A stretch of DNA of 64,000 bases from Macrostomum lignano (taxonomy: Eukaryota), in assembly GCA_002269645.1 (NCBI GenBank), contig NIVC01002829.1, forward strand, positions 1-64,000, in the 5' to 3' direction. This document shows, piece by piece, positions 1 to 64,000 of this stretch. A program made the position numbers and the translations under genes. Position 1 is the stretch's first letter. Each line of letters starts with the position of its first letter. Under the pieces are notes generated by a model. That model saw nothing but the letters and a program-made list of their open reading frames with translations. It was not told the origin of the DNA and did not search any database.

Positions 1-3000
1 AGGTCAGAGAGCTTCGTTGAAAAAGCTCTTATGAGGCAAACTATAATAGCTGAAGCCTAGAACAGAAAATCAGATGTCGAACGTTCCATATTAAGTAATT
101 TTGACTTTGAGTAGTTAATATGGTTATGAAATACTCAAGAAGTAAGTAAGTTTTTTGGACAGTCTACGACGCTCGTATAACTATATTTTCCATCAGAGAC
201 CGTGATAAAATTCAAGCAATTATGAACAGAATAGCTAGTAGACTATGATTAGGTAATAGTAGCCAATAGTAATAGCTAGTTAGTTGTAATACATTCGATC
301 TAAATCAAAAAATAAAACGCGACTCAATTGATTGCAGATTTTTCGAATAATACTAACACTATGCTATTGTTAAAAAGCAACTATAACTCACTTTTTTCTG
401 TTAATAAAAACAGAGAAACTAAAGTTAATCTGAAAAATATATATTAAAAGAACTAAAGTGTCATTATTTTTTATAAAAGTGCATAGCTGCTCTAGCGTAT
501 GATATATTTTGTTTTATTATTGCTGAAATAAAACGCAACAGTTTAAATTCCAACATTTAAAAAAAAGATCACAGGTACTAACTACTCCCACTGAGGCTTT
601 TTTTCATATTACCAATTCCAGAATCAGAATCGGTTCGGATCTTCCAAGAAAAACAGCAGTATAACTATTTAATTCTTTTTAATGTTTGACTGCCTTAGCA
701 ACCTCACTTAGCACAATTTTTCACTTTCTTCTTGGCGATTGTCATTCAATAATAAAAACTTTATAGCAGGTATCTCCCTCTAGTTATGGAGACAAAAAGT
801 TATACTTTACAAATTGGTTCTGGTTCTGGAACCAGAACAAGCAATATGAAAAGGCCCATGACGAAATCAGTACATACTTATTACTATTTTAAATTTAAAT
901 TATCACTTCGGTCAACAGCCAACTTTTTTGCAGTCCATAATTTTTTTCCATGTGTGTTAAGATGATTTTCTTGCTAATCTATTTATGTTTAATTCTTTAT
1001 AAATATAGCCCTAGAGTAGAATCTGGGTTTTTAAGGTTTGAAATCCTTGCCAACTGGTCCTTGGGGCTCAAAATCCAGTTGCCAATGGCTATTTTTGGTT
1101 GCCCATCATTGGCAACTAGCCAAATTCTTAAGGATGGATATTTCCAAGGCTGCATTTAAAAAGCAGAAATTTGTTCTCCGAACTCTAAGATTCTATCTAT
1201 ACTGCAAGCAAGAACAAACTAACAATTCCATTATATCAATTCATAAGGTACTTCTATTGCACTTGCAAAAAATCATTTTTTGAAATTGGCAATCGGCATC
1301 GGGAAAATGAAGTCACCACAACACCAGATTGGCTTCTGATGCCAAAAATCCAGTTGCTAATCAGATTTTCAAGGGGCAAAAAACCCCAAATGGCCTAAAA
1401 AACCAGAGTAAAATTTATTTTAAAACTAAACTAGGCTTTTATTTATAACTTAGACAAGGCCATGCTTTTTTAAATTTAATAGATATATTTCCTAGAAGCT
1501 CTTGTCACACAAATTGACTTTTCAAATTTGTAAATATATAATAGTATTAATAGGCCCTATATAGTTTCAGCAAGTCTGAAATAAATTGTCGTCCAGTCTA
1601 GATTACAGAATCTTTGGTATTATTCTTGAATCTTGAATCATTTGTTAAACTATTTTTTAATGTTTTTTAATGTTTTTTTATTTTAGGTTTGTGGAAAATG
1701 CAAGAAACAATTAAACAACTAATTAGAAATAGTGATATAAATGAGTGTCAATACTTATATCAAAACTTAGCAAAAGTAATAATGCCAATCGGCAATCAAG
1801 TACCTCATATGGCCAAAAGCATTGATAGGTAAAGTCAGTACCAAAGAAATTCCTCCAGATATATGGCAAATAGGCCTAGCTTGCATCACTAGTTCTATGC
1901 ATACAGCATATGCATAAATTTTGCCAAGCAAGTATTTAGTGATCATATAGTATTCTACAAAGACAATATTCATCTTTTGATATGTTATGTCTTTCTTATT
2001 GCTTTATCAATATTTATAAAACTTTTCATTTAGAAAATTAGGATTCTATATTAATTTTTTTCTTTTACATATATTTCTTATATTTAAAAATCATAAAAAT
2101 GCATTGCGCAGCTCTAATCTTTGGTTTTTGAATCTATTTTATCATTTCTACTACACATATTTGTTAGCTAAGAATAACAAAATAGAATCATAAAGTCAAA
2201 GAGCTGAGCTAGAGCCTATGTCATTTTATTAGTTTTTAGGCATAAGACATGTGAAAACGTATATAGAATAAAAAATGAATATTATAATCCTAATTTTCTA
2301 AATGGAAAGCTTTATAAATATTGATAAAGAAATAAGAAAGGCACAACATACATCAAAGGTGAATACTGGATCTGCCTCCAATCAAATTCAATAATAGTAT
2401 TTGTGCTAAAAAGGAAAACTTCCTATCTCCATAGTGTTTTTTGGAAAAACCTGCCTTCAAAATTTTTCAAAGAAACAAGATTTTTTGTCCTTTTACTTAA
2501 GTCATCCTTGTATCTACCATGCTCTTCCCTACAAACAATCCCAACCATTAATTTATCACAGATATTTCAGCTAACCGGTATCATTATGTTGTTATAAATA
2601 CAAGTTCATCTTGTAGCCTGGACCCTTCATTTCTTTTCTAACCCCACTAATCACTTATATTATTAGTTAAATAGTAACTTTGACAACATGATTCCTGCAT
2701 TTTTGCACCAATCTACAATAAAAAACTTCAAAACTTCAAATTGTTAGAAATTAGTAAGAATTGCTATAGATAGAAAAAATGCTAAAAAACAAAATTGTTA
2801 ATTTTACTATTTTAATAGCTTGGGGGAGGTCCAGAAATGCTAAAATCAGCTTCTTAAGTGGAGAAAATGTGAAAAACATTGAAAAATAGGTCAATGAACG
2901 ATTCGAGAAGAATGCCAAATATCTGCTTATAGTTATAGGGCCTAGTTTTATTATATAAGAATATATATAACATATGGAATATATTGAATATAGGAAATAT

Positions 3001-4199
3001 TTTTAATATTTGTATGATATAACAATGTTAGTATTTTTAAATGCAATTTTCTAAGAAACTATAATAAAAGTTGAGGCCTATTATATACCATACTCCTAGT
3101 ATGACTATATCCATAGTCAGAATATTAGAAAAAAGAAAATGAAATAAATATATAAATAGCTTTTAAGATCAATTTTATTAACCTTTTATAATATAACTCC
3201 TAGTCCTAGGTCCAAACTTAGAATTCCAAATAGAAAACTAAGATGCCAAATAATAAAAATAAAATATTTTGTTAGACTCAGCTTATCAAATCCATTGTAA
3301 GACAACATCATAAGATATATTTCAAAGCTTGAGCATAAATATAGGCTATATAATTAGCAGTGTCTAAGGTGCTAGTATCAAGGGATTTAAAGAATTTAGG
3401 TTTCATATATTAATATAATGCAAGACAATATGACAAAATCAATTTTTAGATATAAATATATTATATTTTTATGCAAAATAAGATTTTGCCATAAGGGGAT
3501 CTATGCCTTGTCCCTATTAGGATAGAATAAGTGTAGAAAATGTGCAGACAAGCAACATGGGGTCTAAAATTGTAGCTCAAAATGTGACACAACATAGAAT
3601 ATATTAACTTTTACAGTGAATATAGGCATAGTACTAATTAGATGATAATGCATTTAGTTTTAATAAGACAATCATAGTTACTCTTGCCATTTAATAATCA
3701 CTACATTTTGTGGCAACATTACTTGCTTTGATTCTAGCCACAATGCGACAATGGAAATTCCAAAATTGCAATGGATATTTGGACACCTTTGTTCACTTAT
3801 TCCAATAGGGTGCCCTATAGCCGTAGCTATAAGCAAAACTATGACTTATTCAATTTTTTTTATTCTGTAGCCATAGGGACCCCAATATAATTATATTCTC
3901 ATAGTTCCTGTAGCCATAGCCATAGTTTTAACAAAAAGTCTAAGAAATAAAATACTTTGAATTAGGAAGATAACCCAATTCTTAAATGATTACAAATTAA
4001 GGTAGAAACTATAACAAACACTCAATTGCCTTTAGTAATATAATAACATTCCCATCTATCTACTATTGAAAATCAATTGATACTGGATAAATTGAACTTT
4101 TTTACATTAATAAAAATTAGAATTTGCTAATGATTTATTGTATTATATCAGGTATAATGTAAAAGTTTTTAAATCAATGATATCCATATACTAAAAATG

Positions 4200-4270
4200 G
4201 TCTGTCGGTATATGTGTGTGTGTGTGATCGATTTTAGCAAAAACGGCTCAACCGATTTTCTTCGAATTTG
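4200..4270 (+). mobile_element. Possible Helentron/HINE (DINE-1-like) non-autonomous element fragment
   Basis: A (GT)n run followed by AAAAACGGCTCAACCGATTTT, a motif arrangement recalled from HINE-type elements. Not verified against any database. Confidence 0.3.
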
Positions 4271-4804
4271 CACCATTCGATCAGAAATTTTTCCGTGACG
4301 GTACATGCATCTTGGCTAAGAAATTGCTCAATATTAAAGGGATTAAATATTCGAAAAACATGCTTTTTTGCAAAGGTCAAGCAGCTCTTTCGACTTGAAA
4401 TGCATTGTAAGAATGCTAGCAGAAAAACTGACTGGTTGAATTCTGATTCTGAAATAGATTGCATCATAACTGAATTGTAACTCCAACTTGAATTGAAAAT
4501 GCAGTGTGGAAGCGTAGCACCAGACTTGATTTAAATTGCGTAACCATATTGTTAACTGATACTGACTGACTGAAAAACTGATTATGTCATAACTGCTTCG
4601 TGTGATTTACTCTATGCTTGGATTTTAAAGTGTTGAATTATATAAGTGCAAAATTTGATGATATCAAAACGATGAGAGCTAGCCTAGAGGTAAACAAACT
4701 GAACTGCTAAATGCAGTTTGGTTCGAATTGGTTCGAATTTTCATAGAGTATAATTTTTTTAATTATAGCTTTTCAACGTCAGGAAAACTAAAAGACTTTT
4801 TAAA

Positions 4805-6620
4805 AAGAAGCGTCATGTAAACAATCATAGAAGCGCCATGTAGAAAATCGTAGAAGCGTCATTTAAAAATCATAGAAGCGTCATTTAAAAAATCATAGAA
4901 GCGTCATGTAAAAAATCATAGAAGCGTCATGTAAAAAATCGTAGAAGCGTCATTTAAAAATCATAGAAGCGCCATGTAAACAATCATAGAAGCGCCATAT
5001 AAACCATCATAGAAGCGTCATGTAAACAATCATAGAAGCGTTATGTAAACCATCATAGAAGCGACATGTAAACAATCATAGAAGCGCCATATAAACAATC
5101 ATAGAAGCATCATGTAAACAATCATAGAAGCGTTACGTAAACCATCATAGAAGCGACATGTAAAAAAATCATAGAAGCGTCATGTAAAAATCATAGAAGC
5201 GTCATATAAGCAATCATAGAAGCGCCATGTAAACAATCATAGAAGCGTCATGTAAACAATCATAGAAGCGTCATGTAAAAATCGTAAAAGCGTAATTTAA
5301 AAATCATAGAAGCGTCATTTAAAAAAAATCATACAAGCGTCATGTAAACAATCATAGAAGCGTCATGTAAACAATCATAGAAGCGTCATGTAAACAATCA
5401 TAGAAGCGCCATATAAACCATCATAGAAGCGCCATGTAAACAATCATAGAAGCGCCATATAAACAATCATAGAAGCGTCATGTAAACAATCATAGAAGCA
5501 TTATGTAAACCATCATAGAAGCGACATGTAAAAAAATCATAGAAGCGTCATGTAAAAATCATAGAAGCGTCATATAAGCAATCATAGAAGCGCCATGTAA
5601 ACAATCATAGAAGCGTCATGTAAACAATCATAGAAGCGTCATGTAAAAATCGTAAAAGCGTCATTTAAAAATCATAGAAGCGTCATTTAAAAAAAATCAT
5701 AGAAGCATCATTTAAAAAAAATCATACAAGCGTCATGTAAACAATCATAGCAGCGTCATGTAAACAATCATAGAAGCGCCATGTAAACAATCATAGAAGC
5801 GTCATTGTAAACAATCAAAGAAGTGTCATGTAAAAAATCGTAGAAGCGTCATTTAAAAATCATAGAAGCGTCATTTAAAAAAATCATACAAGCGTCATGT
5901 AAACAATCATAGAAGCGTCATGTAAACAATCAAAGAAGCGTCATGTAAAAAATCATAGAAGCGTCATTGTAAACAATCAAAGAAGTGTCATGTAAAAAAT
6001 CGTAGAAGCGTCATTTAAAAATCATAGACGCGTCATTTAAAAAAATCATACAAGCCTCATGTAAACAATCATAGAAGCGTCATGTAAACAATCAAAGAAG
6101 CGTCATGTAAAAAATCATAGAAGCGTCATGTTACAATCAAAGAAATGTCATGTAAAAAATCGTAGAAGCGTCATTTAAAAATCATAGAAGCGTCATTTAA
6201 AAAAAATCATACAAGCGTCATTTAAAAAAAATCATACAAGCGTCATGTAAACAATCATAGAAGCGTAATGTAAACAATCAAAGAAGCGTCATGTAAAAAC
6301 ATCATAGAAGCATCATGTAAACAATCATAGAAGCGTCATGTAAAAAATCATAGGAGGTCATGTAAACAATCATAGAAGCGTTATGTAAAAAATCATAGAA
6401 GCGTCATGTAAACAATCATAGAAGCGTCATGTAATGAATCATAGAAGCGTCATGTAAACCATCATAGAAGCGTCATGTAAACCATCATAGAAGCGTCATG
6501 TAAACAATCATAGAAGCGTCATGTAAAAACATCATAGAAGCGTCATGTAAAAAATCATAGAAGCCTTATATAAAAACTAATGAAGTGTCATTTAGGAAAT
6601 CATAGAAGTGTCATGGAAGA
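4805..6620. repeat. ~23-bp minisatellite AATCATAGAAGCGTCATGTAAAC
   Basis: Direct tandem copies with variable A-runs. Confidence 0.95.
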
Positions 6621-6997
6621 ATAAAAGAAGCGTCATGTCAGACATGAAAGAAGTGTCATGTAAAAATTAAATGAAGCTATATGCTGTCTGGGGAGAATTA
6701 CTGAGATGTCAAGGCTCACGGAGAATAACTGAGATTACGGGGGGGGGGGGTTTCTGAGATGTCAAAGCAAAAGTCAGAAGCTACTTCAAAGTACATGTAG
6801 TTTACTCAATTTTTTATTACATTCTTTGTTGGCTTGCCACGGGGGAGCTGATAGAGGAAGAGTCATGTAAAAAAGAAAAGAAGCACTATGTATACATAAA
6901 AGAAGAGTCATGTTGAAGTTAAAAGATTCATTTAGGAATTGCTACGATGTCAAGGCTTGGAGGGAATCGCTATAGTGCTGTGATTCTTGAAGAAAGA

Positions 6998-7113
6998 GGG
7001 GTCGTACTATAAAGCTGTCGTAGCGTAAGTTCGATCGTACGTCAGAACTTTTACACTGCGAAGATAGGAGCTAAGATCGATCTTATCTTACGATGGCTTT
7101 ATAGAACGGGCCC
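6998..7113. mobile_element. Short MITE-like element with imperfect terminal inverted repeats (PIF/Harbinger-like)
   Basis: Left GGGGTCGTACTATAAAGC vs reverse complement of right end GGGCCCGTTCTATAAAGC (15/18). Subterminal TCGTA/TACGA complementarity. Flanked by a 3-bp AGA direct repeat (6995-6997, 7114-7116). Confidence 0.5.
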
Positions 7114-7601
7114 AGAATCACTAAATTGTCAAGGCTTCAGGGAAAAGAGATTGCTGAGATTTCAAGGCTTTAGGTTGGGTTAAAGTTAGGTTTAGGTCAG
7201 GTTTGGGTTGAGGGTTAGATTTTACAGGGGATTCTACGGGTTTTACGGGTTTCAAGGTTAACAGGGTATTTTTCAGGTATCAAGGTTTATGGGGGGCATC
7301 GCTGACATGTCAAGGCTTACGGGGGGAATAGCTGAGATGTCAAGGCTCACGGGGGAATAAATGAGATGTCAAGGCTAAAATCAGAAGCTACATGTAGTTT
7401 ATTGAAAACTTTTTTCATTATTTGTTGGCTCCTCACGGGAGGGATCGCTGATAGAAAAAGCGTAATGTAAAAAATAAAAGAAGCTTCATGTCGAAGTTAA
7501 GAGATTCATTTGGATGTCGAGGCTTGCGGGTAATTGCTATCGCTATTCTCTCCAAGAGTGCTATAATGACTCTTAGAGAGAATTACTGAAATGTCAATGT
7601 C

Positions 7602-8150
7602 TTAGGGTTAGGTTAGGTTAGGGTTAGGGTTAGGGTTAGGGCTAGGGTTAGAAAGTTGACAGATTTTTTTAGCTTTTATGGCTTATGGAGAGCATCGCTG
7701 AGATGTCAAGGGGGAAGTTGATATGTTAAAGCTTGTAGGGGGGGGGAATTACTGACATGTCAAGGCTTCCAAGGGACTGCTTTCAAAGCAGTATATTATT
7801 GCAAAGAGATATTGCAAAGAGATGCTACATGTAGCTTATTACAAAACTTGTACATGCATTTTTTGGCTCCCCAACGCTAAGATACTAAGCTAAAAAAATA
7901 CTACTAGCACTTCACAAACTTATGCAGATGTCAGGCTGTAGGGTTAGTGTTAGCGTTGGTGTTAGGGTATAGGGTTAGGGTTAGGGTTATAGCGTTAAGA
8001 TTCGGGTTAGTGCTAGGGTTAGGGTAGCTTATAACTTAGCTCATGTAGCTTATTAAAATGTTTATCATAGAAGCGTCATCATGCAGCATCATGCAAAAAC
8101 TCATGAACAAAATATTAAATTTAGGGTTATGTTTAGGGTTAGGGTTAGGG
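7602..8150 (+). repeat. Interstitial TTAGGG telomere-type tracts (7602-7651, ~7940-8025, 8121-8150)
   Basis: Runs of GGGTTAGGGTTAGGG with variants. Confidence 0.8.
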
Positions 8151-9106
8151 CTATTAGAAGTTTGACAGGAGATTTTTGAAGATTTCAAGGCTACATGTAA
8201 CTTATTAAAAAAATGTGTATTTCATTTCTTTAGCTCCCCAACGGGGGCGTAGATTGCTAGTATAGTTTACTAAGTATCTTTGTTTCATTCTATCTATTTC
8301 TAATAGTTTTTAATTTTTTAATCTATAAATATGGCTAAGGACTATGATAATCTATAGAATGTGACTGCAACTACAATATTTCTATAGTGTTAGCTGTAAA
8401 AGCAGCTATCTACCATAGGCATATCTGTAGCTACCATAGGCACCTATTTTACCATATTTGACATAGGATCCTATAGTCATAGCTATAACTATGGTGGAAC
8501 ACTAATGCAAAACTATATTAGTAGCTAATTAAAATTTAGCAATTATGTATATATGATCTCTAAGCTATAGAAAAATGTGAAAGTTTAGGTTAGAAAATAT
8601 ATACTATTACAAAAACTACATGAAGTATCAAAATAATTGATGTTTTGTATTTTATAACAAAAAATATTCTATTATGTTGAAATAATCTATTGAAATTTTC
8701 ATAAGGCTTTTAATTTTATTATTGACAGACCTAAGTATTTAAAGAAATTTGGCTTTCTATTAATAACCCTTTTTATATATTTATATTTATAGAAAAATAG
8801 CAACAGTGGCTATTTCTATAATGTTAGTCTTCATGGATTATACAATGGCAATTTCTTGTTAAAAAAATACTAGATAATATACAAATAAGGACCACTCATT
8901 TTGACAGATAATAGTCAGAAATACTCAATATATAAGATATCAGTCTAAAACCCTATTGTAGAACATAGCTTAAATTTGTTAGGCTTACTATCTTTAAAAT
9001 TTATGGAAATATTGTCCAGAATGCAAGAATTGAAAGAACTAAACATAAACACAAGCTAGCTTGATTTATAAAAACTGCATGCACATCTGCAGAGCTGTGC
9101 TGTCCC

Positions 9107-12100
9107 ATGAGTGCCGAAAAAGCCAAGGCAGACAGGCGGCGCCAGGCTAGAGTTCAGGGCGCCTGGAACAGCGGCCCAGCCAGGCGCAGTGGCGGTGGCG
9201 TCAAGCAGACAAACAAAGTCGATGGCGGAGATGCCAGCAGTGCGCAGCAGAAACCGCAGGTGCCAGCAGCCAATCAGGAGTTTGTTTTTGATGGCAGCGT
9301 CAGCGAAGTGCTAGCTAGGGAAGCTGAGCTGGCTTCCAAGCCTGTGACCGTTGATAAGGATGGAGATTACGAGCTGAGCATTGGCAGAAACGATGTCAAA
9401 GCTGTTGTGCAGATGAGGCAAAAGTTTCTATCTGACGCTGAGAACCGGCGCCTGCTAGCTGAGCTAAATCGTTTGCCCTGGCAGCAGCGAATGGGCCTGG
9501 ATCAGGGCGGTCAGCCGTATCAGGAGCCGCGGGAGACCTGCTGGTTCGGGCGGCCCTACACATACAGCCACGTTAAATGGGAGGCTACGGATGACTCCTG
9601 GCCACAGGTGATGCTCTCGCGATTCAACTGGACTGGTTTTCTTTTAGGCTAAAATTAATTTTGGACATTTTAAAGCAATAAAAACTAACCACCTTTGCCC
9701 CAGATTCAAACAAGATTTTTTATAAGAACAGGGCTTCAACTCTTACTGAGAAACATCACTAAAGAATGAACCCTAAATTTCCAATAAGAATTAGTTCTAC
9801 CACAAAAAAGGACTCTAAGGATTTAACTGTCTTTGAGACCCGACTCTGAACTGTCCTTGAGACTCGACTCTAAACTGTCCTTGAGACTCGACTCTAAACT
9901 GTCCTTGAGACTCGACTCTGAACTGTCCTTGCGACTCGACTCTGAACTGTCCTTGAGACTCGACTCTAAACTGTCCTTGAGACTTGACTCTAAACTGTCC
10001 TTGAGACTCGACTCTAAACTGTCCTTGAGACTCGACTCTGAACTGTCCTTGCGACTCGACTCTGAACTGTCCTTGAGACTCGACTCTGAACTGTCCTTGC
10101 GACTCGACTCTGAACTGTCCTTGAGACTCGACTCTGAACTGTCCTTGCGACTCGACTCTGAACTGTCCATGAGACTTGACTCTAAACTGTCCTTGAGACT
10201 CGACTCTGAACTGTCCATGAGACTTGACTCTAAACTGTCCTTGAGACTCGACTCTGAACTGTCCTTGAGACTTGACTCTGAACTGTCCTTGCGACTCGAC
10301 TCTGAACTGTCCTTGAGACTCGACTCTAAACTGTCCTTGAGACTTGACTCTAAACTGTCCTTGAGACTCGACTCTAAACTGTCCTTGAGACTCGACTCTG
10401 AACTGTCCTTGCGACTCGACTCTGAACTGTCCTTGAGACTCGACTCTGAACTGTCCTTGCGACTCGACTCTGAACTGTCCTTGAGACTCGACTCTGAACT
10501 GTCCTTGCGACTCGACTCTGAACTGTCCTTGAGACTCGACTCTGAACTGTCCTTGCGACTCGACTCTGAACTGTCCATGAGACTCGACTCTGAACTGTCC
10601 TTGAGACTCGACTCTGAACTGTCCATGAGACTTGACTCTAAACTGTCCTTGAGACTCGACTCTGAACTGTCCTTGAGACTTGACTCTGAACTGTCCTTGC
10701 GACTCGACTCTGAACTGTCCTTGAGACTCGACTCTAAACTGTCCTTGAGACTTGACTCTAAACTGTCCTTGAGACTCGACTCTAAACTGTCCTTGAGACT
10801 CGACTCTGAACTGTCCTTGCGACTCGACTCTGAACTGTCCTTGAGACTCGACTCTGAACTGTCCTTGCGACTCGACTCTGAACTGTCCTTGAGACTCGAC
10901 TCTGAACTGTCCTTGCGACTCGACTCTGAACTGTCCATGAGACTCGACTCTGAACTGTCCATGAGACTTGACTCTAAACTGTCCTTGAGACTCGACTCTG
11001 AACTGTCCATGAGACTTGACTCTAAACTGTCCTTGAGACTCGACTCTGAACTGTCCTTGAGACTTGACTCTGAACTGTCCTTGAGACTCGACTCTGAACT
11101 GTCCTTGAGACTCGACTCTAAACTGTCCTTGAGACTCGACTCTGAACTGTCCTTGAGACTCGACTCTGAACTGTCCATGAGACTTGACTCTGAACTGTCC
11201 TTGAGACTCGACTCTGAACTGTCCATGAGACTTGACTCTAAACTGTCCTTGAGACTCGACTCTGAACTGTCCTTGAGACTCGACTCTGAACTGTCCATGA
11301 GACTTGACTCTGAACTGTCCTTGAGACTCGACTCTGAACTGTCCTTGAGACTTGACTCTAAACTGTACTCTACTCTGAACTGTCCTTGAGACTCAACTCT
11401 AAACTGTCCTTGAGACTCGACTCTGAACTGTCCTTGAGACTCGACTCTGAACTGTCCTTGAGACTCGACTCTGAACTGTCCTTGAGACTCAACTCTAAAC
11501 TGTCCTTGAGACTCGACTCTAAACTGTCCTTGAGACTTGACTCTGAACTGTCCTTGCGACTCGACTCTGAACTGTCCTTGAGACTCGACTCTGAACTGTC
11601 CTTGCGACTCGACTCTGAACTGTCCATGAGACTCGACTCTGAACTGTCCATGAGACTTGACTCTAAACTGTCCTTGAGACTCGACTCTGAACTGTCCATG
11701 AGACTTGACTCTAAACTGTCCTTGAGACTCGACTCTGAACTGTCCTTGAGACTTGACTCTGAACTGTCCTTGAGACTCGACTCTGAACTGTCCTTGAGAC
11801 TCGACTCTAAACTGTCCTTGAGACTCGACTCTGAACTGTCCTTGAGACTCGACTCTGAACTGTCCATGAGACTTGACTCTGAACTGTCCTTGAGACTCGA
11901 CTCTGAACTGTCCATGAGACTTGACTCTAAACTGTCCTTGAGACTCGACTCTGAACTGTCCTTGAGACTCGACTCTGAACTGTCCATGAGACTTGACTCT
12001 GAACTGTCCTTGAGACTCGACTCTGAACTGTCCTTGAGACTTGACTCTAAACTGTACTCTACTCTGAACTGTCCTTGAGACTCAACTCTAAACTGTCCTT

Positions 12101-15052
12101 GAGACTCGACTCTGAACTGTCCTTGAGACTCGACTCTGAACTGTCCTTGAGACTCGACTCTGAACTGTCCTTGAGACTCAACTCTAAACTGTCCTTGAGA
12201 CTCGACTCTAAACTGTCCTTGAGACTTGACTCTGAACTGTCCTTGAGACTCGACTCTGAACTGTCCTTGAGACTTGACTCTAAACTGTCCTTGAGACTCG
12301 ACTCTAAACTGTCCTTGAGACTCGACTCTGAATTGTCCATGTGACTTGACTCTAAACTGTCCTTGCGACTCGACTCTAAACTGTCCTTGAGAATGGAATA
12401 AACTGGTTGAATATGAAGTATAAAGTGCCATTAGCAACGGTTTCAGAGTTGTCCTTCAGAATGGAATCTTAACTAGAGTCTAACGATATGACTAAGCTCC
12501 AAATCGCTCCAAATGAGTTTCCTCATCAGTTCCTCAATCCACAAATCCACAGGTGCTACTTGAGCTGAAAAACCGGCTGGCCGACGAACTCGGCGTCGAG
12601 TTCAACTCGGTGATGTGCAACCGGTACCGGGACGGAAAAGACAAAATCGGCTGGCACGCGGACGACGAGCCGAGCCTCGGCCGACACCCGGTCATCGCCT
12701 CGCTGTCGTTCGGCGAGACCCGTCGCTTCATGCTTCGGCGCCGGGACTGCCGAGTTCAAACGCTTCGCCCGCTGATTGGCGATCCGATCACCGTGCCGCT
12801 ACAGTCCGGCGACCTGCTGGTCATGCGCGGCTCCCTGCAGGAGGACTGGCTGCACTCTGTGCCGCCCGAGTACCATGACAAAGAGTCTAGGATTAACCTC
12901 ACGTTTAGGGTCATCGAGCACAGTCCCAACGAGCAGCTGTGTCTGAGGCCTGGGCCTGAGGACAATGAAAATAAGCAGGTTACTCTGTCTGCTCGGCCTG
13001 GACAGATGCAGGCCCAGCTCTGCTGCTACAGGTAATCTGAATCCCATTGTCCGCAAGATCCCTATCCCGAATTTCACAATCCACATCCCGAATCCCTCGA
13101 TACCTATCTCGAATCCCACGATCCCTATCAGAAATCCCACGATCCCCATCTCGAATTCCACGATCCCCATCCCAAATCCCTCGATCCCTATCCCGAATCC
13201 CTCGATCCCTATCCTGAATCCCTCGATCCCTATCCTGAATCTCTCGATCCCTATCCCGAATCCCACAATCCACATTCCGAATCCAATGATCCACATCCCG
13301 AATCATTTAACTCTCATCCCATAATCCGCATTTTCAGGTCCCTTATCGTGTCCAACTCTGGCCTCGTGGCCGAGGCGTCCGCCGCCCTCGACCGCCTGTC
13401 GTGGCGCAGCGCCGGCTCCTGCGATGTCGCCCAGCTCGACCTCGCCGCCTCCCAGCCGCAGGAGCTGTCGCCGCTCGCCCGTCTCGCCGTAGCCCTGGCC
13501 ACACTGACTGGCAACGCCCGATTAAAAGTCGGTGCCTACGCTCGGTTGGCCGCGGTTCGCCTCGATCACGGCTCCAAGCACCTGCCCTGGCGCGAGGCCA
13601 ACTTCGGTGATGGCGGCCCCTGCCAGACTGCGGAGACCTTCGTGGCTGGTAAGGTTTAGTCTTTATCTGTGTGACACGTTTCTGGTGTTACTACAACTGT
13701 CCCCGACAATTATTGAGGCATGTTACCGACGTCTGGCACGCGTCCCTGGCAATGATTTCGACATGTTTCTGATGTCCTAAATGTCCCCTGACAATGAGGC
13801 ATGTTCCCAATGTCTCACAAATGTCCCCTGACAATGAGGCATGTTCCCAATGTCTCACAAATGTCCCCTGACAATGCTTGTGGCATGTTCCCAATGTCTC
13901 ACAAATGTGCCCTGACAATGAGGCATGTTCCCAATGTCTCACAAATGTCCCCTGACAATGCTTGTGGCATGTTCCCAATGTCTCACAAATGTCCCCTGAC
14001 AATGCTTGTGGCATGTTCCCAATGTCTCACAAATGTGCCCTGACAATGAGGCATGTTCCCAATGTCTCAAAAATGTCCCCTGACAATGAGGCATGTTCCC
14101 AATGTCTCACAAATGTGCCCTGACAATGAGGCATGTTCCCAATGTCTCACAAATGTCCCCTGACAATGAGGCATGTTCCCAATGTCTCACAAATGTCCCC
14201 TGACAATGAGGCATGTTCCCAATGTCTCACAAATGTCCCCTGACAATGAGGCATGTTCCCAATGTCTCACAAATGTCCCCTGACAATGAGGCATGTTCCC
14301 AATGTCACACAAATGTCCCCTGACAATGCTTGTGGCATGTTCCCAATGTCTCACAAATGTCCCCTGACAATGAGGCATGTTCCCAATGTCTCACAAATGT
14401 CCCCTGACAATGAGGCATGTTCCCAATGTCTCACAAATGTCCCCTGACAATGAGGCATGTTCCCAATGTCTCACAAATGTCCCCTGACAATGAGGCATGT
14501 TCCCAATGTCTCACAAATGTCCCCTGACAATGCTTGTGGCATGTTCCCAATGTCTCACAAATGTGCCCTGACAATGAGGCATGTTCCCAATGTCTCACAA
14601 ATGTCCCCTGACAATGCTTGTGGCATGTTCTCAATGTCTGACGGGTGGTATGTATGCGACATGTTCCTGGTTTTTTTAAGATGCATTCAAATCTGCATAG
14701 TCAAAGATTTGCTTTATATTCATTTCTGGCTACTCGCTAGTAGCATTCTGTGATGCGTGTCGCCTTTTCGCCGTCTCCCGCAGTGCTGGCCCTTGGCGAC
14801 GCGAAGGCTTTGGCGCAGCGGCCACTGGAGATCGAGAAGCGGCTGAACAGCCCAGCCCAGGGCAACCTGAAGTCCGGCCAGATTTTCCTTCGGCCCGGCG
14901 ACGCGGTCACCCTGCTGCACGGCTTCGGCGCTGACTGGCGCTACCAGCTGGGCCGGGCTGGCCGCGCCGAGCCGCACGAGCCGGCGGTGTTTCTGTTCCT
15001 GACGCCGGACCAGCGGGACATCGGCTGCGTGCTGGCTGGGCTGGTCATCTGA
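9107..15052 (+). CDS. ALKBH3: Alpha-ketoglutarate-dependent dioxygenase ALKBH3-like, 4 exons (9107-9607, 12553-13031, 13338-13648, 14784-15052), 519 aa, with a C-terminal second degenerate AlkB-like domain
   Basis: Exons 1+2 join in phase 0 (CAG|GTGATG ... CACAG|GTG) to give WPQVLLELKNRL..FNSVMCNRYRDGKDKIGWHADDEPSLGRHPVIASLSFG..GDLLVMRG..WLHSVP..RINLTFR. This is the ALKBH3-type 2OG-Fe(II) core (HxD...H, RxxxxxR). Exons 3 and 4 join in phase 2 and phase 1; total 1560 nt, divisible by 3. Exons 3-4 are less certain than exons 1-2. Confidence 0.88.
9826..12390. repeat. 24-bp minisatellite CTGTCCTTGAGACTCGACTCTRAA filling ALKBH3 intron 1
   Basis: About 100 highly similar tandem units; source of the DSSESSLK/LSLRLDSE ORFs. 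Confidence 0.97.
13040..13320. repeat. 21-bp minisatellite (CCCGAATCCCTCGATCCCTAT) in ALKBH3 intron 2
   Basis: Tandem degenerate copies. Confidence 0.9.
13780..14630. repeat. 40/44-bp minisatellite (GTCCCCTGACAATGAGGCATGTTCCCAATGTCTCACAAAT) in ALKBH3 intron 3
   Basis: Tandem copies with a recurring 4-bp longer variant. Confidence 0.95.
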
Positions 15053-15299
15053 ATGCGGGGCTCTTGTCGGAATTTTATTTATTACTGTCTTTGGCTGCTG
15101 CTTGTGTCTTGTAGATAACTTTGACTGGAAATCACACTGTAGAGTATGTAACGCATTACGAATTTTTTTCAAGAGTATAATCTATCCTAGGAAATTATTC
15201 CCCATCATAAAAATCCCCCTGATGAAAATATTCCCAATTATGGAAATCCTATTTAAGAAAATAAGTTCATTCTGTAAACCCCATAGAGGAAAATATTCC

Positions 15300-15850
15300 C
15301 CATGGTAGAAATCCCACTGGGAATATAATCCCTATAATGGAAATCCCACTGGAAATCAAATCCCTATAATTAAAGTCCCACTGGGAATAGAATCCCTATA
15401 ATGATAATCCCATTGGGAATAAAATCCCTATAATGAAAATCCCATTGGGAATAAAATCCCTATAATGAAAATCCCATTGGGAATAGAATCCCTATAATGA
15501 AAATCCCATTGGGAATAAAATCCCTATAATGATAATCCCATTGGGAATAAAATCCCTATGATCCCATAATGATAATCCCACTGGAAATAGAATCACTAGA
15601 ATGAAAATCCCACTGGAAATAGAATTCCCTATAATGGAAATCCCACTGGGAATAAAATCCCTATAATGGAAATCCCACTGGGAATAAGATCCCTATAATG
15701 ATAATCCCACTGGGAATAGAATTCCCTATAATGATAATCCCATTGGGAATAGAATTCTCTATAATGAAAATCCCACTGGGAATAGAATTCTCTATAATGA
15801 AAATCCCATTGGGAATAGAATTCCCTATAATGAAAATCCCACTGGGGAAA
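15300..15850. repeat. 30-bp minisatellite (ATCCCAYTGGGAATARAATCCCTATAATGA) downstream of ALKBH3
   Basis: Tandem copies. Confidence 0.9.
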
Positions 15851-16389
15851 AATCAATCCCTAATCTGCAAAGGTCTCCATCAAGCAGATTTGTAATTTTC
15901 GCACTAAAAATCCCAATGTTAGCATAATGCAGTGCTGGAACTTTTAATTAGCACTCGCCTCTTGCATGTGGGAAGTGCATCATTTTATTAGCTGTTTTAT
16001 TTATTTCGCTAATCTGTGTTCCCAACAGACCAAGGGTCGCCTTCCTGAAGACCCGCGTGACTCTGAATTTTACATATATTACTCCTAATCATTAAAAGCG
16101 GAAGTCAGTTTATATAATTTATTGTAAACAGTTTTTACCTTTTTAATCATTTTTATTTAATATTGAATTCTTGTTTTGGAGTCAGTGAATTTTGTGTTGA
16201 GTTGTGTCTTGTACAGGTATTGCTGCTGCATGATTATTATGCTTAGTAAATGTGCTACAGATCCATATTATTTCATAAAAATTAAGACTTGAAATTATAT
16301 ATTGATATTTTTATCATGATAATGCTATGGATATAAGCACTTCCATAGAGAGTAGTGACTTTACCTACCTTGTCAAAATCCCCTCATGA

Positions 16390-17272
16390 TCATCCCTTTT
16401 GAGATTCCATCCAAGCTAAACCCTCCATCTGAGATCCCATCCAAGCTTAGCCTTCTTGAGATCCCATCCAAGCTAAGCCCCTCTGAGATCCCATCCAAGC
16501 TTAGCCTTCTTGAGATTCCATCCAAGCTAAACCCTCGATCTGAGATCTCATCCAAGCTAAACCCTCGATCTGAGATCCCATCCAACTCGATCTGAGATCC
16601 CATCCAAGCTAAATCCTCGATCTGAGATCCCATCTAAGCTAAGCCCCTCTGAGATCCCATCCAAGCTTAGCCTTCTTGAGATTCCATCCAAGCTAAGCCC
16701 TCGATCTGAGATCCCATCCAAGCTAAACCCTCGATCTGAGATCCCATCCAAGCTAAACCCTCGATCTGAGATCCCATCCAACTCAATCTGAGATCCCATC
16801 CAAGCTAAATCCTCGATCTGAGATCCCATCCAAGCTTAGCCTTCTTGAGATTCCATCCAAGCTAAGCCCTCGATCTGAGATCCCATCCAAGCTAAACCCT
16901 CGATCTGAGATCCCATCCAAGCTAAACCCTCGATCTGAGATCCCATCCAAGCTAAGCCCCTCTGAGATCCCATCCAAGCTTAGCCCCTCTGAGATCCCAT
17001 TCGAGATAATCCAATCTGAGATCCCATCCAGGCTAAACCCTCGATCTGAGATCCCACCAAGCTAAGCCCCTCTGAGATCCCATCCAGCCTAAGCCCCTCT
17101 GAGATCCCATCCAGCCTAAGCCTCTCTGAGATCCCATCCAGCCTAAGCCCCTCTGAGATCCCATCCAGCCTAAGCCCCTCTGAGATCCCATCCAGCCTAA
17201 GCCCCTCTGAGATCCCATCCAAGCTAAGCCCTTCTGAGATCCTATTTGAGATAATCCTCTCTGAGATCCCAT
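16390..17272. repeat. 27-30-bp minisatellite (GAGATCCCATCCAAGCTAAACCCTCGATCT) upstream of FLII
   Basis: Tandem copies. Confidence 0.93.
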
Positions 17273-17348
17273 CCTAGTGAGCCCCTTTTATATCTGCCTT
17301 CAGTCTTTCAATTCTTTCGCTCCGCCTTCCCTCTGCCGCAGACTCCCA

Positions 17349-20300
17349 ATGACGTCGCGCAGTGTCCTGCCGTATGTCCGCGGCATCGACCTGTCGGAGA
17401 CCAACGCCGGCAGTTACCGCCGTAGTCGCCGTCGTCAGCATCAACCTGACGCAGCCGCTGATGCCGACGGTCAAGAAGTTGACGCCGCTGTTGAAGACGA
17501 GGACCCGGCCGATGGCGACTTGCCAGCCGGCGTCGACCGCCTGGTCCGCCTGGAGTGGCTGTTTGCCAACTCGGCCGGCCTGCGGGTTGTCCCCGACCGG
17601 ATCGGCAAGCTGCAACGCTTGGAGCACCTGTCAGTCAATCGGAACCGGCTCACCCACCTGCACGGCGAATTGTGCACCGTGGCCTCGTTGAAGAGCTTGC
17701 ACGCCAGGCACAATGCCATCACCGCTGGCGGCATCCCGGATACTCTGTTTCAGACTGCAGATATGCAGGTAATCCACTAATCTGTATGGACAATCCACTA
17801 ATCCGTGTGTACAATCCACTAATCCGCATGTACAATCCACTAATCCGTGTGTACAATCCACTAATCTGTGTGTACAATCCACTAATCCGCATGTACAATC
17901 CACTAATCCGTGTGTAAAATCAGCTAATCCGTATCTGTTAAAAAACGCTAATCCCTATGAAGTCCCTAATCCCCACACGCTCATATATACCACCGACCCG
18001 CAGGTGGTTGACCTGAGCCACAACCGGCTCCGCTCATTTCCCACGGCCTTGGAGGGCAGCCGCTCCCTGATGGTGCTCAACTTAAGTCACAATCGTATCG
18101 AGCAGGTGCCTGTTGACCTGTTTGTGAACTGTACGGATCTGATGTACCTGGATTTGAGTCACAACGCTCTGCAGCAGGTGAAGAAATTACTTCAAATTGT
18201 TACTGATTATTCAAATTAGTTATTCAAGCTCCTTCTCTGTACAATCTGTTATTTAAAAACTCATTGTCGCTCCTATACTCATGACATCATATCGTGCACG
18301 CTCTACCCATAAGAATCGCCCTCTAACCATCAGAATTGCCATCTACCCATGAGAATTGCTATCTACTTATGAGAATCACCCTCTAACCCATGAGAATCAC
18401 CGTCTAACCCATGAGAATCGCCCTCTAACCCATGAGAATCGCCCTCTAACAAATGAGAATTACCTATGAGAATCACCGTTGCCCATCAGAATCGCCCTCT
18501 ACCGATCAGAATCGCCCTCTACCCATCGGAATTGCTATCTATCAATGAGAATCGCCCTCTACCCATGAGAATCGCCCTCTACCCATGAGAATCGCCCTCT
18601 ACCCATGAGAATCGCCCTCTACCCATGAGAATCGCCCTCTACCCATGAGAATCGCCCTCTACCCATTAGAATCGCCCTCTACCCATGAGAATCGCCCTCT
18701 ACCCATGAGAATCGCCCTCTACCCATGAGAATCGCCCTCTACCTATCAGATTTGCCATCTACCCTTGAGAATTGCTATCTACCCATGAGAATCGCCCTCT
18801 AACCCTTGAGAATCACTCTCTAACCCTTGAGAATCGCCCTCTGCACATGAGAGTCGCCCTCCACCTACACGTATAACAATCGCCCTTTAACTAACTCTTT
18901 CCCTTCACGATCCATACTGGTTCTCCCGTCCAGATTCCCGCTCAGCTTCGCCGCTGCATCAACCTTCGCAAGCTGGTTCTGTCCCAGAATCCCGAAATGA
19001 GTCATTCCCAGCTGCGCTCCATCATGGCGCTGAAGCAGCTGGAGATGCTGCATCTGGCCAACACTGGTCGAACTTTGAATAACTTTCCGGAATCGCTGGA
19101 GAAGCTAAGCAGATTGGTTGACCTTGACTTGTCCTCGAATGACCTGCCGGTGGTGCCGGAGGCGCTCTATCAGCTTCGGTCGCTTCGCCGGTTGAGCCTA
19201 TCCAGTAAGATGTCTACGGGAGAAACTCTGTTGACTGCTTGGTAATTCTAGGTACAATGCCTCACTCAGGTACTAGTGTGTCTATGCTAAAATACCCCAC
19301 TCAGCTACTAGTGTGTCTACGCTAAAATACCCCACTCAGCTACTAGTGTGTCTATGCTAAAATACCCCACTCAGCTACTAGTGTGTCTATGCTAAAATAC
19401 CCCACTCAGCTACTAGTGTGTCTATGCTAAAATACTCCACTCAGGTACTAGTGTGTCTATGGTAGAATACCCCACTCAGGTACTAGTGTGTCTATGGTAG
19501 AATACCCCACTCAGGTACTAGTGTGTCTATGGTAGAATACCCCACTCAGGTACTAGTGTGTCTATGGTAGAATACCCCACTCAGCTACTAGTGTGTCTAT
19601 GCTAAAATACCCAACTCAGGTACTAGTGTGTCTATGGTAGAATACCCCACTCAGGTACTAGTGTGTCTATGGTAGAATACCCCACTCGGGTACTAATGTC
19701 TATGGTAAAATCCCCCCCCCCCACTTAGTTACTAGTGTATGTGGGTAAATACCCCACTAAGCTGCTAGTATACCCATGGTAAAATACCCCTCGCTATAGG
19801 ATAAAATCCTTCTAAAATAAGCCTTCATAAAATTACTTAGAGTTCTATTGATTGCAACTGACAGGCACTGGCCTGAGCTCCCTGGACACCATGAGTAACA
19901 GCTGGCCGCAGCTAGAAGTCCTTGACGTATCGGAGAACAAACTGGAGCAGCTGCCGGCAGCGCTGTGCAAGCTGGCTAGCCTGCGCAAGCTGTACATCAG
20001 CGACAACCGGCTCAGCTTTGCCGGTATGCCTAAAAGCATTGGCAAGCTGGAACGGCTGGTTGTGCTCAATGCGGCCAACAATCTGCTGGAGAACATACCG
20101 GAGGGCCTGTGCAGATGCGGCCAGCTGCGCAGGCTGTACTTGTCTAATAACCGGCTTGTGACCCTGCCGGATGCCATCCACTATCTGAAGGAGACGCTGG
20201 ACGTGTTCGATGTAGCCAACAATCCGGACTTGGTGCTGCCGCCTAAGCCTGTGAGTTTGCGTTCTTTTGCGCCATTTCCGGCTGGGATGTCATGCCATTT

Positions 20301-23300
20301 CCGGCTGGGATGTCATGCAATTTCCGGCTGGGATGTCATGCCATTTCCGGCTGGGATGTCACGTCATTTCTGGCTGGGATGTCATGCAATTTCCGGCTGG
20401 GATGTCATGCCATTTCCGGCTGGGATGTCACGTCATTTCCGGCTGGGATGTCATGCCATTTCCGGCTGGGATGTCACGTCATTTCCGGCTGGGATGTCAT
20501 GCCATTTTCGGCTGGGATGTCATGCCATTTCCGTCTGAGATTTCATGCAATTTCCGGCTAGGATGTCATGCCATTTCTGGCTAGAATGTCATGCAATTTC
20601 CGGCTGGGATGTCATGCCATTTCCGGCTATGATGTCATGCAATTTCCGGCTGGGATGTCACGTCATTTCCGGCTGGGATGTCATGCCATTTCCGGCTGGG
20701 ATGTCACGTCATTTCCGGCTGGGATGTCATGCCATTTCCGTCTGGGATGTCATGCCATTTCCGTCTGGGATGTCACGTCATTTCTGGCTGGGATGTCATG
20801 CAATTTCCGGCTGGGATGTCATGCCATTTTCGGCTGGGATGTCATGCCATTTCCGTCTGAGATTTCATGCAATTTCCGGCTGGGATGTCATGCCATTTCT
20901 GGCTGGGATGTCATGCCATTTCTGGCTGGGATGTCATGCCATTTCCGTCTGGGATGTCACGTCATTTCTGGCTGGGATGTCATGCAATTTCCGGCTGGGA
21001 TGTCATGCCATTTTCGGCTGGGATGTCATGCCATTTCCGTCTGAGATTTCATGCAATTTCCGGCTGGGATGTCATGCCATTTCTGGCTGGGATGTCATGC
21101 CATTTCTGGCTGGGATGTCATGCCATTTCCGTCTGGGATGTCACGTCATTTCTGGCTGGGATGTCATGCAATTTCCGGCTGGGATGTCATGCCATTTCTG
21201 GCTGGGATGTCATGCCATTTCTGGCTGGGATGTCATGCCATTTCCGTCTGGGATGTCATGCAATTTCCGTCTGGGATGTCATGCCATTTCCGTCTGGGAT
21301 GTCATGCAATTTCCGTCTGGGATGTCATGCAATTTCCGGCTGGGATGTCATGCAATTTCCGGCTGGGATGTCATGCTATTTCTGCTAGTGGCCTTTCCGA
21401 ACCCAACATTTGCCGCTCTAGTTTCAATTTCAATCAATTTCATGCCCCAAAACCTCTCTATAACAGAAAGAGATACAGATCGGGGCCGGCAAGGCCTTTT
21501 ACAACCTGGACTTCTCCCTGGAGACGCACAAAAAGGCGGCCCTGCTCCGGTCCGGCAGCCCCCTGGCCGGCGAGCAGGCCACCCAGGCCGCCGCTGCCGC
21601 CGCCGCTCCCGGGCACGCCAAGCGCGACCAGGCGGCCCGCTGGCGCCGGCTGAAGCGGCGCGGCCGGGACAGCGGCAGCGAGTCCGGCGCCGGAGCCAGC
21701 GGTGACGACACGAGCAGCCGCAAAGTGCTGGACGGCATGCGCAAGGTGGCCCGGGCCAAGCAGACCCAGCAGTTCGAGGCTCAATCTGTGAAGTCGCGCA
21801 GCTGGAAGGACTCGCTTCGCAAGCCGGACTTGGACTACAGCGAGATATTCGACGAGCTGGTGGGCCAGATCCCCGGCCTGGAGGTCTGGGAGATCGACGA
21901 TCGGTACCCGCAGCCGGTGGAGAAGGACCTCATCGGCGTGTTCTTCCGCGGCGATTGCTACGTTGTACTGAACACCTTCCAGGCTCAGAATGGCAGCCTG
22001 GACTGGGCCATCTACTACTGGATCGGGTCCAGCGCCACCACCGACAAGCTGTTCTGCGCCTCCATGCACGCCGTGAATTTGCGCAACCTGCTGGGCGCCG
22101 AGTGCCGGACACAGAGAGAAGAGGAGGACGGGGAGAGCCCAGAGTTTCTGGCGCTGTTCGGCGGCAGCATACAGATTGTGGACGGGGAGCACTCCAACTC
22201 GGGACTGTTTCAGGTGAGCTGGGTGCACCTAGCCTGTTGTGTCTGGCCTCACCTAGCCTGTTGTGTCTGGCCTCACCTAGCCTGTTGTGTCCGGCCTCAC
22301 CTAGCCTGTTGTGTCCGGCCTCACCTAGCCTGTTGTGTCTGGCCTCACCTAGCCTGTTGTGTCTGGCCTCACCTAGCCTGTTGTGTCCGGCCTCACCTAG
22401 CCTGTTGTGTCCGGCCTCACCTAGCCTGTTGTGTCTGGCCTCACCTAGCCTGTTGTGTCTGGCCTCACCTAGCCTGTTGTGTCCGGCCTCACCTAGCCTG
22501 TTGTGTCTGGCCTCACCTAGCCTGTTGTGTCTGGCCTCACCTAGCCTGTTGTGTCTGGCCTCACCTAGCCTGTTGTGTCCGGCCTCACCTAGCCTGTTGT
22601 GTCCGGCCTCACCTAGCCTGTTGTGTCTGGCCTCACCTAGCCTGTTGTGTCTGGCCTCACCTAGCCTGTTGTGTCTGGCCTCACCTAGCCTGTTGTGTCC
22701 GGCCTCACCTAGCCTGTTGTGTCCGGCCTCACCTAGCCTGTTGTGTCCGACCTCACCTAGCCTGTTGTGTCCGGCCTCACCTAGCCTGTTGTGTCCGACC
22801 TCACCTAGCCTGTTGTGTCCGACCTCACCTAGCCTGTTGTGTCCGACCTCACCTAGCCTGTTGTGTCCGGCCTCACCTAGCCTGTTGTGTCCTTGTGTCC
22901 GGCCTCACCTAGCCTGATGTGTCTGGCCTCACCTAGCCTGTTGTGTCCGGCCTCACCTAGCCTGTTGTGTCTGGCCTCACCTAGCCTGTTGTGTCCGGCC
23001 TCACCTAGCCTGTTGTGTCTGGCCTCACCTAGCCTGTTGTGTCCGGCCTCACCTAGCCTGTTGTGTCCGGCCTCACCTAGCCTGATGTGTCCGGCCTCAC
23101 CTAGCCTGTTGTGTCCGGCCTCACCTAGCCTGATGTGTCCGGCCTCACCTAGCCTGTTGTGTCCGGCCTCACCTAGCCTGATGTGTCTGGCCTCACCTAG
23201 CCTGTTGTGTCCTTGTGTCCGGCCTCACCTAGCCTGATGTGTCTGGCCTCACCTAGCCTGTTGTGTCCGGCCTCACCTAGCCTGTTGTGTCTGGCCTCAC

Positions 23301-23925
23301 CTAGCCTGTTGTGTCCGGCCTCACCTAGCCTGATGTGTCCGGCCTCACCTAGCTGTAAGTTAAATCTAATTTTTTAAACAGACTGCACCCCCAACTCTTG
23401 CCTCCAGGTGATCGAAGAGCAGCCTCCATGCCGCCTGTACCGCCTATGCGGCGCCCAGACAGTTCGCCTACAGGCCGTCAGTCTGTCTCCGGACGAGCTC
23501 GACCCGAAATTCGTGTATCTGCTGGACGCCCAGACAATGCTGTTCGTGTGGGTTGGCGCCAGCGCCAAGCACATGACCGCCTCCAAGGCGCGCCTCATTG
23601 CCGACCGGATCCGCAAAAATGAGCGAAAGAATGCGGCTGAAGTTGTCAGCACCATGGAGGGCTTTGAGCCTGTCGAGTTCTGGACTGCGCTGGGCTGCGA
23701 GAAACCGGCTAGGGAGGAGGTGAGTGACGTACACTGCGATTGGCTGGCTAGGGAGGAGGTGGGTGACGTATACTGCGATTGGCTGGCTAGGGAGGAGGGT
23801 GACACTGTGATTGGCTGGCTAGGGAGGAGGGTGACACTGTGATTGGCTGGCTAGGGAGGAGGGTGACACTGTGATTGGCTGGCTAGGGAGGAGGTGGGTG
23901 ACGCTGCGATTGGCTTTTGTATGAC

Positions 23926-24018
<93 letters not shown>

Positions 24019-24122
24019 TAGTGTCTGTCTGTCTTAGTGCCTGTCTGTCTTAGTGCCTGTCTGCCTGTCTCAGTGTCTGTCTGTCGTCTGTCTTAGTGTC
24101 TGTCTGTCTTAGTGCCTGTCTT

Positions 24123-24213
<91 letters not shown>

Positions 24214-27200
24214 TAGTGTCTATGTCTGTCTTCTGTGTCTATTCCAGTGTCTGTCTACCCGTCTATACCTGTTTTTGCCCGAAATTGTTAGTGTCTGCCT
24301 TTCAATTCTAATGTCTGTCCGTAGACACTGTTGTCAATCGCAATTTCATTCCATATCCTTTCCTGCTCCATTTTTCACTTCCTCCGCGACTTGCATTAAT
24401 CATCGAAATCAGCAAAATTCTGCCCTACTCAGGCCGTGGACCACATCCCAGCGGACTGGGAGCCCAGCCGGCCGCTGCTGTACGCGGTTCGCATGGGCCC
24501 GGGCACCCTGGAGATTCCCCGGATACGCGGCCAGCTCACCCAGTCTGTGCTGGAGTCCACCGGCGTCTACCTGCTCGACTGCGGCACCGACATCTTCGTC
24601 TGGTTCGGCGGCAAGGCCGTCAAGTTCCTTCGCTACGCCGGGCTGAAGCTGGCCCAGGAGGCCTTCACCCTGTTCGACCGGTCGCCGGAGACCACCGCCG
24701 TCACCCGCTGCCTGGAGAGCGCCGAGCCCATCGCCTTCAAGCTGCGCTTCCACGGCTGGGACGACGCCGTGGCCGTTGACTTCACCCGGACAGCGGAGTC
24801 CGTGGCCAAGCGGGGCACTGATATGCGCACCATCATGGAGCGGGACAAGATGCGGATGGACCTCACCGACTTCTTCCTGCCCAGGCCGACTCCGCCTACG
24901 GCTGAAGAGTTCGCCGATCAGATGGCCAACTTTAGAGACGATGTTGACAATCTGGAGACGCTGGCCAACTTTGTGCTGGTGCCCAACTATAGAGCCATCA
25001 AGTGAGCGTCGAGAATTTCCCTGCTATGACCCTTCATCCATGCTTAGAACCCATCACTGTTGAAAATAACTCCTCATCCATGCAAAAAAAATCGCACCTT
25101 AATCACACCTACGAGCGTAATATCGCCCCTCAGCCTCACCATGAATCGCCCCTCAGCCTTACCTGGAATCGCCCCTCAGCCTTACCTGGAATCACCCCTC
25201 AGCCTCACCTAGGATCTCCCCTCAGCCTCACCTAGAATCTCCCCTCAGCCTCACCTAGAATCTTCCCTCAGCCTCACCTAGAATCTCCCCTCAGCCTCTC
25301 CTAGAATCTTCCCTCAGCCTCACCTAGAATCTCCCCTCAGCCTCACCTAGAATCTCCCCTCAGCCTCACCTAGAATCTCCCCTCAGCCTCACCTAGAATC
25401 TTCCCTCAGGATCACATAGAATCGCCCCTCAGCTTCACCTAGAATCTTCCCTCAGCCTCACCTAGAATCTCCCCTTAGCCTCACCTAGAATCGCCCCTCA
25501 GCCTCACCTAGAATCTCCCCTTAGCCTCACCTAGAATCTCCCCTCAGCCTCACCTAGAATCTTCCCTCAGCCTCACATAGAATCGCCCCTCAGCCTTACC
25601 TGGAATCGCCCCGCAGCCTCACCTAGAATCGCCCCTCAGGGACACCAAAAATCGCCTGTCAACCTCGCTCAGAATCGCCCCTCTGCTACGCTAAAATGGT
25701 TTTCAGCTACACAGATTGATCTCATGTTCTCACAAATTCAATTCAACTGGTTCCATTCGCGTCCCAACCTGTCCCCAGGTCAGCGGAAAAGTACAAACGT
25801 ATCGCGCCCGACGAGCTGGGCCACTTCTACTCCAAAGAGTGCTACATCTTCATCTGCCACTACTACCCGGAAGAGCCCGAGGAGGATCCTGAACAGCCCA
25901 AAGACGAGGAAGAAGAGGAGGAGGAGATCCAAATGAAGTACATTGTGTACTTCTGGCAGGGCAGGGACACGAGCGAGTTGGCGCTGCACAAGTTCAACTT
26001 CGATACACGGAAAACCCTGGCCGAGAAGATCAAGGATCCCGAGTTCAGGCCGATGCGGCAGCAGGAGGAGAGTCGGGAGTTTCTGGCGCTGCTCAACAGG
26101 AAATTCATTGTGCACAAGGGGCCGCGCCCGCGCACGCCTCAGGACCTTGAGAAGTGGAGGTGAGATTGAGCCTGGTCTTTTGCTGTTGAATTCATTGTTG
26201 GTTTTGCGTGGGTCAGATTATATATTGTCTCATGGGTGAGATTTTAGTTTCTCATGAGTGATGCTTTGGTTCCTCATAGGCAGAGTTTTGGTTCCTCATG
26301 GGTGAGGCTTTGGTTCCTCGTGGGTGAGGTTTTGGTTCCTCATGGGTGAGGTTTTGGTTCTTCATGGGTGAGGTTTTGGTTCTTCATGGGTGAGGTTTCG
26401 GTTCCTCATAGGCAACGTTTTGGTTCCTCATGGGTGAGGTTTTGGTTCCTCATGGGTGAGGTTTTGGTTCTTCATGGGTGAGGTTTCAGTTCCTCATAGG
26501 TGAGGTTTTGGTTCCTCATGGGCAGAGTTTTGGTTCCTCATGGGTGAGGTTTTGGTTCCCCATAGGCAGAGTTTTGGTTCCTCATGGGTGAGGTTTTGGT
26601 TCCTCATGGGCAGAGTTTTGGTTCCCCATGGGTGGGGTTTTGGTTCCTCATGGGTGGGGTTTTGGTTCCTCATGGGTGAGGTTTTGGTTCCTCATGGGTG
26701 AAGTTTTGGTTCCTCATGGGTGAGGTTTCTGTTCCTCATAGGCAGAGTTTTAGTTCCTCATGGGTGAGGTTTCTGTTCCTCACAACCATAGAATCGGGTT
26801 TAACTCCCTACTAACCTCGCAGGGCGGCCGAGGTCACGCGGCTCTACCAACTGCGCACTCCCAACGCGGACCCAATGCTCTCCCGCTGCCTGGAGGTGCC
26901 GGCGGCCGCAGCCAGCCTGTGCTCAGCCTTCTGCCACCTGCTCACCCGCGGCCCCGACCGCCTGCTGGTTTGGCGCGGCCGCGGCTCCAGCCAGACCGAT
27001 CGGGAGCTGGCGCTCGAACTCGCGACCTCGCTGCTACCGGACGCGACCCCAGCCGAGATGACCGAAGGCGAGGAGACGGACGAGTTCTGGGAGCTGCTGG
27101 GCGGCCGGGCGGCCTACTTCACCGGCGTGGACTTCTACTCTGCCTGCCGCCTGTTCAAGATCACCACCGAGGAGGGCTACCTCAAGGCCGACGACTTGGG

Positions 27201-27477
27201 CGTTGACTTCGCCCAGTCCGCCCTCACCGATAGCGCCATCATGCTGCTGGACACCGGCGTCAAGCTCTACCTGTGGATCGGCACTAAGGTGTCGGACGTG
27301 CTGAAGAAGCTTGCGCTGCAGGCCGCCAAGCTGTACCTGCTGGCCGTCCGGGACCGGGAGGGCGCCAGCGGCACCCGCCGGCTCGGCGCCGCTCAGAAAG
27401 GCTCCGAGCCGCCGGATTTCACCGTCTGCTTTCACGCCTGGGGCGAGCACAAGGCTGTGAAGGATTGGCGCGGATGA
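17349..27477 (+). CDS. FLII: Protein flightless-1 homolog (LRR + gelsolin repeats), 9 exons (17349-17768, 18004-18177, 18934-19204, 19865-20250, 21467-22213, 23408-23719, 24433-25001, 25779-26159, 26823-27477), ~1304 aa
   Basis: N-terminus [11 protein letters not shown] matches the FLII start. The LRR block ends in [10 protein letters not shown], followed by FYNLDFSL, then gelsolin repeats ([20 protein letters not shown]; [13 protein letters not shown]; [12 protein letters not shown]; VYFWQGR; CFHAW). All junctions are GT..AG with consistent phase; 3915 nt. The exon 5 acceptor could alternatively be 21478. Confidence 0.95.
17771..17930. repeat. 21-bp minisatellite (AATCCACTAATCCGTGTGTAC), FLII intron 1
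   Basis: Tandem copies starting right after the GT donor. Confidence 0.9.
18310..18870. repeat. 20-bp minisatellite (GAGAATCGCCCTCTACCCAT), FLII intron 2
   Basis: Tandem copies. Confidence 0.93.
19260..19800. repeat. 35-bp minisatellite (CCCCACTCAGGTACTAGTGTGTCTATGGTAGAATA), FLII intron 3
   Basis: Period 35 (19441 to 19476). Confidence 0.93.
20268..21380. repeat. 23-bp minisatellite (GCCATTTCCGGCTGGGATGTCAT), FLII intron 4
   Basis: Tandem copies. Confidence 0.96.
22226..23353. repeat. 24-bp minisatellite (CACCTAGCCTGTTGTGTCYGGCCT), FLII intron 5
   Basis: Tandem copies. Confidence 0.96.
23707..24230. repeat. 39/32-bp donor-containing repeat (23707-23915) followed by (TGTC)n, FLII intron 6
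   Basis: Six copies of GGCTAGGGAGGAGG, then a tetranucleotide run. Confidence 0.92.
25125..25650. repeat. 23-bp minisatellite (CCCCTCAGCCTCACCTAGAATCT), FLII intron 7
   Basis: Tandem copies. Confidence 0.93.
26230..26785. repeat. 22-bp minisatellite (TGGGTGAGGTTTTGGTTCCTCA), FLII intron 8
   Basis: Period 22. Confidence 0.93.
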
Positions 27478-27571
27478 GATCGTGTTGATGTGGCAGAGCC
27501 TCAAGTGCACCGTGTACTTGCGTGCGCATGTACAATGTACCTCGATTTGTATTCAAGCATTAATTCAGAAA

Positions 27572-28010
27572 TGATGAAGCTTCACTAAGCCTAGCATCTT
27601 AGAAATCCTGGTGAAGCTTCACTAAGCCCAGCATCTTAGAAATCCTGATGAAGCTTCACTAAGCCCAGCATCTTAGAAATCCTGATGAAGCTTCACTAGG
27701 CCCAGCATCTTCATAAATCCCGATGAAGCTTCACTAAGCCCAGTATCTTGAGAAATCCTGATGAAGCTTCACTAAGCCCAGCATCTTCATAAATCCCGAT
27801 GAAGCTTCACTCAGCCCAGCATCTTCATAATTCCCGATGAAGCTTCACTAAGCCCAGTATCTTGAGAAATCCTGATGAAGCTTCACTAGGCCCAGTATCT
27901 TCATAAATCCTGATGAAGCTTCACTAAGCCCAGCATCTTGAGAAATCCTGATGAAGCTTCACTAGGCCCAGTATCTTCATAAATCCCGATGAAGCTTCAC
28001 TAACCCAGTA
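27572..28010. repeat. 37-38-bp minisatellite (GATGAAGCTTCACTAAGCCCAGCATCTTAGAAATCCT), FLII 3' region
   Basis: Tandem copies, each with a HindIII site. Confidence 0.93.
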
Positions 28011-28287
28011 TTTTATGAAGCAAGAAGCTCATCAAAATCTTAATTAAAAAATCCAGCAGTTTTCAAAGGAAAATCTTGCAAGCCCTTGCACAATCACCGG
28101 CATAGCAATTATAAGTGCTGCTCAACTGTGTACTCGAGTCATTAGCATCGAATATTCAGGTGCTATGCATCGATCACCGTCACCAGTCATTAGTTACTCG
28201 CTCACCTGTACTCACATGTATTATAATTTCTACCGCAGAAACTACTGAGACCTGTTGAGTCACTTGCTGAAGCAGCAATTCTATTTC

Positions 28288-28293
28288 AATAAA
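28288..28293 (+). terminator. Candidate poly(A) signal of FLII
   Basis: AATAAA ~810 nt after the FLII stop, followed by T-rich sequence. Confidence 0.45.
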
Positions 28294-28819
28294 AAATTAA
28301 CCGATCGCTTTTTTACTGATGTCTTGAACTTTCTGCTTTCGCCAGTTGTAACCGGCCGCATTAGCTAATTATGCAATATAAACTGTGTATTCAAAATCGC
28401 GCCAAAATTCATTAACAGTTTTAGGCAAACTCTGCTTTCTCTTGCGCTGCTAGTAAACTTAAATTAACTGTTTCTCTTTTTGTTCTCTGTGATCCCACGT
28501 ATTTATCCCAATGACTGCGGGCAGTGCGTGTGCATGAGGGGCATCTTCCACTTGCACCGGCTTTGCCCGACAGATTGTTTTTGCTGAATATGCCTAAAAG
28601 TAGATATTTAGCTATTTATACTACTGCTGCTGTGCCCTGCCCTGCACCCTGTTGAATGATTTTAGCCCAGAAATCATTTGATCAATTATTATCAATTATA
28701 TTTACATCACGTATTCTTTTTTCCGCGAAAGAACGGATTTTCTTATTTAAAAACTCTTCTGTTTAGCTTTTTATGCTTCATCGCCTCGGCCAGGCCAATT
28801 CCAGTCCCGAACTGAATAA

Positions 28820-29546
28820 TCACATTATCCCCATCCCACACTGATTAATCCCCATCCCACACTGATTAATCCCCATTATCCCCATCCCACACTGATTAAT
28901 CCCCATTATCCCAATCCCGCACTAAATAATCCGCATTACCCCCATCCCACACTGATTAATCCCTATTATCCCAATCCCGCACTAAATAATCTGCATTATC
29001 CCATCCCACACTGATTAATTCCCATTATCCCAATCCTGCACTAAATAATTCGCATTGTCCCCATCCCACGCTGAGTAATCCCCATCCCACACTAAATAAT
29101 CCCCATCCCACTGAATAATCCCCATCCCACACTGAATAATCCCCATCCTAAACTGAATAATCCCCATCCCACACTGAATAATCCCCATCCTAAACTGAAT
29201 AATCCCCATCCCACACTGAATAATCCCCATCCCACACTGAACAATCCCCATCCCACACTGAATAATCCCCATCCCACACTGAGTAATCCCCATCCTACAC
29301 TGAATAATCCCCATCCCACACTGAATAATCCCCATCCCACACTGAATAATCCCCATCCCACACTGAATAATCCCTATCCCACACTGAATAATCCCTATCC
29401 CACACTGAATAATCCCTATCCCACACTGAATAATCCCCATCCCACACTAAATAATCCCATCCCACACTGAAAAATCCCCATCCCACACTGAATAATCTCC
29501 ATCCCACACTGAATAATCCCCATCCCACACTGAATAATCCCCATCC
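28820..29546. repeat. 21-bp minisatellite (CCCCATCCCACACTGAATAAT) upstream of the Kelch gene
   Basis: Tandem copies. Confidence 0.93.
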
Positions 29547-29568
29547 GACTTTCAGCTGACCCCTGGCA

Positions 29569-30609
29569 ATGCGGTTCGCCTTTGCCCAGGAGCTGCTCAG
29601 CGACGGTTTTGACGGCCCCGCTGATGAGTGCCGACGCAGCGGCCACGCCCTCGCCCTGGCCGGCGGCCGCGTCTTTGCCGTTGGCGGTGGCCAATTCGCC
29701 GCCATCTCGCCGCCGATGCTGCAGTTCGACCTGGCCGCCGGCCGCTGGACTCTGCTGAACGCTGCCGGCGATGCGCCCGACGCCGACGTCGCTGGCTGCG
29801 TGCTGTTCGCTGACGGCCGCGCCAGCCTGCTGGCTTTTGGCGGCCGGCTTGGCGGGGGCCGACTGAGCGACAAGCTGTTTCGTCTGGATCTTCGCCAGCG
29901 TCGGTGGATGCTCGCGGCACAAGTCGGTCCGGATCGTCCAGCGCCTCGTTCCGGCGCCCTGGCCTGCGGCGTCGGCCACCGGCTGTACCTGATGTCCGGC
30001 GACGCGGGTGGCGAACACGGCGGCGGCATCGGATGCTCCCGGCGAAGCGCCGACCTGTGGCAGCTGGACGCCGCCCAGTGCCGGTGGACGCGCCTGCCGG
30101 ATCCTCCAATTGAAGTCGCCGAGTCTGCCGACTGTCTGTCCGGTGTCGGCGCTGACTGCCTGTTCGCCGTTGGCGGCGGCTGCTGCTGGCAGTTTGACTT
30201 GTTCACCAGACGGTGGAGCCGGGTGCCGGTGTCCCGTCCTGCAGGCTGGGGTGACGATTGCTTCATCATCTTTGACGATGAGGAGACTGGCAGCCATAGG
30301 TCGCGTAGGCTGTTGGCGGCAACTGCGGGTGGCGGTCGGCAGCTGTTCGTTCTTGGTTGCGATGGAGCCGTTGACAGCTTGGACACCTGCCTAGCAACTG
30401 CCTGGCAACCGGTGCCGCCTGCGGATTCAGCTGCTGTGGCCGGCCTTCCGCGATACCTGGCGGCTGCGTGCACCTACACCGCCGATGCCGCCGACGCTTC
30501 GGACAGTGCCGGCAGCTTCGGCCTGCTGGTGCAGGGCGGCCTCGCCTGGCCGAGTGGACGGCCGCTGGCCGACCTGCAGCTGCTGCGATTTCGCGAGCAG
30601 ATCGTTTGA
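29569..30609 (+). CDS. Kelch-repeat beta-propeller protein (Kelch-only, KLHDC10/KLHDC3-like), single coding exon, 346 aa
   Basis: Recurring Kelch motifs: RSGHALALAGGRVFAVGG..FDLAAGRW, LLAFGG..LFRLDLRQRRW, PAPRSG..RLYLMSG..DLWQLDAAQCRWTRL, LLVQGG. No BTB or F-box seen. In-frame TGA at 29557 upstream of the ATG and a TTTCAG acceptor at 29555. Confidence 0.75.
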   Translation: MRFAFAQELLSDGFDGPADECRRSGHALALAGGRVFAVGGGQFAAISPPMLQFDLAAGRWTLLNAAGDAPDADVAGCVLFADGRASLLAFGGRLGGGRLSDKLFRLDLRQRRWMLAAQVGPDRPAPRSGALACGVGHRLYLMSGDAGGEHGGGIGCSRRSADLWQLDAAQCRWTRLPDPPIEVAESADCLSGVGADCLFAVGGGCCWQFDLFTRRWSRVPVSRPAGWGDDCFIIFDDEETGSHRSRRLLAATAGGGRQLFVLGCDGAVDSLDTCLATAWQPVPPADSAAVAGLPRYLAAACTYTADAADASDSAGSFGLLVQGGLAWPSGRPLADLQLLRFREQIV

Positions 30610-30639
30610 GATTTTTTTACTTTGCCGGTTGCTGATGGG

Positions 30640-31137
30640 CAAGTTGCAGAGTGGACAGGTTGCGGAGTGGACAGGTTGCCAAGTGGACAGGTTGCCAAGT
30701 GGACAGGTTGCCGAGTGGACAAGTTGCCGAGTAGACAGGTTGAAAAGTGGACAGGTTGCGGAGTGGACAGGTTGCGGAGTGGACAGGTTGCGGAGTGGAC
30801 AGGTTGCCGAGTGGACAGGTTGCAGAGTGGACAGGTTGCAGAGTGGACAGGTTGCGGAGTGGACAGGTTGCGAAGTGGACAGGTTGCCGAGTGGACAGGT
30901 TGCCGAGTGGACAGGTTGCGAAGTGGACAGGTTGCGGAGTGGACAGGTTGCGGAGTGGACACGTTGAGAAGTGGACAGGTTGAGAAGTGGACAGGTTGAG
31001 AAGTGGACAGGTTGCGGAGTGGACAGGTTGAGAAGTGGACAGGTTGCGGAGTGGACAGGGTGAGAAGTGGACAGGTTGGGGAGTGGACAAGTTAGGGAGT
31101 GGACAGGTTAGGGAGTGGACAGGTTGGGGAGTGGACA
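30640..31137. repeat. 16-bp minisatellite (AGTGGACAGGTTGCSG) just after the Kelch stop
   Basis: Period 16. Confidence 0.93.
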
Positions 31138-31759
31138 CAAGTTAATACTTTCTATATATTAATTAAACAGGTGTATTATTCATCTAAAGAAGCATTATTT
31201 GTTATAATTAAGCTTGAATCTATTTTTATATCTTTATCTGTGATTGTATATGCATAGTCTATTATTGCTCCTATATGCATTATTAGCCTTAAATTGACTT
31301 TTATTCATATTGCGCATGCGAAATGTATAATTTCAAACGTTCTTACTCTTACAGCTTGATATGCGCGTTAATATTGTTCAGTATTGGTTACTCTTTTATT
31401 ACGAGCTTAACTCTAACTCTGCCTTTACTGGTAGCAGTTGCATTGCACTGCTGCTTGCTGTACTAACTTATAATAAGATTATCATAATAAGTAAAATCCC
31501 TAGCATTGTTAGCAACATTTTTATAAACATTCCTTTTTCCATTTTTATCAACTAGATGTCTTACTATTATTTTAATGTCTTTTAATGGTTTACAAATACA
31601 TTCATATAAGCTTTGTATACTACTAATAGTCAACTTGATTCATTTGATCCATTTTAACTTTTTAGAGCTTAAAAAGAGAAGCTTTAGCTTTAGCACCAAT
31701 CTATCGCTTGAGTTTGGTTAAGCAAAGTTTTACTTTGGCCAGTACGCAATGAATAACGG

Positions 31760-31882
31760 GCAGACAGACAGACAGACAGACAGGCAGACACAGACAGACA
31801 CTAAAACAGACAGTCAAGCAGACACAGACAGACAGACAGACAGACACCAAGACAGACAGACAGACGGACAGACAGACAGACG

Positions 31883-31922
<40 letters not shown>

Positions 31923-31990
31923 AACACACAGACAGACAAACACACAGACAAAGACAGACAGGCAGACAGACAGACAGACACACAGACAGT
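31760..31990. repeat. (GACA)n microsatellite upstream of NDUFS6
   Basis: Interrupted tetranucleotide run. Confidence 0.93.
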
Positions 31991-32024
31991 CCCCACCTGC
32001 CCCACCCGAACCCGCAGCCAGCCG

Positions 32025-32465
32025 ATGCCGTCAGCTGTCCCAGCCGTGCAGCTCCTGCCTCGCCTTTGCGCCGCCCGGCGCGCCACCGCCGCCGCCGCCA
32101 TGGCCGCCTGGCGCCGCGGCCTCAGCAGCTCCAGCGGTGCCGTCACCACCACAACAGCCAAGGCTGCGGCAGTGGACATGCCCGACTCCGCCTTCGAGGA
32201 GACGCACACCGGGCAGCGCTTTGAGCCGGGCGACTACCGCCTGGCCAGGTTCGTGGGCAAGCAGAAGCTGATCAACAAGCAGCAGGCCATCGACCTCGTG
32301 CACGAGGTGCCCCCAATCCCCAGTCAGGACCGCGTCGTCCACTGCGACGGCGGCGACCCGGCTCTCGGGCATCCGCGGGTGTACATCAACCTGGACGGGC
32401 CGGGGCCGCACATCTGCGGCTACTGCGGCCTGAGGTACTTCTACGAGGACAAGCACCACCACTGA
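32025..32465 (+). CDS. NDUFS6: NADH dehydrogenase (ubiquinone) iron-sulfur protein 6 (13 kDa-A, zf-CHCC), 146 aa including an Arg/Ala-rich mitochondrial presequence
   Basis: [61 protein letters not shown] is the NDUFS6 signature. The upstream part of the tracked ORF (31749-32024) is just (GACA)n. An alternative start at 32100 is possible. Confidence 0.95.
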
Positions 32466-32799
32466 GCGTGCGGAGTATTGGCTTGGCTGGGCCTGCAGCA
32501 TGCCTAGCCTTGACTATGCATAGAAACCTATTATCATTACTATTAACTAGCTAAAGTCCCTCAGTCCCTGCCGTTTTGCGACTGTGTACAATTTAGTTCC
32601 CCATGTCCATGCAAATATATGAGGATTCACGGAGCATAGCAACAGCTTCCCGTGCGATAAATCCCGCTTAGAGATTCTCTAAATGCACGCGATTTTGTTG
32701 GGAATATCTTTTCTAATCTGCCCTCCTAATGCTCTGATATTTGAGCTGATGTGTATCTGGAATATCTCCCATAGGTTTGTCTTCGTAGGCCCCTTGACT

Positions 32800-33545
32800 C
32801 TCATTTGCCCTCTTCATCTCACTATTGATATCTTCTTCATCTCACCTACCTTGATTCCCTTTTATTTCACATTGATTCCCCTTCATCTCACCTTGATTCC
32901 CCTTCATCTTACCTTGATATCTTCTTCATCTCACCTTGATTCCCCTTCATCTCACCTTAACTCCTCATCATCTCACCTTGATTCCCCTTCATCTCACCTT
33001 GATTTCCCTTCATCTCACCTTGATTTCCCTTCATCTCACCTTGATTCCCCTTCATCTCACCTTGATTCCCTCTCATCTCATTTTGATTCCCCTTCATCTC
33101 ACCTTGATTTCCCTTCATCTCACCTTGATTCCCCTTCATCTCACCTTGATTTCCCTTCATCTCACCTTGATCCCCCTTCATCTCACCTTTATTTCCCTTC
33201 ATCTCACCTTGATTTCCCTTCATCTCACCTTTATTTCCCTTCATCTCACCTTGATTCCCCTTCATCTCACCTTGATTTCCCTTCATCTCACCTTGATTCC
33301 CCTTCATCTCACCTTGATTCCCCTTCATCAGTGGTTCGCCTTCATATCACATTGATTTCCATTCATCTCACCTTAACTCCTCATCGTGTTACCTTGATAT
33401 TTTCTTCATCTCACCTTGATTCCCCCTCATCTCACTTTGATTCCCTTTCATCTCACCTTGATTCCCCTTCATCGGTGATTCGCCTTTATCTCATATTGAT
33501 TCCCATTCATCTCATCTTGATTTCCATTCATCTCACCCTGGTTCC
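32800..33545. repeat. 21-bp minisatellite (CATCTCACCTTGATTYCCCTT) between NDUFS6 and AFG3L2
   Basis: Tandem copies. Confidence 0.93.
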
Positions 33546-33714
33546 CATTCGTCTGACCTCGCCTCCCCATCATCACTCCCCAACCCGAGAGAAGCTGGTT
33601 GCTTCCTACAAATGCAATCCGAAGGCCAGCCCAGCCAGTGCATCCGCCGCCCACCCTTGCTGCGCTGAGCGGCTCGCCCACTAACCGGCTGCAATCGCAC
33701 GCACAAGAAGAGCA

Positions 33715-36700
33715 ATGCTGAAGGCAGTGCCGCATCTGGTCCGCTGCGCCAACTGCCAGGCGCGAGCGCTCACCTTCTACCGTCTCTACTGTCAGGGCGG
33801 CACCGGTGGCAGCAGCGGCGGCGGCGGGCGCCGGCCGAAAGGTTTTGACAAATTCTTCGACAAAGCCAAGCAGAGCGGCGCCGCTGCCAAGCAGCCGCCG
33901 GCAGCCGAAGGCGAGAAGCCGCCACCGAAAAGTGCTCAATCGGCGTCTTCATCGAAGTCGTCCTCGAAGCCGCCGCCGCCGCCGCCGCCTCCGAAGAAAC
34001 CGTCGACGTCCGGGTCGCCGCCGGAGGGATTCGACGAGTTCAAGCGGCAGCTTAACGAGCAGTGGTCGAAGTTTTTCTCTAGCGGCAGCGCCGGCGGCGG
34101 CAGTGGCGGAGGTGGCGGCGGAGGCGACGGCTCAGACCTGCTGAGGTCGGCGATGATGCTGGTGGGAGCCGCGGGCCTGGTCGGCCTGGTGTACGCGCTC
34201 AACTATGCGGGACAGTTCAAAGAGATCACCTGGAAGGAGTTTGTTAACGACTACCTGTCTAAGGGGCTTGTCGGTCAACTGGAGGTGCGTCTTTAAGCAG
34301 CAGGAGTGTCCAGTTCATTTTTAGCTACTTAGTTAGTAGTATAATGCTCAGTTTTTCTGGATTTTTAATGCTATTTTATAATCGTGCGATTTAATAGCTA
34401 ATAAAATGTCTTGTAAATCTGTCTATGTAGCTCGTACATAGTTTGAACAAAAGGGTCACTAGCGGAGTGAAATAGTGCATTCGCCCGCTAGCGCTGTAAG
34501 TTAAGCAGGAAGTTGGCTGGGGTTAGCAGTAATTTAAGATAAGCAGCTTGTTGAGTCACGTCTCCCAAATCAGCAACCGTATGCAAATTTGCAGTGAGAT
34601 TTGGTAAGGAGTAGGCTGAGATTTTATGGGGGGTGGGTGAGATTTGGTGAGGGGTGGGGTGAGATTTGGTGAGGGGTGGGGTGCGATTTGGTGAGGGATA
34701 GGAGTGAGATTTAGTGAGGGATAGGGTAAGATTTGGTGAGGGGTGGGGTGCGATTTGGTGAGGGATAGGAGTGAGATTTAGTGAGGGATAGGGTGAGATT
34801 TGGTGAGGGGTGGGGTGGGTAAGATTTGGTGAGGGATAGGATGAGATTTAGTGAGGGATAGGGTGAGATTTGGTGAGGAGTGGGGTGGGTAAGATTTGGT
34901 GAGGGATAGGATGAGATTTTGTGAGGGGTGGGGTGAGATTTGGTGAGGGATGGGATGAGATTTTGTGAGGGGTGGTGTGAGATTTGATGAGGGATATGGT
35001 GAGATTTGGTGATGGATAGGGTGAGATTTGGTGAGGGATAGGATGCGATTTAGTGAGGGATAGGGTGACATTTGGTGAGGGATAGGATGAAATTTGGTGA
35101 GGGGAGGGGTGGGTTGAGATTTGCTGAGGGGTGGGGTGAAATTTTCATAAGGCGCATGGGGTAAGACTCAAGCAGAGGAGTGGAGTAAGTTTCATAAATT
35201 CTCTAATACCTTAATAACTTTCTAATCAAGCTAATTTTCAGACAGTAGAAATGTGATGGTTTTGAAGCCCTGCAACCTCCTTAGTCATAATGATAATAAT
35301 AGCATTAATATTAATAACCCGCAGGTGGTCAATCGCGAGTGGGTCCGCGTGGTGCCCACCGAGGCCAGCCCGGACGGCCTGGTCCGCTGGTTCGCCCTCG
35401 GCTCCGTTGAATCGTTTGAGAAAAGCCTTCGGGCAGCCGAGGACTGGCAGCAGGTGTCGCCGGAGCAGCGGATCAGCGTGGTGTACAAGAACAACAGCAC
35501 CTCGCAGTCCAGCGCCATGTCAACGCTGAGCACCGGCTTCTTCATGCTGCTAAGCGCCTGGTTCGCCATGCGCATCCTGAGCGGCATGCGCGGCGGCACC
35601 GGCGGCTTCCGCTCCGGCAAGCAGGGCGGCGGCATGTCCCGCTTCAGCCCGTTCGGCAGCTTCACCCAGTCCACCGTCAAGCTGGTGGAGAAGGACCAGA
35701 TCAAGGTCGGCTTCAAGGACGTGGCCGGCTGCGACGAGGCCAAGACGGAGATAATCGAGTTTGTCAACTTCCTGCGCCGGCCGGAGCAGTACCGGGCGCT
35801 TGGCGCCAAAATCCCGCGCGGCGCCATTTTGAAAGGCCCGCCGGGCACCGGCAAGACTCTGCTGGCCAAGGCCACCGCCGGCGAGGCCAACGTGCCGTTT
35901 CTGTCTGTCAGCGGCTCCGAGTTCCAGGAGATGTTTGTCGGCGTCGGGCCCAGCCGGGTGCGCGACATGTTCGCCACGGCGCGGCGCAAGGCGCCCTGCA
36001 TCCTGTTCATCGACGAGATTGACGCCATCGGGCGCAAGCGGTCTGGCCGGAGTTTCGGCGGCAGCAGCGAGCAGGAGAACACGCTGAACCAGCTGCTGGT
36101 GGAGATGGACGGTGAGTAATATATAAATCCTGTGCTCGAATCCTGCACGGTTGAGCAGTCTCACTTTGTTTTGCGTGCGTGCGATGGGTTTTCGTGCGAT
36201 CCACAGCCATGGGGGCCAACACCCAAAACGCACAGGGAGTGAATTGACAGAATTGCCTCAGAGCTGGTTGTAGCACAATGTGGCTTAACTTAGTGATTAG
36301 AGCATCTGACTCACGACTGAAAGGTCGGGGGTTCGATTCTCGACCCACTTGTGTCCTTGAGCAAGACTCTTTATTATACTTTATAGTATAATTATACGAG
36401 TATTATCTATTGAAGCGACCTAAAATTGGACCTCTTGCCCGGGCCCGCAGGCTTCGACACCAAAGCCAACGTGGTGGTGCTGGCCGCCACGAACCGCATC
36501 GACGTGCTGGACCCGGCCCTGCTGCGGCCCGGCCGGTTCGACCGCCAGGTCTACGTCGAACTGCCTGACATCAAAGGCCGGGCCGCCATTTTCCGTGTCC
36601 ACCAGAAGCCGTTGAAACTTGACGACGGTCTGGACACCAAGGATCTGTCTCAGAAGCTGGCCGCCAGGACTCCCGGCTTCTCTGGGGCGGACATCGCCAA

Positions 36701-39065
36701 TGTGTGCAACGAGGCTGCGCTGATCGCCGCCAGGGACTGCAACCAGGCCATCTACTGGAAGCACTTCGAGGCCGCCATTGACCGCGTCATTGCCGGCCTG
36801 GAGAAGAAGACTCAGGTGGGCATTGCCGGAGATATTAGGAGACCTGATTGAGTTCTTTAGAGGGGCTGGGGTGTATTGGACCTTCGGGACCCGATTGAGG
36901 ACCTTTGGGACCTGATTGAGGATCTTAAGGACCTGATTGAGGACCTTTGAGACCCAATTGAGGACATTTAGGACCTGATTGAGAACCTTTGAGACCCAAT
37001 TGAGGACCTTCGGAACCCGATTAAGGACCTTCGGAACCCGATTGAGGACCTTCGGAACCCGATTGAGGACCTTCGGAACCCGATTGAGGACCTTCGGAAC
37101 CCGATTGAGGACCTTCGGAACCCGATTGAGGACCTTCGGAACCCGATTGAGGACCTGATTACATTAAGAATCTGATTGGGTTTAGCGGAGAGTCCTGATT
37201 GAGGACCTTTGGGACCCAATTGAGGACATTTAGGACCTGATTGAAGACCTTTGAGACCCAATTGAGGACCTTCGGAACCCGATTGAGGACCTGATTACAT
37301 TAAGAATCTGACTGGGTTTAGCGGAGAGACCTGATTGAGGACCTCGATGGATGCGCTTAGCCTAGAATCCTAGCCTGTATCCTAGTCTTAGGAATGCAGG
37401 TGAGCACAGAGCACTCTCCATCTCACCCCCGCCAGGTGCTGTCCCCGGAGGAGAAGCGCACAGTCAGCGTGCACGAGGCCGGTCACGCCGTGGCCGGGTG
37501 GTTTCTTGAACACTGCTATCCGCTGCTTAAGGTCAGCATCATTCCCCGGGGCAAAGCGCTTGGCTACGCCCAGTACCAGCCTAGGGACGTGTACCTGATG
37601 ACCCCGGAGATGATGCACCAGCAGATGGTGATGACGATGGGCGGCCGGGCTGCTGAGCAGGTGTTCTTCAACAAGTTCTCGAACGGTGCCCAGGACGACT
37701 TGCAGAAGGTGAGTTACCATTATTGAGTTTAATTCTCAGATATTTATATCTCTGTACTCCTAGGCACAGGGGTTTGCACACTGCCTGACGACAGCACCGC
37801 TGTGCACCCTGTGTGAGCGTGTGCCTGCGTGAGTACACATGAGTGCGTGCTCGGCGGTCAGCGGATTAAAGGTCTACGAAAATTGACTGCCACAAATCTA
37901 CTGCAGACCCTAACCCGAACCTAAACCCTGAGCTTAACCTAAACTCCAACCTAAACTTTGACACTAATCTCAACCCTAACCTAAACCTAAACCTAAGCCA
38001 ACCAAAATACCAACCTAGACCTAAACCCCAACCTAAACTCCAAACTAAAGCCAAACCTAAACCTAACCCCAGCCTAGACCCTAACCTAAACTCCAACCTA
38101 AACTCAATCTAAACTCCAACTTAAACTCAGCCTAAACCCCAACCTAAACCCCAACTTAAACCCAACTTAAACCCAACCTAAACTCCAACTTAAACTCAAC
38201 CTAAACCCCACCTTAAACCCAACTTAAACTCAACCTAAACCCCAACCTAAACCCCACCTTAAACCCACCTTAAACCCAACCTAAACCCCAACTTAAACTC
38301 AACCTAAACCTCAACGTAAACCCCAGCCTAAACCCCAACGTAAACCCCAGCCTAGACCGCAGCCTAAACCCCAACTTAAACCCAGCCTAAATCCCTACTT
38401 AAACTCAACCTAAACCCTAACCCTAACCTAAAATCTCGGCAGGCAATGGCCTCGCTGCCGCGTTCGACTGTCCCCTCGATTTGCGGCAGCGCACCAAAGT
38501 ACACAAATTTATCTAAGCTCCAGGACGTTCACCTTGCATGGTGATGATGGAAACCAGCCTCACATTTCCTGCTCACTGCCCCCGTCCCCTCTCCCTACAG
38601 GTGACGAAGTCCGCCTACACTCAGGTGGCTCAGCTGGGCTTCAGCGACAAGCTCGGCCACCTGAGCTACTCGCAGGAGCAGGAGGGCTTCCAGAAGCCGT
38701 TCTCCGAGGCCACCGCCGCCCTCATTGACGAGGAGGTGAAGCTGCTGATCAGCCGGGCTTGGCAGGACGCGGTGGCGCTGCTGACTGAGAAGCGAGCCCA
38801 GGTGCAGGCCGTGGCTGACCGCCTGCTGGAGCGGGAGAGCATCGACAAGGAGGACCTCATCCAGCTGCTTGGCGAGCGCCCATTTGTCGAGAAGGTCACC
38901 TACGAGGAGCTGACGGCGGGCACCGGCGCGGACGGCGAGTTGGAGCTGCCGGAGGGCCTGAAGGACTGGAATAAGCCGGTTGAGGAGCCCGCCGACAAGG
39001 AGCAGAGGGCGGACTCGCCGCCGCCTCCGACCCGTCCCAGTGTTAACGGTGGCGGCGGCAGCTGA
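33715..39065 (+). CDS. AFG3L2: Mitochondrial m-AAA metalloprotease AFG3-like 2, 5 exons (33715-34284, 35325-36111, 36451-36815, 37436-37708, 38601-39065), 819 aa
   Basis: [31 protein letters not shown], Walker A GPPGTGKT, Walker [36 protein letters not shown] zinc motif, GAQDDL, and C-terminal LPEGLKDWN (AFG3L2-type rather than paraplegin-type). Phases consistent; 2460 nt. Confidence 0.95.
34595..35140. repeat. ~20-23-bp G-rich minisatellite (GTGAGATTTGGTGAGGG..), AFG3L2 intron 1
   Basis: Degenerate tandem copies. Confidence 0.9.
36281..36372 (+). mobile_element. tRNA-derived SINE-like element in AFG3L2 intron 2
   Basis: A-box-like TGGCTTAACTTAGTGATTAGAGC, B box GTTCGATTC (36331-36339), then TGTGTCCTTGAGCAAGACTCTT resembling the CORE-SINE domain, then an AT-rich tail. 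Confidence 0.6.
36840..37350. repeat. 21-bp minisatellite (GATTGAGGACCTTCGGAACCC), AFG3L2 intron 3
   Basis: Tandem copies. Confidence 0.9.
37908..38432. repeat. Degenerate CCCTAA/CCTAAA telomere-like repeat, AFG3L2 intron 4
   Basis: AACCTAAACCCC-type units, ending in AACCCTAACCCTAACC. Confidence 0.85.
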
Positions 39066-39161
39066 TTGTTATAGCTCATTTGATTGATTGCTATGCATTA
39101 CTTTCAGTAGTCTATCGTTAACCGATGTGCTGTTTTTTAGTCCCGTCTGTTTGTCCTGTCA

Positions 39162-39167
39162 AATAAA
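39162..39167 (+). terminator. Candidate poly(A) signal of AFG3L2
   Basis: AATAAA ~100 nt after the stop, followed by a T-rich downstream element. Confidence 0.6.
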
Positions 39168-39209
39168 GAGCATGCGGCTATATTAAGATTTTTGTTACTT
39201 TTCTATTAC

Positions 39210-41010
39210 AAGCCAGTGCGCGCTTATTATCAATGCGCTGTTAAAACCAGTGCGCGCTTAGCATCAATGTGCTCTTAAAACCAATGCGCTCTTAGAACCA
39301 GTGCGCGCTTAAAACCAATGCGCTCTTAGAACCAGTGCGCGCTTAAAACCAATGCGCTCTTAGAACCAGTGCGCGCTTAGCATCAATGTGCTCTTAAAAC
39401 CAATGCGCTCTTAGAACCAGTGCGCGCTTAGCATCAATGTGCTCTTAAAACCAATGCGCTCTTAGAACCAGTGCGCGCTTAGCATCAATGTGCTCTTAAA
39501 ACCAATGCGCTCTTAGAACCAGTGCGTGCTTAGCATCAATGTGCTCTTAAAACCAATGCGCTCTTAGAACCAGTGCGCGCTTAAAACCAATGCGCTCTTA
39601 GAACCAGTGCGGGCTTAAAACCAATGCGCTCTTACAACCGGTGCGCGCTTAAAACTAGTGCGCTCTTAAAACCAGTGCGCGCTTAAAACCAATGCGCTCT
39701 TAGAACCAATGCGCGCTTAGTACCAATGCACTCTTAGTACCAATGCACTCCTAGTACCAATGCACTCTTAGTACCAATGCGCGCTTAGCATCAATGTGCT
39801 CTTAAAACCAGTGCGCGCTTAAAACCAATGCGCTCTTAGAACCAGTGCGCGCTTAAAACCAATGCGCTCTTAGAACCAGTGCGCTTAAAACCAATGCGCT
39901 CTTAAAACCGGTGCGCGCTTAAAACTAGTGCGCTCTTAAAACCAGTGCACGCTTAAAACCAATGCGCTCTTAGAACCAATGCGCGCTTAGTACCAATGCA
40001 CTCTTAGTACCAATGCACTCTTAGTACCAATGCACTCTTAGTACCAATGCGCGCTTAGCATCAATGTGCTCTTAAAACCAGTGCGCGCTTAAAACCAATG
40101 CGCTCTTAGAACCAGTGCGCGCTTAAAACCAATGCGCTCTTAGAACCAATGCGGGCTTAGTACCAATGCACTCTTAGTACCAATGCACTCTTAGTACCAA
40201 TGCACTCTTAGTACCAATGCGCGCTTAGCATCAATGTGCTCTTAAAACCAGTGCGCGCTTAAAACCAATGCGCTCTTAGAACCAGTGCGCGCTTAAAACC
40301 AATGCGCTCTTAGAACCAGTGCGCGCTTAAAACCAATGCGCTCTTAGAACCAGTGCGCGCTTAAAACCAATGCGCTCTTAGAACCAGTGCGCGCTTAGCA
40401 TCAATGTGCTCTTAAAACCAATGCGCTCTTAGAACCAGTGTGCGCTTAGCATCAATGTGCTCTTAAAACCAATGCGCTCTTAGAACCAGTGCGCGCTTAG
40501 CATTAATGTGCTCTTAAAACCAATGCGCTCTTAGAACCAGTGCGTGCTTAGCATCAATGTGCTCTTAAAACCAATGCGCTCTTAGAACCAGTGCGCGCTT
40601 AAAACCAATGCGCTCTTAGAACCAGTGCGCGCTTAAAACCAATGCGCTCTTAGAACCAGTGCGCTTAAAACCAATGCGCTCTTAAAACCGGTGCGCGCTT
40701 AAAACTAGTGCGCTCTTAAAACCAGTGCACGCTTAAAACCAATGCGCTCTTAGAACCAATGCGCGCTTAGTACCAATGCACTCTTAGTACCAATGCACTC
40801 TTAGTACCAATGCACTCTTAGTACCAATGCGCGCTTAGCATCAATGTGCTCTTAAAACCAGTGCACGCTTAAAACCAATGCGCGCTTAAAACGAAAGCGC
40901 TATTAGAACCAATGCACACTTAGTACCAATGCGCTCTTAGAACCAATGCGCGCTTAATGCCAGAGCGCGCTTAGTGACAGCTTGCTCCAGTACCAGTGCG
41001 CGCTTAGAAA
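39210..41010. repeat. Mosaic minisatellite of 16-18-bp related units (AACCAGTGCGCGCTT / AAACCAATGCGCTCTT / GCATCAATGTGCTCTT / TACCAATGCACTCTT)
   Basis: Tandem variant units with repeated higher-order blocks. Confidence 0.93.
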
Positions 41011-41619
41011 AATGTGCGCTAGTTTCCGGTGCGCACTTCGTGCCATAGTAGCTAATGAATTTGAGTAGCAGCGTATTCAACTGCTTGTTTATCCCGAACT
41101 CTGCACTTCTGTCGCAAGTAGATGATACTCTTCACTATCACTTCGCTACTGACAGACAGAAGTGAGGCTATAACTAATTTAAATGCGTCCTGCTCTGTTA
41201 AACGATGATATAATTTTAAAGCATTCTGTTCTCTGTAAATGCGTTTAGTTTGTCGGTTTTAGTGGCTACTGCAAGTAGCGAGAATAGAGCATTGATTTGT
41301 ACCGGCAATTCTATCTATTTTGTCTCTATACAGACTGAAAGAGTGCTGATACAGATTCCTGCTCAGCCTTTGCCAGGGAATGCCTGTCTGTCCGGCAGTT
41401 CGGATTTGAAAATGGAAATCAATAAATCCTAGCGAACACCGGAACTGTGCCGTGCATTTTTGCTGCCTCATCTGCGACAAAAGCTTCCCGTTCTGATGAT
41501 AAGGCAACAAATTGTCTGCTGGCTTTTTATGCTTTTTTCACTGTTTTTCTATTGTTAGTCAAATTCAGTTCAATTTCAGCAAGTCTACCTGGGTCGTAGT
41601 TTGAATATTAGTGCCCACA

Positions 41620-41791
41620 CAAATTTGGGAGAGAGGTAGACTGAGAGTTGAGACGAGAGGTAGGCTGAGATTAGGGCAGAAGAGTAGACTTGAGATTTGG
41701 GGACAAAGGTAGGCTGAGATATGGGGAGAGAGGTTGGCTGAGAATTGAGGAGAGAGAGAGAGAGAGAGAGGGGGGGTAGGCTGGATTTTAG

Positions 41792-41822
<31 letters not shown>

Positions 41823-42556
41823 TAGGCTGGATTTTAGGAGAGAGAGAGAGAGAGAGAGAGGGGGGGTAGGCTGGATTTTAGGAGAGAGGTAAGGCTGAGA
41901 TTTTAGGAGAGAGGTAGGCTGAGATTTGAGGAGAGAGGTAAGGCTGAGATTTTAGGAGAGAGGTAGGCTGAGATTTGAGGAGAGAGGTAAGGCTGAGATT
42001 TTAGGAGAGAGGTAGGCTGAGATTTGAGGAGAGAGGTAAGGCTGAGATTTGGGGAGAGAGGTAGACTAAGATTTGGGGAGAGAGGTAGACTAAGATTTGG
42101 GGAGAGAGGTAGACTAAGATTTGGGGAGAGAGGTAGACTAAGATTTGGGGAGAGAGGTAGACTAAGATTTGGGGAGAGAGGTAGACTAAGATTTGGGGAG
42201 AGAGGTAGACTAAGATTTGGGGAGAGAGGTAGACTAAGATTTGAGGAGAGAGGTAGACTAAGATTTGGGGAGAGAGGTAGACTAAGATTTGGGGAGAGAG
42301 GTAGACTAAGATTTGGGGAGGGAGGTAGACTAAGATTTGGGGAGAGAGGTAGACTAAGATTTGGGGAGAGAGGTAGACTAAGATTTGGGGAGAGAGGTAG
42401 ACTAAGATTTGGGGAGAGAGGTAGACTAAGATTTGGGGAGAGAGGTAGACTAAGATTTGGGGAGAGAGGTAGACTAAGATTTGGGGAGAGAGGTAGACTA
42501 AGATTTGAGGAGAGAGGTAGACTAAGATTTGGGGAGGGAGGTAGACTAAGATTTGG
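41620..42556. repeat. 24-bp minisatellite (GATTTGGGGAGAGAGGTAGACTAA) with (GA)n precursors
   Basis: Tandem copies. Confidence 0.93.
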
Positions 42557-42919
42557 ATAGGTCGCGGCAGAGAAATCGGTGTTCAACTTGAGGATTACTG
42601 GTACTTGTCATTAATACTGAAGCTTGAAACCATCGCTATTCATTACAAGCATTTAGTGCGAAATTTGATCCACATGCTGTGTGACATCTGGTGCAGTGGC
42701 ACTTTTCTGCTCCCTAACTGCGCTTGTTAGGCTGGTGCTGCACTGCGCTTCGCATTTCTTTTAATTGAATTGCGATTCTCGATTGCTTTTTTATCGTTCT
42801 TTATGGTGCGAAGTGTCTGTCTGTAAATATGATAGAATACTTTGCACTGCATCATTTTTTCATCTTTTTAAAAAATTTAGCTCGTGTTCGTCTGAAGTGC
42901 ATTGCTGTCTGACCAACTC

Positions 42920-43320
42920 CCACTGACCTCCTCTCTGACCTCCTCTCTGGCCTCCTGTCTCTGATCTCCCCTCTCTGATCTCTCTGACCTCCTCTCTGAC
43001 CTCCTCTCTGGCCTCCTGTCTCTGATCTCCCCTCTCTGATCTCTCTGACCTCCTCTCTCTGACCTCCCTCTATGACCTCCCCTCTGACCTCCCCTCTCTG
43101 ACCTCCTCTCTCTGATCTCCCCTCTGACCTCCTTCTCTGGCCTCCCCTCTCTCTGATCTCTCTGACCTCTCTCTCTCTCTCTCTGATCTCCCCTCTGACC
43201 TCCTTCTCTGGCCTCCCCTCTCTCTGATCTCTCTGACCTCTCTGACCTCCTCTCTGATCTCCCCTTATTCGACCTTGACTTGCCCTCTCCGACCTCCCCT
43301 CTCTGGCCTTCTCTCTAATC
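42920..43320. repeat. CT-rich low-complexity repeat (CTCTGACCTCC..)
   Basis: Degenerate tandem units. Confidence 0.85.
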
Positions 43321-44319
43321 TCCGGGCCTCTCCTGGCAATGTACTGCCAGTGCAATATCTTGCAATGTGCATCGTGCTTGAATCTGATTAGTTAGGCCGG
43401 TCCGTCCTGCGACCTCTCGTCTGAAAGCCCTTTTTCACAGCCACCGGGGGCGGCTGGGAGCGCAATGCTTGGCTGCCAACCCCCCCCTCCCCAGTCACAC
43501 GGGTGAGCCTGAAGTGCAAAACGGTTTGGCAGGTTGGCGAGAAGGCTTGGCAAAACACTGGGGAGGCAGCCAAGCGAACTTCTTCTTTAGCCTTTGCAGA
43601 GTCTCTGGCCGGCGGTCCAAGTGGATTTTTATTGCCCCAGCCCGTCCGCCTGCCTGCCTGTTCCCGGGAGGCGAGCCCGCGCGGCTGCCTGCCAAACTGA
43701 ATGGCAGGATTTGAATGCGAGGCTTTTTGGTGTCCGGTTCTCTTTTTAAGTGGAATCGCTGCGCTTCAAATCCTTGTTTGAGCGTCGCGCTGCGCCGCAG
43801 TTTTATTTTGCTATTCCTGTCTTCCTTCCAATGTCTGTCCGTTTGCACAATTGAGTGTCTGAGATGCTGCTTGTTAGTTGTTGGTTTGGGATGTCTCAGC
43901 GCCACCTATAGATCGCGGCACACCCCCCCCCCTACAATAATTAGCACTCTCGCAAATTCTGGCGCCCCAAGAAAATCCAGCGCTACTTAAAAATCTGGCG
44001 CCCCAATAAAATTCTGGCGCCCCCAATGAAATCTGGCGCCCCCAAATATTCGCGTCAAATCCAGGTTTTCTTAGAACTGGATTAGAAAAATATTTGTTAA
44101 AATATAGAATCAGCAGGCCACTGATATAAAATTTTTGCTTTTATTTATTGAAGAATTTTATATTCAAGACCGCCTCACCCGGCAACTACCCGCTCCAGAC
44201 GGGCGCAGAAACCCGACATCAATTTTCCTGGGTGCAGGCGGACTTTTAACCTGTTTTACTCTGCTGTGAAGCATGCAGAATCGCTACAAGCTCTTTAACT
44301 CGCTTTTTGCCACCGTCTT

Positions 44320-44595
44320 CCTTCTGGCGCCCCTTGCCAGCCCCAGTTCTGGCGCCCCTTGCCAGCCCCCGTTCTGGCGCCCCTTGCCAGCCCCCGTTCT
44401 GGCGCCCCTTGCCAGCCCCAGTTCTGGCGCCCCTTGCCAGCCCCAGTTCTGGCGCCCCTTGCCAGCCCCAGTTCTGGCGCCCCTTGCCATCCCCAGTTCT
44501 GGCGCCCCTTGCCATCCCCAGTTCTGGCGCCCCTTGCCATCCCCAGTTCTGGCGCCCATTGCCAGCCCCAGTTCTGGCGCCCCTTGCCATCCCCA
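44320..44595. repeat. 25-bp minisatellite (CCCCAGTTCTGGCGCCCCTTGCCAG); related short copies at 43957-44045
   Basis: Period 25. Confidence 0.92.
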
Positions 44596-45111
44596 GGAGC
44601 AGCAACACAAGCAATGCTTGAGTCAACAGAAAATGACGCGGCAAAAACCGTCTCCAATTTCATGGCGCCATCAGTGAAGACCGGGCGACCTCTCCTGTTT
44701 TTGTTGCCAGCCACCTCCAGCTTGGCAACAATCGCAAAATACTGAATTATCTTGGCCGGGGGGGGGGGGCGACCTCGCCGGCTGAACCAGAAACGAAATG
44801 TTCCAAAGAAAATAATCGCTCGCAAATGTCTGCGCAGCTCGCGGCATTGGGCTCGAATTTTGGCCAGCCTGCCGGGTGTTCCCCGGATTGAGGCGGCTCT
44901 GTTTGCTTTTTCTGTTCTACCGACAGAAGCGCCTTGGCTGCCGCAGCTGTTCTGGGCGAGCGCCGCACCGGCACGCATCTGAAGCAAGCGGCTCCTCCCT
45001 GCTTCTGCATGATTAATGCTCCCCACTTTGATAGTGGGAGTCCCATGGCAGCTCCCAGCCCGCCTGTCCTTTCTACTTGTCCTTGAATCCGCCTCTCCTT
45101 TCTACTCGTCT

Positions 45112-46255
45112 TCCCTCAGGCATTGGATCCGTCACTCCTTCAGGCATTCGATCCGTCACTCCCTCAGGCATTCGATCCGTCACTCCCTCGGGCATTGGAT
45201 CCGTCACTCCCTCTGGTATTGGATCCGTCACTCCCTCTGGCATTGGATCCGTCACTCCCTCAGGCATTGGATCCGTCACTCCCTCTGGCATTGGATCCGT
45301 CACTCCCTCAGGCATTGGATCCGTCACTCCCTCGGGCATTGGATCCGTCATCCCCTCAGGCATTTGATCCGTCACTTCCTCAGGCATTGGATCCGTCACT
45401 CCCTCAGGCATTCGATCCGTCACTCCCTCAGGCATTGGATCCGTCACTCCCTCAGGCATTGGATCCGTCACTCCCTCAGGCATTCGATCCGTCACTCCAT
45501 CAGGCATTGGATCCGTCACTCCCTCAGGCATTGGATCCGTCACTCCTTCAGACATTGGATCCGTCACTCCCTCAGGCATTGGATCCGTCACTCCTTCAGA
45601 CATTGGATCCGTCACTCCCTCAGGCATTGGATCCGTCACTCTCTCGGGCATTGGATCCGTCACTCCCTCTGGTATTGGATCCGTCACTCCCTCTGGCATT
45701 GGATCCGTCACTCCCTCGGGCATTGGATCCGTCACTCCCTCTGGTATTGGATCCGTCACTCCCTCTGGCATTGGATCCGTCACTCCCTCAGGCATTGGAT
45801 CCGTCACTCCTTCAGACATTGGATCCGTCACTCCCTCTGGCATTGGATCCGTCACTCCCTCGGGCATTGGATCCGTCACTCCCTCTGGCATTGGATCCGT
45901 CACTCCCTCGGGCATTGGATCCGTCACTCCCTCTGGCATTGGATCCGTCACTCCCTCGGGCATTGGATCCGTCACTCCCTCTGGTATTGGATCCGTCACT
46001 CCCTCTGGCATTGGATCCGTCACTCCCTCAGGCATTGGATCCGTCACTCCCTCTGGCATTGGATCCGTCACTCCCTCGGGCATTGGATCCGTCACTCCCT
46101 CTGGTATTGGATCCGTCACTCCCTCTGGCATTGGATCCGTCACTCCCTCAGGCATTGGATCCGTCACTCCCTCTGGCATTGGATCCGTCACTCCCTCGGG
46201 CATTGGATCCGTCACTCCTTCAGACATTGAATCCTTCACTCCGTCAGGCATTGGA
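45112..46255. repeat. 24-bp minisatellite (GGCATTGGATCCGTCACTCCCTCN)
   Basis: Tandem copies, with a BamHI site in most units. Confidence 0.96.
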
Positions 46256-46871
46256 GCTATGAATCAGTGCAGTGAGCTGAGATTAATTACTTGACAAAGG
46301 ACCGCCAAAGTCTCAGCTAACTCTGTCCTTTTAGCCTGAAATTGGCGGCCGATAGCGCACTGATTGGGTTTCCGGCCGCTCTGATCAGACCAGTCTAGGG
46401 TCCTTGAGCAGCTCGAGAGCCCTTTATCTCCTATGCTGTTTGACCTCGCGGCTCGATTTCCGCATCAAACCCAGCAGCCTGGCATTCTGAGCAGGCGGAC
46501 TCGAAGCGACTCAATTTGAATATTCGGCACTCGATTTGCATGCTTGAGCTGGAAAATGAAAAATTCGATTCGACAATTTAGTCTTAAGTAGCAGAGGCTG
46601 CGGCAGACTCAATTATTATTCACCAAGTATTTTATTGAGTTGTTCGACAAAAAGCTGTACCGTAAATCAATAAAGTGCGCGCAGCTGGACTGAACTTTTA
46701 GTAATTGGTTATGAAAATCGGTGAAGAATTGCAATCTCTAGAGCGTTATGGACAAGCATACAAACCTTAGAGATTTAGTATATTTGGATTAGAATTTATA
46801 GCTATTGAGATCGACACGCCAGCATTTACCCCTTAGGAGCCAAAAAATTAAAATATGTTTTGGCTTTTGGA

Positions 46872-47115
46872 GTTATGATATTTCGGGTTTGTGATATTCC
46901 AGGTTTGTGATATTCCGGGTTTGTGATATTCCAGGTTTGTGATATTCTGGGTTTGTGATATTCCGGGTTTGTGATATTCCAGGTTTGTGATATTCCGGGT
47001 TTGTGATATTCTGGGTTTGAGATATTCCGGGTTTGTGATATTTCGGGTTTGGGATATTCCAGGTTTGTGATATTCCAGGTTTGTTATATTTCGGGTGTGT
47101 GATATTCCGGGTTCG
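46872..47115. repeat. 16-bp minisatellite (TTTGTGATATTCCRGG)
   Basis: Tandem copies. Confidence 0.9.
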
Positions 47116-47272
47116 TGATGGCGACCCACGCAATGGCACAGAGTTTTGAGTTTGCCTTGGTTATTCACTTGGACGTCGGTGAGGCGGCCATTCGAGGATG
47201 CGGAACGGGAATAGACAATTGATTCGATTCCCCACCAGGCCATCGATCACCACCAGGGAATTAATTGGCCCT

Positions 47273-50200
47273 CTACCTGCTGGCCCACCCGGAAATCACA
47301 GTAAGCAGCAGACAGCAGGTCAGCGCTGGCGCCCCCATCCGCCCGACGCCACCAGTCGCCGCGGGAGTCGGCGGCAGGCGCGGGTTCCAGGGCCAGCTGC
47401 ACACGAGCGAGATCTGCAGGCTGCTGGTGAACTTGGCGACTTCGCCATGGGCGCGGCACAGCTCCACTGGCGCCGGCGCGTCCAGCCACTGCAGCTGCGG
47501 CGCCGCGGCCAGCGCCAACTGCGCCAAGCCGGACGGGACGGCGGCGGCCGCCTCGGCTGCCAGGGAGACGCAGCCGGACAGGGAGAGGCGGCGCAGGCGC
47601 GGGAAGGCGGCTAGCAGGCGGGCCAGCTCGGGCAGCCGCAGCTCCGCCCGAGTGTCGCAGGGCCGCCTCGCCAGCCGCAGCGCCAGCGACTTGGTCGAGT
47701 TCACCGGCTGGCGCGGCAAGAAGCGCAGCAGCGAGTCGCCCGGGGCCTCCCAGCGCGGCATGAGCAGCTCGATCTGCAGCTCCGGCTGCATCGCGTCGAA
47801 CGCGTCCGCCTCCCCGCCGGAGCTTCCTGCCTCCGCCCCGCCGTCCCTCGTCAGCTCCGCCAGCTGGTCGGCCCCAAAACTTTTGCCACCGTCATTCGCC
47901 AGCAGATCGACGCCGTCCAGGATGACGTGGCACAGCTTGCCGGACAGGCGGGCGAAGGCGCCGGGCTCCAGCAGCATGTGGCCGCCCTGGTGGGTGATGA
48001 CGCGGAGCACCAGGGAGCGCAGGGAGGGCAGGTCGGCCAACGAGCCGTTTCTCAGGCGCAGCGTCCGCCAAGGACTGCCGACAAGGACCACCAGGGAGCG
48101 CAGAGCCGGCAGGCTGGCCACTGAGCCGGTCGGGATCGTCCAGGTCGGGCGGTCGCGCCGCATTAGCGCCAATTCCAGATGGCGCAGGCGGTTGGCACCG
48201 GCCAGGTCGCGCGGCCCGGGCGGCATCGGCAGCAGCAGACGCTCCAGGCCGCGCAGCACCGGCTTGAGTGCGAGGGCGTGCAGCCCCTTCAGGCGCATGC
48301 AGTTGAACCGCAGATCCAAGGAGCGCAGGCTGGCGAGGCCGGCAAAGGCGTTCGGGTCGAGCCGGGTGATCGGGTGGTGGCGCAGCGCCAGGCGCTCCAG
48401 CCCGGCTGCGCCGTCCAGCGCGCCGGCCTCGATGGCGGAGAGGCCGTGCGGGCAGCCGAACTGGCGACTGCCCAGCAGCAGGAGGCTGCGCAGGCCCCGC
48501 GCCTGGCGCAGGAAGCCGCCAGCGGTCAGTCGATATTTCCTCGGTGCCGACGCCAGCTCATCTGAATCGGTGGAGTTGCCGCTGCCGCTGCTGTCAGTTT
48601 CGTCGCCTTCCTCGCTGCCACTGTCGCCGGCGCCGCCGTCACCGCTAAACCGCAGGTCGAGATGCCGCGTCGCGGACGGCAGCGGCGGCTCCTGCAGGTC
48701 AAAGCCGGGGCCGGCCACGCAGGACAGGCTGCTGGCGTCCTGGAAGATGCCGCAGCTGCTGCCGTCGCCGAGACCGTTGATATGGCGGGCGAATTTAACA
48801 ACTTGCAGCCGGGCGCAGGCCTCGGCCGCCTCAGTCTCGTTCGCGATTGAGCCGAGCTCGTCCAGATTGGCGCAGGTCACCCTCACGGACGTCGCAGCGG
48901 CCGATTCCCCGGTCCCATCGGAGCAAACGCAGAGCTGCGCCCACAGCGACAGAACCGGCGGCGCTGATGCGGTATCTTCGGCACCTTCATCGGCTGCAGC
49001 CGCCGCCAGCACCGAGCGAATGTCCAGCCGCTCCTCCGGCTGCTCGTCCGGGCCGCTGCAGACGCCGCCCTCGAAGCCGTCAGTATCGTCATCTTGCAGC
49101 GGCTGGCGCCCCCAGCTGGGCGGCGGCTCAACCACCAGCGACTTCAGGCGCCGGCCGGGCCGCCGCGCCATCAGCAGCTGCAGGTTGCGCCAGGGCGGCC
49201 GGCAGATGGACAGCCGCACCTCCGTGGCGTTCTCGGCGAACGCGACGTCGGGCGGCAGCAGCAGCTGGAAGCGACCGGAGGCCATCAGCTGCACCCGCTG
49301 GCTGGGGCAGCCGGCCGACGGCAGACAGCGCAGCAGCTGCGCGTTGGTGCCGGTGAGGTTGAGGCGGAGGCTGCCGCCCGCCTTGCTCAGGGCCCCCTGG
49401 ACGCCCGTCGTCAGCCGGATGTCGCTCAGCGCCGACGAGTTGGCCGCGAAGGCTCCCGGAGCGAATAGGGAGCAGTGGCCGTCAGCTGCGGGCAGGCGGC
49501 GGGAGGTGGGTGTTGATCAACTGCAGCTGTGCTCTCTGAGAGCTCTGCTTATCCCATGTTTATTTTGCAAGGTAAGCAAGCCAGCACGCTTAGTTCTGAT
49601 CCCCACCCCAATCCCCACCCCAATCCCCACCCCAATCCCCACCCCAATCCCCACCCCAATCCCCACCCCAATCCCCACCCCAATCCCACCCCGATCCCCA
49701 CCCTAAGCCCACCCTAATCCCCACCCCAATCCCCACCCCAATCCCACCCCAATTCCCACCCCAATCCCACCCCAATCCCACCCCAATCCCCACCCCAATC
49801 CCACCCCAATCCCCACCCCAATCCCACCCCAATCCCCACCCCAATCCCCACCCGATCCTCTCTTACCGCCCGCTCCGGTCACCAGGATCTTCAGGTGAAT
49901 CCTTCGCAGCTCCGGCAAGTCGGAGAAGGCGCCGGCGCCAAGCGCAAAGCCTCTCGCACAGGGCGCCGCCAGGATGAGCCGCACGCTGGCAAGCCTCGGG
50001 AGGCCGGTGAACCGCAGCCGCTCCTCGAGGTCTCCCTGGCCGCCCCGCTGGTTGAGCTCGGCGAGCTCGGCGAGCTCCACCGCCAGCGTCAGGTTGGCCA
50101 GCCGGGGCGCCGAGCCAGCGATGCTGAGGCTGGCGGCCGGGCAGGCGGCCGACACGCGGAGCCGCAGCGCCTCCAAGCCGGGCAGCTGCGCCCTCACGAA

Positions 50201-50713
50201 GGCCGCCAAGCCGGCGCAGTTCCCGTCCCCAGGCTTGTCAACAACGTGCAGGTCGAGACTTCGGAGCGTCGGAGGCCGGCCGCAGCAGGCGCCGGAGAGG
50301 CCGGAGGTGACAGCTGAGAGGCTCAAGGCCTCCAGCGTGCTGTCTGCCAGGCTGCAGGGGCCCAGCGTCAAGCCTCTGGCGCTGTGCAGCACCAGGCGGC
50401 GCAGCCGCGGCTCGGCATTCGACAGACGCCGCAGGTCGCCGGACTCGAGCCGGGCCGCCGCTTCCGCCTCCACTCGCAGGTGCAGGCTGGCGATGTCGGC
50501 GGCCCGGTCGGACCCGAGGCTGCGCGCGATCGCTCCAAGGTCGCGGAAGGCTGACGTCAAGTTGATGACGGTCGCCCGGCAGCTGAGGTCGCCGATGTCG
50601 CCGCTGACGACGCAGACAAGGCCGGGCCTGCGGAGCACCTGGCGCTGCTGCGCCCTCACCGGCGTCAGCAGCTGTAGCAGCGACACCGCAACAATCAGGA
50701 GCGTCTTCGACAT
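47273..50713 (-). CDS. Secreted/cell-surface leucine-rich repeat protein, 2 exons (50713-49867, 49485-47273), ~1019 aa, signal peptide plus GPI-like hydrophobic C-terminus
   Basis: The two long minus-strand ORFs join in phase 1 (GGC G|GTAAGA ... CCCGCAG|CT GAC); 3060 nt. N-terminus MSKTLLIVAVSLLQLLTPVRA-QQ is signal-like. LRR motifs include LERLALRHHPITRLDPNAFAGLASLRSLDLRFN and GAFSDLPELRRIHL. C-terminus PALTCCLLLTVISGWASR*. Confidence 0.75.
49598..49856. repeat. 12-13-bp C-rich repeat (CCCCAATCCCCAC) in the LRR gene intron
   Basis: Tandem copies; G-tract-rich on the sense (-) strand. Confidence 0.92.
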
Positions 50714-51329
50714 GCCGGATGCTGACCGAATTGCAACGGGCATCCGGGATGAAGAGCAGAGAGTGGCAGCAGCGGGCGGCACCGAGGCCAGATAAAGTCC
50801 CCTCCGGCCGCAACCTCCCGCCGCATTTCGGCCAGTCAAATCTCTCGCACCGATTTTCCGCTGGGTCCGGTTTCTCGCTGCGTCCTACTGACTAGCTGAG
50901 TGTCAGTAGTATGTCTAGCGGATGCTTTCGCTTAGTCAGAAATCTGAGAATGTCTTGGCTTTGGCGCAGTCTTAAGTGATGCAGGGCCCCAGCTGCCGTC
51001 TAAGAAGATAAGGAGGCAGAAGAGGCCGGGCGAGCCAATTAATCACCGAGGGGATGGGGGGGTTCGAGTGCCGGCCGGATTTGCTCAGCTCGCATCAACA
51101 GGCAGCTGCGGCCGCCGCCAGGAATGTTGAGCAGCTCTTAAGTAGTCAGCTGCAGGCGCTCCTTGAGCCTCTTTTCTGCCGATCTCAGTTAGAAACTGCT
51201 GAGCAGATGGCTCAGCTGGGATCCCGAAGGCGGGCCTGCGATGATGAGGGGCCCGCGTGATTGCTTGCTCGTAATTGCACTGCTCTGCAGGGGGTGAGCT
51301 TGAGCTGAGCGGCTCAGCTGGCTTGAAAG

Positions 51330-52140
51330 ACTTATTGGTCAGATCCAGTCTGTATTGGTCAGATCCAGTCTGTATTGGTCAGATCCAGTCTGTATTGGTC
51401 AGATCCAGTCTGAATTGGTCAGATCCAGTCTGTATTGGTCAGATCCAGTCTGAATTGGTCAGATCCAGTCTGTATTGGTCAGATCCAGTCTGTATTGGTC
51501 AGATCCAGTCTGAATTGGTCAGATCCAGTCTGTATTGGTCAGATCCAGTCTGTATTGGTCAGATCCAGTCTGTATTGGTCAGATCCAGTCTGTATTGGTC
51601 AGATCCAGTCTGTATTGGTCAGATCCAGTCTGAATTGGTCAGATCCAGTCTGTATTGGTCAGATCCAGTCTGTATTGGTTAGATCCAGTCTGTATTGGTC
51701 AGATCCAGTATGTATTGGTCAGATCCAGTCTGTATTGGTCAGATCCAGTCTGTATTGGTCAGATCCAGTCTGTATTGGTCAGATCCAGTCTGTATTGGTC
51801 AGATCTAGTCTGTATTGGTCAGATCCAGTCTGTATTGGTCAGATCCAGTCTGTATTGGTCAGATCCAGTCTGAATTGGTCAGATCCAGTCTGTATTGGTC
51901 AGATCCAGTCTGTATTGGTTAGATCCAGTCTGAATTGGTCAGATCCAGTATGTATTGGTCAGATCCAGTCTGAATTGGTCAGATCCAGTCTGTATTGGTC
52001 AGATCCAGTCTGTATTGGTCAGATCCAGTCTGTATTGGTCAGATCTAGTCTGTATTGGTCAGATCCAGTCTGTATTGGTCAGATCCAGTCTGTATTGGTC
52101 AGATCTAGTCTGTATTGGTTAGATCTAGTCTGTATTGGTC
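51330..52140. repeat. 20-bp minisatellite (TGGTCAGATCCAGTCTGTAT)
   Basis: About 40 near-perfect copies. Confidence 0.96.
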
Positions 52141-52799
52141 ACAAACTGAGTTGCGGACGCAGTTGATTGGATGCAGCAGAATGCGTGACGGGTGTTCAGT
52201 TCACAAAGGTTTTACCGGCGGTTGCAATTTTTGCCTTTAATTTTTATTTATTTTTTTCGGCGGCCCGTCATTTCGCGGTGGGTCACTGAGTTCGAACATT
52301 TTTCTGTGCTCTTCGAAGCAACAGCAAGCAGTTTGGGTGCTGAATAAGTAATAAAAACTCTTCAACATTGCGCTGAGGGCGGCAGAGAAGCAGAATGTGC
52401 TAGCAAGGAGGAACAGCAAGGAGCGACAGCAAAAGCAGACGATAAAAAGCGGGAAATTTCTGCTACGAAGAGAGGAAAAAACTTCTAGAAAGAAGCGTTC
52501 GCCGCCTGTACACAGTATCACAAATATCTGCGCTGAGGTGGGCGTCGGGCCTCGGGCGGCTGACACGCACTTTTAAACACACAATTAATCATCATCAATT
52601 AGAATAAGTGAAAAGTACACGCGATAAGAGCATAAAAATAGCTGATTATAAAGTACGCGTGCGATGGCTGTCTTTGATTTCAGCGGCGCTTTAAAAAATT
52701 TCCGGAATTTTCAAAACTTATGGAACGCCGTTCGAAAAAAATATATGTCAAGCAAAATCTATACGGTCAGTGTTGTGTTTTCCAGGAAATCTTTCTAAT

Positions 52800-52975
52800 T
52801 CAAATTCGCGCCAGTTCGATAGAATTTTTAATCGGCACTCTCTGGATCTGCATATGGTATCTGTACTGTTATCTATATATATTATAATGTTACAGAATAA
52901 ATTATTTACTACAGATCGCTAGTTTAATTGAATTTTTAAAAATGTACGATTTCCGGAACTCTGGCGCGAATTTGA
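52800..52975. repeat. 15-bp perfect inverted repeat pair, possible MITE remnant
   Basis: TCAAATTCGCGCCAG (52800-52814) and CTGGCGCGAATTTGA (52961-52975); no clear TSD. Confidence 0.45.
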
Positions 52976-53574
52976 CTTTTAACAAAATCCTCTGGCATGA
53001 AGTGCGTTAACTAAAATCGACTATCTAGGGTTACAACATGGGGACTTGATTCACGGCTGACTGGTTCAGCTTGGGGATTCGGGCTGCTTCAAATAGCCTT
53101 TGCGAGCCTGAAAGTTTTGTAGCTTTTAGCTCTTAGATTCGTTTCATTTGCAGGTGGGCGCAGAGTTAGAAAGCAATAGACGGAGAGAATCTCGCGTTTA
53201 GACGGGGCCGAATCTAATAAAAAAAACAAACCGGGGGTCACGTGACCGACACATGCCTTGCGTGCAGGTTTGGAACTGCGAAGCGCAGGACGGGGAGGTG
53301 TTAAAACAGACCAAATATACGGATTTGCAATCACTGTGACGGACACGAAGCAACAGTAGCATGTTTCAGTAGTATAGAGCACTGGGCTAAAGTTGAAAAT
53401 ATATGTTAGCGATAATTGTCATCCTAATACATTGTTATTTTTAACTGTTAAAATAAGTAAAATCTGCGCATTGGTTCTACTAACAGTAGTCTGCTAACTT
53501 CTGCAACAGTTGAATAAAATAATGGGTTATGTAATTGTTATAATAAACGAATGCTCAGTTTAACAGTCAATCTG

Positions 53575-53675
53575 ATCGGTCACTCCAGCAGTCGGTCACT
53601 CCAGCAGTCGGTCACTCCAGCAGCCGGTCACTCCAGCAGCCGGTCACTCCAGCAGTCGGTCACTCCAGCGGTCGG

Positions 53676-53690
<15 letters not shown>
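53575..53690. repeat. 16-bp repeat (7 copies) containing the SYT4 stop codon
   Basis: CACTCC registers at 53581, 53597, 53613, 53629, 53645, 53661, 53677. Confidence 0.92.
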
Positions 53691-58235
<4,545 letters not shown>

Positions 58236-59184
58236 TCAGCTGCTAAAGTCGCTCTCTGCTCTGAGCAGCTGTCAATCTGAACCTGTCTGTAGCAGTAAGT
58301 CTCCGTCTTCGTCCTTAAAAGCCAATTCGATCGCTAGGGTGCTCAGCTCCAGTTGCTAGTCGACGACTTGAACTCGGGATGATGGAGCCGGAGGAGGGCA
58401 AGATGCACTGCGCTTATATTTATGGCGACGCTACCGAACTCTCGCGGGTGATCGATGTCTCACAGTGTGTGCAGCAGGGGGGGGGGGGGGGGAGGCGGCC
58501 TCCTCAGCGCGCCATGACTGATTGGATGGTGCGAAGGATTGGGCGGCGGGGCAGGCGCTGCACTTGGCGAGTGCCGAGCGATCGATTTTTTGAGCCTCGG
58601 AGGCCGGAGGAGCACCGAGGAACGCGGCGGGGGGGATGGCCAAGGCGAGACCGGCTCCTCCCGGTAAGAAGAGATGAAGAAGGCGAAACAGAAAGAGAGA
58701 GGCTGGAAGAGATAGATGGAGGAGCTTGGAGTGGCTGCGAGATTGAAGAGGGAGATGTAAAGAGTGAGCTGGCTAAAAATAGCTGCAGCAGGGCGGGGGG
58801 CAGTGAGAGCTCTCAGGGCTCAGGCCAGCAGGGAAGAGGGGAGCCCAGCCAAGCATGGCATCTCTGTCTCTCCTGAGCTTGGAGACGGGGAGCAGCAGGG
58901 TAGGGACTCAGCCCCCCCTCACTCATTTTTGCGTGTTTTTCTGGTGTCCCCAACGCAGCAGTGGGCCGGCTGCTCACCGGAGCAGCTTGATGGAGGCCAG
59001 CGGGGTGGAAAAAAGAGGAGCCCAAGTCCAACTGCTGAGGCCTGAACGGAAGAATTGGGGGCAGAGAGGCAGGCTGCGGCGCCCGTTCTCCATCGCCTTG
59101 ATGTCCGAGATAGGCAGCTGGGAGAGCCGCCGCCCTGCGGCAAACGATGGGGAAAGAGTGTTAATGAAATTACTGCTGTCTCTG

Positions 59185-59686
59185 CTCACTCACTCACTCA
59201 CTCACTCACTCACTCACTCACTCACTCACTCACTCACTCACTCACTCACTCACTCACTCACTCACTCACTCACTCACTCACTCACTCACTCACTCACTCA
59301 CTCACTCACTCACTCACTCACTCACTCACTCACTCACTCACTCACTCACTCACTCACTCACTCACTCACTCACTCACTCACTCACTCACTCACTCACTCA
59401 CTCACTCACTCACTCACTCACTCACTCACTCACTCACTCACTCACTCACTCACTCACTCACTCACTCACTCACTCACTCACTCACTCACTCACTCACTCA
59501 CTCACTCACTCACTCACTCACTCACTCACTCACTCACTCACTCACTCACTCACTCACTCACTCACTCACTCACTCACTCACTCACTCACTCACTCACTCA
59601 CTCACTCACTCACTCACTCACTCACTCACTCACTCACTCACTCACTCACTCACTCACTCACTCACTCACTCACTCACTCACTCACT
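59185..59686. repeat. Perfect (CTCA)n microsatellite, ~125 units
   Basis: Uninterrupted run. Confidence 0.97.
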
Positions 59687-60254
59687 TGTTCGACATAAAT
59701 CAAGTACCAAGTGGTGTAGAACAAGGTCAAACGGTCCCACACACCCAGAATCCCTTCAGCTCACAAATACCTCATCATTTGCAGGCCATCTATTACTCAT
59801 AGCTTGCGTCGGCAGTTGCCAGAGCCCACTGAAGTGAGCTGGGTGCTGGGATGTTCCACACGGCTCCCATGGCTGCAGAAAGCTTTATTGACATTGGAAC
59901 AGGTTTGTTAATGCATTTTTTTCTGACCCAAGCCCTTGGCTTTAATCTCTCTCCCAACAGTTAATCCACTGGGAGCTCTCTGAGCTGTGCTGAATTCACA
60001 ATATTGAGCGTCACCGCGTCAGTTCGCTCCATTTCTACCTGACGTGCGCAACGAAACAAGATAAAAATTGCAGCAATTTTCTCTGCCGAAATCGAATATA
60101 ATTGGCCAATTACAGTTCGCTACCTCAATTTCAAAGCCGAATGCAGGTGGGCAGAGAGGCTCTGGCATCGCAGTCAGGCAATTTGGGAGAATTGGCTCTC
60201 GATCTGCGGGGCAATTTTTGCATTTAGGCTCACCGACATCCCACGTCAACACAT

Positions 60255-60470
60255 CAGGACTCCCTCACTCAGGACTCAGTCGCCCAGGACTCATTCAGTC
60301 AGGACCCACTCACTCAGGACTCAGTCAACCAGCACTCAGTCACTCAGGAGTCAGTTACCCAAGACTCAGTCACTCAGGACTCAGTCACTCAGGAGTCACT
60401 CACCCAGGACTCACTCACTCAGGACTCAGTCACTCAGGACTCAGTCACCCAGGACTCACTCACCCAGGAG
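60255..60470. repeat. 15-bp degenerate repeat (CACTCAGGACTCAGT)
   Basis: Tandem copies. Confidence 0.85.
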
Positions 60471-61542
60471 TTGCCCTCAGTAGACTCAAAAAGGCAGTTG
60501 AGCTCATGTGAAACAGGATCTTCAATAAGCAGTTTTTTCTTATCCAACTCGCATATTCCAGCAATACTACTTTCCAGAAAATAAGTAATAAACTTGAATC
60601 CTGGCGTGATGCAAAATCGTACTTTACAATAACTGTGAACAACACTAGGAAGCCGCTTATCGCACGGGAAGCACTGGGTAGCAACAGAGATCCGCTCTTG
60701 TCCCCGTCTGCTCCCCCGCCGCTCTGCTCAGGGCTTGCCGATGGGATTCTAATTAGGGAAATTGCACCTGTGTCGCCTGCCGAGGCCTCGCCTTAATTAT
60801 CCCAACCTCTTGCCCGGCCTGGGCGGCGGCTCACAGCAAGATGAAGCCTTTCAGCCTCCGGGATGAAGAAAATTACAGCTAGTAGGGGAGCGGCCGCCCC
60901 ATCTCAGTCTTTTTTCACTCTCTACGTCTTTTGTTTGAAAGGAACTCCCGTTCTTTTCTAACAACCTCTGCTTCGCGCGGGTCATTGCGACTGTTTTAAA
61001 CGGATTAAAACCCCCCCCGCAATTGCAGTGGGGATCAATGCAGCCGTCTGCTCCCCCCCCCCCACCAGCGCCGCGGATTCCCGCTGGATTCTGGAAGATC
61101 ATCCCCGGTCCTGATGGCACTCGCACACGCGCAAAGAGTGTCAAGCGGTCCTAAGAATCGCATCTCAGAAGCTGCCCAGCTGCCGAGCCCCTCCCCAGCC
61201 AATCAGAGGCCCTCAAGCTCGAGCAGCCGCAGCCGCAGCCGCTGCAGAGGCGAAAAAGCGCAGGACGGAGGTCTCCAGTTCCCACCTTGCTGCCCCCCCC
61301 CTGCCGCTCACTCGGCAGAAAAAGCTTGACGGAGGGGGGTGGGCCGGGCCGATAGCCGGGCAGGATTTGAAGCCCCCTCAGAGAGAAGGAAATCGCGCAG
61401 CTCTCAGCCACTACTTGGCCGCTTTGTCTTCGCTGACCACCCCGCCGCCCCGCCAGGCAAGCTAAATTGCACCTGTTGCTGCCGGCCCTCGCGCTGTCTA
61501 AGGAATTGCCCGCATTGTCGCCAGCTCGCAGCCACAGCCAGC

Positions 61543-61838
61543 ATGCAGTCTTGGGACTTCTGCGTGAAGCCGCGCCTGACCACGCTCACGAACACCCACA
61601 AGGTGGTCCGCGCCCGCCAGTCCACCTTCACGCCCAGCTGCCTGCAGAGGCTGAAGGCCTACCACGAGAGCTCCGCGGCGCACGTTGAGGCCAACGAATT
61701 CCTGCTGCTGCCCAGCGAGATTCTCCTGCCAGACTTTGTCTGCGAGGTCCGGCGCGGACCGCTGGGTGAGCAGCGGCGCGGCGCCCTCCTGGTGCTGGCC
61801 GACGGACTCCTGCTGATAGCGCAGGCCGAGTCAGTCGC

Positions 61839-61874
<36 letters not shown>

Positions 61875-62409
61875 AGTCAACTGCGTTTCACCTGCGGGAG
61901 CTTCGTCGCCCGCTAGCGGCAGCGGCTCAGACGTGCTGGAGAGGTGGGCCACCCGCGGCGTCAGCCGCTCCGAGTGGCAGGCGGCCGCCCCCGGCCTCAC
62001 GCCGCAGCTCACCCTCTGCCTGCACCGCTTCACCCTCGAGCTCATCAGCGGCTTCTCCATCCTGCTGGCCGCGCCCGGCCTCACTCTGGAGCTCACTCCC
62101 ATCACCTACAACTCGCAGAGCCTGTTCGAGCTGCTGTGCGCTCACCGGGATCTGGACATCTGCGACCTGTTCATCAGCCTGCGGGGAGACGCCAAGCCCA
62201 CCTACCTGGGCCTGGAATCACCGCGTCATGTCTCGCAGGCCTCCCTGCTGTCCCAGGTGCCGTTGTCGTCTAGCCCCTGCTCGACTAAATTCTTCAAGAA
62301 GAAATTTGACTCGCTCTGGGGCTACTTCAGCATCCGAGCCCCCATCAATGAGAACTCCAAGATGTTCTACGGGGCTATCGCCAACCCCGATCTGGAGGGC
62401 AACTTGCAG
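61543..62409 (+). CDS. First visible coding exon of an unidentified protein (possible PH-like domain); gene continues beyond the window
   Basis: GC-rich open frame of 289 codons ending at a phase-0 donor CAG|GTAAAA, followed by a 22-bp intronic minisatellite. EILLPDFVCEVRRG..RRGALLVLADGLLLIAQ resembles PH beta1-beta3. Start codon uncertain: several acceptors lie just upstream. Confidence 0.65.
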
Positions 62410-62424
62410 GTAAAACAGGACCTA

Positions 62425-64000
62425 CCCACACCCTGATCTACTCTGTCCCTCACCCTGATCTAGTCTGTCCCACACCCTGATCTAGTCTGTCCCACACCCT
62501 GATCTAGTCTGTCCCACACCCTTATCTACTCTGTCCCTCATCCTGATCTAGTCTGTCCCACACCCTGATCTAGTCTGTCCTACACCCTGATCTAGTCTGT
62601 CCCACACCCTGATCTAGTCTGTCCCACACCCTGATCTAGTCTGTCCCACACCCTAATCTAGTCTGTCCCACACCCTGATCTAGTCTGTCCCACACCCTGA
62701 TCTAGTCTGTCCCACACCCTAATCTAGTCTGTCCCACACCCTGATCTAGTCTGTCCTACACCCTGATCTAGTCTGTCCCACACCCTGATCTAGTCTGTCC
62801 CACACCCTGATCTAGTCTGTCCCACACCCTGATCTAGTCTGTCCTACACCCTGATCTAGTCTGTCCCACACCCTAATCTAGTCTGTCCCACACCCTGATC
62901 TACTCGTAGTCTGTCCCACACCCTGATCTAGTCTGTCCCACACCCTGATCTAGTCTGTCCCACACCCTAATCTAGTCTGTCCCACACCCTGATCTACTCG
63001 TAGTCTGTCCCACACCCTGATCTAGTCTGTCCCACACCCTGATCTACTCGTAGTCTGTCCTACACCCTGATCTAGTCTGTCCCACACCCTGATCTACTCG
63101 TAGTCTGTCCTACACCCTGATCTAGTCTGTCCTACACCCTGATCTAGTCTGTCCCACACCCTGATCTAGTCTGTCCCACACCCTGATCTAGTCTGTCCCA
63201 CACCCTGATCTAGTCTGTCCCACACCCTGATCTACTCGTAGTCTGTCCTACACCCTGATCTAGTCTGTCCCACACCCTGATCTATTCTGTCCCACACCCT
63301 GATCTAGTCTGTCCCACACCCTGATCTAGTCTGTCCCACACCCTGATCTAGTCTGTCCCTCACCCTGATTTAGTCTGTCCCACACTCTGATCTAGTCTGT
63401 CCTACACCCTGATCTAGTCTGTCCTACACCCTGATCTACTCTGTCCCTCACCCTGATCTAGTCTGTCCCACATCCTGATCTAGTCTGTCCTACACCCTGA
63501 TCTAGTCTGTCCCTCACCCTGATCTAGTCTGTCCTACACCCTGATCTAGTCTGTCCTACACCCTGATCTAGTCTGTCCCACACCCTGATCTAGTCTGTCC
63601 TACACCCTGATCAAGTCTGTCCCACACCCTGATCTACTCTGTCCCACACCCTGATCTAGTCTGTCCCACACTCTGATCTAGTCTGTCCTACACCCTGATC
63701 TACTCTGTCCCTCACCCTGACCTAGTCTGTCCCACATCCTGATCTAGTCTGTCCTACACCCTGATCTACTCTGTCCCTCACCCTGATCTAGTCTGTCCTA
63801 CACCCTGATCTAGTCTGTCCTACACCCTGATCTAGTCTGTCCCACACCCTGATCTAGTCTGTCCCACACCCTGATCTTGTCTGTCCCACATCCTGATCTA
63901 GTCTGTCCTACACCCTGATCTACTCTGTCCCTCACCCTGATCTAGTCTGTCCTACACCCTGATCTAGTCTGTCCTACACCCTGATCTAGTCTGTCCCACA
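62425..64000. repeat. 22-bp minisatellite (CCACACCCTGATCTAGTCTGTC), intron of the last gene, runs off the window
   Basis: Period 22, with occasional 7-bp insertion variants. Confidence 0.96.

Follow-up and report, generated by a model that had tools for sequence, protein, structure and literature searches.

The gene BOX15_Mlig033276g5 of the flatworm Macrostomum lignano probably encodes, as judged from sequence comparisons, an ALKBH3 enzyme and a ligand-less, AlkB-derived second module in one protein of 519 aa, i.e., a real enzyme/pseudo-enzyme tandem. The locus was examined on contig NIVC01002829.1, and the term window refers to the whole stretch of 64,000 nt that was analysed. AlkB-family dioxygenases are much-studied DNA and RNA demethylases, among which ALKBH3 acts on 1-methyladenine and 3-methylcytosine in single-stranded DNA and RNA, taking these lesions away by oxidation. 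The gene model is already public and the new part is the recognition of the second domain. Within the scope of our searches, no member of the AlkB family is known to contain an additional domain of AlkB origin that lacks the ligands.

Gene structure and coding status of the extension

The four-exon model of the initial annotation turned out to be exact, and its 519-aa product is identical to GenBank PAA54966.1/PAA85907.1 (526 aa, 5' partial) and to UniProt A0A1I8FX44. The gene is composed of the following parts.

9107..9607, + strand: exon 1, aa 1-167, with RRQARVQGAW, the N-terminal motif of ALKBH3, and the first half of the catalytic AlkB domain
9608..12552, + strand: intron 1, 2945 nt, with a 24-bp minisatellite at 9825-12392 (about 107 copies)
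12553..13031, + strand: exon 2, aa 168-326 and 2 further nt, with the catalytic core and the canonical ALKBH3 end of domain 1, followed by ~37 aa from the start of the extension
13032..13337, + strand: intron 2, 306 nt, phase 2, with a 21-bp minisatellite and an in-frame TAA at 13033-13035
13338..13648, + strand: exon 3, aa 327-430, without detectable similarity to about aa 366, followed by the start of the AlkB-like core
13649..14783, + strand: intron 3, 1135 nt, phase 1, with a 40-bp minisatellite at 13779-14616
14784..15052, + strand: exon 4, aa 430-519 plus TGA, with the remaining DSBH-like strands of domain 2

The canonical ALKBH3 end RINLTFRVIE (aa 280-289) is encoded in exon 2, and the AlkB-like part of exon 3 includes the helix LARLAVALATLTG and HLPWREA. 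Exon 1, the sequence of which is the same in genomic copies L002 and L003, is bounded by the donor CAG/gtgatg in phase 0. The splice sites of introns 2 and 3 are good (CAG/gtaatc, ttttcag/G, CTG/gtaagg, and ctcccgcag/T), and the frame indeed continues from exon 2 to exons 3-4 over both GT..AG introns in consistent phases (2 and 1) up to the TGA stop codon at 15050-15052. In this frame, exons 3-4 display a coding signal (GC1/GC2/GC3 = 0.74/0.51/0.85) and contain neither a stop nor an internal Met. The second genomic copy L003 carries seven CDS differences, all of which are synonymous and three of which are situated in domain 2. Intron lengths differ between the copies, e.g., intron 1 comprises 1062 nt in L003 vs 2945 nt in the window. 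A further copy of exons 3-4 was not found elsewhere in the window.

The GenBank annotation of M. lignano is a genome-guided RNA-seq transcript assembly in which polycistronic units were cut at spliced-leader and poly(A) sites (PMC5730564). A paralogous gene, BOX15_Mlig023741 (P0043; PAA74205.1/PAA82540.1, 582 aa, annotated as "hypothetical protein"), encodes the end of its domain 1, the linker and half of its domain 2 within a single exon (exon 3, aa 226-418). Due to the fact that the RNA-seq-based GenBank model is fused and that the junction of the paralog lies inside one exon, the sequence data support the extension of about 215-230 aa as part of the ALKBH3 protein.

Alternatively, exons 3-4 might not be translated with ALKBH3. 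In that case, the mRNA would end at the TAA of 13033-13035 or beyond it, and exons 3-4 would be either a 3' UTR or a distinct gene further downstream that is trans-spliced, unless the model is a chimera produced by the annotation. This TAA is located directly inside the donor of intron 2, polycistronic trans-spliced units are numerous in M. lignano (PMC5730564), and the older-assembly UniProt model P0002 diverges past the same donor. However, the frame of exons 3-4 offers no Met for a separate protein and has strong codon periodicity, introns 2 and 3 have consensus splice sites and phases that match, which holds for the two genomic copies alike, and no AATAAA is visible in intron 2. Furthermore, the fused protein occurs in two independent annotations, one of which, the GenBank pipeline, specifically splits polycistrons, and the single-exon junction of the paralog speaks against this reading as well. 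We regard an ALKBH3 translated without exons 3-4 as quite improbable.

The in-frame TAA pointed out in the initial annotation is real, and read-through into intron 2 yields a product ending in CCYR. Retention of this intron might conceivably give rise to a single-domain ALKBH3 isoform. The alternative C-terminus of P0002 was also considered as a product of alternative splicing and rejected, since its tail proved to be an artefact that corresponds to exon 2 in antisense orientation.

Homology of the two domains

Residues ~80-289 are predicted to form a complete ALKBH3-type Fe(II)/2-oxoglutarate dioxygenase, which is presumably active. Pfam PF13532 (2OG-FeII_Oxy_2) matches aa 104-286 with 116.9 bits (cut-off 31.2), the best database matches of the protein are vertebrate ALKBH3 proteins with 40% identity, and structures of human ALKBH3 match at E 9e-54, those of ALKBH2 at 1.5e-20, with all ligands aligned. 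The N-x-Y motif is represented by N190-R-Y192, and the ligands are located as follows.

12655..12663, + strand: Fe(II) ligands H202-x-D204 of domain 1 (CAC GCG GAC), aligned to WHSDD of human ALKBH3
12853..12855, + strand: distal Fe(II) ligand H268 of domain 1 in DWLHSV, aligned to WQHRV of human ALKBH3
12889..12909, + strand: 2-oxoglutarate motif R280-INLTF-R286 (RxxxxxR) of domain 1

By these alignments, domain 1 is a genuine ALKBH3 domain in which no catalytic residue has been lost.

The relationship of the extension to AlkB is not detectable from the window sequence alone. BLASTP of domain 1 against domain 2 gave a best E value of 0.22, which is within chance, hhalign of the single domain 2 sequence against the AlkB family resulted in P 0.12, and a canonical ALKBH HMM scored domain 2 at -1.8 bits, a value reached by 160 of 2000 shuffles (P about 0.08). 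Pfam assigned no family to domain 2 of either the window protein or the paralog, apart from a meaningless match to Phage-tail_3 (E 0.12), and PDB sequence searches with the single sequence and the profile returned chance matches only, none of them to AlkB. A word-indexed protein search with the single sequence and the two-sequence alignment retrieved nothing, missing even P0001 and P0043 of that collection, and is thus uninformative.

Hence the AlkB homology of domain 2 rests on one bridging paralog, Mlig023741. An exhaustive phmmer search with domain 2 among 1.84 billion representatives retrieved only its own protein and this paralog (E 7e-9); a homolog outside M. lignano was not found. The window protein and the paralog are collinear over 457 aa covering both domains (E 3e-44, 31% identity). 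Domain 2 of the paralog matches the canonical ALKBH HMM, which was built without any M. lignano two-domain protein, with 13.9 bits (E 1.6e-6), a score attained by none of 2000 shuffles, and BLASTP aligns it to domain 1 of the window protein over 159 collinear residues (E 0.005, 23% identity). Considering both domain 2 sequences as a profile, hhalign scores of 32-34 were obtained against ALKBH profiles (P 1.6e-4 to 3.5e-4; 0 of 450 shuffles), compared to a mean of 13.3 and a maximum of 25.2 for column shuffles, a mean of 16.0 and a maximum of 21.6 for block shuffles, and 16.5 for the reversed profile. The hhalign probability amounts to 37-51%, and the highest score was observed against the domain 1 set of M. 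lignano itself. In the domain 2 match, the family motifs are in register, namely W before HxD, IASLSFG, G.LL.M.G..Q.DW.H.P, and xLxFR. Taken through this paralog, transitive homology supports a derivation of the extension from an AlkB-type domain. The matching region is delimited as follows.

13456..15007, + strand: putative core of domain 2, aa 367-505, split by intron 3, the alignment to the DSBH core of AlkB starting with the helix that precedes strand I and ending with the strand that bears RxNLTFR

The alignment of the two domains to each other that was proposed initially is thus not beyond chance on the window sequence alone, but it becomes significant with the paralog for the C-terminal four to five blocks only. 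The blocks from LARLAVALATLTG to AVFLFLT are supported, whereas YELSIGRNDVK../VTLSARPGQ.. and ELNRLPW/ALDRLSW fall below random: the N-terminal 62 aa of the extension score 6.0 in hhalign against the N-terminal half of AlkB, the shuffle mean being 8.7. Thus the description as a "complete" second AlkB domain is not supported, since similarity is detectable in the DSBH core half only and not in the first ~60 aa, and the extension has no recognizable counterpart of the nucleotide-recognition lid and the first helices, which make up the N-terminal sub-domain of AlkB. The assumption that the extension is old and maintained is in good agreement with its occurrence in paralogs that are 31% identical and with the exclusively synonymous, very few substitutions between the two genomic copies. 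Intron positions in domain 2 were also compared between the paralogs and rejected as evidence, the introns being offset by about 8 codons and differing in phase.

AlphaFold2 models were computed from the two-sequence alignments of domain 2, each order once. Both are of low confidence (pLDDT about 40, pTM 0.41-0.44), and their strand order is compatible with that of AlkB. Foldseek searches of the PDB with these models gave no match with an E value below 0.07. Among the non-significant matches, 2OG oxygenases are over-represented, ALKBH6 being one of them.

Considering these data, the extension might be real in the protein and yet constitute a lineage-specific domain unrelated to AlkB, the likeness being due to chance or to a generic beta-rich pattern. 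Such a domain would explain the lack of Pfam, PDB-sequence and significant Foldseek matches, the chance-level scores of the window domain 2 alone, the hhalign probability of just 37-51%, and the N-terminal 60 aa without similarity. It would leave unexplained that the paralog domain matches the ALKBH HMM beyond all 2000 shuffles, that neither any of the 450 shuffles nor the reversed control reaches the profile-profile score, that the family motifs lie in register along a collinear match, and that the top score falls on the domain 1 set of M. lignano. We therefore consider an unrelated domain unlikely and favour descent from AlkB.

Ligand loss and putative role of domain 2

The residues of domain 2 that correspond to the ligands of domain 1 are given below.

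13591..13599, + strand: R410-E411-A412 at the HxD equivalent, with the preceding Trp kept
14942..14944, + strand: Y484 in DWRYQL at the equivalent of the distal His
14984..15004, + strand: A498-VFLFL-T504 at the RxNLTFR equivalent, with both Arg missing

The initial annotation had placed these residues and their counterparts in domain 1 correctly (HxD at 12655-12663, R-E-A at 13591-13599, the distal His at 12853, and Tyr at 14942), and the loss of the HxD...H and RxxxxxR ligands from domain 2 is confirmed at the aligned positions R410/A412, Y484, and A498/T504. Because all five Fe(II)/2-oxoglutarate ligands are replaced (R, A, Y, A, and T), domain 2 is predicted to be incapable of catalysing oxidation and is, by its sequence, a pseudo-enzyme domain rather than an active AlkB domain. 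A protein with two enzymatic domains, of which the second is still catalytic or binds its cofactors via non-canonical ligands, is most improbable. His residues occur in the conserved LLHGF motif and in HLPW of domain 2, and the register could be a few residues off at such divergence, but none of the five canonical positions is kept in the window protein, both 2-oxoglutarate-holding Arg are absent from it, and the paralog has different replacements (Q, S, and F), so that a conserved alternative site is not apparent.

In case of the paralog Mlig023741, the alignments indicate ligand loss in both domains. HxD and the distal His are missing from its domain 1, for which Pfam gives no match, the His and Asp ligands are absent from its domain 2, and its C-terminal tail is Cys-rich. 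Since its domain 1 is ligand-less as well, a scaffold function independent of catalysis is suggested.

We presume that residues ~290-519 form the second module, the C-terminal ~140 residues of which would descend from an AlkB-type double-stranded beta-helix. This module most likely arose long ago when the ALKBH3 domain was duplicated within the gene, and the two-domain architecture would be older than the split from Mlig023741. Domain 1 would perform the chemistry and domain 2 may be a non-catalytic beta-helix that packs on domain 1 or extends the substrate- or partner-binding surface, by analogy to Tpa1/Ofd1/OGFOD1.

It is tempting, though rather a long shot, to speculate about a macrostomid family of tandem AlkB/pseudo-AlkB proteins, in which the dead beta-helix either binds alkylated or methylated nucleic acid as a catalysis-independent reader or regulates the protein intramolecularly, and which would be the first pseudo-enzyme branch of the AlkB family. 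Within such a family, the gene of the window would combine an active and a dead domain, and Mlig023741, with two dead domains and its Cys-rich tail, would be a pure reader or adaptor. If real, the tandem and its doubly dead paralog constitute a natural experiment on the AlkB fold without catalysis, as regards damaged-base binding, partner docking, and self-regulation. The scope is narrow, with one species so far; M. lignano is amenable to transgenesis and RNAi.

Comparison with known systems

Human ALKBH3 (ABH3/PCA-1; PDB 2IUW, 8JNR, and 9NCZ) aligns end to end with domain 1 of the window protein (E 9e-54), both sharing RARVQGAW, N-x-Y, HxD, the distal His, and RxxxxxR, and domain 1 is clearly nearer to ALKBH3 than to ALKBH2. 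Known ALKBH3 proteins consist of a single domain of about 285-345 aa, whereas the window protein adds about 230 C-terminal residues with a degenerate AlkB-like core. The initial statement that characterised ALKBH3 proteins are single-domain is borne out, as neither the sequence databases nor the literature searched yielded a two-domain ALKBH3 from another organism. Literature searches for tandem or pseudo-AlkB proteins, flatworm ALKBH3, and Mlig033276/Mlig023741 revealed nothing relevant. Mlig023741 has the same two-domain layout as the window protein, but its intron positions differ and, of the two proteins, it alone has lost the domain 1 ligands.

For a non-catalytic domain that accompanies an enzyme domain in the same chain, Tpa1/Ofd1/OGFOD1, ribosomal prolyl hydroxylases that are conserved from yeast to human, may be the best functional analogy. 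In Tpa1, the N-terminal DSBH is catalytic, and a second one at the C-terminus binds neither Fe nor 2-oxoglutarate (PMC2847220). This layout resembles the one predicted for the window protein, in which the ligand loss of domain 2 is seen at the sequence level and its DSBH fold is putative. The analogy is one of architecture only, since the catalytic domain of Tpa1/Ofd1/OGFOD1 is prolyl-4-hydroxylase-like and domain 1 of the window protein is of the AlkB/ALKBH3 type. Furthermore, these proteins have no sequence relationship with the flatworm extension and are of independent origin. The tandem, if real, would be an independent re-invention of the design "catalytic DSBH plus dead DSBH" known from Tpa1/OGFOD1.

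Gene model and the ALKBH3 domain

Splicing of the four-exon model gives a protein that shares 100% identity with the Macrostomum lignano entry A0A1I8FX44 in UniProt (P0001) and corresponds end to end, including the last eight residues, to GenBank PAA54966.1/PAA85907.1 (P0049), titled 'hypothetical protein BOX15_Mlig033276g5, partial'. The encoding contig NIVC01002829.1 (L002) agrees with the window in every base. The coding sequence of 1560 nt specifies 519 aa, and all three introns are of the GT..AG type with good consensus (phases 0, 2, and 1). Re-checking the window, the coordinates of introns, ligand codons, and the TAA in the intron 2 donor were all found as initially annotated.

Exons of the spliced model (window positions)
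9107-9607, + strand: exon 1
12553-13031, + strand: exon 2
13338-13648, + strand: exon 3
14784-15052, + strand: exon 4

Pfam recognizes a single 2OG-FeII_Oxy_2 domain in the protein (aa 104-286, E 1.7e-33). This domain 1 matches human ALKBH3 crystal-structure sequences with E 9e-54 and ALKBH2 with 1.5e-20, all catalytic residues are aligned (N190-x-Y192, H202-x-D204, H268, and R280/R286), and the ALKBH3-specific N-terminal motif RRQARVQGAW is found in the protein. Domain 1 is thus a canonical ALKBH3 domain and presumably active.

A distinct minisatellite is situated in each intron and in the 3' flank.

Minisatellites at the locus (window positions)
9825-12392: 24-bp unit, 107 copies, intron 1
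13057-13304: 21-bp unit, 12 copies, intron 2
13779-14616: 40-bp unit, 20 copies, intron 3
15309-15846: 32-bp unit, 16 copies, 3' flank

Array lengths differ strongly between the window and a second genomic copy of the gene (L003, NIVC01000301.1), the exons being apart by 7 synonymous sites only. About 1 kb 5' of the gene (window ~7590-8150), interstitial runs of a degenerate TTAGGG-type telomere-like repeat lie within an AT-rich stretch (27-38% GC up to ~10 kb). The downstream neighbor on the same strand (window ~17337 onward; L002 14252-17967) encodes a 1308-aa Flightless-I-like protein with LRR and gelsolin repeats, which is also located 3' of the gene copy in L003.

Continuity of the extension with ALKBH3

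Five lines of evidence agree in indicating that exons 3-4 are translated as one protein with ALKBH3. The GenBank annotation of the assembly derives from genome-guided RNA-seq transcript assembly (StringTie, TACO, TBONE) and not from ab initio prediction, in a pipeline where spliced-leader and poly(A) sites explicitly served as cut points for polycistronic precursors (PMC5730564). An older, independent annotation (P0001) has junctions identical to the GenBank model. In the predicted frame, exons 3-4 carry a GC-rich coding signature (GC1/GC2/GC3 = 0.74/0.51/0.85), the remaining forward frames being interrupted by stops; due to the complete lack of Met in their 193 codons, they do not represent an independent downstream cistron. 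The copy in L003 shares the splice sites despite intron lengths of 1062/746/723 nt versus 2945/306/1135 nt in the window, and all seven differences between the coding sequences, three of them in exon 4, are synonymous. Finally, in the gene of the M. lignano paralog P0043, the corresponding domain junction falls within a single exon.

Model P0002 (UniProt A0A1I8FGL7), a third copy from the older assembly, lacks 16 aa where exon 2 begins, uses the same exon 2 donor, and then continues differently. Since its divergent tail aligns with exon 2 in antisense orientation, we presume an artefact of inverted duplication, mis-assembly or prediction. Retention of intron 2 would yield a conventional single-domain protein ending in ...CCYR*; inspection of the intron sequence revealed no AATAAA.

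AlkB similarity of domain 2

The initial annotation had described the extension as a complete second AlkB domain. Taken from the window sequence alone, the similarity of this domain 2 to AlkB is within chance: Pfam leaves the last 230 aa unassigned, the BLASTP match between domains 1 and 2 has E 0.22 (its best local alignment being the one originally drawn), the single sequence reaches P 0.12 when aligned by hhalign with an ALKBH alignment, and the score against a canonical ALKBH HMM (-1.8 bits) is reached by 160 of 2000 shuffles. Negatives of word-indexed protein searches should not be trusted for this low-complexity-leaning, Ala/Leu-rich domain, as even P0001 and P0043, both representatives there containing the query, were missed.

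When 1.84 billion cluster representatives were searched exhaustively by phmmer, domain 2 retrieved, besides the protein itself, one genuine relative, P0043 (BOX15_Mlig023741g2, 582 aa; E 7e-9 in domain 2), and none beyond M. lignano; three further hits were due to repeats or composition. P0049 and P0043 are collinear over 457 residues spanning both domains (E 3e-44, 31% identity), and the two-domain layout is therefore older than their divergence. The P0043 gene comprises four exons (L001 10001-10368, 11470-11778, 12856-13432, and 14007-14501; NIVC01000971.1), of which exon 3 (aa 226-418) encodes the linker together with the adjoining halves of both domains (C-terminal in domain 1, N-terminal in domain 2), so that the fusion in the paralog is independent of splicing.

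Domain 2 of P0043 is more conservative than that of the window protein. In a single pre-specified comparison with the canonical HMM, built from 15 ALKBH3/ALKBH2 sequences with the M. lignano two-domain proteins left out, it scores 13.9 bits (E 1.6e-6; best of 2000 shuffles <= 5.6 bits), aligned from the IASLSFG strand to RxNLTFR. Domain 1 of the window protein matches it by BLASTP over 159 collinear residues (E 0.005, 23% identity). The two-sequence domain 2 profile scores 32.2-34.2 against ALKBH profiles in hhalign (P 1.6e-4 to 3.5e-4, 119-122 columns), versus a mean of 13.3 (SD 2.5, max 25.2) for 300 column shuffles, 16.0 (SD 1.7, max 21.6) for 150 block shuffles, and 16.5 for the reversed profile. 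Scores decrease from M. lignano's own domain 1 set over vertebrate ALKBH3 to plant ALKBH2, an order that fits an origin of domain 2 by duplication of the ALKBH3 domain within the gene, though as weak evidence.

The significant region covers aa 367-505 (window 13456-15007), starting at the helix equivalent to LLELKNRLADELG and including all DSBH strands. The ~60 residues that open the extension (aa 307-366) showed no resemblance to the N-terminal half of AlkB (hhalign 6.0, shuffle mean 8.7). The first alignment blocks of the initial annotation are unsupported; the second domain is AlkB-like, as seen via P0043 and the profile, but calling it complete goes beyond the evidence. The proposed loss of HxD, distal His, and both Arg in the window protein holds in the hhalign and HMM register.

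Catalytic positions in domain 2 of the window protein and of P0043
HxD: R410-E-A412; Q-P-S
Distal His: Y484; F
RxxxxxR: A498...T504; both Arg possibly kept

Motifs common to both sequences (ARLA, NAR, HLPW, F.AV.A.G, RPLE, and GD..L.HGF..DW) are structural-looking, and the conserved residues do not form an alternative metal site.

AlphaFold2 runs on two-sequence alignments, with domain 2 of either the window protein or P0043 first, reached a pLDDT of about 40 and a pTM of 0.41-0.44. In these low-confidence models, the element order (strand, helix, strand, helix, six to seven strands) maps one-to-one onto the hhalign register. Foldseek searches of the PDB with both models gave nothing significant (best E 0.07 and 0.18). 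Among the weak matches, Fe/2OG oxygenases are conspicuously frequent (P4H, PHD2, ALKBH6, TlxIJ, AsqJ, PiuC, GA2ox), which is compatible with the hypothesis, short of confirming it.

Paralogs and architectural precedent

The ALKBH3 homologs retrieved outside M. lignano have one domain and a length of about 285-345 aa. A third ALKBH3-like paralog of M. lignano, P0032 (488 aa), is likewise single-domain with intact catalytic residues and carries an N-terminal Ser/Arg/Lys/Pro-rich extension of ~280 aa. In case of P0043, HxD and distal His of domain 1 are lost, as is its detection by Pfam. Its Cys-rich C-terminal tail (CPHLCKCCARC...CPLC) could comprise a small zinc-binding motif. The two Mlig023741 copies, P0043 and P0046 (L001 10001-14501; L004 3001-7335), show 6 synonymous and 3 non-synonymous differences.

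As an enzyme and pseudo-enzyme tandem of AlkB origin, so far confined to one flatworm, the window protein was read correctly in its core by the initial annotation, although the completeness of domain 2 was overstated and its suggested function is speculation. Domain 1 would perform ALKBH3 chemistry, and domain 2 may be a non-catalytic beta-helix kept for structural support, substrate or partner binding, or regulation. That a paralog in which both domains are dead has persisted argues for a catalysis-independent use of the scaffold.

Literature searches for tandem or pseudo-AlkB domains, or for flatworm ALKBH3, returned nothing. The nearest architectural precedent is given by Tpa1/Ofd1/OGFOD1, which belong to another subfamily and are of independent origin; in Tpa1, both domains adopt the DSBH fold, but Fe and 2-oxoglutarate are bound by the N-terminal domain alone (PMC2847220).
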